Source: an uncultured Bacilli bacterium
GTDB lineage: Bacteria > Bacillota_I > Bacilli_A > RF39 > UBA660
Length of the DNA stretch: 32,000 nt
Assembly (NCBI GenBank): GCA_934085825.1
Contig: CAKOHR010000007.1
Location: 47,013-79,012 of the forward strand
Direction: 5' to 3'
Part shown: piece after piece, positions 1 to 32,000 of the stretch
How positions within the stretch are numbered: position 1 is the stretch's first letter
Layout of the letters: every line of letters begins with the position of its first letter
Position numbers and translations under genes: made by a program
The notes under the pieces: generated by a model
Databases searched by the model: none
What the model was told of the DNA's origin: nothing
What the model saw: the letters and a program-made list of their open reading frames with translations, nothing else

Positions 1-705
1 CTTTTTAAAAAAAGTTTCTTTTTTAACCCCAGATGGAGCACGAATTACACTTATCGGTCTGTTTTCAATGTATGGCAACATTCTATTTGCTATTTTTTTG
101 TAATAGTTGAAGATATCATTTTTAGTTATATTATCAATTATTTTTTTATCTTTGTTTGTTATTTCAATTGTTTTGCTTTTTGAATTGTTTTCTATTTCTT
201 TAAATGTTCTTCCAGTTTTAATACTTTTTTTATATTTTCTTATTTCAATGTAATTTTCAAAATAATCTTTATCTTTTATAAGAAGCCAATTATCATCTTT
301 AAAGTGCGTTAAGGTCCATATGCCTTTAAACCTTTTACCATACAAAATAAATTTTATTAAATTTTTTTCATATTTGATTGGTTCATAGTATCCTTCGTCA
401 AAAAGCATTACAATACCTCCCCCGTATTCACCTGCAGGAATTGTTCCTTCAAAAGTGCGATATGATAGTGGGTGGTCTTCAACATGAATTGCTAAACGTT
501 TATCTTTCGGATTGTATGAGGGGCCTTTAGGAACTGCCCATGATGACATTGTTCCATTGTATTCAAGTCTTAAATCATAGTGATCTTTTCTAGCTAAATG
601 ATGTTGAACGCAAAATTTAAGCTTTTTATGTGATTTTGTTTCTTTTCCAATAGGTTCATTTGTTATGTTAAAATTTCTTTTTTTGTTGTATTTTGTTAGC
701 TTCAA
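1..705 (-). CDS. ligD: LigD-like NHEJ repair protein (3'-phosphoesterase domain followed directly by primase-polymerase domain), partial; continues beyond window start
   Basis: Absent from the ORF track because no stop lies in the window. The minus-strand frame is open from TTG at 705..703 (AGGTGA 6 nt upstream) to position 1. Translation KYNKKRNFNITNEP...FCVQHHLARKDHYDLRLEYNGTMSSWAVPKGPSYNPKDKRLAIHVEDHPLSYRTFEGTIPAGEYGGG matches the LigD phosphoesterase signature. It is followed by ITKNDIFNYYKKIANRMLPYIENRPISVIRAPSGVKKETFFKK, which matches the start of the LigD polymerase domain. Confidence 0.8.
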   Translation of the reverse strand, partial: MKLTKYNKKRNFNITNEPIGKETKSHKKLKFCVQHHLARKDHYDLRLEYNGTMSSWAVPKGPSYNPKDKRLAIHVEDHPLSYRTFEGTIPAGEYGGGIVMLFDEGYYEPIKYEKNLIKFILYGKRFKGIWTLTHFKDDNWLLIKDKDYFENYIEIRKYKKSIKTGRTFKEIENNSKSKTIEITNKDKKIIDNITKNDIFNYYKKIANRMLPYIENRPISVIRAPSGVKKETFFKK

Positions 706-735
706 TTTGATCACCTGATATTATGATGGTTGATA

Positions 736-764
736 TTGAATATTATATGTACGTATGGTATAAT
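736..764 (+). promoter_or_regulatory. SigA-type promoter for the GGDEF gene
   Basis: TTGAAT (736..741), 17-nt spacer, TATAAT (759..764), with TG at 756..757 giving an extended -10. Confidence 0.4.
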
Positions 765-783
765 TAAATGGGGTGTGGTTAAT

Positions 784-1614
784 TTGGAAACTGAATTTTT
801 AATATTTTTAAATAATTTAACAATTACAAATTGTTATGACAAAAAATTTTTTGAAGATCTTTTTGAAATGATAAAAAATTTTTGTCAAGCTACGGATGTT
901 TATATTGAATCTTTTGATGATGATCTATATTTAAACCAAACAATATCTTCAAATGATATCGTTTTGAATATTGATTCTGTTAAAAAAAATTTAGTTATAA
1001 AAGAGCCAAAAAAAACTTTTGAAAATAAATCAACATTTATTGCTTTTTTGAATTCTATAATAAATAATATTTTTAAAAATTATTTGTTAATAGACAAATT
1101 AAAACATGAAAAATATATGGATAGTTTACTTAAAGTTTATAATAGAACTGCTTATGATGAAATGTTGTCTCTTCATAATATTTTAGAAAATTGTGGTGTT
1201 GCATTTGTTGATGCTGACGGCCTTGGAATTGTAAATAATATGTATGGCCATGAGGCAGGAGATAAGCTTTTAACTGTAGTTGCAGATTGTTTTAAAACGT
1301 CTTTTAGATATTATGATATTTATAGAATTGGTGGAGACGAATTAGTTATAATTTGTCCTAATATTGATAAGAATTTATTTATGTTAAAATTACAACAAGC
1401 ATTAAACGTTTTACGGGCATCTTCATATACTGTGTCAATGGGTGTTGTTTATAATGAATTTGTAGATAATTTGCCAAAAATGATAAAAGAAGCGAATGTT
1501 AAAATGAAAAGAAGTAAGGAAACTTTTAGAAAAGCTCATCCTGAAAAATATTTAAATAAGTATGAAGTTACTTATGTTGGTGATGAACAAGATAATTTTA
1601 AAAAAAGTTATTAA
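784..1614 (+). CDS. GGDEF-domain protein (putative diguanylate cyclase with GGDEL variant motif)
   Basis: The C-terminal half (YNRTAYDEML...FVDADGLGIVNNMYGHEAGDKLL...YRIGGDELVIICPN) fits the GGDEF fold. The N-terminal ~120 aa are unrecognised. The track ORF starts at TTG 730, which lies inside the predicted promoter. In-frame TTG 784, preceded by GGGGTGTGG, is preferred; ATG 868 is an alternative. Confidence 0.75.
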   Translation: METEFLIFLNNLTITNCYDKKFFEDLFEMIKNFCQATDVYIESFDDDLYLNQTISSNDIVLNIDSVKKNLVIKEPKKTFENKSTFIAFLNSIINNIFKNYLLIDKLKHEKYMDSLLKVYNRTAYDEMLSLHNILENCGVAFVDADGLGIVNNMYGHEAGDKLLTVVADCFKTSFRYYDIYRIGGDELVIICPNIDKNLFMLKLQQALNVLRASSYTVSMGVVYNEFVDNLPKMIKEANVKMKRSKETFRKAHPEKYLNKYEVTYVGDEQDNFKKSY

Positions 1615-1644
1615 CTTTTGTATAACTAAAAAAAGCATAAAAAA

Positions 1645-1670
1645 AGTCCTCGGAAAAGGACTTTATTTTC
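1645..1670. terminator. Bidirectional rho-independent terminator (GGDEF gene / tRNA-His)
   Basis: Stem AGTCCT (1645..1650) / AGGACT (1657..1662), flanked by an A-run upstream and TTATTTT downstream. Confidence 0.7.
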
Positions 1671-1674
1671 TTAA

Positions 1675-1751
1675 TGGGGCACAATAAGGGAATCGAACCC
1701 TTGCATACCGGAGCCACAATCCGGCGTGTTAACCACTTCACCAATTGCACC
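1675..1751 (-). tRNA. tRNA-His: tRNA-His (anticodon GTG)
   Basis: The reverse complement GGTGCAATTGGTGAAGTGGTTAACACGCCGGATTGTGGCTCCGGTATGCAAGGGTTCGATTCCCTTATTGTGCCCCA folds as a cloverleaf. It has anticodon stem CCGGA/TCCGG, loop TTGTGGC (GTG at positions 34-36), T-arm AAGGG-TTCGATT-CCCTT, the extra 5' G(-1) typical of tRNA-His, and an encoded CCA. Confidence 0.92.
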
Positions 1752-2009
1752 ATGACTTGTACAATTTATATTATCAAAGTTTCCCAAAAAAAGCAATACC
1801 CTAATAGTAATTTGTAAAATAAATTTATAGGTTATCGTTTATCTGGAGATGAAAATTGCTAATTAATTCTGTATGTGATGTTTGAAGGATTGAAAATATA
1901 TGCGAAAAAATGTATAATATAAGTAAGAACAAAATAAATAAAGTGGTAGAATGGTGATGATCCGATGCTAGTTTGCTAAGAAATTTGTGGTTTTGTTCTG
2001 ATATAGTAT

Positions 2010-2546
2010 ATGGAGATGATAGTTGTGAATGATGTAACAAAAGTTTTATGTTCAAGAAGAAGTATTAGAAAATTTAAAGATGAACAAATACCCAAAGAAA
2101 AATTAGATGAAATACTTAAGTGTGGAACATTTGCACCAAATGGAAAAAGTAAGCAAAGTGCTAAAATAGTGGTTATTCAAAATAGAAATTTAATTGAAGA
2201 AATAGCTAAAATTAATGGAAGCTTTGTTAATAAAGTCGGCTTAAATCCTTTTTATAATGCTCCGACATTGATCATAGTTTTTGCTGATAAAAATGTTGCA
2301 ACATATGTTGAAGATGGTTCAGCAGTCATTACAAATATTGTAAATGCTGCCTTTAGTTTAAATATCGATAGTTGTTGGATTCATCGTGCTAAAGAAACTT
2401 TTGAAACAGAGTTTGGCAAAAAGTTGATGGCGAAATGGGGTTTAGATGATAATTATGTAGGAATAGGTAATGTTGTTTTAGGATATCGTGATATGATACT
2501 TCCTTCAGCTATGCCTAGAAAAAGTGATTTTATAATTTTTGATTGA
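2010..2546 (+). CDS. Nitroreductase family protein
   Basis: RRSIRKFKDEQIPKEKLDEILKCGTFAPNGKSKQS and overall length ~175 aa are typical of FMN nitroreductases. The start is ambiguous: ATG 2010, ATG 2016, or GTG 2025 (GGAG lies 9 nt upstream of 2025). Confidence 0.8.
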   Translation: MEMIVVNDVTKVLCSRRSIRKFKDEQIPKEKLDEILKCGTFAPNGKSKQSAKIVVIQNRNLIEEIAKINGSFVNKVGLNPFYNAPTLIIVFADKNVATYVEDGSAVITNIVNAAFSLNIDSCWIHRAKETFETEFGKKLMAKWGLDDNYVGIGNVVLGYRDMILPSAMPRKSDFIIFD

Positions 2547-2556
2547 TAGGTGAGTT

Positions 2557-3393
2557 ATGAAAAGAGAAAGAAGAATAACAGTTTTAAGTATAGGAGTTAA
2601 TTCTTTAGTGACTTTTGTGAAAATTTATGCAGGTTTAATATTTAATTCTTATACTTTAATGGTTAGTGGGTATAATACTTTATGTGATACAACTTTAGAT
2701 TTTATGGCATATAGCGGTTCTGTTTTTCGTGGAAGAAGAGCTAACAGAAAAGAACCTTTTGGATATGGTAGATGTCAAAATTATGCCACAATATTTGTAG
2801 GAATTGTAATTGTTCTTCTAGGAGTGTTTATAGTATTTAAGTCTTTCTTTTTAAATTATGTAGTTACTGATTTAAAAGTTTTGTTAGTTTTATTTGTTGT
2901 TGCTATTATTATGCTTGTTTATGGTAATTTTTTATTTAGAAATGCTAAAGAAATACAAAGTACAATGTTAATGGATATGGCTCATATTTCATTTTATGAT
3001 GGTGCTATTACTGCAGGAAATATATTTTTTATTTTCTTATCTAGTATAATTCCTGTATTTGATTTACTTGGCTGTTTGTTTATGGGCGCCGTCCTTATGT
3101 ATAAAGGAATTGGTATTATTATAAATAATTTTATATTATTAAATTGTCAAAATGATCAAAATAAAACTGTTATAAAAAAAATAGAAAGGATTATTAAGGA
3201 TGGCGAAGGTATAAGTTATTCAAATTGTAATCTTATTAATGTGAAAAAATATTATAAAGTAGTTATTGAAATATTGGTCGATGACGATGTGAGTTTAAAT
3301 GATTTAATTCTTTGGGAAGAATATTTAAGAGGCAATATCAAAGCTAGTAAAATTAGTGTGAAATTTGTTGAGTTTTTGGTGTATAAAAAATAA
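2557..3393 (+). CDS. Cation diffusion facilitator (CDF) family transporter-like membrane protein
   Basis: N-terminal pattern VNSLVTFVKIYAGLIFNSYTLMVSGYNTLCD...RKEPFGYGR, six hydrophobic segments and a C-terminal cytoplasmic domain. The canonical metal-ligand positions look partly substituted. Confidence 0.65.
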   Translation: MKRERRITVLSIGVNSLVTFVKIYAGLIFNSYTLMVSGYNTLCDTTLDFMAYSGSVFRGRRANRKEPFGYGRCQNYATIFVGIVIVLLGVFIVFKSFFLNYVVTDLKVLLVLFVVAIIMLVYGNFLFRNAKEIQSTMLMDMAHISFYDGAITAGNIFFIFLSSIIPVFDLLGCLFMGAVLMYKGIGIIINNFILLNCQNDQNKTVIKKIERIIKDGEGISYSNCNLINVKKYYKVVIEILVDDDVSLNDLILWEEYLRGNIKASKISVKFVEFLVYKK

Positions 3394-3505
3394 ATGTTAA
3401 GAGCGATGCTGATGGTGTCGTTTTTTTATATAATAGGAAAATGATATTATACTTGATTTTAACAAAAAAACTTGCTATTATTAATAATAGGAAAGAGGTA
3501 TGGAT

Positions 3506-5653
3506 ATGAAAAACAAAAAGGGTTTTACTTTGGTTGAACTTATTGTGGTTGTACTCATTACTGCGATTGTCGTGGGAATTGGTGTACCGGTATTTATAAA
3601 CATTCGTAAAAATGTTTTAAATAGTCAATTTGAAAATGTTAAAAGTAGAATTGAAGATGCAGCAGTAAAATATGCTAATGATACGCAGATAATTACTGTT
3701 TCAGTTGGTAAGTTAATTGAAGAAGGTTATTTGACAGCAGATGATCAAAATACAATTTACAATCCGGTTGATAATAAAAGCCTTAATTGTAAAATTGTTG
3801 AAGTTAGTTTAAATAATGGTGCTTATACTGCTAAATTAACTGATAATGGGGAACTAGAAGATGGTAGTTGTAGTACTTATGATGTTTCAGTTGCTAGTTT
3901 GATTAAAATATCATGTTATTCTGAAACAGATGATCAAAATGAAATTGCAAAATGTGAAGAAACTTTAAAAAATACTGAAAATAAATGGTATAGTGGTAGT
4001 GTTAAGTTAGGTTTGTCTGATAATATTTCAAAGAAAGTTACAGATTATAGATGGCAAGGAGCTACTGGAGAATATAGTGATAATGCAGAAATAATTGTTA
4101 CAACTGATACAATTAAATCTACTTCATTTAATTTATCACTAACTTATGAAGATGGTTCAAGTGAATCTTCAAGTACAATTTTACAAATTGATAATCAAAA
4201 ACCTGTTATAATTGATGTGGTAAAAGATGACAATTGGGCAGGAAGTAAAAAGAATGTTACAATTAATGCTAGTGATAATAATGGTAGTGGTATTGCTGGA
4301 TATTATGTTGGTACAAGTGAAACATGTGACGGAGAATATGTTTCAGATAATAAATTTGAATTAGAAAGTGGAAAATATTATACTTGTGTAAAGGATAATG
4401 CTGGTAATATTAGTGATGTAAAAGAATTTGAAATTGCTAATATTGATACATCAAAACCGGCACCAACAGCAGTTGGTAATAAGTATTATGTTACTTATTC
4501 TGAAACTAAGGGAATTACTTATTATAGTGAATTTTCAAGAAAAATAGTTTATGAAGATGCAGAAAGTGGTATTAGTGCAATTAAATACTGTTTTACTGAT
4601 AAAGATACTTGTGAACCAGATAAGAATGCTACTATTCATGTTGGAAATAGTAGTGAAGCAATTTTAAGTTATCCTGCAAATAAGAATGCTACTAGAGTTT
4701 GTACAAAAGCAGTTGATAATGTTAATAATGAATCTGAAGTATATTGTGATGATACATTCCTAGTTGATACTACTAAACCTACTGATATTAAAGCAGAACA
4801 TAATCAAAGTAATTCCAGTTATGTTAAGGTAAGTGGTTCTGATGCAGAAAGTGGCATTTATAAATATACTTGTAAATTTGGTACTAGTTCTTCTAATTTA
4901 AATCAAAGTGTAGAAGCTAAAGATGGTATATGTGATTTAGGTGCTATTTCTAGTGGTGTTACTTACTATGTAAAAGCTGAAGTATATAATAATGCTAATT
5001 TAGTTGCATCAAGTAGTGTTGTTAATTTTAAAGCACAAGTTAAAATGTCTGATGCATATACTGAAGTTTGTGGTAATGGAGAGTATTGTAATAGTCCTTT
5101 ATATATAAATTATAACGGAAATATATTTGTTGTTTATAGAAATAATAATGGATATAAAGCTATATATAATGGTGTATATGATCAATATAATTTCTTACAA
5201 TCTGGTTGTTGTAATAATGGACATTGTACATATAGTGGAGCACATTATACAAATGGTGTGTTAAGTACATATTTAAATGGTACATTTATAAGTGGTTTAC
5301 CTAATTATTCAAGTAAACTTAAAAATTCTACGTGGTATACTGGAACAAGTAATAATGTTACATCAAGAACTGCAACTGCTTATGTAGGACTTATGGATTA
5401 TAGTGAATATAATTCAACTAAGGGTAAGAATTGGATTTATGAAGGTGCTTCTGGTACTTATTTCTGGCTAATTACTCCAGCAACAACATCAGCTTACTTA
5501 GAAAATTATACAGTAAGATATTATAATGGTAATTATAATTTATCTTCACAGGTTGTTAATACTTCAAGTGGTGCTAGACCTGTAGTTGTGTTTAATGGAA
5601 GTTTAGTGTTTACTAGCGGTAAAGGAACTTTAGAAAGTCCTTATGTAGTGTAG
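3506..5653 (+). CDS. Large prepilin-type N-terminal cleavage/methylation domain protein with Ig-like repeats and a C-terminal domain paralogous to the DGR targets
   Basis: MKNKKGFTLVELIVVVLITAIVVGI is a class III (type IV pilin-like) signal. Repeated D/ESGI(A/Y) motifs suggest Ig-like modules. The C-terminus ...YVGLMDYSEY...FWLITPATTS...SSGARPVVVFNGSLVFTSGKGTLESPYVV parallels ...YIGLMYVSDYGY...EWTLTPDSS...GYGVRPVLYLDASVYKIDGEGTLDKPYII of target 1. ATG 3506 has AGAGG 7 nt upstream and is preferred over ATG 3500. Confidence 0.8.
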   Translation: MKNKKGFTLVELIVVVLITAIVVGIGVPVFINIRKNVLNSQFENVKSRIEDAAVKYANDTQIITVSVGKLIEEGYLTADDQNTIYNPVDNKSLNCKIVEVSLNNGAYTAKLTDNGELEDGSCSTYDVSVASLIKISCYSETDDQNEIAKCEETLKNTENKWYSGSVKLGLSDNISKKVTDYRWQGATGEYSDNAEIIVTTDTIKSTSFNLSLTYEDGSSESSSTILQIDNQKPVIIDVVKDDNWAGSKKNVTINASDNNGSGIAGYYVGTSETCDGEYVSDNKFELESGKYYTCVKDNAGNISDVKEFEIANIDTSKPAPTAVGNKYYVTYSETKGITYYSEFSRKIVYEDAESGISAIKYCFTDKDTCEPDKNATIHVGNSSEAILSYPANKNATRVCTKAVDNVNNESEVYCDDTFLVDTTKPTDIKAEHNQSNSSYVKVSGSDAESGIYKYTCKFGTSSSNLNQSVEAKDGICDLGAISSGVTYYVKAEVYNNANLVASSSVVNFKAQVKMSDAYTEVCGNGEYCNSPLYINYNGNIFVVYRNNNGYKAIYNGVYDQYNFLQSGCCNNGHCTYSGAHYTNGVLSTYLNGTFISGLPNYSSKLKNSTWYTGTSNNVTSRTATAYVGLMDYSEYNSTKGKNWIYEGASGTYFWLITPATTSAYLENYTVRYYNGNYNLSSQVVNTSSGARPVVVFNGSLVFTSGKGTLESPYVV

Positions 5654-5663
5654 GAGGAGACTC

Positions 5664-7580
5664 ATGGAAAAAAAGAATAAAAAATTATTGATTTGTATTG
5701 TTGGAGTTATAGTTGGTGTTTTGCTTATTTCTCTTTTGATACTTGGAATAAGTAAATTAAGTACAAAAAGGAATATTGATAAAGTAAATGAAGAACTTGC
5801 AGATATCTTTAAAAATGATGTTATTACACCAGAAGATGATGTTTATAGTAAACAAAAAGAAACAGATGTAAAAGTGAAAGAAGCTATGGATAATAAGAAA
5901 TATACTTTGGATGATCCTTATGTAATAGAAAATCCTTATTATATTTCTCCTCTTACTGCTTTGATTGTTTTTCAAACTAGTAGTGAAGAGGCTGTAACAA
6001 TTGAAGTTAATGGTCAAAAACAAGAATTTGAAAAAAGTAAAAAACATGCTATTCCAGTTTATGGTTTAGTGGCTGGTAAAAAGAATAGTGTTAAGATAAG
6101 TGCTGGTAGTAAATCAAAAACTTTAGATTTAGATATGACTAGCGTTAAGGATGATTTGAATTTAGATGTTAGCCTTGGTAAAGGCACAGACTTGGGTAAT
6201 GATATATATGTTGTTACAACACCAGGTGATGAAGGAATGTATGGTTTTAATACAAATGGAGAACTCGTATGGAGACTTACTGATACTTTTGGTTTAGCTA
6301 TAACTAAGCTTGATAATGGACATTTGCTTTTAAGTAATACGGAATATATTTTGACTTATTCTAGAACTGGTCTTGTGGAAATTGATTATTTAGGAAAAAT
6401 ATATAATGTTTATGATATTCAAGGCGGTTATCACAATGATGTAGTTGTTTTAGATAATGGTAATTATTTACTTGGATCTTCAAATATAACTAGAGGTACT
6501 ATTTCTGATATTTTAATTGAAATTAATCCTAAAGATGGAAGAATTGTTAATACAATTGATGTTAAGAATATTGTTGATGATGTTAGTGATAGATTTGTAG
6601 AAAATCTTAAAATTATGGATTGGGCAGCAATTAATAGTATATATTTTGATAAAGAAAGTAATTCAGTTATACTTTCACTTGGTGGTAGAAATTCAGTTGT
6701 AAGTATTGATTATAGTAGTAAAAAAATTAATTGGATATTTGGTGATATTAAATATTGGAATGATAAATTTAAAGATTATATTGTTTCATATGATGGAGAG
6801 TATCCAATGCTTACAAATAGTGTAAGTCTTAATAAAGATGGTAATTTAGTATTATTTAATAATGGTATGGATGGATCTTTAACTGAAGATGCTTTGTGTA
6901 GTAATTTTGTTGGATCTCATAGTAAAGGCCAAATATTTAAAATTGATAATAAAGTTGCTACTTTAATTAGTGAATTTACTGATAATAATTCTTTCTATAG
7001 CTATGCTGTTTCAAATTATAATGAACTTGGTAATGGAAACTATTTATTATTCTCTGCATGGGAATATGGGGAAGGTACAATGCTTAAAGAAGGTTGTACA
7101 ATGAATAGTAATGTTGAAGGTTTACATTCTATTATATATGAATTAGATAAGAATAATAATATTTTATTTAAGGCTTCTTTTATGGGTGGTTCTTATAGAG
7201 CTAATAAAATAAATTTATATAAAAATAGTGGTAAGAATTTTAATCCAAGTGATATAAATTATTATAATACAATGGATGCTAAAATTTATGAAGAAGTTGA
7301 AAATTCAACTATAGTGAATTCACTTAAAAATGCTGAAAAGAGTATTTATTCTGTTAGTATTAGTAAAAACTTGTTAACTATTAATGCAGCTTTTCAAACA
7401 AACGATGAAGTTTATGTTCTTCTTGTTGGTAAAGAAAATAAAGCTTATAAATATTTATCTAAAACTAAAGGTAACTATTTACAACCTGTTGTAAATTTAA
7501 GAGGTTTATCTGGTGAATATGCATTGTTCTTAGTTGTAAATGGTGTTTATTATAATTTAGATCAAACATATAAATTTTAA
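5664..7580 (+). CDS. Arylsulfotransferase (ASST)-like beta-propeller protein, membrane-anchored
   Basis: N-terminal TM segment, then DPYVIENPYYISPLTALIVFQT and GGYHNDVVVLDNGNYLL. From memory these resemble the ASST N-domain and propeller motifs. GGAGGAG RBS lies upstream. Confidence 0.55.
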   Translation: MEKKNKKLLICIVGVIVGVLLISLLILGISKLSTKRNIDKVNEELADIFKNDVITPEDDVYSKQKETDVKVKEAMDNKKYTLDDPYVIENPYYISPLTALIVFQTSSEEAVTIEVNGQKQEFEKSKKHAIPVYGLVAGKKNSVKISAGSKSKTLDLDMTSVKDDLNLDVSLGKGTDLGNDIYVVTTPGDEGMYGFNTNGELVWRLTDTFGLAITKLDNGHLLLSNTEYILTYSRTGLVEIDYLGKIYNVYDIQGGYHNDVVVLDNGNYLLGSSNITRGTISDILIEINPKDGRIVNTIDVKNIVDDVSDRFVENLKIMDWAAINSIYFDKESNSVILSLGGRNSVVSIDYSSKKINWIFGDIKYWNDKFKDYIVSYDGEYPMLTNSVSLNKDGNLVLFNNGMDGSLTEDALCSNFVGSHSKGQIFKIDNKVATLISEFTDNNSFYSYAVSNYNELGNGNYLLFSAWEYGEGTMLKEGCTMNSNVEGLHSIIYELDKNNNILFKASFMGGSYRANKINLYKNSGKNFNPSDINYYNTMDAKIYEEVENSTIVNSLKNAEKSIYSVSISKNLLTINAAFQTNDEVYVLLVGKENKAYKYLSKTKGNYLQPVVNLRGLSGEYALFLVVNGVYYNLDQTYKF

Positions 7581-7614
7581 AGTAATATAGAGTAATTTTA
7601 TATTACTTTTTTTT
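7581..7614 (+). terminator. Rho-independent terminator
   Basis: Perfect 9-bp stem AGTAATATA (7581..7589) / TATATTACT (7599..7607) followed by a T-run. Confidence 0.75.
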
Positions 7615-7632
7615 GTGAAACTTTTGTGAACA

Positions 7633-7659
7633 TTAGCACTTATAGTTGACAAGTGCTAA
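7633..7659. promoter_or_regulatory. CIRCE operator (HrcA binding site)
   Basis: TTAGCACTT-N9-AAGTGCTAA compared with the consensus TTAGCACTC-N9-GAGTGCTAA. It overlaps the promoter -35 element. Confidence 0.85.
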
Positions 7660-7674
7660 ATATGGTAATATAAT
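7646..7674 (+). promoter_or_regulatory. Consensus SigA promoter of hsp20
   Basis: TTGACA (7646..7651), 17-nt spacer, TATAAT (7669..7674). Confidence 0.75.
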
Positions 7675-7758
7675 GGTAGTGTTAGTTGAGAAAGCTAACA
7701 AATAAAAACATTTTCAAAGTATAAACATAAAGAATTTGAAAATATTAAATATGAAAGG

Positions 7759-8145
7759 ATGATGATATTTATGTTACCAAGTAGAATGTTTTTTGATGAT
7801 ATGTTAAGTGATTTTGAAAAGGAAAATAAGATGAAATGTGATATCTTTGAAAAAGATAACAAGGTCTTTATAGAAATGGATGTTCCAGGATATGACAAGA
7901 AAGATATAAAAGTAGAATGTAATAAAGGAAATATTGTTGTTAAGGCTGAACATCATGAAAAACATGAAGATAATAAGAAATACCTTCATAGAGAAAGAAA
8001 AATGTATGGCAGACTTGAAAGAAGTTTTCATTTAGATGATGTTGATGAAGAAACTATGGAAGCAGAATTTAAAGATGGTATTTTAACTATTAGTGTTTCC
8101 AAAGTGGATGAAGATAAAAATAAAAGATATATTGAAGTTAAATAA
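7759..8145 (+). CDS. Hsp20/alpha-crystallin family small heat-shock protein
   Basis: CDIFEKDNKVFIEMDVPGYDKKDIKVECNKGNIVVKAEH...RLERSFHLDDVDEETMEAEFKDGILTISVSK is a typical alpha-crystallin domain. Three in-frame ATGs (7759, 7762, 7771) leave the start uncertain. Confidence 0.85.
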   Translation: MMIFMLPSRMFFDDMLSDFEKENKMKCDIFEKDNKVFIEMDVPGYDKKDIKVECNKGNIVVKAEHHEKHEDNKKYLHRERKMYGRLERSFHLDDVDEETMEAEFKDGILTISVSKVDEDKNKRYIEVK

Positions 8146-8153
8146 ATTTGAAA

Positions 8154-8177
8154 GTGCACTTAAGGTGCATTTTTTTG
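8154..8177 (+). terminator. Rho-independent terminator of hsp20
   Basis: Stem AGTGCAC / GTGCATT with loop TTAAG, followed by T7. Confidence 0.7.
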
Positions 8178-8586
8178 CTATAAAAATTGTTGAAATTTGT
8201 CAGTGTTTTAGATGTTTTGATATTATTTGTCGAAAGCCTTGAAAGTCTTAAAAATATATGTATAATAGCGCCCTAGAAATGAACAATTATATGAATGCAA
8301 CTAAAAGAGAATTTGTACTTCTAACTGGTAAATTTGTTAAAATACTTTTTAATACTAAAGTTGGGCAAAAAAATTTATAAGTTTAATTATTGATACAACT
8401 GTTGAACTTTTTGGTCAAAATTTTATTTCATTAAATCCACATATTTTAGTGCTTCCAGATGTTGTAAGTAGTGAAGAAGATTTAGCAAAAGAAAACGTTA
8501 TATCTGTTTGTATGTGATGACAATGATTTGTTGGTTCGTTTGTTTGAGAGTGAGAAACAAAAAAATTGATGAAGGAGAAATTTAAT

Positions 8587-8615
8587 ATAGGTTTTAAAAT
8601 ACCTATGTTTTTTTT
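8587..8615 (+). terminator. Rho-independent terminator closing an ORF-poor unit
   Basis: ATAGGT (8587..8592) / ACCTAT (8601..8606) followed by GTTTTTTTT. Confidence 0.6.
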
Positions 8616-8651
8616 GAAAGATATGATAGAATAAAAATGAGGTTATATATT

Positions 8652-8879
8652 ATGGATGAACTAAAAAAATATGGTGATAATATTGTTATCAATGATTATG
8701 AAATTAATGTGTTAAGTAAATGTAATATTGATGTAACTAAATGTAAAACAATTGCAGAAATTTTACTTCTTATTGATAGATATTTAGATGATTCTGATTT
8801 AGAAGATGAAGAATATGAAGAAATAGATTTTGTTGCAAATAATTTGAGTGAAAGATTGTATTATATGGGGAATAAGTAG
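8652..8879 (+). CDS. Small acidic hypothetical protein
   Basis: ATG 8652 has GAGG 8 nt upstream. The C-terminus is acidic (DDSDLEDEEYEEID). The stop abuts the next start, suggesting coupling. Confidence 0.55.
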   Translation: MDELKKYGDNIVINDYEINVLSKCNIDVTKCKTIAEILLLIDRYLDDSDLEDEEYEEIDFVANNLSERLYYMGNK

Positions 8880-8880
8880 T

Positions 8881-9759
8881 ATGAAAAAGAATAAAAAGAG
8901 ATTGTTAATTAGCATTTTGGTTCTGTTTGTTGTATCGTGTGGTGTCTTTATATTTAACATTATTGGTAATAATAACAAAGAGGAAAAAGATTTGTTTGGT
9001 ATAGAGAGTATTACAACATTAAACAATGTTGGTATAAAACTTGGTGAAGATTTTTACGTTAAACATGAAAGTGATAAGCTAGTAGTTTATGATTTTAATA
9101 ATGATGTTATTAGTGAATATGCAGATGATTTTACTGGTTATGAAATATTTGATAAAAGATTAATTATTATAAATGATGATGAAATGTCAGTAATAATTAA
9201 TAAAAATGGTACAACTTTAAAAAGTGGTGAAGTAATAATAGGTTCTCAAGATAATAAATATATTCTTGTAGATGATACAATTTATGATTATAATTTAAGA
9301 GAAATATATAAACTGGATGTAAAGGTTAATAAAGAATACAATGCATTATTTGTAAATGATCTTTTCATATATGATATATCTGATAATATTACTGAAAATG
9401 TTATAGTTGACCTTGAAGAAGAAAACGTGCTGTTGAAAGGTTTTAGTAAAAGTTATTCATTTTATTATTATGATGTAATTTATTTTGCAGTTACTTTAAA
9501 TGATATAAGTTATTTGCTGGATGTAAATACTAAAAAGATAGTTTATGAAGATATAAAAGTTGATGAAGATAATTTATATTATAATATATTTACTTATAAA
9601 GATAATACTTATTATATATCTGATAAAATATATGGAGAAAATACCAAAATAAGTGATAAATATATAATGACTAAAGATACTTGTGAAGATGGTTATAAGT
9701 TAAAAGATTTAAATGGGAAAACTATTATTGATCAATGTATGAATGGTTATAAAATTTGA
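8881..9759 (+). CDS. Hypothetical signal-anchored or lipoprotein-like protein
   Basis: MKKNKKRLLISILVLFVVSCG is a signal peptide with a possible lipobox Cys. The body is Y/D/N-rich and repetitive. ATG 8881 is preferred over the track start 8848. Confidence 0.6.
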   Translation: MKKNKKRLLISILVLFVVSCGVFIFNIIGNNNKEEKDLFGIESITTLNNVGIKLGEDFYVKHESDKLVVYDFNNDVISEYADDFTGYEIFDKRLIIINDDEMSVIINKNGTTLKSGEVIIGSQDNKYILVDDTIYDYNLREIYKLDVKVNKEYNALFVNDLFIYDISDNITENVIVDLEEENVLLKGFSKSYSFYYYDVIYFAVTLNDISYLLDVNTKKIVYEDIKVDEDNLYYNIFTYKDNTYYISDKIYGENTKISDKYIMTKDTCEDGYKLKDLNGKTIIDQCMNGYKI

Positions 9760-11374
9760 TGATGCTATTGTGGGTTTAAGTGTTAATGGTCATAGTATAT
9801 TATTTTATAAAGATAAAAAAATTGAAGGAGCAGTCTTTTCTTTACAAGGTGATTATATAAAGGTAGAAAAGTCAGTTGATTTGTTAGGTTATGGTTCTGA
9901 AAGTACTTATTATAATAAAGATTTAGAAAAAATAGATTTTGATGGAAATGCAAGTCTTTATTACATAGGTAATGGTTATTATTATAGTTATTATATTAAT
10001 GATAATAGCTATTATTTCTATGATAAAGATTTAAATAAGGTAAGTGATAAACTAAGTAGTATTATTTGTAATAAAAATACATATTGTGATGTAACTACGA
10101 ATAATTATACTCACTATTTATATAAAGATGGTAAAAAAGTATTTGAAGAAAAATTAACTAATATTAAATTAGATGATAATGAAATATTAATTGAAACTCT
10201 TTATAAGACTTATTTGTTAAAGTTAGGAAATAATAAAAATGTAAAGTTAGATTTAAGCTTTGATTATAATATAGATGTTGATAAAATTATAAGTAAATAT
10301 GATTTAAAAAAAGATGAGTCTATTATAAAACAAAATAAAGAATTGTTTATACAATATGCTTATCTTGTAGAAAATAGTAATAATCTTATGGATTATAAAA
10401 AACAAGTTTTTGATTTATTTAAGGTAATAATAGATAACTCTAAGTATCTTGATGAATTTTATTTTCTTTATAAGTTAGGAAAGCTTAATATTATTTATGA
10501 AGAAGCTACATATAATGGAAATGCTATTTCAACATATGCTGATTCTGTTACTAAAGTAAGTCTTTCATCAAGTCAAGATAGTATTATTTATCATGAACTT
10601 ATGCATTTTGTAGATTTTTCTATAAATTATAATTCTAATAATTGGCTTTATAAGTGCGATGGTAAATATAAGATTATGCCAGCTTCTGAAAATATTTATG
10701 ATGGTTGTGATTCTGTGATTATTCATTCTACAAATTATTTAACTGAGGCAGGTGCAGAAATATTTAAAGCTAAGTATTTTACAAAAGAAATTAAATCTAT
10801 TGCTTATTATTTTGCCTCAAATTATCTTGAAGGTCTAGAATATATATTTGGCTCAGAAGAAATAAATAAGTGGTATTTTGGTGATGTTAATAATTTCTAT
10901 ATTGCACTTCTTAATGATTATGAAAATGTGGATATAGTAAATAAAATAATTGATGCTTTAAATTCAACAACATCTTTAGAAGAAGGTTCAAATTCTAATG
11001 TCGGTTATTTGCTTGATATATTAATTGATTTATATAAAAAACATATTGGTAATGATTATTTAAGTGATAAGAAATTTTCATTTATACTAAAATCAATGAG
11101 TGATAATGATTATATAAATACTTCAAAATACTATAATGAATTTAAATCTGTTTTAGATATGGATTATGGTTCTTTAAACGAATTAAAAGAAAAGACTGGA
11201 TATGATATGTATGGTAATTCCATTGATCCTGTTATTATTGATAATAAAATGTATCTTAGTTGGAATGTTTCAAATAAATTAGTAGCTAAGTGTGCTGTTA
11301 TTTGGATAAATTATGACTTTGATAATGATAAAGTTACTGATTATATTGTTATAGAAGAAAATATTAAAAGTTAA
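9743..11374 (+). CDS. Hypothetical protein with HExxH metalloprotease-like motif
   Basis: The N-terminal part continues the Y/D/N-rich repeats of the upstream ORF. The C-terminal half contains IIYHELMHFVD (HExxH). No RBS precedes ATG 9743, so this may be the 3' part of a frameshifted gene. Confidence 0.5.
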   Translation: MVIKFDDAIVGLSVNGHSILFYKDKKIEGAVFSLQGDYIKVEKSVDLLGYGSESTYYNKDLEKIDFDGNASLYYIGNGYYYSYYINDNSYYFYDKDLNKVSDKLSSIICNKNTYCDVTTNNYTHYLYKDGKKVFEEKLTNIKLDDNEILIETLYKTYLLKLGNNKNVKLDLSFDYNIDVDKIISKYDLKKDESIIKQNKELFIQYAYLVENSNNLMDYKKQVFDLFKVIIDNSKYLDEFYFLYKLGKLNIIYEEATYNGNAISTYADSVTKVSLSSSQDSIIYHELMHFVDFSINYNSNNWLYKCDGKYKIMPASENIYDGCDSVIIHSTNYLTEAGAEIFKAKYFTKEIKSIAYYFASNYLEGLEYIFGSEEINKWYFGDVNNFYIALLNDYENVDIVNKIIDALNSTTSLEEGSNSNVGYLLDILIDLYKKHIGNDYLSDKKFSFILKSMSDNDYINTSKYYNEFKSVLDMDYGSLNELKEKTGYDMYGNSIDPVIIDNKMYLSWNVSNKLVAKCAVIWINYDFDNDKVTDYIVIEENIKS

Positions 11375-11385
11375 TTATAGAAAAA

Positions 11386-11415
11386 GTTACTAGTATTTAC
11401 TAGTGGCTTTTTTTT
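11386..11415 (+). terminator. Rho-independent terminator
   Basis: GTTACTAGT / ACTAGTGGC stem (two G-U pairs) followed by T8. Confidence 0.7.
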
Positions 11416-11546
11416 GATGTAAAATGCTTATATACTAGAGAAAATATCCAGTGTGATATTGTTATGTATGGAGGATATGAAAAAGAAAATATTGATTTTA
11501 TCAGCTTTTATTTTATTACTTGGAGTTGTAATTATATATCATAATT
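11414..11546 (+). repeat. Leader plus signal-anchor repeat, copy 1
   Basis: Shares ttgatg-aaaat-gct-atata-agag-aatatccagtgtgatattgttat-atgg-gg-a-atgaaaaagaaaatattgattttatc with 19580..19714. Contains the palindrome AATATC-CAGTGT-GATATT at 11443..11460. Confidence 0.75.
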
Positions 11547-11662
11547 AAAGTAAGGATAATGTATTAGAGGATATTAAATCTAAAGTTATAAAAAATGAAA
11601 ATACATTATCTATGATGCTAGAAACTGAAGCTGGTTCTGGAAATTATGATAAATTAAGTTAA
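11477..11662 (+). pseudogene. Truncated 5' remnant of a DGR-target-family surface protein gene (in-frame stop at 11546..11548)
   Basis: MKKKILILSAFILLLGVVIIYHN*SKDNVLEDIKSKVIKNENTLSMMLETEAGSGNYDKLS* aligns with the N-terminus of target 1 (MKRKKVIILSSFTIILLVFVIILYSS...SVSMMLETKAGSGNYEVS). Only ~60 codons remain. Confidence 0.65.
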
Positions 11663-11663
11663 A

Positions 11664-11688
11664 AGCATGGCACTGTCCATGTTTTTTT
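11664..11688 (+). terminator. Rho-independent terminator after the gene remnant
   Basis: AGCATGG / CCATGTT stem with loop CACTGT, followed by a T-run. Confidence 0.6.
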
Positions 11689-11724
11689 GGTATAATTAAA
11701 GAAGAATTGAGGTAAAAATATAAA

Positions 11725-13866
11725 ATGAAAGAAGAAGTAATAAGTAAAGTAAGTAAAAAGATTAATTTGAAAGAATATCAAATTAAGAATGTAATTGAGA
11801 TGTTAAGTGAAGGCGCAACCATACCATTTATGGCTCGTTATAGAAAAGAAGTAACTGGAAATTTAAATGAAGATGAACTTAGACTTATTGAAACAGAATA
11901 TAACTATATGGTTAATTTGGAAAACAGAAAAGAAGATGTTAAAAGATTAATTGATGAAAAGGGGATGCTTACTGATGAAATAGTTAAAGCTATTGATGAA
12001 GCAACTAAATTAAGTGAAGTTGAAGATATTTATACTCCATTTAAAGAAAAGAGAAAAACTAAAGGTACTGAAGCTATTAAACTTGGACTTGAACCTTTAG
12101 CTAAGATCATTATGAGTTTACCAAATAAAACTAGAGATGAAGTTGCTAAAGACTTTATTAATGAAAACGTTAAGACTGTTGATGAAGCCATTACTAACGC
12201 TGGATATATTATTGCTGATTGGATAAGTGATAAGCCTAAATATAGAAAAGCTATTAGAAATTATTATTGGTATAATGGTTTAGTTAAAGGTAAAATCAAA
12301 AAGAATGCTGTTGATGTAAATAAGACATATGAAATATATTATGATTTTGAATGTAAAATAACTAGTATTAAACCACATCAAGTACTTGCACTTGCACGTG
12401 CTGATAAGGAAAAGGTTGTTACATATTCACTTAGTTTGGATAAAGCTGGGGTTATTAAATACTTAGAAGAACAAGTTATTGGTGGTAAATCATCACCACT
12501 TGTAGATGATATGAAAGTATTTATTGAAGATGCTTGGAAAAGACTTTTGGAACCTTCTTTGGAAAGAGATATTAAAGCAGAACTTTATGATAAAGCAAGT
12601 GAATTTGGAATTAATGAATTTGGCAATAATCTAGAAAATTTACTTCTTACACCACCAATTAAGGAAAGTATAGTACTAGGATTTGATCCAGCTTTTAGAA
12701 CTGGTTGTAAGCTTGCTGTCTTAAGTGAAAATGGAGAAGTTTTAGAAATTGGGGTAATTTATCCACATGAGCCTAAAAAAGAAGTTGATATGGCTGAAAA
12801 AATAATGCTCGCTTTAATTCAAAAACATAATGTTAAGATAATTGCTATTGGTAATGGTACTGCTTCACGTGAAAGTGAAATGTTTGTAGCTAACCTTATA
12901 AAAAAATATAATCTTGATATAAAATATGTTATTGTTAGTGAAGCTGGTGCTAGTGTTTATTCAGCAAGTCCACTTGCTAAGAAAGAGTTTCCTGATTATT
13001 CTGTTGAACAAAGAAGTGCTGTTTCAATTGGCCGTAGACTTCAAGATGCTTTATCAGAACTTGTTAAGATTGACCCAAAGAGTATTGGGGTAGGTTTATA
13101 TCAACACGATTTAAAACAAAAAGAACTTGATGAGGAACTAGGATTTGTAGTTAGTAAAGTTGTTAATGAAGTTGGTGTTAATTTAAATAATGCTAGTGAT
13201 AGTATTTTAGGTTATGTATCTGGTTTAAATAAAAAAGTGATTGGTAAGATGCAAGAATATAAAAAGAAAAATGGCGGTTTTACATCACGTGAAGAATTAA
13301 AGAAAGTATCTGGTATGGATGATAAAATATTTGAACAATCGGCAGGATTCCTACGGATATTTGGAAATAATCCATTAGATAAAACTAATATACATCCAGA
13401 AGATTATGAAATTGTTAATAAAATATTAAGTGATAATAATATTGATGTAAAGCTAGTTGGAACTAAAGATATGGAAAGTAAACTAGCTAATATTAAAGAT
13501 GAAGCTATTACAAGTAAGTATAATATTAGTAACGAAAAATGGGAAAGCTTTAAAAATAACTTAGTAAGTGGTGTTATTGATCCCCGTGATGATGTTAAAC
13601 AAATGAGGCTTAGAAGTGATGTTTTGACAATAGATGATTTAGAGCTTGGTATGAGTTTAGAAGGTACAGTTAGAAATGTTACTGCATTTGGTGCTTTTAT
13701 TGATATTGGCCTGCATGATGATGGTTTAGTACATATTTCTAAAATGAGTAAATCATATGTTAAACATCCTAGTGAAATATTAAAAGTTGGAGATATTATT
13801 ACTGTTTATGTTATTAGTATTGATAAAGAAAAAGGAAGAGTTAATTTATCTTTAATTGAGGAGTAA
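11725..13866 (+). CDS. tex: Tex-like transcription accessory protein (S1 RNA-binding domain protein)
   Basis: N-terminal GATIPFMARYRKEVTGNLNEDELR, a YqgF/RuvC-like centre (GFDPAFRTGCKLAV), an HhH region and a C-terminal S1 domain (GTVRNVTAFGAFIDIGLHDDGLVHISKMS). Confidence 0.92.
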   Translation: MKEEVISKVSKKINLKEYQIKNVIEMLSEGATIPFMARYRKEVTGNLNEDELRLIETEYNYMVNLENRKEDVKRLIDEKGMLTDEIVKAIDEATKLSEVEDIYTPFKEKRKTKGTEAIKLGLEPLAKIIMSLPNKTRDEVAKDFINENVKTVDEAITNAGYIIADWISDKPKYRKAIRNYYWYNGLVKGKIKKNAVDVNKTYEIYYDFECKITSIKPHQVLALARADKEKVVTYSLSLDKAGVIKYLEEQVIGGKSSPLVDDMKVFIEDAWKRLLEPSLERDIKAELYDKASEFGINEFGNNLENLLLTPPIKESIVLGFDPAFRTGCKLAVLSENGEVLEIGVIYPHEPKKEVDMAEKIMLALIQKHNVKIIAIGNGTASRESEMFVANLIKKYNLDIKYVIVSEAGASVYSASPLAKKEFPDYSVEQRSAVSIGRRLQDALSELVKIDPKSIGVGLYQHDLKQKELDEELGFVVSKVVNEVGVNLNNASDSILGYVSGLNKKVIGKMQEYKKKNGGFTSREELKKVSGMDDKIFEQSAGFLRIFGNNPLDKTNIHPEDYEIVNKILSDNNIDVKLVGTKDMESKLANIKDEAITSKYNISNEKWESFKNNLVSGVIDPRDDVKQMRLRSDVLTIDDLELGMSLEGTVRNVTAFGAFIDIGLHDDGLVHISKMSKSYVKHPSEILKVGDIITVYVISIDKEKGRVNLSLIEE

Positions 13867-13869
13867 ATT

Positions 13870-14565
13870 ATGAAATTAATATTTAGATTAATTAAAATTG
13901 TTATTATATTTTTATTAATTGGTGGTTGTTTTTATCTTCTTATAAATAAAACATTTATTTATGATAATTATAAAACGGAAATAATGGAAAGTGATGGCAT
14001 ACCTCTAAAGAAATTTATGTATGTTGTTGATAATGATGATAGTAATGAAGCTAAGTTTTATACATTATTATCTAATAGTACATTAGGTAATAAGAAAAAA
14101 AGCTATTTAAATGATTTGGAATCATGCTATGGAAATTATTATTATGATGAAAGAAATAATATTACTATTACTAAATATGATATTATTGATAAAAAATATT
14201 ATAGAGAAGTTGATATTAATTATGTAGGTGATAATTATTGTAGCCAAGATTATAAACTTAGTGATATGTGGATTTATGATTATATTAATAAAAGTGCTTA
14301 TTTAACTGGTGATATTACAGAAAAAAATATGACTGTTTTAGTTGATAAAATATATAAAAGCAAAAATATAGAACCAGATGTAAGAGATTATAATAGTGAA
14401 TATAGTTATAAAGTTAATTGCGAAAATAATGAAGAGAAGTATACTTTAATTTTTGAAGATTTTGGCGAAAATGAGTTACTTGTCAAACGTGAAGTGAGTG
14501 GCAATACTAAGTTCGCAGTTTATGAAATTGAAAATGTTAAAGAATATTTGAAAAGTTTAAAATAA
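13870..14565 (+). CDS. Hypothetical membrane-anchored protein
   Basis: N-terminal TM segment (IVIIFLLIGGCFYLLI). No recognisable domain. The start lies 3 nt after the tex stop. Confidence 0.6.
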   Translation: MKLIFRLIKIVIIFLLIGGCFYLLINKTFIYDNYKTEIMESDGIPLKKFMYVVDNDDSNEAKFYTLLSNSTLGNKKKSYLNDLESCYGNYYYDERNNITITKYDIIDKKYYREVDINYVGDNYCSQDYKLSDMWIYDYINKSAYLTGDITEKNMTVLVDKIYKSKNIEPDVRDYNSEYSYKVNCENNEEKYTLIFEDFGENELLVKREVSGNTKFAVYEIENVKEYLKSLK

Positions 14566-14567
14566 AA

Positions 14568-14594
14568 AAGCTAAGCGTTAAGCCTAGCTTTTTT
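14568..14594 (+). terminator. Rho-independent terminator
   Basis: AAGCTAAGC / GCCTAGCTT stem (one mismatch) with loop GTTAA, followed by a T-run. Confidence 0.65.
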
Positions 14595-14740
14595 GGTGTG
14601 AGCTAAACATCAAAAGGTCAAAAACCTTTGGTAAAATATGAAAAAGAGATGTTTCTCACATATTAATTATATGTGATATTAATGTTATTGTCAAATTAAA
14701 AAGAAGTGTGATATAATTTATCTGAAGGATGGTGTTTTAA

Positions 14741-15391
14741 ATGGATACAATTTGTAGATATTTTTTGTATTTCATTATATATTCGATGATAGGTTGGTTT
14801 ATGGAAGTATGTGTATCACTTTGGAATAAACATAAATTTATAAATAGAGGTTTTTTAATAGGGCCTTATTGTCCGATTTATGGATGGGGTTCACTTGCAA
14901 TTATACTAGTAGTAGGACAAAATACTTCTGATGTGTTAGCTGTATTTTTAAAAGCAATTTTAATTTGTTCTTTACTTGAATATTTTACTAGTTATTTTAT
15001 GGAAAAAATATATAATGTTAGATGGTGGGATTATTCAAATAAAAAATTTAATATTAATGGAAGAATATGTTTGGAAACAATGGTTCCTTTTGGGATTCTT
15101 GCACTTCTAATAATATATGTTGTACATCCTATTATAATAAAATTTGTAGGATTACTTTCTCCGCTTGCTTTAATTATAGTGTCAACTTTAATATTTATTA
15201 TCTATTTTGTTGATAATGTTATCTCAACATTTATTTTATTCAAAATTAAAGGGAAAATTAAAAGCGAGAAAAAGGATAATACTGAAAAAATAAAAAAATA
15301 TATTGAAAAATGGTTTCAAGATAATTCAATATTATATCGTAGAATTAAAAATGCATTTCCAAAATTTGAAATATTTAAAAAAATCAAATAA
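14741..15391 (+). CDS. DUF1113-type membrane protein (annotated in databases as putative ABC-transporter type IV)
   Basis: FLYFIIYSMIGWFMEV...NRGFLIGPYCPIYGWG is the characteristic N-terminal motif of this family. Multiple TM segments. Confidence 0.7.
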   Translation: MDTICRYFLYFIIYSMIGWFMEVCVSLWNKHKFINRGFLIGPYCPIYGWGSLAIILVVGQNTSDVLAVFLKAILICSLLEYFTSYFMEKIYNVRWWDYSNKKFNINGRICLETMVPFGILALLIIYVVHPIIIKFVGLLSPLALIIVSTLIFIIYFVDNVISTFILFKIKGKIKSEKKDNTEKIKKYIEKWFQDNSILYRRIKNAFPKFEIFKKIK

Positions 15392-15452
15392 ACTTTATTT
15401 ACAAAAACTTCTTTTAATGATAGAATAACTATTCGTTAAAGGGAGTTTTTTT

Positions 15453-16220
15453 ATGCAAAAAGTGTATGGATTTACAAATGAGTTCATAGCGGCTTATCCA
15501 GAAATTTATAATTTTGAAAATGCTGATGTTTTAAGTGTATTAGGTAGTGGTGATCAGTATTTTATGTCTGTTTTAGCTGGAGCTAAGGATGTCACACTTT
15601 TTGATATTAATATAAATGCTTGGTATCATTTTGTTTTGAAATTTATGGCTATTAGACGTTTGTCTTATGAGGAGTTTTGGCAATTTTTTATAACTGACAA
15701 TTTAAATAATTTAAAATTATATTCTAAAATTTGTGAATATTTGCCAAAAGATGTAAAAAAATTTTTTGATATTATGAAATTTACTTGTTTGAAATTTTCA
15801 AATATTAAAATAAGGGCTACATTTTTGGATTGCCTAAAAAAAGAAGATTATTTGAGAATGTTACCATATTTAAATGAAGATAATTATTATAAATTACAAG
15901 AATTACTTAATAAAAAAGAACTTCCAAAGTGTTATATTAAAGATTTTGTGGAAATTGCTTTAAGTAAAGAAAGAAAAGATTACGATTTATTACTTTTATC
16001 AAATATTTATCATTGGATGGATTTTACTCCATATGATTTTATGACTTTATTAAATCAGTTTGATCCATGCATTATTCAAGCTTTATATTCTTGGCATTAT
16101 AGTAAAGAAATTGAAAATTTTATAAATTTAGGTTTTGACCTTGTAAAAGTTCCTGCGGTAAAACCTACAGTGTTTAATGATGGTGTAAATTATGTGTTGA
16201 CATATAAAAGGTCAAAGTGA
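15453..16220 (+). CDS. Hypothetical protein, weak SAM-dependent methyltransferase-like features
   Basis: VLSVLGSGDQYF...DVTLFDIN resembles a Rossmann glycine loop plus acidic residue. The functional assignment is weak. GGGAG RBS lies upstream. Confidence 0.5.
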   Translation: MQKVYGFTNEFIAAYPEIYNFENADVLSVLGSGDQYFMSVLAGAKDVTLFDININAWYHFVLKFMAIRRLSYEEFWQFFITDNLNNLKLYSKICEYLPKDVKKFFDIMKFTCLKFSNIKIRATFLDCLKKEDYLRMLPYLNEDNYYKLQELLNKKELPKCYIKDFVEIALSKERKDYDLLLLSNIYHWMDFTPYDFMTLLNQFDPCIIQALYSWHYSKEIENFINLGFDLVKVPAVKPTVFNDGVNYVLTYKRSK

Positions 16221-16274
16221 TGCAAATTATTGCATTTTCTAGGGATAGATAATATAATAAGATAGGTGATTTAG

Positions 16275-17612
16275 ATGTACGAAAATAAGAAAATATTAAT
16301 TTTAGGAGCTGCTAAGAGTGGAATAGCAGTTGCAAGACTGTTAGCAGGAAAAAATAATAATATTATTTTAACTGATTTAAATGAAATTAATGAAGAAGTA
16401 TCTAGAGAGTTAGAGTCTTTAGGAGTAAAAATAGTTATAACAAAAAATCAATTAGATCTTTTGGACGAATCATGGGATTTAATAATTAAAAATCCGGCGA
16501 TTATGTCAACGAGCGCTCTTATAAAAAAGTGTGGAGAATTAAATTTAAGAGTAGAAAATGAAATGGAAGTTGCTTATCATTTTTTGCCTAATGATATAAA
16601 GATTCTTGGTGTTACTGGTTCTAATGGAAAAACTACTACTACAACGATGTTATATAATATGTTGATGCTTTCTGGATATAGTGTTGTGCTTGGAGGAAAT
16701 ATAGGTACACCCTTAACAGATTTGCTTGGAAATATTAAATCAGGTGATATTTTACTTTTGGAAATAAGCGATCATCAATTATGTGATTTTCATGATTTTA
16801 AAACTGATATTAGTGTGCTTACAAATATTTGTCCTACTCATTTAGATTATCATGGATCTTATGAGCATTACATGATGACTAAGAAGAATGTATTTAATAA
16901 TCATACTGAGAAAGAAATTGCTATTATAAATAAGGACAATGAAGATGCTTGTAAAGTTAGTAGCGATATTAAATCCACTAAGGTTTACTTTAGTAAGTTT
17001 GATAAAACTTGTAAAACTTATTATGAAAATGGCAATATTTATTTAAATGGTAAACATGTTTTAGATGCTTCTGAAATTGGTGTGCCAGGTGAACATAATA
17101 TAGAAAATGTTATGGCAGCCTTAAGTGCAGCTAGTTATTTTGATTTAGATATGGATAAAATAAAAGAATTTTTGCGTTCTTTTGGTGGGGTAGAACATCG
17201 TTTGGAATTTGTTAAAAATATTGATGGCGTAGAATATTATAATGACAGTAAATCTACAAATCCTACTTCGACTATAACAGCTTTAAAAACTTTTAATAAA
17301 AATGTTCATCTAATTCTTGGAGGACTTAATCGTAATCAAGATTATCATGAATTAGATAAATATATGAAAAATGTTGTTTATATTTATGCTATTGGTGGTA
17401 CAACTGATGCTGTTGCAGATTATGCAAAAGAACTTAATATTCCTTGTTTTAAAGGTTATACTTTAGCAAAAGCAATGGAATTTTTAAAAAATAATGTATC
17501 TAGTGGGGAAGTTGTTTTGCTTTCTCCTGGTGCTTCAAGTCAAGACCAATATCCTCATTTTGAAGATAGAGGTAATGAATTTAAAAATATTGTTAATGAA
17601 ATAAAAGCGTAA
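16275..17612 (+). CDS. murD: UDP-N-acetylmuramoylalanine--D-glutamate ligase
   Basis: ILGAAKSGIAVARLL, GVTGSNGKTTTTTM P-loop, NIENVMAA, GVEHRLEF, YNDSKSTNP. Confidence 0.92.
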   Translation: MYENKKILILGAAKSGIAVARLLAGKNNNIILTDLNEINEEVSRELESLGVKIVITKNQLDLLDESWDLIIKNPAIMSTSALIKKCGELNLRVENEMEVAYHFLPNDIKILGVTGSNGKTTTTTMLYNMLMLSGYSVVLGGNIGTPLTDLLGNIKSGDILLLEISDHQLCDFHDFKTDISVLTNICPTHLDYHGSYEHYMMTKKNVFNNHTEKEIAIINKDNEDACKVSSDIKSTKVYFSKFDKTCKTYYENGNIYLNGKHVLDASEIGVPGEHNIENVMAALSAASYFDLDMDKIKEFLRSFGGVEHRLEFVKNIDGVEYYNDSKSTNPTSTITALKTFNKNVHLILGGLNRNQDYHELDKYMKNVVYIYAIGGTTDAVADYAKELNIPCFKGYTLAKAMEFLKNNVSSGEVVLLSPGASSQDQYPHFEDRGNEFKNIVNEIKA

Positions 17613-17699
17613 ATTGATAATGATTTATGCTTTTTCTATTATCATAAATTATTGCTTTTTTCAGTATTTTTGTTATAATTTAATAGGTGGTAGATAATT

Positions 17700-18593
17700 A
17701 TGAAATATTTAATTAATGCTTTTTGGGGATTTTGTATGGCACTAGCTGATAGTGTTCCAGGTGTAAGTGGTGGTACTATTGCATTTATTTTGGGCTTTTA
17801 TGATAAGTTTATAAATGCTTTAAATGATGTATTTTATGGAGATATGGCAAAGAAGAAATCTGCTATATGGTTTTTGTTTAAACTTGGAACTGGATGGGTT
17901 GTGGGGCTTAGTTTAGCAACTTTGGTACTTACAAGTTTATTTGAAAGTAAGATATATGCTGTAAGTTCTTTATTTTTAGGTTTTATTATATTTTCTATAC
18001 CTTTAATTATTAAAGAAGAAAAAGAAAATATAAAAGGAAAGTATAAGAATATTATATTTACTATAATTGGAATATTAATTGTTTCTTTGATTACTTACTT
18101 TAATCCAATTTCTGGTGGTTCTAGTGTTAATATTGCTAATTTAAATTTCGGCCTCGGTATATATATTTTACTAGTTGGTATGGTTGCTATAAGTGCCATG
18201 GTATTACCTGGAATATCTGGTTCTACGTTGCTACTTATTTTTGGATTATATATTCCAATTATTAGTGCTATTAAAGAATTTTTGCATTTAAATTTTACTT
18301 ATTTTCCAGCACTTCTTTGTTTTGGTTTGGGAGTTCTTTTAGGTATTGCTTTAGTTATTAAATTAATAAAGATTGCTTTGGAAAAACATCGTAGTGCTAC
18401 AGTATATTTAATACTTGGATTAATGATTGGTTCATTGTATGCAATTGTTATGGGACCAACAACTCTTGAAGTTCCTAAAGATGCTATGAGTTTTGAAACT
18501 TTTAATATTTTTTACTTTATAATTGGGGGCTTAGTTATATTTGGCTTGGAAAAAATTAAAGAATTATTAGAAAAAAAGCATATTGAAGGTTAA
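17700..18593 (+). CDS. DUF368 family membrane protein (candidate undecaprenyl-phosphate translocase family)
   Basis: Duplicated signature ADSVPGVSGGTIAFILGFY and LPGISGSTLLLIFGLY. Polytopic. Confidence 0.85.
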   Translation: MKYLINAFWGFCMALADSVPGVSGGTIAFILGFYDKFINALNDVFYGDMAKKKSAIWFLFKLGTGWVVGLSLATLVLTSLFESKIYAVSSLFLGFIIFSIPLIIKEEKENIKGKYKNIIFTIIGILIVSLITYFNPISGGSSVNIANLNFGLGIYILLVGMVAISAMVLPGISGSTLLLIFGLYIPIISAIKEFLHLNFTYFPALLCFGLGVLLGIALVIKLIKIALEKHRSATVYLILGLMIGSLYAIVMGPTTLEVPKDAMSFETFNIFYFIIGGLVIFGLEKIKELLEKKHIEG

Positions 18594-18596
18594 TTT

Positions 18597-19202
18597 ATGA
18601 AAATTTTTAGAATTTTAATTGTATTTTTTTCTTTGCTACTTTTTAGTATAATTTGTTATTTTGTTTGTAGATATGATGTTTTAAAAATTGATACGTATGT
18701 AAGTGACTTTGTTATTAATAACATCATAAATAATAAATTTACTTCTATGTGTAAAGTAATAACACAGTTGGGTGGTACTTCATTTATCGTTTTAGTTAGT
18801 ATTTTAATTTTTATATTTTGGAAAGAAAGGTGGTTTGTAACTTTTGATTTAGTTGGTGTTGTTGCACTTAATCAACTCATCAAATTTATAGTAAAAAGAC
18901 CAAGACCAAATTTTTATCGATTAGTTAATGCCAGTGGATATAGTTTTCCTTCAGGACATTCTATGGTATGTATAGCTTTTTATGGTATAATGGTATATCT
19001 TATTTATAAAAATATTAAGAATAATAATTTAAAATATGCATTAATTATATTGTTGGGATTATTAATTATACTTATTGGTTTTAGTAGAATTTATGTTGGT
19101 GTGCATTATTTTACTGATGTCATAGCGGGTTTACTTTTAGGACTTGCTTATTTAATAGTATATATTTGGATTTATAAAAGGGTGAATAAAAATGAAGAGT
19201 AA
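18597..19202 (+). CDS. PAP2 family phosphatase (BcrC/PgpB-like, candidate undecaprenyl-diphosphate phosphatase)
   Basis: The three PAP2 motifs are present: KRPRP, PSGHS, SRIYVGVHYFTDV. Confidence 0.85.
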   Translation: MKIFRILIVFFSLLLFSIICYFVCRYDVLKIDTYVSDFVINNIINNKFTSMCKVITQLGGTSFIVLVSILIFIFWKERWFVTFDLVGVVALNQLIKFIVKRPRPNFYRLVNASGYSFPSGHSMVCIAFYGIMVYLIYKNIKNNNLKYALIILLGLLIILIGFSRIYVGVHYFTDVIAGLLLGLAYLIVYIWIYKRVNKNEE

Positions 19203-19560
19203 TAATTTAATAAGTAGTTTTAAGTATGCGATGCAAGGTATATTAAGGGCTTTTAAAACCGAAAGAAATTTAAAAATACATGCATCTATGATGATGATTG
19301 TAGTAATACTTGGTGTTATTTTTAAAATTGCTGTATGGGAATGGATTACTTGTATTATTTTATTTGCTTTAGTTATTGGAGCTGAACTTTTAAATACTTC
19401 AATTGAAGAAATGGTTAATTTATTATCTCCGGAGATAAGAGTACATGCAAAATACGCGAAAGATATTGCTGCTGGAGCAGTTTTAATATTTGCAATTGCA
19501 TCTGCCATTGTTGGTGCTATAATATTTATACCAAAAATACTAGTTTATTTTAATTTATAA
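19192..19560 (+). CDS. dgkA: Diacylglycerol kinase family protein (undecaprenol kinase in Gram-positives)
   Basis: FKYAMQGILRAFKTERNLKIH...GAELLNTSIEEMVNLLSPE...AKDIAAGAVL in a ~120-aa 3-TM protein. Overlaps the PAP2 gene by 11 nt. Confidence 0.85.
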   Translation: MKSNNLISSFKYAMQGILRAFKTERNLKIHASMMMIVVILGVIFKIAVWEWITCIILFALVIGAELLNTSIEEMVNLLSPEIRVHAKYAKDIAAGAVLIFAIASAIVGAIIFIPKILVYFNL

Positions 19561-19582
19561 AAGTCAAAAAGTGACTTTTTTG
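19561..19582 (+). terminator. Rho-independent terminator
   Basis: AAGTCA / TGACTT stem followed by T6. Confidence 0.65.
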
Positions 19583-19714
19583 ATGCAAAATAGCTATATA
19601 ATAGAGTGAATATCCAGTGTGATATTGTTATAAATGGTGGTTACATGAAAAAGAAAATATTGATTTTATCGGCATTTGCTTTAATTATTGGAGTAATAAT
19701 ATTATATAAAAATT
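19580..19714 (+). repeat. Leader plus signal-anchor repeat, copy 2
   Basis: See copy 1. The palindrome lies at 19609..19626. Confidence 0.75.
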
Positions 19715-19779
19715 ATAGTAAAAATGATGAAGCCAAAGTTGTGAATAACAGAAAACACTTATTATTTGGAATACTATAA
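19645..19779 (+). pseudogene. 44-codon ORF, second 5' remnant of the DGR-target-family gene (signal anchor only)
   Basis: MKKKILILSAFALIIGVIILYKNYSKNDEAKVVNNRKHLLFGIL*. The first ~25 codons and ~65 nt of upstream leader are near-identical to the remnant at 11414..11546. Confidence 0.45.
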
Positions 19780-19831
19780 AGAGCCATGTAAGCCTTTATT
19801 TGTTTTGTGATAAAAAATAAATATGTGCATA

Positions 19832-19866
19832 AAAGAAACCAAATAGAATTTTTATTTGGTTTCTTT
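19832..19866 (-). terminator. Rho-independent terminator of uvrB (overlaps its stop codon)
   Basis: AAAGAAACCAAATA / TATTTGGTTTCTTT long stem. On the minus strand it is followed by TTTTAT. Confidence 0.7.
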
Positions 19867-21804
19867 TAATTCAAAATAAATATCTCTAAGTTCCATAGCT
19901 TTTTCAAAGTCCATTGCTGCAGCAGCTTCACGCATTTCTTTTTCGATTTGTTCAATTTGTATAGCTTTTTCTTTTTTGGATAGTTTTGGCTTTTTGCCAG
20001 TTACTTCATTTGTTACAACTTCTTTTATGTCTTTGATGATTGTTTTTGGTGTTATACCATGAATTTTATTATATTCTTCTTGGATAGCACGTCTTCTTTG
20101 GGTTTCTGTAATTGCTTCATTCATAGAATCACTATATTTATCTGCATACATAATTACTTTACCATTTTCATTACGTGCTGCTCTTCCAATAGTTTGAATT
20201 AAACTGCGTGTACTTCGAAGGAAACCTTGTTTATCAGCATCTAATATACATATTAAACTTACTTCAGGTATATCTAAGCCTTCACGAAGTAGGTTAATTC
20301 CAACAATACAATCATAAACTCCACTTCTTAAATCATGTATAATTTTAAGTCTTTCAAGGGTTTTGATTTCACTATGTAAGTATGCAACTTTAATATTCAT
20401 TTCTTTTAAATAATTTGTTAATTCTTCACTCATTCTAATTGTAAGTGTAGTTATTAAAACTCTTTCATTTTTCTTAATTCTATCATTTATTTCACTTATT
20501 ATATCATCAATTTGCCCTTCAGATTTACGGACTTCAATAATTGGGTCAAGTAATCCCGTTGGTCTAATGATTTGTTCTACAAATTTATTATTTGTTTTTT
20601 CCAGTTCATAGTCACCTGGTGTTGCAGAAACATAAATTGCTTGATTAATTTTTTCTTCAAATTCTTCAAATTTAAGTGGTCTATTGTCTAGAGCACTCGG
20701 AAGTCTAAAACCATAATCAACTAAAGTTTGTTTACGCATTCTATCACCATTATACATGGCTCTTACTTGGGGCAAAGTAACGTGGGATTCATCCACTACT
20801 AGTAGAAAATCTTTAGGGAAGAAATCTATTAAACATGATGGTGTTTCTCCCGCGACTCTTAAAGCTAGATGTCTTGAATAGTTTTCAACACCATTACAAA
20901 ATCCTGTTTCTCTTAGCATCTCTAAATCATAGTTAGTTCTTTCACGTAATCTTTGTTCTTCGATTAGTTTGTTTTCACTTTTTAATTCTTCAAGTCTTTC
21001 TTTAAGCTCTGCTTCAATTCTATTGCATGCTTCATCTAATTTTTCTTTACTTGTTACAAAGTGAGAAGCTGGTGATATGGTAACTGATTTTTTACTTTGT
21101 GATACAACCCCAGTAAGTGGGTCAAATGTACAAATTTCTGCTACTATGTCATCTTCTAAAATGATTCTAATACCACTTACTTTTTCATTAACAGGTATAA
21201 TGTCTATGTTGTTTCCTCTGGCTCTAAATGTTCCACGATGAAAGTCTAAATCATTTCTTTCATATGTCATGTCAACAAGTCTATTTAGTATTTTACCTCT
21301 AGATATTTTGTCCCCAACAGTTAATATTAACATGTTTTTTTCGTATTCTTCTTTTTCACCAATACCATAAATACATGATACTGATGCAACTACTATAACA
21401 TCTTTATAATTAATTAGAGCACTTGTTGCAGCATGTCTTAATTCATCAATTTCATCATTTATTGATGAATCTTTTTCTATGTATGTGTCACTGCTTGGTA
21501 CATACGCTTCAGGTTGATAATAATCATAGTAAGATACAAAATATTCTACATGATTATTTGGAAAAAATTCTTTTAGTTCTGCATAAAGTTGTCCTGCTAA
21601 AGTTTTGTTATGAGCTAAAACTAGGGTAGGTTTGTTAGTTTTCTCTATAACATTTGCTATTGTAAATGTTTTACCTGTACCTGTTGCACCTAATAAAACT
21701 TGTTCTTTTTTTCCTTCGTTTATACCATCCACTAATTCTTTAATTGCTTCAGGTTGGTCACCACTAGGTTTATATTTACTTACTAATTCAAATTTATCTT
21801 TCAT
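19852..21804 (-). CDS. uvrB: Excinuclease ABC subunit B
   Basis: [17 protein letters not shown]...[16 protein letters not shown] box and C-terminal UVR motif. ATG 21804 has GGAGG 5 nt upstream, so the 29-codon N-terminal extension in the track ORF (to 21891) is rejected. Confidence 0.93.
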
Positions 21805-22148
21805 AGTTTCCTCCATTCTAAAGTTTATTGATAATAATATATTGTTTTCAACTAACAATGATATTATACTAGACAAATACTTGTTCGTCAATTAAAATGC
21901 TAGTAATTGTTATAATTAAATTAAAAGTAATAATAAAATAAAAATACCCAATCAAGCTTGATTGGGTAAACCAACATTTAGGTTAACACTCAACATGCAA
22001 AAATTGAATGTTTCCTTTTTATTATATGCAAATTTTCTTTGCTAAATTATTGTCAAATTTTGATACAATCTGTAGCTTATACAAATTTGCTATTTAAAAA
22101 TAATAAAATTTGTGGTAAAATCTTTTTATAAAAAGCGAGGTAATAGAA

Positions 22149-23765
22149 ATGACATATATTTTTGGACATAAAAGTCCTGATACTGATACTGTTTGTTCAA
22201 GTATTGCTCTTTCATATTTAAAAAATACATTGGGGGATAAAACTGTACCTAAAGTACTTGGAAATATAAATAATGAAACTAAATTCGTTTTGGATTATTT
22301 TAAAGTAGAAGTTCCTAGTTATTTAAATGATGTAAGAGTTAGAATAAAAAATGTTAAATATGATAAAAAAGCATATATTAATGAAAATGAATCAATTGAT
22401 GCAGCTTTTAAGTTAATGCAAAATAGAAATATTACTGCTGTACCTTTGGTTGATGATAATAAAATGCTTACTGGTTTTGTAACTTTAAAAGAACTTGCTA
22501 AATATTTAATAAATGGTAGTAGGGAAGAAGTAAATACTACTTTAGATAATATTATTGAAACAATAAATGCTAAAGTTATAGTTAAATGTGATGATCAAAT
22601 TGTTGGTAGAACTTTTATTGCAGGTCTTAGTTTTAAAGCACTTGAACAGGTAGTTGATCTAGATAGTAATGATATTTTAATAGTTGGAGATAGATATAAA
22701 GTACTTGATTATGCTATTAAATCTAAAGTAAAACTTGTTATTATTCCTCTTAATGTTAATTTGGAAAAAAAGGTTATTATGAAGGCTCGTGAAAATGGAG
22801 TTAACATGATTGCTTCTGAACTCGATAGTTTTCAAATTGCTACGAGAATTACTTTAAGTAACTATATAAAAAATATTAATATAAATAAAAATCCAGTTAC
22901 AGTTAATAATGAGGATTATTTTACAGATTTTAAAACTATGACTCATAAAGTTAATCATACTAATTATCCTGTTATTAATAATAAAGGTGTATGTTTAGGA
23001 TTAATTAGACTTACTGGACCTAATGATTATGATAAACAAAAGGTTATACTTGTTGATCATAATAATTTAGCTCAATCTGTTGATGGAATTGAAGAAGCGG
23101 ATATTTTGGAAATTATTGATCATCATAATTTAGGGGCTATAGGTACTAATGTGCCAATTAATTTTAGAAGTAAACCTGTTGGATGTACATCAACTATGAT
23201 ATATGATATGTTTTTGGAAAAGAAAATAAGTATTCCAAAAGATATTGCAGGTTTAATGCTTTCTGCCATTTTATCTGATACACTTCTTTTAACAAGTCCA
23301 ACAACAACTGAAGATGATAGATTTGCTGCTGTAAAACTTGCTGGCATTGCTAAAGTTGATATAGATAAATATGGTTTACAAATGATAAAAGCTGCTTCAT
23401 CTATTGAAGGTATGAGTGTTAAAGATTTAATTAAGAGTGATTTTAAAAATTATGTAGTTGGTAATAGAAATTTAGGTATTGGTCAAGTTATGACTCTTGA
23501 TTTTGATGTTATTAATGAAAAAATGGATGAATATGTTCAAGTTTTAGATGAAATGGTAGATACAAATTATAATATTGTAGTTATATTTATAACTGATATT
23601 ATTAAAAAAGGATCATATGTAATTTATAATACTAAGGCTAAAGATGTTGTAGAAGATGCCTTTGGACTTAAAAAAACATATGAAGGAGTTTTTATTCCTA
23701 AAATAGTTTCTAGAAAAAAACAAATACTTCCAAGTATACTTAGTGTTATCGAAGATAAAAAATAG
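22149..23765 (+). CDS. ppaC: CBS-domain-containing family II (DHH/DHHA2) inorganic pyrophosphatase
   Basis: IFGHKSPDTDTVCSSIALSYL (DHH), an inserted CBS pair plus a DRTGG-like segment (IVGDRYKVLDYAI), VDHNNLAQSV...IIDHHNLG, and a C-terminal DHHA2 region. Confidence 0.85.
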   Translation: MTYIFGHKSPDTDTVCSSIALSYLKNTLGDKTVPKVLGNINNETKFVLDYFKVEVPSYLNDVRVRIKNVKYDKKAYINENESIDAAFKLMQNRNITAVPLVDDNKMLTGFVTLKELAKYLINGSREEVNTTLDNIIETINAKVIVKCDDQIVGRTFIAGLSFKALEQVVDLDSNDILIVGDRYKVLDYAIKSKVKLVIIPLNVNLEKKVIMKARENGVNMIASELDSFQIATRITLSNYIKNININKNPVTVNNEDYFTDFKTMTHKVNHTNYPVINNKGVCLGLIRLTGPNDYDKQKVILVDHNNLAQSVDGIEEADILEIIDHHNLGAIGTNVPINFRSKPVGCTSTMIYDMFLEKKISIPKDIAGLMLSAILSDTLLLTSPTTTEDDRFAAVKLAGIAKVDIDKYGLQMIKAASSIEGMSVKDLIKSDFKNYVVGNRNLGIGQVMTLDFDVINEKMDEYVQVLDEMVDTNYNIVVIFITDIIKKGSYVIYNTKAKDVVEDAFGLKKTYEGVFIPKIVSRKKQILPSILSVIEDKK

Positions 23766-23772
23766 TAAGAAT

Positions 23773-23818
23773 AGTCAATTTTGTATTTTATATAGTACAA
23801 AAATTGACTGTTTCTTTA
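23773..23818 (+). terminator. Rho-independent terminator
   Basis: AGTCAATTTTGTA / TACAAAAATTGACT long stem (one bulge) followed by GTTTCTTT. Confidence 0.65.
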
Positions 23819-23918
23819 TATAAAGATCAGTTTAAAATTTTAAAGTGTATAAAAATATGAAAGATTATTATCCTAAATGTGTAAAGAATATTAATAAAAT
23901 GTTAAGGAGGCATTGTAG

Positions 23919-24680
23919 ATGAAAGCACTTATAACTGGGGCTTCAAGTGGAATAGGAAAGAATATGGCTTATGTTTTGGCAAATAAAGGTATTGATTTAA
24001 TACTTGTTGCTAGAAGTAAGGATGAAATGGTTAAAATAAAGGAAAATGTTAAAGTAAATGTAGATATTATAGAAATGGATTTACTTAAAGAAAAGAATGT
24101 TTTTAAGTTATATGATATGTGTAAAGATAAAAATATAGATATACTTATAAATAATGCTGGTTTTGGGTTATTTGGTATATTTACAGAGACAGATTTAGAA
24201 AGAGAACTAGAAATGATTGATTTAAATATAAAGGCATATCATATTTTAACTAAGTTATTTTTAAAAGATTTTGTAGAAAAAGATTCTGGTTATATTTTAA
24301 ATGTTGCTTCAAGTGCAGGTTTTATGGCAGGACCAAGACTTAGTACTTATTATGCTACAAAAAATTATGTTTTAAAGCTTACTATGGCTATTAATGAAGA
24401 ACTTAGACAAAGTGGAAGTAATGTTGTTGTTTCAGCACTTTGTCCTGGACCTGTTAATACTAATTTTAATAGGGTGGCTCATGGAGAATTTAGTATTAAA
24501 GAAGCTAGTCCAAAGTATGTAGCAGAATATGCCATTGATAAGTTATTTCAAAAGAAAATGCTTATTATTCCTACAATGAGAATAAAGGCAGGTATATTTT
24601 TACTTAGACTAATTCCTTACAGATTACAATTAATTTATTGCTATCATATTCAAGGGAAGAAATTAGGTATTAAAAAATAG
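23919..24680 (+). CDS. SDR family short-chain dehydrogenase/reductase
   Basis: ITGASSGIGKNMA (TGxxxGxG), NNAGFG, and the catalytic S...YYATK motif. Confidence 0.9.
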   Translation: MKALITGASSGIGKNMAYVLANKGIDLILVARSKDEMVKIKENVKVNVDIIEMDLLKEKNVFKLYDMCKDKNIDILINNAGFGLFGIFTETDLERELEMIDLNIKAYHILTKLFLKDFVEKDSGYILNVASSAGFMAGPRLSTYYATKNYVLKLTMAINEELRQSGSNVVVSALCPGPVNTNFNRVAHGEFSIKEASPKYVAEYAIDKLFQKKMLIIPTMRIKAGIFLLRLIPYRLQLIYCYHIQGKKLGIKK

Positions 24681-24710
24681 TTTCATATTTTTACGAAACT
24701 ATTTTTTCTT
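24674..24710. terminator. Bidirectional terminator between the SDR and XRE genes
   Basis: AAAATAGTTTC (24674..24684) / GAAACTATTTT (24695..24705), with A and T runs on both sides. Confidence 0.65.
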
Positions 24711-24963
24711 TTTCTTCTTTAGTAACTAAAGCATCTAATGGTACATCAAGTGCTTTTGTTATACTATATAATGTTTCTACAGAAAAATTATATGCAACTT
24801 TTTCGCTTTGGATTTGTTTTATAAAATCGTGTGATAAATCAACCATTTCTGCAAGCTGTGCAGATGTTATTCCTTTCTTTAGTCTGTATTTTCTGATATT
24901 CTTTCGGATTGTATTATAAATATCAGTATCAAAATCAATTTCTTTATTCCGCATAGTTTTCAC
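24691..24963 (-). CDS. XRE family helix-turn-helix transcriptional regulator
   Basis: YRLKKGITSAQLAEMVDLSHDFIKQIQS is a typical HTH_3. GGTGA RBS. It sits only 19 nt downstream of the transposase stop on the same strand. Confidence 0.8.
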   Translation of the reverse strand: MKTMRNKEIDFDTDIYNTIRKNIRKYRLKKGITSAQLAEMVDLSHDFIKQIQSEKVAYNFSVETLYSITKALDVPLDALVTKEEKEKIVS

Positions 24964-26440
24964 CTACATATATTGTAATATTTTACCAAATATCTATACA
25001 GGATGAAATTATAAAGCATGCTAATTCGGTAAAATATTCTTCAATATTTCTTCCTAAATGTTTTCTAATTCTAATTAAACTACGATTATATTTAGGTTTG
25101 GTTTTTTCTAATATAGCTAAAACAAATTTATGTATTATTTCTAAGTTTAATAGGGCATTCTTATTTGCTGTCTTATTTCTATCTTGATTAAAAGTATAAT
25201 CTAAATGCCAATGTATTTTATTTTCTACTGACCAATGACTTCTTATTATTTTACTAAATCTTTTTACATCTACATTTAAACTTGAGATATGATATCTTTC
25301 TTCTATAATTGTAATATCTTTTTCTATTTTTTTCTTTTTTGTATTTTTTCTTTCATTATTTATTTTAGCAATTATTGTTATTGTTTTTCTAACAAGACCA
25401 ATTGATTGTAAGCCTTCCCAAGAATGTGTTCTATCATACCATTCTATATCTGATGTTTGAAAGTATTCATATTTAATTATTTGCCCATGGCTTTTTTCAA
25501 AATATATTTCATATTCAGATTTTGAATTATCAGCAATTATTTCATCACATTTATCTTGATTAAAATATTCTTTTAAGTTATTTTTTAGATCTTCTTGATT
25601 TCCTTTTATTGAAAAAACATAATCAGCATGTGCATCTATAACCGCTTTTACATTTTCTTTTTGAGTATTTAAAACATTAACTGTTATTATTTTACCTTTA
25701 AAATTTTTATCTTTTAAATATTCTCTTATGGTTGGTATTTTATTTGTTTTACTATTTATTGGAATTGTATTTATATAATAATTTTTAGCAAAAGAATAAA
25801 CATTTAGACAATTTAATGGCTTAATTGCTTCATTAATAACTGTCTTTTTTCTTTTACTTCCATTGTTTAATCTTCCATCTAAATTCAATATATCATCTTC
25901 ATTTGATGTATTTAATGTAATAGCATCAAAAAATCTAGAAGAATTTAGTACTTCATGATCTACTAATCCGATTATTCTTTCATAAGAATCTGCTTTAGGC
26001 ACGCCACCAGTCATTTGTAAAAAGCTTTTAAACCATTTGTAGTTTTCTTCAACAAATTCTTGAATTTCTTCCCATGTGTCGTTATTGGCAAAAGAAGCAA
26101 TTATTACACACATAATAACATCCCATAATTTAAAACTTATCATATTTTTATTTCGAATATCTTTAATTTCTTTAAGTTTTTCTTTAAGATTTTTAAGTAA
26201 AGCAATATCAATATCTTGAAATTTTGTTATATTTAATACTTTTTTAATATATTTTATTTCCAATTTAGTTAATTCATCATATTTTTTCTTTGGTTTAGCC
26301 ATTAATATCGTTCCAATCTACTATAATAATCATATCATAGCATGGCGGTTTTCCCAAGAAAAAATTGTTTAAACCTAGATTTTATCTAAGTTTCCTTTAT
26401 GTATTTTTTTTAACTATAATTTTATCCTGCAAATTTATAT
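24964..26440 (-). mobile_element. ISAs1-family insertion sequence, boundaries not resolved
   Basis: Single transposase ORF. I could not identify terminal inverted repeats or target-site duplications by eye, so the coordinates are approximate. Confidence 0.4.
24983..26302 (-). CDS. ISAs1 family transposase
   Basis: The N-terminal DDE_Tnp_1-associated pattern is present (LWDVIMCVIIASFANNDTWEEIQEFVEENYKWFKSFLQMTGGVPKADSYERIIGLVD). The C-terminus IRSHWSVENKIHWHLDYTFNQDRNKTANKNALLNLEIIHKFVLAIL matches the ISAs1 IRxHWxIENxLHWxLDVxFxED signature. Confidence 0.85.
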   Translation of the reverse strand: MAKPKKKYDELTKLEIKYIKKVLNITKFQDIDIALLKNLKEKLKEIKDIRNKNMISFKLWDVIMCVIIASFANNDTWEEIQEFVEENYKWFKSFLQMTGGVPKADSYERIIGLVDHEVLNSSRFFDAITLNTSNEDDILNLDGRLNNGSKRKKTVINEAIKPLNCLNVYSFAKNYYINTIPINSKTNKIPTIREYLKDKNFKGKIITVNVLNTQKENVKAVIDAHADYVFSIKGNQEDLKNNLKEYFNQDKCDEIIADNSKSEYEIYFEKSHGQIIKYEYFQTSDIEWYDRTHSWEGLQSIGLVRKTITIIAKINNERKNTKKKKIEKDITIIEERYHISSLNVDVKRFSKIIRSHWSVENKIHWHLDYTFNQDRNKTANKNALLNLEIIHKFVLAILEKTKPKYNRSLIRIRKHLGRNIEEYFTELACFIISSCIDIW

Positions 26441-26457
26441 AGCCTAGTAGTGGCATT

Positions 26458-26468
26458 TGTGCTATAAT
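26458..26468 (+). promoter_or_regulatory. Extended -10 promoter element upstream of DGR target 1
   Basis: TGTGCTATAAT (TGn + TATAAT at 26463..26468) with a poor -35. AGGAAAGGAG RBS lies further downstream. Confidence 0.4.
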
Positions 26469-26498
26469 GTTAACATAGGAAAGGAGTAAAAAACAACA

Positions 26499-28301
26499 AT
26501 GAAGAGAAAAAAAGTAATTATTTTAAGCAGTTTTACTATAATTTTACTTGTTTTTGTTATTATTTTATATAGTAGTAAATATAAAAAACAAGTTTATAGT
26601 GAAAATGAAAATAATGAAATAAGGGCTGGAGCATCAGTAAGTATGATGCTTGAAACAAAAGCTGGTTCAGGTAACTATGAGGTATCAACAAGTAGTGAGT
26701 GGCCAACAGATGGTTATATGTTTAATGCTAACTTATCAAAATGTGAAAATGGTGGAACTCTTTCATGGAATGATGAAACAAAATCAGTTGTACTTACTAC
26801 AGGTGTAAGTGACAAGTGTTATGTATATTTTGATATTGTTCCTCCAGATGTTAGTATAGCTGCCAGTAATATACCAACAACTTATGGAAAATTAGGAACA
26901 ATAAGCTGTTCAAATAGTAGTGCAACTTACAACCAACAGTATAATAGAATTGAAGTATCAAATATTAATACTAAATATGAAAATTGCACATTAAATTATA
27001 CTGACAGTACATCAAAAGTAAATTTAGCGTCATATATCACAGGCTTAGCAGGAACAGCTCAAGGGACAGGACAAGTAGTAAATGAAACAGCAACAAGTGA
27101 TAACTCAACTTTTACAGCTGGTGCTAAATTGGAACAAAGTGGTTATACAGTTTCAAGTAATGATGCAACTTATCCATTTGAATGGGATAATACAAATAAA
27201 ACATGGACAAGTACAAATCATACTGATAGTGCTACAGCAACATTTATATTTAATGTAGCTGCAGCAGGTAATTATCAAGTTTGCTATAAGCAATCAAGTG
27301 AAGAAAGCTATGATTACACAATATTTTACAAAGATAATACACAAATAAAATCTTTAAAAGGTATATCTAATAGTGATTTTGCATGTTATTATTTAGGAAA
27401 TTTAACTACTTCAAATGCTATAAAAGTTACTTATCAAAAAGATCGTAGTACATCAGTTGGTTCAGATAATGTAGTATTTTATTTACAAAGTGGTACTTAT
27501 AACGAAAATATACAAACTGTTAGTGCAGGTACAAGATATGAAGGAAAAAATCCAAATAACTATGTGTGGTTCAATAATGAATATTGGAGAATAATCGGAG
27601 TGTTTGATAGTGGCTCTCATGGACAAAGTGGGAAAAACTTGGTAAAAATAATAAGAGCGGATGTGTTAGATGGACTTGCATGGCATAAGTCAGATACAAA
27701 TGATTGGACAGCGGCGAGTTTGAATAAACTACTTAATGGCGCTTACTATAATGCTCAAGATGGAACCGGCTCAGGCTATTGCTATGGAAGTGGTTCAGCT
27801 ACGGCTAATTGTGATTATACTAAAAAAGGAATACAAGCTGGTTATAGAAGTATGATAGCAAATGTAACATGGTATTTAGGTGGATATTCAAGTGATAGTG
27901 CAACAACCGAAAGTTTTTATGGATACGAAAGAGGAACAACAGTGTATAGTGGAAGACCAACAAGTACAACAGGATATATAGGACTAATGTATGTAAGTGA
28001 TTATGGATATAGTGTGTTATCAAGTAGTTGTGCAAGAACAACAAATTTAAGTTCTTATAGTAGTAGCGTATGTGCAGGGCAAAGTTGGCTGTATGGAAAA
28101 GGAGATGAATGGACACTTACGCCTGATTCTTCATACAGCGGCAGTGTGTTCCGTCTTGCCTGCATCGGCGGCGTGTACAGCGACAGCGTGAGCAACGCGT
28201 ATACTGGGTATGGCGTCCGTCCAGTCTTGTATCTAGACGCTTCTGTGTATAAAATAGATGGAGAAGGAACCTTAGATAAGCCATATATCATAGGGATGTG
28301 A
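26499..28301 (+). CDS. DGR target protein 1: signal-anchored surface protein with a C-terminal variable domain (DUF1566/C-type-lectin-like by inference)
   Basis: The N-terminal anchor is MKRKKVIILSSFTIILLVFVIILY. The C-terminal EWTLTPDSSYSGSVFRLACIGGVYSDSVSNAYTGYGVRPVLYLD contains the VR. The ORF is a paralog of the ORF at 30699 and of the C-terminus of 3506..5653. Confidence 0.85.
   Translation: MKRKKVIILSSFTIILLVFVIILYSSKYKKQVYSENENNEIRAGASVSMMLETKAGSGNYEVSTSSEWPTDGYMFNANLSKCENGGTLSWNDETKSVVLTTGVSDKCYVYFDIVPPDVSIAASNIPTTYGKLGTISCSNSSATYNQQYNRIEVSNINTKYENCTLNYTDSTSKVNLASYITGLAGTAQGTGQVVNETATSDNSTFTAGAKLEQSGYTVSSNDATYPFEWDNTNKTWTSTNHTDSATATFIFNVAAAGNYQVCYKQSSEESYDYTIFYKDNTQIKSLKGISNSDFACYYLGNLTTSNAIKVTYQKDRSTSVGSDNVVFYLQSGTYNENIQTVSAGTRYEGKNPNNYVWFNNEYWRIIGVFDSGSHGQSGKNLVKIIRADVLDGLAWHKSDTNDWTAASLNKLLNGAYYNAQDGTGSGYCYGSGSATANCDYTKKGIQAGYRSMIANVTWYLGGYSSDSATTESFYGYERGTTVYSGRPTSTTGYIGLMYVSDYGYSVLSSSCARTTNLSSYSSSVCAGQSWLYGKGDEWTLTPDSSYSGSVFRLACIGGVYSDSVSNAYTGYGVRPVLYLDASVYKIDGEGTLDKPYIIGM
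27044..28022 (+). repeat. Direct repeat copy A (~980 bp) within target 1
   Basis: About 90% identity by eye to 31023..32000, including runs of over 90 identical nt (for example tgatgcaacttatccatttgaatgggataatacaaataaaacatggacaagtacaaatcatactgatagtgctacagcaacatttatatt). Confidence 0.85.
28121..28215 (+). repeat. DGR variable region VR1
   Basis: A ~95-nt, ~60% GC island in an AT-rich gene. It aligns to the TR at 30216..30301 with differences concentrated at TR adenines (details in findings). Confidence 0.75.
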
Positions 28302-28314
28302 GAACTTTGGTTTA

Positions 28315-28344
28315 GCGTGGCTGGCGGGAGTATCCGCCTCACGC
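28315..28344 (+). promoter_or_regulatory. GC-rich stem-loop downstream of VR1 (candidate DGR target-recognition hairpin)
   Basis: GCGTG-GCT-GGCGG-GAGTAT-CCGCC-T-CACGC is a two-tier stem with no T-run after it. It begins 14 nt after the target 1 stop. Confidence 0.55.
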
Positions 28345-28400
28345 CGCGAAAATTAGAAACATGAAGAAAGGAATGTGAAAATATATGTTTAAACAAATGT

Positions 28401-28808
28401 TTGTACCAGAGGGTGCCGGAAGAACCCCAAAAATATGTAATCATTAATCAATCAAGTGGTAAATTTTTTGAAGTTTATGACTATGATGCTTTTATATTTA
28501 ATTATCTTTTTGATTATAAAATAGTACAAGCAGGAAAAACATACAAATGTGGTTTTCCTGATAGTTCATTAGTAAAAATAACTGATAAACTAAATGATTT
28601 AAAAATATCTTATCAAGTTATATATCGAGGAAAAAATCCACATGTAAAAGATTATAAAAAAATAAATCAATATTCTAAATATAAATTGATAGCTTTACAA
28701 AAAATCGACATAAAAGAGAGAATTGATACTTTAATAGAAAAAATTAAATTATTAGATAACGAAAAAGCTAAAGAAATCATGGAGAAAATTGAAAAATGTT
28801 TAGAATAA
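28401..28808 (+). CDS. MutS-domain-I-like small protein (MSL-type DGR accessory ORF)
   Basis: YVIINQSSGKFFEVYDYDAFIFNYLFDYKI...KCGFPDSSLVKITDKLNDLKISYQVI parallels MutS domain I ([29 protein letters not shown]...[25 protein letters not shown], E. coli sequence from memory). This includes the Phe-x-Glu motif. There is a coiled-coil-like K/E-rich tail. The start is uncertain: TTG 28401 or GTG 28413, with no good RBS for either. Confidence 0.65.
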   Translation: MYQRVPEEPQKYVIINQSSGKFFEVYDYDAFIFNYLFDYKIVQAGKTYKCGFPDSSLVKITDKLNDLKISYQVIYRGKNPHVKDYKKINQYSKYKLIALQKIDIKERIDTLIEKIKLLDNEKAKEIMEKIEKCLE

Positions 28809-29155
28809 ATAATAATGACTTTAAAATACTTCAAAAATACAAAATGTTTCTAATGAATTTAGACAATTCATTAAAAAATATACCAAGAAAAGATATGTAT
28901 TTTAAAGATAGAATTAAAAATATATCACTAGATGTATTAAAAAATATTTTATTATGTTTTTATGATACTAGTTCTGTAAGTTTATACAGAACTAGTATCA
29001 AAGCTAATATTGCTTTACTTGATTTTATGTTAGAAAGATTGTTGTTAAAAAAATATATAAGCGAGAAAAACTTATATAAACTTGCAACCGATTTAGTGGA
29101 AATAAATAAAATGGTTACTGGATGGCTTAATAATCATGAAAGTAAATTTATTTGA
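28796..29155 (+). CDS. avd: Accessory variability determinant (Avd), four-helix-bundle family
   Basis: 119 aa, directly upstream of and overlapping the RT. NSLKNIPRKDMYFKDRI resembles the IPRKHG region of Bordetella phage bAvd (from memory). Predicted to be helical throughout. Confidence 0.75.
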   Translation: MFRINNNDFKILQKYKMFLMNLDNSLKNIPRKDMYFKDRIKNISLDVLKNILLCFYDTSSVSLYRTSIKANIALLDFMLERLLLKKYISEKNLYKLATDLVEINKMVTGWLNNHESKFI

Positions 29156-30197
29156 TTTATTAGACATTTATGAAAGTGAAGTAAAGAAAAATGTTAGAAA
29201 CAAAAAGAAAATATTGGATTTTGAAAAACATAAAATGGAATATCTTGTTGATATAAAAAGAGTATTAGAAAATAATCTATATGATGGAGGAAAGTATAAT
29301 ATATTTTTAGTATTTGAACCTAAGATAAGAGTAATAATGGCCCAAGGTATATATGACAAAATAATAAATCATTATGTAACTAGGCACATTTTAATGCCAA
29401 AGCTAGAAAAATATCTAGAAAGTAGAAATTGTGCTACTAGAAAAGAAATGGGAACAAGTTATGCAATTAAACTATTAAAAAAAGATATTGAAAGTTTCAA
29501 AAAATATAATAAATTCTATTTTTTGAAACTAGATATAAGTAAATATTTTTACAATTTAGACCATGAATTAATTATTTCTATTGTTAAATACGATTTAAAC
29601 CCTGATGAATTAAATCTTGTTAAAATAATACTTGAAAGTACTAATAAAGAGTACATAAATAAAAAGATAAAGTATTTAGAAAATAAATATAATGTTGAAT
29701 TACCAAAGTATGAACATGGTAAGGGTTTAGCAATAGGTAATTTATCTAGTCAATTTCTAGCAATACTGTATTTAAACAAATTACAGCATTATATTACTAA
29801 TAATTTACATATTAAATTTATTAATTATATGGATGATTATATTTTAATTCATAATTCTAAGGAATATCTAAAAAGTTCTTTAGAATTGATTGAAAATATA
29901 ATTAATAATGAATATAAATTAAAATTAAATAGTAAGAAAACAATTATTAGTAATTGTAATCAAGGAATATCATTCCTAGGTTATACATTTAAAGTTAAAA
30001 ATAATAAAACAATTGTAAAACTAAATACTAACACTAAAAAGAATATTAGAAAAGGTATAAAAAGAGCAAATTATTTATATAAAAATAATTTAATAAAATT
30101 TAATCAATACTTTTCAAGTATTGAATGTTTTAAAAATAATTATATTTTTGTTAATAAAGATAAAGTAAAACACTTTATTGATAGATATGATGGGTAA
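29136..30197 (+). CDS. DGR-type reverse transcriptase
   Basis: RT motifs are present: RVIMAQGIYDKIINHYV, NCATRKEMGTSYA, FLKLDISKYFYNLDH, GLAIGNLSSQFLAILYLN (the DGR-specific SQ motif 4), NYMDDYILIH (YMDD), LKLNSKKT and ISFLGYTF. The protein is 353 aa with no maturase or endonuclease domains. Confidence 0.9.
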   Translation: MKVNLFDLLDIYESEVKKNVRNKKKILDFEKHKMEYLVDIKRVLENNLYDGGKYNIFLVFEPKIRVIMAQGIYDKIINHYVTRHILMPKLEKYLESRNCATRKEMGTSYAIKLLKKDIESFKKYNKFYFLKLDISKYFYNLDHELIISIVKYDLNPDELNLVKIILESTNKEYINKKIKYLENKYNVELPKYEHGKGLAIGNLSSQFLAILYLNKLQHYITNNLHIKFINYMDDYILIHNSKEYLKSSLELIENIINNEYKLKLNSKKTIISNCNQGISFLGYTFKVKNNKTIVKLNTNTKKNIRKGIKRANYLYKNNLIKFNQYFSSIECFKNNYIFVNKDKVKHFIDRYDG

Positions 30198-30215
30198 TTC
30201 TTAAGTAAAAAAGAT

Positions 30216-30301
30216 GCCTAATTCTTCGAACAGCAACAATGTGTTCAATGAAAGCAACAACGGTAATACAAGCAACAACAACGCGAATAATGGGAATGGC
30301 G
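30216..30301 (+). repeat. DGR template repeat (TR)
   Basis: Non-coding 86-nt tract starting 18 nt after the RT stop. It has 35 A of 86 nt by hand count. In the VR reading frame 14 of 27 codon-equivalents are AAC or AAT. The flanks match VR1. Confidence 0.8.
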
Positions 30302-30407
30302 GCTTCTGAGCTCATTATGTTAAATGTTTATTATTCTAAGGAATGTAAAAGGGCATAAAGAACATGAATTATCCAAAGGATAAAATCCTTAAAAAGAAAA
30401 TAGATAC

Positions 30408-30429
30408 GGAAAAGTCCAAGGACTTTTCC
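30408..30429 (+). other. Perfect 10-bp hairpin in the TR-downstream non-coding region
   Basis: GGAAAAGTCC-AA-GGACTTTTCC with no T-run after it. It is preceded by a second small stem AAGGAT-AAA-ATCCTT (30376..30390). Confidence 0.5.
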
Positions 30430-30456
30430 TATGGGTCTATTATATTAATTTGATTT

Positions 30457-30720
30457 ATGAAAGAAAGATATTTAATAATTAAAAAGTTATATAAAGATTA
30501 TATAATTTTAATAAAAGATAAAAATAATAATTACATTTCTTTTGAAGAAGATGCTAAAATAGTAAAATATTTTGGTATTAAAGAAGTAAATACAATTTAT
30601 CTAAATAATTTAGAAATAGAAGAAATAAATTGTTATAAAAATAATAAATATAATGAATTATATTTGAAAGTAAAATTAATAGAATTGTTGGAGGTCTTAT
30701 GCAAAAGAGAATTAAAATAG
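30457..30720 (+). CDS. Second MutS-domain-I-like small ORF (N-terminal subdomain only)
   Basis: ERYLIIKKLYKDYIILIKDKNNNYISFEEDAKIVKYFGI parallels MutS [39 protein letters not shown]. The Phe-x-Glu motif is not conserved and no clear RBS is present. It overlaps the target 2 start. Confidence 0.45.
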   Translation: MKERYLIIKKLYKDYIILIKDKNNNYISFEEDAKIVKYFGIKEVNTIYLNNLEIEEINCYKNNKYNELYLKVKLIELLEVLCKRELK

Positions 30721-32000
30721 TAAGTGTAGGAATTATATTGATAGTATTATTCATTAGTATTATTGCTCTAAATAATAATACTAATAATAAACATACATTT
30801 AAAAAAGATGGAATATTATATGCTTTATCTTTAGATGGAAAAAGTATAACATCTTTTCCATCTAAAGGATTATATAAAGCAAATGTATCATGTGATGGTG
30901 CAGATGGAAAATGGTTATATGATGATTGGAAATTATCAATCGAAAATATAACTGGTGATGTATCATGTGATATTAAGTTTGAAACAATTACAAAAACATA
31001 CTTTAATGATTATATTACAAAATTAGCAGGAACAACACAAGGAACAGGGAAAGTGATAAATGAAACTGCATCAAAAGATAATTCAACATTTACAGCAGGT
31101 GCAAAATTGGAACAAAGTGGTTATACAGTTTCAAGTAATGATGCAACTTATCCATTTGAATGGGATAATACAAATAAAACATGGACAAGTACAAATCATA
31201 CTGATAGTGCTACAGCAACATTTATATTCAATGTATCTGCAGCAGGTAATTATCAAGTTTGCTATAAACAATCAAGTGAAAAAAACTTTGATTACACAAT
31301 ATTTTACAAAGATAATACACAAATAAAATCTTTAAAAGGTATATCTAATACTGATTTTGAGTGTTATTATTTAGGAAGTTTAACTACTTCAAATGCGATA
31401 AAGGTTACTTATCGAAAAGATAGTAGTGGCTCAAATGGCTCTGATAACGTAGTATTTTATCTACAAAGTGTTACTTATAACGAAAATATACAAACTGTTA
31501 CTGATACAAGATATGAAGGAAAAAATCCAAATAACTATGTGTGGTTCAATAATGAATACTGGAGAATAATCGGAGTGTTTGATAGTAGTTCTCATGGACA
31601 AAGTGGAAAAAACTTGGTAAAAATAATTCGTGCAGATGTGTTAGATGGACTAGCTTGGGATAAGTCATATACAAATGATTGGACAGCGGCGAGTTTGAAT
31701 AAACTACTTAATGGAGCTTACTATAATGCCCAAGATGGAACAAGTTCAGGCTATTGTTACGGATATAGCACAACAGCAACAGCTAATTGTGACTATACAA
31801 AAAAAGGGATACAAGCTGGCTATAGAAGTATGATAGCAAATGTAACATGGTATCTAGGTGGATATTCAAGTAGTGATGCAACCACTGAAGCTTTTTATGG
31901 ATATGAAAGAGGAACAACAGTATCTAGTGGAAGACCAACAACAACTACAGGATATATAGGACTAATGTATCCAAGTGATTATGGATATAGTGTGTTATCA
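30699..32000 (+). CDS. DGR target protein 2 (paralog of target 1), partial; continues beyond window end
   Basis: Not in the ORF track (no stop in window). ATG 30699 has GGAGG 5 nt upstream, and the frame is open for 434 codons to position 32000. It begins MQKRIKIVSVGIILIVLFISIIAL. From ~31023 onward it is near-identical at DNA level to 27044..28022. Its VR would lie about 100-200 nt past the window end. Confidence 0.85.
   Translation, partial: MQKRIKIVSVGIILIVLFISIIALNNNTNNKHTFKKDGILYALSLDGKSITSFPSKGLYKANVSCDGADGKWLYDDWKLSIENITGDVSCDIKFETITKTYFNDYITKLAGTTQGTGKVINETASKDNSTFTAGAKLEQSGYTVSSNDATYPFEWDNTNKTWTSTNHTDSATATFIFNVSAAGNYQVCYKQSSEKNFDYTIFYKDNTQIKSLKGISNTDFECYYLGSLTTSNAIKVTYRKDSSGSNGSDNVVFYLQSVTYNENIQTVTDTRYEGKNPNNYVWFNNEYWRIIGVFDSSSHGQSGKNLVKIIRADVLDGLAWDKSYTNDWTAASLNKLLNGAYYNAQDGTSSGYCYGYSTTATANCDYTKKGIQAGYRSMIANVTWYLGGYSSSDATTEAFYGYERGTTVSSGRPTTTTGYIGLMYPSDYGYSVLS
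31023..32000 (+). repeat. Direct repeat copy B within target 2 (truncated by window end)
   Basis: See copy A. Position 32000 corresponds to 28022. Confidence 0.85.

What the first reader, a model, noticed from the sequence alone, without database searches (positions are those of the whole stretch)
26499..32000. Complete DGR with unusual architecture: target1(VR)-MSL-Avd-RT-TR-MSL-target2
Several components are seen directly. (i) A 353-aa RT carries LKLDISKYF, AIGNLSSQFLAILYLN and YMDD. The xGNxxSQ form of motif 4 is the hallmark that separates DGR RTs from group II intron and retron RTs. (ii) An overlapping upstream 119-aa ORF has Avd size and position. (iii) An 86-nt non-coding, adenine-rich tract (35 of 86 nt are A; 14 of 27 codon-equivalents are AAC or AAT) starts 18 nt after the RT stop. 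(iv) A related ~95-nt GC-rich segment sits near the 3' end of the upstream 600-aa surface protein gene. (v) A second paralogous target gene lies downstream. The genes are translationally coupled, with overlaps of 13, 20 and 22 nt. DGRs as a class are known. What is unusual here is the combination: a TR placed after the RT, two MutS-like small ORFs, two direct-repeat targets flanking the core, and targets from a family that also has a prepilin-type member. This is the strongest candidate for a new targeted-hypermutation system in the window.
Basis: partly seen in the sequence, partly recalled or inferred. Interest (0 to 1): 0.9.

Follow-up and report, generated by a model that had tools for sequence, protein, structure and literature searches.

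The report
Gut-bacterial DGR cassette, apparently dormant
This is a genuine diversity-generating retroelement (a reverse-transcriptase system that rewrites the tip of two surface proteins) in an uncultured gut bacterium. Every part belongs to already described DGR types, and in this strain the system appears to have stopped rewriting its targets.

Summary
The locus holds target1 with VR1, a MutS-like ORF (MSL1), Avd, a DGR-type RT, an 86-nt adenine-rich TR, a second small ORF (MSL2), and target2 (VR2 lies just beyond the window).

TR/VR mismatches fall overwhelmingly on TR adenines (21 of 35 A versus 3 of 51 non-A, p=4e-8). The RT is closest to the Bordetella phage DGR RT. The same cassette order recurs in most of 17 related MAG loci, many with gap-free, A-only TR/VR pairs. 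It is a real DGR.

It is not a new system. TR after RT, MSL accessory genes, two targets, and 3n indels at AAC repeats are all catalogued (Wu et al. 2018). The target domain is a DUF6273-like C-type-lectin fold already known as a DGR target.

This copy looks quiescent:
- VR1 is 9 nt and VR2 6 nt longer than the TR, with 3-6 non-A mismatches.
- VR1 fits a TR allele from another strain better than its own.
- VR1, VR2 and TR are identical in strains from two cohorts that differ at up to 75 sites in the cassette. One of those strains has a broken RT.
- The conserved MSL1 start codon is out of frame here.

Verdict: new member of a known kind, interest about 0.3.

The parts
26430..26498 (+). Conserved upstream region of target1: extended -10-like TGCTATAAT and Shine-Dalgarno GGAAAGGAG
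   Evidence: About 70 nt are nearly identical to the region upstream of target1 in L029 and L037. Promoter function is inferred, not shown. The generic promoter scan was not enriched over shuffles.
26499..28301 (+). Target gene 1, 600 aa: N-terminal membrane anchor, an extra ~147-aa domain, and a C-terminal C-type-lectin-like (DUF6273-like) domain carrying VR1
   Evidence: ORF. AlphaFold model of the last 263 aa: pLDDT 87, pTM 0.89. Foldseek best PDB match is the Thomasclavelia ramosa IgAse entry, E 1.7e-7. That enzyme's N-terminal domain is described as a C-type lectin-like domain (PMC12237041). Phage DUF6273 proteins match at E down to 5e-8. Pfam DUF6273 gives weak hits in 11 of 16 family members.
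28121..28215 (+). VR1 (variable repeat), 95 nt, 59% G+C, encoding ...PDSSYSGSVFRLACIGGVYSDSVSNAYTGYG
   Evidence: Aligned to the TR: 21 mismatches at TR adenines, 3 at other bases, 9 gap positions. VR1 fits the L031-type TR allele better than its own TR. It is identical in all sampled strains of this lineage.
28216..28240 (+). IMH-like segment: G/C-rich 3' boundary where VR (GTCCGTCCAGTCTTG) and TR (GCTTCTGAGCTCAT) stop matching
   Evidence: Read directly from the sequence. The same boundary is seen at VR2 and in relatives. IMH function is inferred by analogy with BPP-1.
28316..28348 (.). GC-rich inverted repeat 15 nt after the target1 stop codon (inner stem GGCGG/CCGCC, outer stem CGTGGC/GCCGCG), not followed by a T-run
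   Evidence: A strong hairpin follows every target gene in all 26 target ends examined, with different stem sequences in different lineages. This matches the hairpin/cruciform needed for efficient homing in BPP-1 (PMC3240598). Here it lies about 100 nt from the VR end, against 4-34 bp in the phage DGRs surveyed there.
28401..28808 (+). MSL1, MutS-domain-I-like accessory ORF (135 aa from TTG). The conserved ATG at 28385 is out of frame in this window
   Evidence: Pfam MutS_I scores 21.9 bits against a gathering score of 20.6. The family profile's best PDB hit is the MSH6 mismatch-binding domain, E 0.022, with GKFYELY aligned. Frameshift relative to L019 and L033.
28796..29155 (+). Avd-like accessory protein, 119 aa, pI 9.6
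   Evidence: NCBIfam DivGenRetAVD: E 9e-10, 38.8 bits, below its cut-off of 80, but covering positions 2-103 of 104. Pfam bAvd: E 2.5e-6, below gathering. pI. No match to solved Avd structures by sequence.
29136..30197 (+). DGR-type reverse transcriptase, 353 aa
   Evidence: RVT_1 at E 1.8e-16. Best solved-structure relative is 8ub7_A (328-aa 'Reverse transcriptase', which from memory is the Bordetella phage bRT) at E 5e-18, against group II LtrA at 4e-9 and retron RTs at 2.5e-5. IGNLSSQ aligns with bRT IGSLTSQ, and YMDD aligns with YMDD.
30216..30301 (+). TR (template repeat), 86 nt, 35 A. 33 of the 35 A sit at codon positions 1-2 of the VR frame. Contains (AAC)n runs
   Evidence: Same length as the TR of L002. 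The (AAC)n tract is length-polymorphic between related strains.
30302..30456 (+). Conserved structured RNA 3' of the TR (Sp-like): hairpin 30376-30390, plus stem 30400-30405/30435-30440 enclosing hairpin 30408-30429
   Evidence: In a 13-lineage alignment, 16 pairs are 93% paired, against 36-54% when the partners are slid. 14 pairs show compensatory changes, and no shuffle (0 of 500) reached the observed covariation score. No Rfam family matches. A role as the priming/spacer RNA is inferred by analogy with BPP-1.
30457..30720 (+). MSL2: conserved 87-aa ORF overlapping the target2 start by 22 nt. Possibly a truncated MutS-domain-I relative
   Evidence: Present in 16 loci with RT identity down to 47%. 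hhalign against the MSL1 family: probability 85%, E 6e-6. Pfam MutS_I scores only 14.7 bits, below gathering.
30699..32000 (+). Target gene 2 (525 aa in full; cut by the window end). VR2 lies at window-equivalent about 32099-32190
   Evidence: Full gene is read in L001 at 11564-13141. VR2 against TR: 20-21 A mismatches, 4-6 non-A, 6 gap positions.

Best explanation
The locus is a chromosomal diversity-generating retroelement of the Avd + MSL type in an uncultured low-G+C gut Bacilli bacterium.

Inferred mechanism, by analogy with the Bordetella phage BPP-1 DGR:
- The TR and the structured RNA just 3' of it are transcribed.
- The RT, with Avd, copies the TR into cDNA and misincorporates opposite template adenines.
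- The cDNA replaces the VR at the 3' end of two paralogous genes, guided by the G/C-rich IMH-like boundary and the GC-rich hairpin after each gene.
- This recodes about 14 Asn-type codons on the ligand-binding face of a C-type-lectin-like (DUF6273-like) domain. That domain is displayed on membrane-anchored surface proteins.
- MSL1, and perhaps MSL2, are MutS-domain-I-like accessory proteins that probably handle the mismatched cDNA:target intermediate. This last point is pure inference.

Shown here:
- the identity of the parts;
- the adenine-specific TR/VR relation;
- conservation of the cassette across a clade;
- extensive A-position VR diversity in sister lineages.

Second claim, about 65% likely: in this particular lineage the element is quiescent or decaying. 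Both VRs were last written from older TR alleles of different length and have not been rewritten since the sampled strains diverged.
For: DGR identity:
- RT motifs, and bRT as the best solved relative.
- Full-length Avd family matches.
- MSL1 reaches the Pfam MutS_I gathering score.
- A-biased TR/VR mismatches, p=4e-8 and 1e-5, with 33 of 35 TR adenines at codon positions 1-2.
- The A-masked pattern is unique to TR and VR1 in the window.
- Most of the 17 related loci share the cassette. Gap-free pairs with few or no non-A mismatches include L002 (21 A / 1 non-A), L012 (15/0 and 13/0), L015 (13/0) and L008 (22/0).
- Among 3529 target homologues, proteins with the same backbone carry entirely different VRs.
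- Hairpins follow all 26 target ends examined.
- The RNA 3' of the TR shows covariation.
- The target has a C-type-lectin-like fold.

Quiescence:
- VR1 is TR+9 nt and VR2 is TR+6 nt, with 3-6 non-A mismatches.
- VR1 scores 112 against the L031-type TR versus 86 against its own TR.
- The three target1 and five target2 protein variants in the database differ only outside the VR.
- L045, L044, L043 and L041, from two cohorts, have identical VR1. Those that reach VR2 and the TR match there too. This holds despite 38-75 differences elsewhere.
- L044 has a frameshifted RT and a frameshifted MSL2.
- The MSL1 start codon is frameshifted.
- Close relatives show decay: split RT in L003 and L010, an Avd nonsense codon in L019-L028, and an MSL1 nonsense codon in L031, L032 and L035.
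Against: - RT, Avd, TR adenines, the IMH-like boundary and the hairpins are all intact in the window, so the element could still fire occasionally.
- Wu et al. interpret 3n indels at AAC repeats and non-A changes as products of homing (RT slippage). On that reading, non-colinearity alone does not prove inactivity.
- Only consensus assemblies were available. Low-frequency VR variants within a sample would be invisible.
- The sampled strains come from only two cohorts (Hadza and 'MERR22').
- Avd scores are below the curated cut-offs, and no Avd structure was predicted.
- I could not see which part of the IgAse entry the Foldseek alignment covers. The lectin-like N-terminal domain is assumed from its size.
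Confidence: 0.8

Rival explanations
1. The DGR is fully active, and the length differences and non-A changes between TR and VRs are made during homing. The mechanism would be template slippage of the RT on AAC repeats plus lower fidelity, as proposed for 'noncanonical mutagenesis'.
For: - Wu et al. report 3n indels next to AAC in 7% of DGRs and up to 11 non-A changes in one target.
- The indels here lie in or next to the AAC-rich part of the TR.
- VR length varies from 27 to 34 codons among close homologues.
- RT and Avd are intact.
Against: - The same VR occurs with TRs of (AAC)5 and (AAC)6 in different strains (L029 versus L030-L032). At least part of the length mismatch therefore arises in the TR DNA, not during reverse transcription.
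- VR1 is better explained by another TR allele.
- The VRs are invariant across diverged strains, including one with a broken RT.
Confidence: 0.2
2. The element is not a DGR. On this view the RT belongs to a group II intron, retron or defence RT, and the TR/VR similarity is a chance or paralogous repeat.
For: - NCBIfam's only RT hit is the group II maturase model, at 81 bits against a cut-off of 300.
- PADLOC shows generic RT and DRT-type similarities.
Against: - Rfam finds no intron or retron RNA in 26000-32000.
- bRT is the best solved relative by nine orders of magnitude, and the IGxxxSQ motif is present.
- The adenine bias is significant at p=4e-8.
- Avd and MSL neighbours are present.
- Relatives have perfect A-only TR/VR pairs.
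Confidence: 0.02
3. The oddities are artefacts of metagenome assembly across the long near-identical 3' halves of the two target genes. The oddities in question are VR/TR mismatch, identical VR1 and VR2 in some relatives, and polymorphic TR with fixed VRs. They would reflect chimeric contigs or collapsed repeats.
For: - Several contigs of this lineage end inside the cassette (L041-L043).
- VR1 equals VR2 exactly in L004, L007, L011 and L029-L036.
- The central avd-RT-TR block differs while both targets are identical in L037-L040.
Against: - For the window itself, three independent assemblies (window, L001, L045) agree on TR, VR1 and VR2. A fourth from another cohort (L044) agrees as well.
- VR1 and VR2 differ here, and the two targets are only about 90% identical at the DNA level, so collapse is unlikely.
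Confidence: 0.1

Closest known systems
Bordetella phage BPP-1 DGR (mtd-avd-TR-brt)
   Same: - RT of the same clade, best solved-structure match.
- An Avd-like partner.
- Adenine-specific TR-to-VR information flow.
- VR at the 3' end of a C-type-lectin-fold protein.
- A G/C-rich IMH-like boundary and a GC-rich inverted repeat downstream.
- A structured RNA directly 3' of the TR.
   Different: - Chromosomal, not phage.
- The TR follows the RT instead of preceding it.
- Two targets flank the core.
- Extra MutS-like ORFs are present.
- The hairpin lies about 100 nt from the VR end, not 4 bp.
- The targets are membrane-anchored cell-surface proteins rather than tail fibres.
MSL-containing DGRs (architecture D) and avd-RT-TR DGRs (architecture B2) of Wu et al. 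2018, including the Legionella DGR
   Same: - A small MutS_I-like accessory gene together with avd and without HRDC.
- TR downstream of the RT.
- Multiple adjacent targets.
- 3n indels at AAC repeats and several non-A changes, which that survey finds typical of non-phage lineage-4-like DGRs.
   Different: - A second, shorter MSL-like ORF is translationally coupled to target2. I could not check it against their supplementary figures, which are not held as text.
- MSL1 pI is 9.0, against their mean of 7.2.
- The target domain is DUF6273-like rather than DUF1566-like.
DGR targets with DUF6273 / C-type-lectin-like domains in human-gut phages (tentaclins and nd4/nd12 target2; PMC10743442)
   Different: - Here the domain sits at the C-terminus of bacterial membrane-anchored proteins.
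- A related domain sits on a prepilin-type protein in the same window.
- The cassette is cellular, not viral.

Membership tests
Diversity-generating retroelement (DGR) | RT of the DGR clade, with motif 4 (I/L)GxxxSQ and YxDD | tested here: met
   AIGNLSSQ and YMDD are present. Best PDB relative is 8ub7_A (bRT, identity from memory) at E 5e-18, against group II LtrA at 4e-9. Both motifs align. No formal phylogeny was run.
Diversity-generating retroelement (DGR) | TR/VR repeat pair whose differences fall at TR adenines | tested here: met
   VR1: 21 of 35 A positions mismatched, against 3 of 51 non-A (p=4e-8). VR2: 20 of 35 against 6 of 51 (p=1e-5).
Diversity-generating retroelement (DGR) | TR and VR of equal length (canonical colinearity) | tested here: not met
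   VR1 is 9 nt and VR2 6 nt longer than the TR. This is not disqualifying: 7% of curated DGRs show it. Relatives L002, L004, L008, L012, L014 and L015 are colinear.
Diversity-generating retroelement (DGR) | VR in a variation-tolerant fold (C-type lectin or Ig-like) at the end of a target gene | tested here: met
   Model pLDDT is 87. Matches are the IgAse entry with a lectin-like N-terminal domain, and phage DUF6273 proteins. The VR occupies residues ~205-236 of the 263-aa model, 25 codons before the stop.
Diversity-generating retroelement (DGR) | IMH/IMH* boundary and GC-rich inverted repeat downstream of the VR | tested here: met
   VR and TR diverge after ...ATGGCG into G/C-rich GTCCGTCC versus GCTTCTGAG. 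A hairpin lies at 28316-28348 and after every target in the family. Function was not tested, and the distance from the VR is larger than in phage DGRs.
Diversity-generating retroelement (DGR) | Avd accessory protein (basic four-helix bundle) | tested here: inconclusive
   There are full-length matches to DivGenRetAVD (38.8 bits, cut-off 80) and to bAvd (28.3 bits, cut-off 40). pI is 9.6. No solved Avd structure was hit by sequence. No structure was predicted.
Diversity-generating retroelement (DGR) | Evidence of ongoing diversification: VR differs between close strains at A positions | tested here: not met
   VR1 and VR2 are invariant in all sampled strains of this lineage. The feature is met in sister lineages. 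Read-level data were not available.
MSL accessory gene family (Wu et al. 2018) | Small protein (112-283 aa) with MutS domain I similarity, next to avd, with no HRDC | tested here: met
   MSL1 is 135 aa. MutS_I scores 21.9 bits, at or above the gathering score of 20.6. The profile's best PDB hit is the MSH6 mismatch-binding domain. The gene lies next to avd. Caveat: the start codon is frameshifted in this window.
MSL accessory gene family (Wu et al. 2018) | The same criteria applied to the second ORF (MSL2, 87 aa) | tested here: inconclusive
   It is below the published size range. MutS_I scores 14.7 bits, below 20.6. hhalign against the MSL1 family gives 85% probability, E 6e-6, and it lacks the central GFP segment. 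The PDB profile search gave nothing relevant.
Group II intron / retron RT | Associated structured RNA (intron domains or msr/msd) and family-level RT score | tested here: not met
   Rfam gives no match in 26000-32000 at E up to 1. The group_II_RT_mat model scores 81 bits against a cut-off of 300.

The most novel reading that the evidence does not exclude
The clade carries a two-part MutS-domain-I accessory module. MSL1 sits upstream of avd. A truncated MSL2 usually sits just after the TR and its structured RNA, and where a second target is present it overlaps that gene's start. Expression of the module may be switchable. Relatives have a 6-9 G homopolymer at the MSL1 start, and this window has a frameshift at the same spot.

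On this reading, MSL1 phase variation gates homing. That would explain why VR alleles stay frozen across hosts while the TR keeps changing, both in (AAC)n length and through recombination of TR alleles. The template, not only the target, would then be an evolving part of the system.
Probability: 0.12. Interest if true: 0.6.

Novelty: new member of a known kind. Interest (0 to 1): 0.3.

Why it matters
The locus adds a well-resolved example of a cellular DGR in a poorly known group of small-genome gut Bacilli. It diversifies a DUF6273-type lectin-like domain on surface proteins, and the same domain also sits on a pilin-like protein nearby.

The more useful lesson is comparative. VR alleles of this clade are stable across people and continents. 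Meanwhile DGR core genes decay or recombine, and the TR's AAC tract changes length at the DNA level.

That bears on how often gut DGRs actually fire. It also bears on whether TR/VR length differences should be read as RT slippage.

None of this changes the picture of what a DGR is.

Tried and rejected
- Rfam scan of the locus found nothing.
- Sequence searches of MSL1, Avd, MSL2 and the target domain against PDB gave no usable hits. The exceptions were the MSL1 profile hitting MSH6 (E 0.022) and the RT hitting bRT.
- The first AlphaFold run, on a shallow alignment of 81-88% identical homologues, failed (pLDDT 35). Adding divergent rumen homologues fixed it.
- A homologue search with the pilin C-terminal domain returned nothing.
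- The promoter/terminator scan was not informative: 47 sites found against 44 expected.
- PADLOC gave only generic RT hits.
- IMG/VR has no relative of the RT.
- I looked for a hypothetical older TR allele matching the central block of VR2. JGI metagenomes had 0 hits.
- Contigs carrying target1 variants P0002 and P0003 end before the TR, so they informed only on VR1.
- I considered that VR1 = VR2 in some relatives reflects one cDNA used twice. I cannot separate that from gene conversion or assembly collapse.

Full report
**1. What is in the sequence**

The window is about 25% G+C. From 26499 to the window end, seven features lie on the + strand:
- a 600-aa gene (26499-28301);
- a 135-aa ORF (28401-28808);
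- a 119-aa ORF (28796-29155);
- a 353-aa RT (29136-30197);
- an 86-nt non-coding adenine-rich tract (30216-30301);
- an 87-aa ORF (30457-30720);
- a paralogue of the first gene (30699 onward).

Overlaps are 13, 20 and 22 nt. The tract has 35 A in 86 nt and starts 18 nt after the RT stop.

The source contig was recovered from a Hadza gut metagenome (L001, 367 kb; 6 SNPs in 12.9 kb of overlap). It shows target2 is 525 aa, with its own VR just beyond the window end.

**2. Is it a DGR? Yes**

- Under a neutral scoring scheme, the tract and VR1 differ at 21 of 35 template adenines but at only 3 of 51 other bases (p=4e-8). For VR2 the counts are 20 of 35 versus 6 of 51 (p=1e-5). Of the 35 adenines, 33 sit at codon positions 1-2 of the target frame.
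- An adenine-masked 31-nt pattern finds only TR and VR1 in the window, with none expected by chance.
- The RT's best solved relative is 8ub7_A at E 5e-18, a 328-aa reverse transcriptase that I recognise as the Bordetella phage bRT. Group II LtrA scores 4e-9 and retron RTs 2.5e-5. IGNLSSQ and YMDD align with the bRT motifs.
- The 119-aa protein matches the Avd models over their full length. The scores are below curated cut-offs (NCBIfam 38.8 bits, Pfam 28.3 bits). Its pI is 9.6.
- The 135-aa protein reaches the Pfam gathering score for MutS domain I. A profile of its family hits the MSH6 mismatch-binding domain first in the PDB.
- After ...ATGGCG, the VR continues GTCCGTCC... and the TR continues GCTTCTGAG.... 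This is an IMH/IMH*-like boundary.
- A GC-rich hairpin without a T-run follows the target1 stop (28316-28348). All 26 target ends examined in the family have such a hairpin, with lineage-specific stems. This matches the element needed for efficient homing in BPP-1 (PMC3240598).

**3. The family**

A scan of one genome per species found 17 loci, all in uncultured Bacilli (one labelled Erysipelotrichaceae) from human gut, rumen and rabbit metagenomes. RT identity runs from 47 to 94%.

Most of the loci that span the whole cassette show the same order: target-MSL-Avd-RT-TR-small ORF-target. In L008, L013 and L018 the TR instead lies between target1 and the accessory genes.

Many pairs are gap-free with few or no non-A mismatches (A / non-A counts):
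- L002: 21 / 1
- L012: 15/0 and 13/0
- L014: 17/1 and 14/1
- L015: 13/0
- L008: 22/0

The target C-terminal domain has 3529 database homologues. Proteins with the same backbone carry unrelated VRs of 27-34 codons. The clade's DGR has therefore clearly been active. No relative of the RT is present in IMG/VR, and the neighbours are housekeeping genes, so the element is chromosomal.

**4. Further anatomy**

- *Structured RNA.* The 155 nt between the TR and the 87-aa ORF form a conserved structured RNA. In 13 lineages, 16 pairs are 93% paired, against 36-54% when partners are slid. Fourteen pairs show compensatory changes. The window helices are 30376-30390, and 30400-30405/30435-30440 enclosing 30408-30429. 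By position this corresponds to the spacer RNA 3' of the TR that primes cDNA synthesis in BPP-1. That role is inferred, not shown.
- *MSL2.* The 87-aa ORF is conserved in 16 loci. It resembles the MSL1 family only weakly (hhalign 85%, E 6e-6).
- *Target domain.* It was modelled with confidence after divergent homologues were added (pLDDT 87). Its best PDB match is the Thomasclavelia ramosa IgA peptidase entry (E 1.7e-7). That enzyme's N-terminal domain is described as C-type-lectin-like (PMC12237041). Its best viral matches are gut-phage DUF6273 proteins. That domain has already been reported as a lectin-like DGR target (PMC10743442).
- *Pilin relative.* A prepilin-type protein in the same window (3500-5653) carries a related C-terminal domain (27-28% identity). 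It has no TR match.

**5. Is it unusual? No**

- avd-RT-TR as architecture B2;
- MSL genes as a named accessory class, in 16 DGRs and always with avd (architecture D);
- two targets in 13% of DGRs;
- 3n indels next to AAC repeats in 7%;
- up to 11 non-A differences in one target.

The only piece I could not match to the literature is the second, truncated MSL-like ORF coupled to target2. Their supplementary figures are not available as text.

**6. State of this copy**

- *Length and mismatches.* The TR has the family-standard length, the same as L002. VR1 is 9 nt and VR2 6 nt longer, with 3-6 non-A mismatches.
- *Wrong template.* VR1 is explained better by the TR allele of another strain. The L031 type scores 112, with 3 gap positions, against 86 for the window's own TR. 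VR2 fits its own TR best but still imperfectly.
- *TR length polymorphism.* In relatives the TR (AAC)n tract is length-polymorphic at the DNA level. n is 4, 5 or 6, and the same VR is found with both n=5 and n=6. Length mismatches therefore need not come from RT slippage.
- *Invariant VRs.* Within the window's own lineage, the three target1 and five target2 protein variants differ only outside the VR.
- *Independent contigs.* L045 has identical TR, VR1 and VR2. L044, from a different cohort, differs at 75 sites clustered in avd and the RT. It has a frameshifted RT and a frameshifted MSL2, yet its TR, VR1 and VR2 are identical to the window. L041 and L043 differ at 38-56 sites, none of them in VR1.
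- *MSL1 start.* The ATG that starts MSL1 in relatives (28385, with an upstream AAAGGA) is out of frame here because of a 2-nt deletion.
- *Decay in sister lineages.* L003 and L010 have a split RT. L019-L028 have an Avd nonsense codon, about 10 non-A mismatches, and VRs identical in ten contigs from several cohorts. L031, L032 and L035 have an MSL1 nonsense codon.

I conclude, at about 65%, that neither VR has been rewritten since before these strains diverged. Read-level data could overturn this.

**7. Unexplained**

In the closest sister loci (L037-L040), both targets and the intergenic region are identical. The other parts differ as follows:

| Part | Differences |
|---|---|
| avd | 3-10 of 340 |
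| RT | 1-15 of 1062 |
| Sp-like RNA | 0-14 of ~149 |
| TR | 0-12 of 92 |

One TR allele carries a 1-nt deletion. The lowest value in each range is the L038-L039 pair, whose TR and Sp-like RNA are identical. This is the reverse of textbook DGR polarity. Clustered differences in L044 and shared TR pieces between lineages (L030 and L038) point to recombination. Chimeric metagenome contigs across the long target repeats cannot be excluded. The same caveat applies to the exact VR1 = VR2 identity seen in L004, L007, L011 and L029-L036.

**8. Verdict**

This is a real DGR, a new member of a known kind, and probably dormant in this strain. Interest is about 0.3. The comparative details are worth a note but do not amount to a new system. 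Those details are the frozen VR alleles, the unstable TR microsatellite, a possibly phase-variable MSL1, and the Sp-like RNA.

Noticed in passing
window 3500-5653 (+): A 717-aa protein with a prepilin N-terminal methylation motif (PF07963). Its last ~115 aa are homologous to the DGR target domain (27-28% identity, E 2e-7) and end ...GARPVVVF..GKGTLESPYVV. No TR-like match, so it is apparently not a DGR target.
   Followed up: partly
window 28376-28447; L029-L036 around 3180-3215: The conserved ATG of MSL1 (28385) is out of frame with the MSL1 body in the window, through a 2-nt deletion relative to L019. At the same spot, relatives carry a G homopolymer of 6-9 G whose length differs between strains and sets the reading frame. 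This looks like a phase-variation tract.
   Followed up: partly
window 30302-30456: A conserved structured RNA lies directly 3' of the TR, with strong covariation across 13 lineages and no Rfam family. It is probably the counterpart of the BPP-1 spacer RNA.
   Followed up: yes
L029-L036 TR (about 5003-5100 in each locus): The TR (AAC)n tract is a length-polymorphic microsatellite (n=4, 5 or 6). Strains sharing the same VR carry different n, so TR/VR length differences can arise in the TR DNA rather than by RT slippage.
   Followed up: partly
L037-L040 (closest sister loci), TR just after the RT stop: Both targets (including the VRs) are identical between contigs, but the TR differs at up to 12 of 92 positions, and one allele has a 1-nt deletion. 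avd, RT and the Sp-like RNA are also polymorphic. This reverses normal DGR polarity. Recombination or chimeric assembly may explain it.
   Followed up: partly
L004, L007, L011, L029-L036: VR1 and VR2 of the two targets are exactly identical within each locus. Possible causes are gene conversion between the paralogues, one cDNA used twice, or assembly collapse.
   Followed up: no
window 24691-26302 (-): An IS-type transposase (DDE_Tnp_1_assoc, 24983-26302) sits between an XRE-family HTH gene (24691-24963) and the conserved target1 upstream region. Sister loci have the HTH gene but no IS there. Many of those with enough downstream flank have parA/parB just after target2, where this lineage has a GH25 gene.
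   Followed up: partly
window 27033-27480 and 31011-31460: Both targets of this lineage (and target1 of L037/L038) carry an extra ~147-aa segment between the N-terminal region and the lectin-like domain. The 453- and 378-aa versions in most relatives lack it. No Pfam match.
   Followed up: no
window 27894-27994: A cluster of 16 substitutions between strains makes target1 of the MERR22-cohort strains look like target2 over this stretch. This suggests gene conversion between the two paralogues.
   Followed up: no
L044 (window-equivalent 29477 and 30551): A strain of the same lineage from another cohort has a 1-nt deletion that splits the RT (129 + 224 aa) and a 1-nt insertion in MSL2. Its TR, VR1 and VR2 are identical to the window.
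   Followed up: yes
L008 4743-5288; L013 4894-5015; L018 1255-1403: In three divergent relatives the TR lies between target1 and the accessory genes. In L008 it is again followed by an MSL2-like ORF, so TR-RNA-MSL2 may be a module.
   Followed up: partly

Follow-up and report, generated by a model that had tools for sequence, protein, structure and literature searches.

Earlier template alleles as the probable source of imperfect variable repeats in a two-target diversity-generating retroelement of an uncultured Bacilli bacterium

Introduction

The prototype of the diversity-generating retroelements (DGRs) is that of Bordetella phage BPP-1, which is arranged as mtd-avd-TR-brt, where TR is the template repeat. 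The variable residues of DGR targets are displayed on a C-type-lectin-like (or Ig-like) fold. The locus described here resembles the BPP-1 element in having a reverse transcriptase (RT), an Avd-type gene and an adenine-specific pair of TR and variable repeat (VR), a VR at the 3′ end of the target open reading frame (ORF), and a GC-rich inverted repeat past the target end. However, the BPP-1 element is phage-borne, whereas the present one is chromosomal; here the TR lies downstream of the RT, two paralogous targets flank the cassette, and MutS-like ORFs come in addition. At the 3′ end, the invariant homology is about 5 nt (TGGCG) as compared to the 34-bp IMH of BPP-1, the inverted repeat stands about 100 nt from the VR end, and TR and VR are of unequal length.

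Departures from equal length and adenine-only differences have been described in a survey of 372 DGRs (Wu et al. 2018, PMC5758913), in which 23% showed non-A-to-N differences and 7% showed TR/VR length differences. Of the TR/VR indels, 74% were adjacent to AAC, and RT slippage was proposed for them. The same survey reported that targets sharing a cassette often differ in mutation pattern and that 34% of DGRs have GC-rich inverted repeats downstream of the VR. It also defined the MSL accessory class, made up of proteins of 112-283 aa with similarity to MutS domain I and always found with avd; Msl has further been reported in Bacteroides DGRs (Macadangdang et al., preprint 10.1101/2024.11.15.621889).

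The MSL-containing DGRs of Legionella and Bacteroides (Bfr, Bth, and Bun) share with the present locus a small MutS domain I-like ORF beside avd and RT. Their target is a lipoprotein or a pilin, whereas here the target is DUF6273-like, the host is a low-GC uncultured Bacilli bacterium, and a second, shorter, and faintly MutS_I-like ORF stands ahead of target 2. The “non-canonical” DGRs of Wu et al. 2018 are alike in their in-frame differences in AAC-run length, in several non-adenine differences, and in two targets of unlike pattern. They were read as RT slippage, that is, an added mutagenic capability; the reading proposed here, drawn from comparison with relatives and strains, is instead that the template was altered, while the VRs trail it and appear frozen. 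TR/VR indels, non-adenine mismatches, and MSL genes all fall within the described variation of DGRs (Wu et al. 2018).

Organization of the Locus

The window, i.e., the whole stretch of 32,000 nucleotides that was analysed, has an overall GC content of 26.3% and contains a chromosomal DGR with two targets. The gene order of the cassette is target 1, MutS-like ORF (MSL), avd, RT, TR, small ORF, and target 2. Its features are the following.

26499..28301, + strand: target gene 1, 600 aa, with a hydrophobic segment at the N-terminus and a variable domain at the C-terminus (from the ORF list)
28121..28215, + strand: VR1, the variable repeat of target 1, 95 nt, 58.9% GC, 9 nt longer than the TR
28315..28344, + strand: GC-rich inverted repeat, directly 3′ of the target 1 stop and about 100 nt 3′ of VR1
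28413..28808, + strand: MutS-like (MSL) accessory ORF, 131 aa, or 135 aa from a TTG at 28401; Pfam MutS_I
28796..29155, + strand: Avd-type accessory gene, 119 aa; Pfam bAvd below cutoff
29136..30197, + strand: reverse transcriptase, 353 aa, intact in the window strain; RVT_1
30216..30301, + strand: TR, 86 nt with 35 adenines, codons mostly AAC/AAT
30302..30434, + strand: conserved non-coding region 3′ of the TR, with a terminal hairpin at 30408-30429
30457..30720, + strand: small ORF, 87 aa, between TR and target 2; faint MutS_I similarity
30700..32000, + strand: 5′ part of target gene 2, which runs past the window end; the complete gene encodes 525 aa

The cassette has housekeeping neighbours (Tex, UvrB, a Mur ligase, and a DHH phosphoesterase), and an IS-type transposase and an HTH gene lie immediately upstream of it. 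A search of viral contigs found no relatives of the cassette; a phage origin was discarded on this ground and because of the housekeeping genes on the flanks. An Rfam search of the cassette gave no match.

Extension beyond the window was made with L001, a 367-kb contig from a Hadza gut metagenome that encodes an identical RT protein and in which the MSL gene is also called. Over 12,865 shared bases, L001 and the window differ at 6, none inside VR1 or the TR. By means of L001 positions 11564-13141, the end of target 2 is placed at window-equivalent position 32276, and VR2, the variable repeat of this second target, at 32099-32190, beyond the window.

Target 2 is a paralogue of target 1, with 90-93% identity over shared blocks. 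The end of VR1 sits 86 nt ahead of the target 1 stop codon. The first-pass annotation had put VR1 at about 60% GC in a gene otherwise below 30% GC; the VR1 figure agrees with the measured value, while target 1 without VR1 has 32.4% GC. Target 1 has no Pfam match at E≤0.01. A weak match to DUF6273 (E=0.033) spans its VR end, and DUF6273 is matched at E≤0.01 in 9 of 31 relatives. Sequence and profile searches of the PDB with the target gave no match, and an AlphaFold2 model of the target, built on a 31-sequence alignment, was unusable (mean pLDDT 32.8).

Reverse Transcriptase, Accessory ORFs, and Hairpins

The RT matches RVT_1 (E=1.8e-16) and contains IGNLSSQ (residues 200-206) and the catalytic YMDD (residue 231); in the literature, the I/LGxxxSQ motif is regarded as diagnostic of DGR-type RTs. 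The Avd candidate matches bAvd with E=2.5e-6 and 28.3 bits, below the gathering cutoff of 40. Its size (119 aa) and its place directly upstream of the RT are consistent with Avd. The MSL ORF matches MutS_I with E=2.1e-4 and, when read as 135 aa, 21.9 bits against a cutoff of 20.6, as compared to 19.4 bits in the 131-aa reading. It has the form described for the MSL class, namely, a small MutS domain I-like protein with avd adjoining. The 87-aa ORF shows a sub-threshold similarity to MutS_I (E=0.038) and is found at the matching place in L001 and L068-L069. The MSL ORF and the 87-aa ORF were considered as possible paralogues, an idea that was abandoned as BLASTP returned no similarity between them.

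The inverted repeat at 28315-28344 is composed of a 6-bp outer stem, a 2-nt bulge, and a 6-bp inner stem, with a folding energy of −10.7 kcal/mol as DNA (z = −2.2). In relatives, an equivalent hairpin of other sequence is present 3′ of nearly every target gene. The repeat lies about 100 nt from the VR end and may alternatively serve as a terminator. The second hairpin, at 30408-30429, has −7.3 kcal/mol and z = −4.1. The region 3′ of the TR is 95-100% identical to that of relatives, and conserved blocks together with hairpins that covary by eye were seen in 12 loci; these hairpins are out of register in the alignment, and the RNAalifold consensus structure of the TR 3′ flank on the MAFFT alignment contains zero pairs. 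The segment 30302..30434 is probably a spacer or the 3′ part of the DGR RNA.

Comparison of the Variable Repeats with the Template

A hand alignment in the first-pass annotation had described VR1 as a product of adenine mutagenesis and, at the same time, as an imperfect copy of the present TR. Its counts were reproduced exactly. In the 5′ block of 34 nt (TR 30216-30249, VR 28121-28154) there are 8 mismatches, 7 of them at TR adenines and the eighth a tcG/tcA difference; in the 3′ block of 22 nt, ending at 30301 in the TR and 28215 in the VR, there are 3 mismatches, all at TR adenines. The formal alignment that the annotation had proposed as a check gives a significant adenine enrichment. When both blocks are pooled, adenines make up 19 of the 56 positions and account for 10 of the 11 mismatches (hypergeometric P = 2.3e-5), and over the whole repeat, aligned with one in-frame gap of 9 nt, 22 of 35 adenines differ as compared to 7 of 51 non-adenines (Fisher P = 2.8e-6). 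Since the mismatches are so strongly adenine-biased, VR1 can be regarded as a DGR product, and an RT, an Avd-type gene, a TR, and two paralogous targets are present at the locus. A non-coding TR beside the RT, a near-repeat at the 3′ end of the target ORF, and differences concentrated at adenines are thus all found here.

The number of differences at non-adenine positions depends on the alignment. The annotation had counted about five in the central part, where a neutral local alignment, which takes three gaps (3+1+5 = 9 nt), leaves 2 and a single in-frame gap leaves 6; with the tcG site included, the single-gap total against the own TR is 7. The homology ends after ggcg, as had been described. 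Beyond it, VR1 and TR agree at 3 of 11 bases, with ggcg followed by TCCGTCCAGTC in the VR and by GCTTCTGAGCTC in the TR. The same boundary occurs in the relative L002, whose VR copies its TR cleanly, and it is therefore a normal feature of the related cassettes.

The cognate VR had been expected in target 2, beyond the window, as a clean copy. A TR-like segment is indeed present there, in the form of VR2, but it is not clean: VR2 exceeds the TR by 6 nt and differs from it at 21 adenine and 5 non-adenine positions. The canonical pattern of equal lengths and adenine-only differences, which is usual in DGRs but not required of them, is found in neither repeat, VR1 being 9 nt longer with 3-7 non-adenine differences and VR2 6 nt longer with 5. 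VR2 is nearer to the present TR at the diagnostic codons, where the GAA AGC of the TR is read as GCG AGC. The TR, with which neither VR agrees, is thus the one that stands apart.

One way to account for these differences is that VR1 (and VR2) were copied from the present TR, with RT slippage in the AAC repeats adding codons and with the non-adenine changes arising from misincorporation or from repair during cDNA integration. The gaps of VR1 and VR2 lie in or beside AAC runs, and exactly this slippage has been proposed for AAC-adjacent length differences (Wu et al. 2018, PMC5758913). The weight of this explanation depends on the related loci and on the conspecific strains, which are considered below.

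VR1 could also have been templated in trans by another DGR or by an orphan TR elsewhere in the genome. DGRs can reach remote targets, and of the genomes with a DGR, about 10% have more than one (Wu et al. 2018, PMC5758913). An adenine-tolerant scan of both strands of the window and 8 kb downstream found only the TR at 30216, so that a second TR was rejected for the 40 kb scanned; these 40 kb belong to a contig of 367 kb, which leaves room for a template further away. On the other hand, in relatives the single local TR serves both targets, and VR1 is invariant across strains (see below), which implies that nothing now diversifies it. A template acting from elsewhere is very unlikely.

Related Loci and the Side of the Change

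About 65 related loci were collected, 17 from genome assemblies and 49 from gut metagenomes. The assemblies are nearly all labelled as MAGs of uncultured Bacilli and come from human and animal gut. The layout common to these loci is target, MSL, avd, RT, TR, small ORF, and target. In most of them TR and VR pair without gaps and with 0-2 non-adenine differences, and one TR allele can be shared between lineages whose VRs nevertheless differ, as in L025 versus L066. Clean adenine-only pairs and differing VRs on a common TR demonstrate that this cassette family diversifies, and the window lineage is an exception within it. Clean pairs can be seen, for example, in L002, L004, L021-L024, L027, L029, L031, L032, and L037.

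VR1 fits the templates of its closest relatives better than its own. Under a single-indel model, it has 3 non-adenine mismatches to the TRs of L002, L021, and L022, whose RTs are 94-95% identical and for which the gap falls inside the AAC run, as compared to 7 for its own TR. The latter stands 7th of 28 when ordered by mismatch count and 13th of 32 when ordered by score. The bases of VR1 at the discordant codons are those of the relatives' TRs (CTT in place of the GAA of its own TR, and GGC in place of GGT), which is not expected of random misincorporation and counts against copying from the present TR. Conversely, the best fit of VR2 is its own TR, with 5 non-adenine mismatches against at least 8 for other TRs. 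Where the TR has ggT, ggC is found in both VRs and in the TRs of L002 and L021-L024; a change on the TR side is therefore indicated. Moreover, the TR is a local peak of divergence, with 84-92% identity to relatives over 30201-30320 as compared to 95-100% on both flanks. These flanks are the 3′ end of the RT and the downstream non-coding region. The fits of the two VRs, the discordant codons, and the divergence peak indicate, on sequence comparison, that the template would have been altered after VR1 was written and that VR2 would derive from an intermediate allele.

Changes of the template are also seen elsewhere in the family, where TR indels in AAC runs recur in a minority of the approximately 65 loci. 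L020 and L022 are 98.8% identical across 10 kb and their VRs differ at one adenine site, but the TR of L020 lacks 18 nt; this indel arose in the TR while the VRs remained unchanged, a further point against slippage during copying. The TR of L009 is shorter by about 30 nt than both of its own VRs. L022 has five AAC repeats and L021 has four, and since the VR length of L022 follows that of its TR, length changes evidently get copied into VRs. L025, L063, and L066, which differ by one AAC, have three VRs, independently diversified and each one AAC shorter than the TR. RT slippage is equally compatible with these one-AAC differences, which speak for it. Discordance is also present in L003, L010, L019, L033, L034, L038 (VR1), L028 (VR2), and L047.

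The better fit of VR1 to TRs of the L002, L021, and L022 type would also be expected if VR1 had been written in another genome, by the TR of that genome, and if homologous recombination or gene conversion had then brought in, from a related strain, either the RT-TR module or the 3′ end of target 1. In many relatives the two VRs are identical to each other, which shows concerted evolution of both targets and is in line with such exchange. However, among the approximately 65 loci there is no donor with the same VR1 or with a TR 9 nt longer, and the immediate flanks of VR1 are not an island of divergence relative to target 2.

Conspecific Strains

Nine conspecific contigs, from 9 assemblies, carry VR1 without any nucleotide difference; the TR is likewise identical in all 4 contigs that cover it, and VR2 in 5 of 5. 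The cassettes of these strains differ from the window at 3, 44, and 69-71 other positions. Target 1 occurs as three protein variants in 10 contigs and target 2 as five variants in 5 contigs; all the variation is outside the VRs, where the target proteins differ by up to 2%. VRs that vary among close genomes, the mark of ongoing diversification, are thus not seen in this species, with 0 differences in 9 contigs for VR1 and 0 in 5 for VR2. This lack of VR variation is likewise at odds with an RT that copies the present TR in a non-canonical manner, and with the template-side evidence given above it makes that explanation unlikely. The invariance could alternatively result from strong purifying selection on two well-adapted VRs.

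Some of the conspecific strains carry a damaged RT. The A7 tract at 29477-29483 is A6 in L068 and L070, which come from two studies, and the resulting frameshift splits the protein into 129 + 224 aa. Among relatives, RT lesions are found in L002, L003, L004, L010, L024 (also YMYD), L035, L038, L042, and L054. L002, L004, and L024 combine a broken RT with a clean TR/VR pair. The idea that RT lesions simply go together with TR/VR discordance was therefore dropped, as the two are not tightly coupled.

L068 and L070 also contain clustered SNP tracts of about 9% divergence in RT and avd, which show recombination with divergent alleles inside the cassette. These tracts, together with the target 1 variants P0002 and P0003, which have target-2-like residues at 466-499, lend some support to an imported VR1. 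This origin overlaps with that by an earlier template rather than opposing it, as in both the template is a different TR allele; as the actual history of VR1, import is improbable.

Proposed History of the Element

The preferred reading is that VR1 and VR2 are, somewhat probably, fossils of earlier TR alleles and that the DGR is quiescent or decaying in this species. VR1 would be the product of adenine-mutagenic retrohoming in which the template was an earlier TR allele, one that resembled the TR still found in the closest relatives, AAT CTT AAC AAC AAC GGC AAC TTG (AAC)n GCG, with a longer AAC run. Later the TR would have acquired substitutions in codons 12-19 (CTT>GAA, AAC>AGC, GGC>GGT, AAC>AAT, TTG>ACA, and AAC>AGC), and the length of its AAC tract would also have been altered, either in situ or through recombination with a divergent allele. 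VR2 would have been copied from an intermediate allele that already had GAA AGC, and neither VR would have been rewritten afterwards. Of the three explanations that had been offered for the imperfect VR1, an older TR version and a retired VR are favoured; tolerance of indels also holds, as the VR length of L022 follows its TR.

The sequences show directly how the locus is built, that the differences concentrate at adenines, that both VRs are discordant, that VR1 fits the TRs of relatives better, that the repeats do not vary between strains, and that conspecifics have RT lesions; the order of events, and present inactivity in the window strain, whose RT is intact, are inferred. As none of the TRs sampled in the approximately 65 related loci matches VR1 or VR2 perfectly, the ancestral alleles are reconstructed rather than observed. 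The element is considered quiescent or decaying because the VRs are frozen across strains and the RT of some strains is frameshifted. Rare or conditional activity may still occur, since the window strain has kept its RT, Avd-type gene, TR adenines, conserved TR 3′ region, and target 1 hairpin intact.

It is quite unlikely, although conceivable, that DGR activity in the clade is gated by homopolymer tracts of the RT. With the A6 allele of L068 and L070, A AAA AAG, a canonical −1 slippery heptamer, comes to lie in the zero frame, and the 224 codons downstream of the tract carry no further lesion; a −1 slip or transcriptional slippage on this allele would be predicted to restore the exact full-length RT. 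In other relatives, frameshifts are located at another A-run, near codon 42. If such tracts acted as switches, reversible or leaky, retrohoming would be confined to rare bursts, and between them the TR would drift via slippage in its AAC runs. Each VR would then preserve the TR allele of a particular past date, with VR1 older than VR2.

Significance

The known mechanism of DGRs is unchanged by this finding. What is added, modestly, is that an evolving template accounts better than sloppy reverse transcription for the TR/VR discordance in this cassette family. An imperfect TR/VR pair should not be taken automatically as the product of sloppy copying, as comparisons among strains and sister lineages show that the template itself mutates, mainly by indels in AAC runs, while the VRs persist as fossils. 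Surveys that score DGR activity and “non-canonical mutagenesis” are affected by this, and detectors that require ungapped TR/VR pairs overlook elements of this kind. The analysis documents a widespread family of two-target, MSL-containing DGRs in uncultured low-GC gut Bacilli, in which active and decaying versions of the element coexist.

Lesions in the RT Gene

Within the species of the window, the RT gene varies at a homopolymer. The A7 tract at 29477-29483 is shortened to A6 in two conspecific strains (L068 and L070), and this allele is frameshifted, with A AAA AAG falling in the zero frame. A −1 slip on the A6 allele would regain exactly the 353-aa RT, and no further lesions were found in its downstream frame in the two strains. 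Linked to the deletion is a cluster of 30 SNPs at 29419-29744, a pattern suggestive of a recombination tract.

Pseudogenised RTs are common in this DGR clade, among the related loci from genome assemblies and gut metagenomes (L002, L003, L004, L010, L024, L035, L038, L042, and L054), and some of these loci retain clean TR/VR pairs. The following lesions were located.

L002 and L004, near codon 42 (in L002, an additional A within an A-run)
L024, stop at codon 30; YMDD changed to YMYD

In L035, the template is altered as well: many adenines are missing from its TR (about 1330-1427 of that locus), which has a VR-like reading (…AACACCAGTGTGTTCTTTCTTACCAGCAACGAC…). This template may itself have been overwritten or mutagenised.

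Noncoding Elements of the Cassette

The 130 nt lying 3′ of the TR (window 30302-30434) show stronger conservation than the TR and include the invariant blocks ATGTT and GCAT.AAAGAACATGAATTATCC. At least two hairpins in this region covary by eye across 12 loci; RNAalifold run on an automatic alignment did not find a consensus structure for it. The region may be a structured spacer or a priming part of the DGR RNA.

A second type of element is associated with the target genes, as the stop codon of nearly every target in the family has a GC-rich hairpin directly behind it.

Window 28315-28344, GC-rich hairpin directly 3′ of the target 1 stop codon
L001 (conspecific contig with complete target 2) 13159-13193, hairpin copy directly 3′ of the target 2 stop codon

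The stems vary by sub-clade, for example, GCGTGG..GGCGG/CCGCC..CCACGC, CTCCG..GGCGG/CCGCC.CGGAG, and GGCCACGGCGG/CCGCCGTGGTC. In the window species, the copy behind target 2 no longer has the canonical inner arm on its 3′ side; its fold is a different and weaker one, with a 16-nt loop. A homing cruciform and a terminator are the candidate roles.

Neighbouring Genes and Target Paralogues

Relatives differ from the window in the gene order around the cassette. The genes and insertions concerned here are as follows.

24691-26302, minus strand, IS-type transposase (DDE_Tnp_1_assoc) and HTH_3/HTH_19 regulator, directly upstream of target 1
27088-27533, ~147-aa insertion (FTAGAKLEQSGYTVSS…) in target 1
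30457-30720, 87-aa ORF overlapping the target 2 start
31066-31508, the ~147-aa insertion in target 2

The 87-aa ORF keeps its position in conspecific contigs. Its match to MutS_I is faint (E = 0.038, first 37 residues only), and no similarity to the first MutS-like accessory ORF (28413-28808) was found.

Elsewhere in the window, a direct repeat of ~150 nt (~80% identity; 11410-11561 and 19576-19729) contains a short ORF (MKKKILILSAF…), behind which a fragment resembling the target 1 N-terminus (…SMMLETEAGSGNYD…) lies at 11477-11650. The repeats and the fragment look like remnants of target-like genes.

Most relatives lack the ~147-aa insertion (L002, L004, L010, and L022); L023 has it. In L004, L007, L011, L020, L022-L025, and L033, the two targets within a cassette have the same VR, unlike the window cassette, where VR1 and VR2 differ. 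The target 3′ ends within each of these cassettes share ~850 nt at 99% identity, which, together with the identical VRs, points to probable gene conversion between the paralogues.
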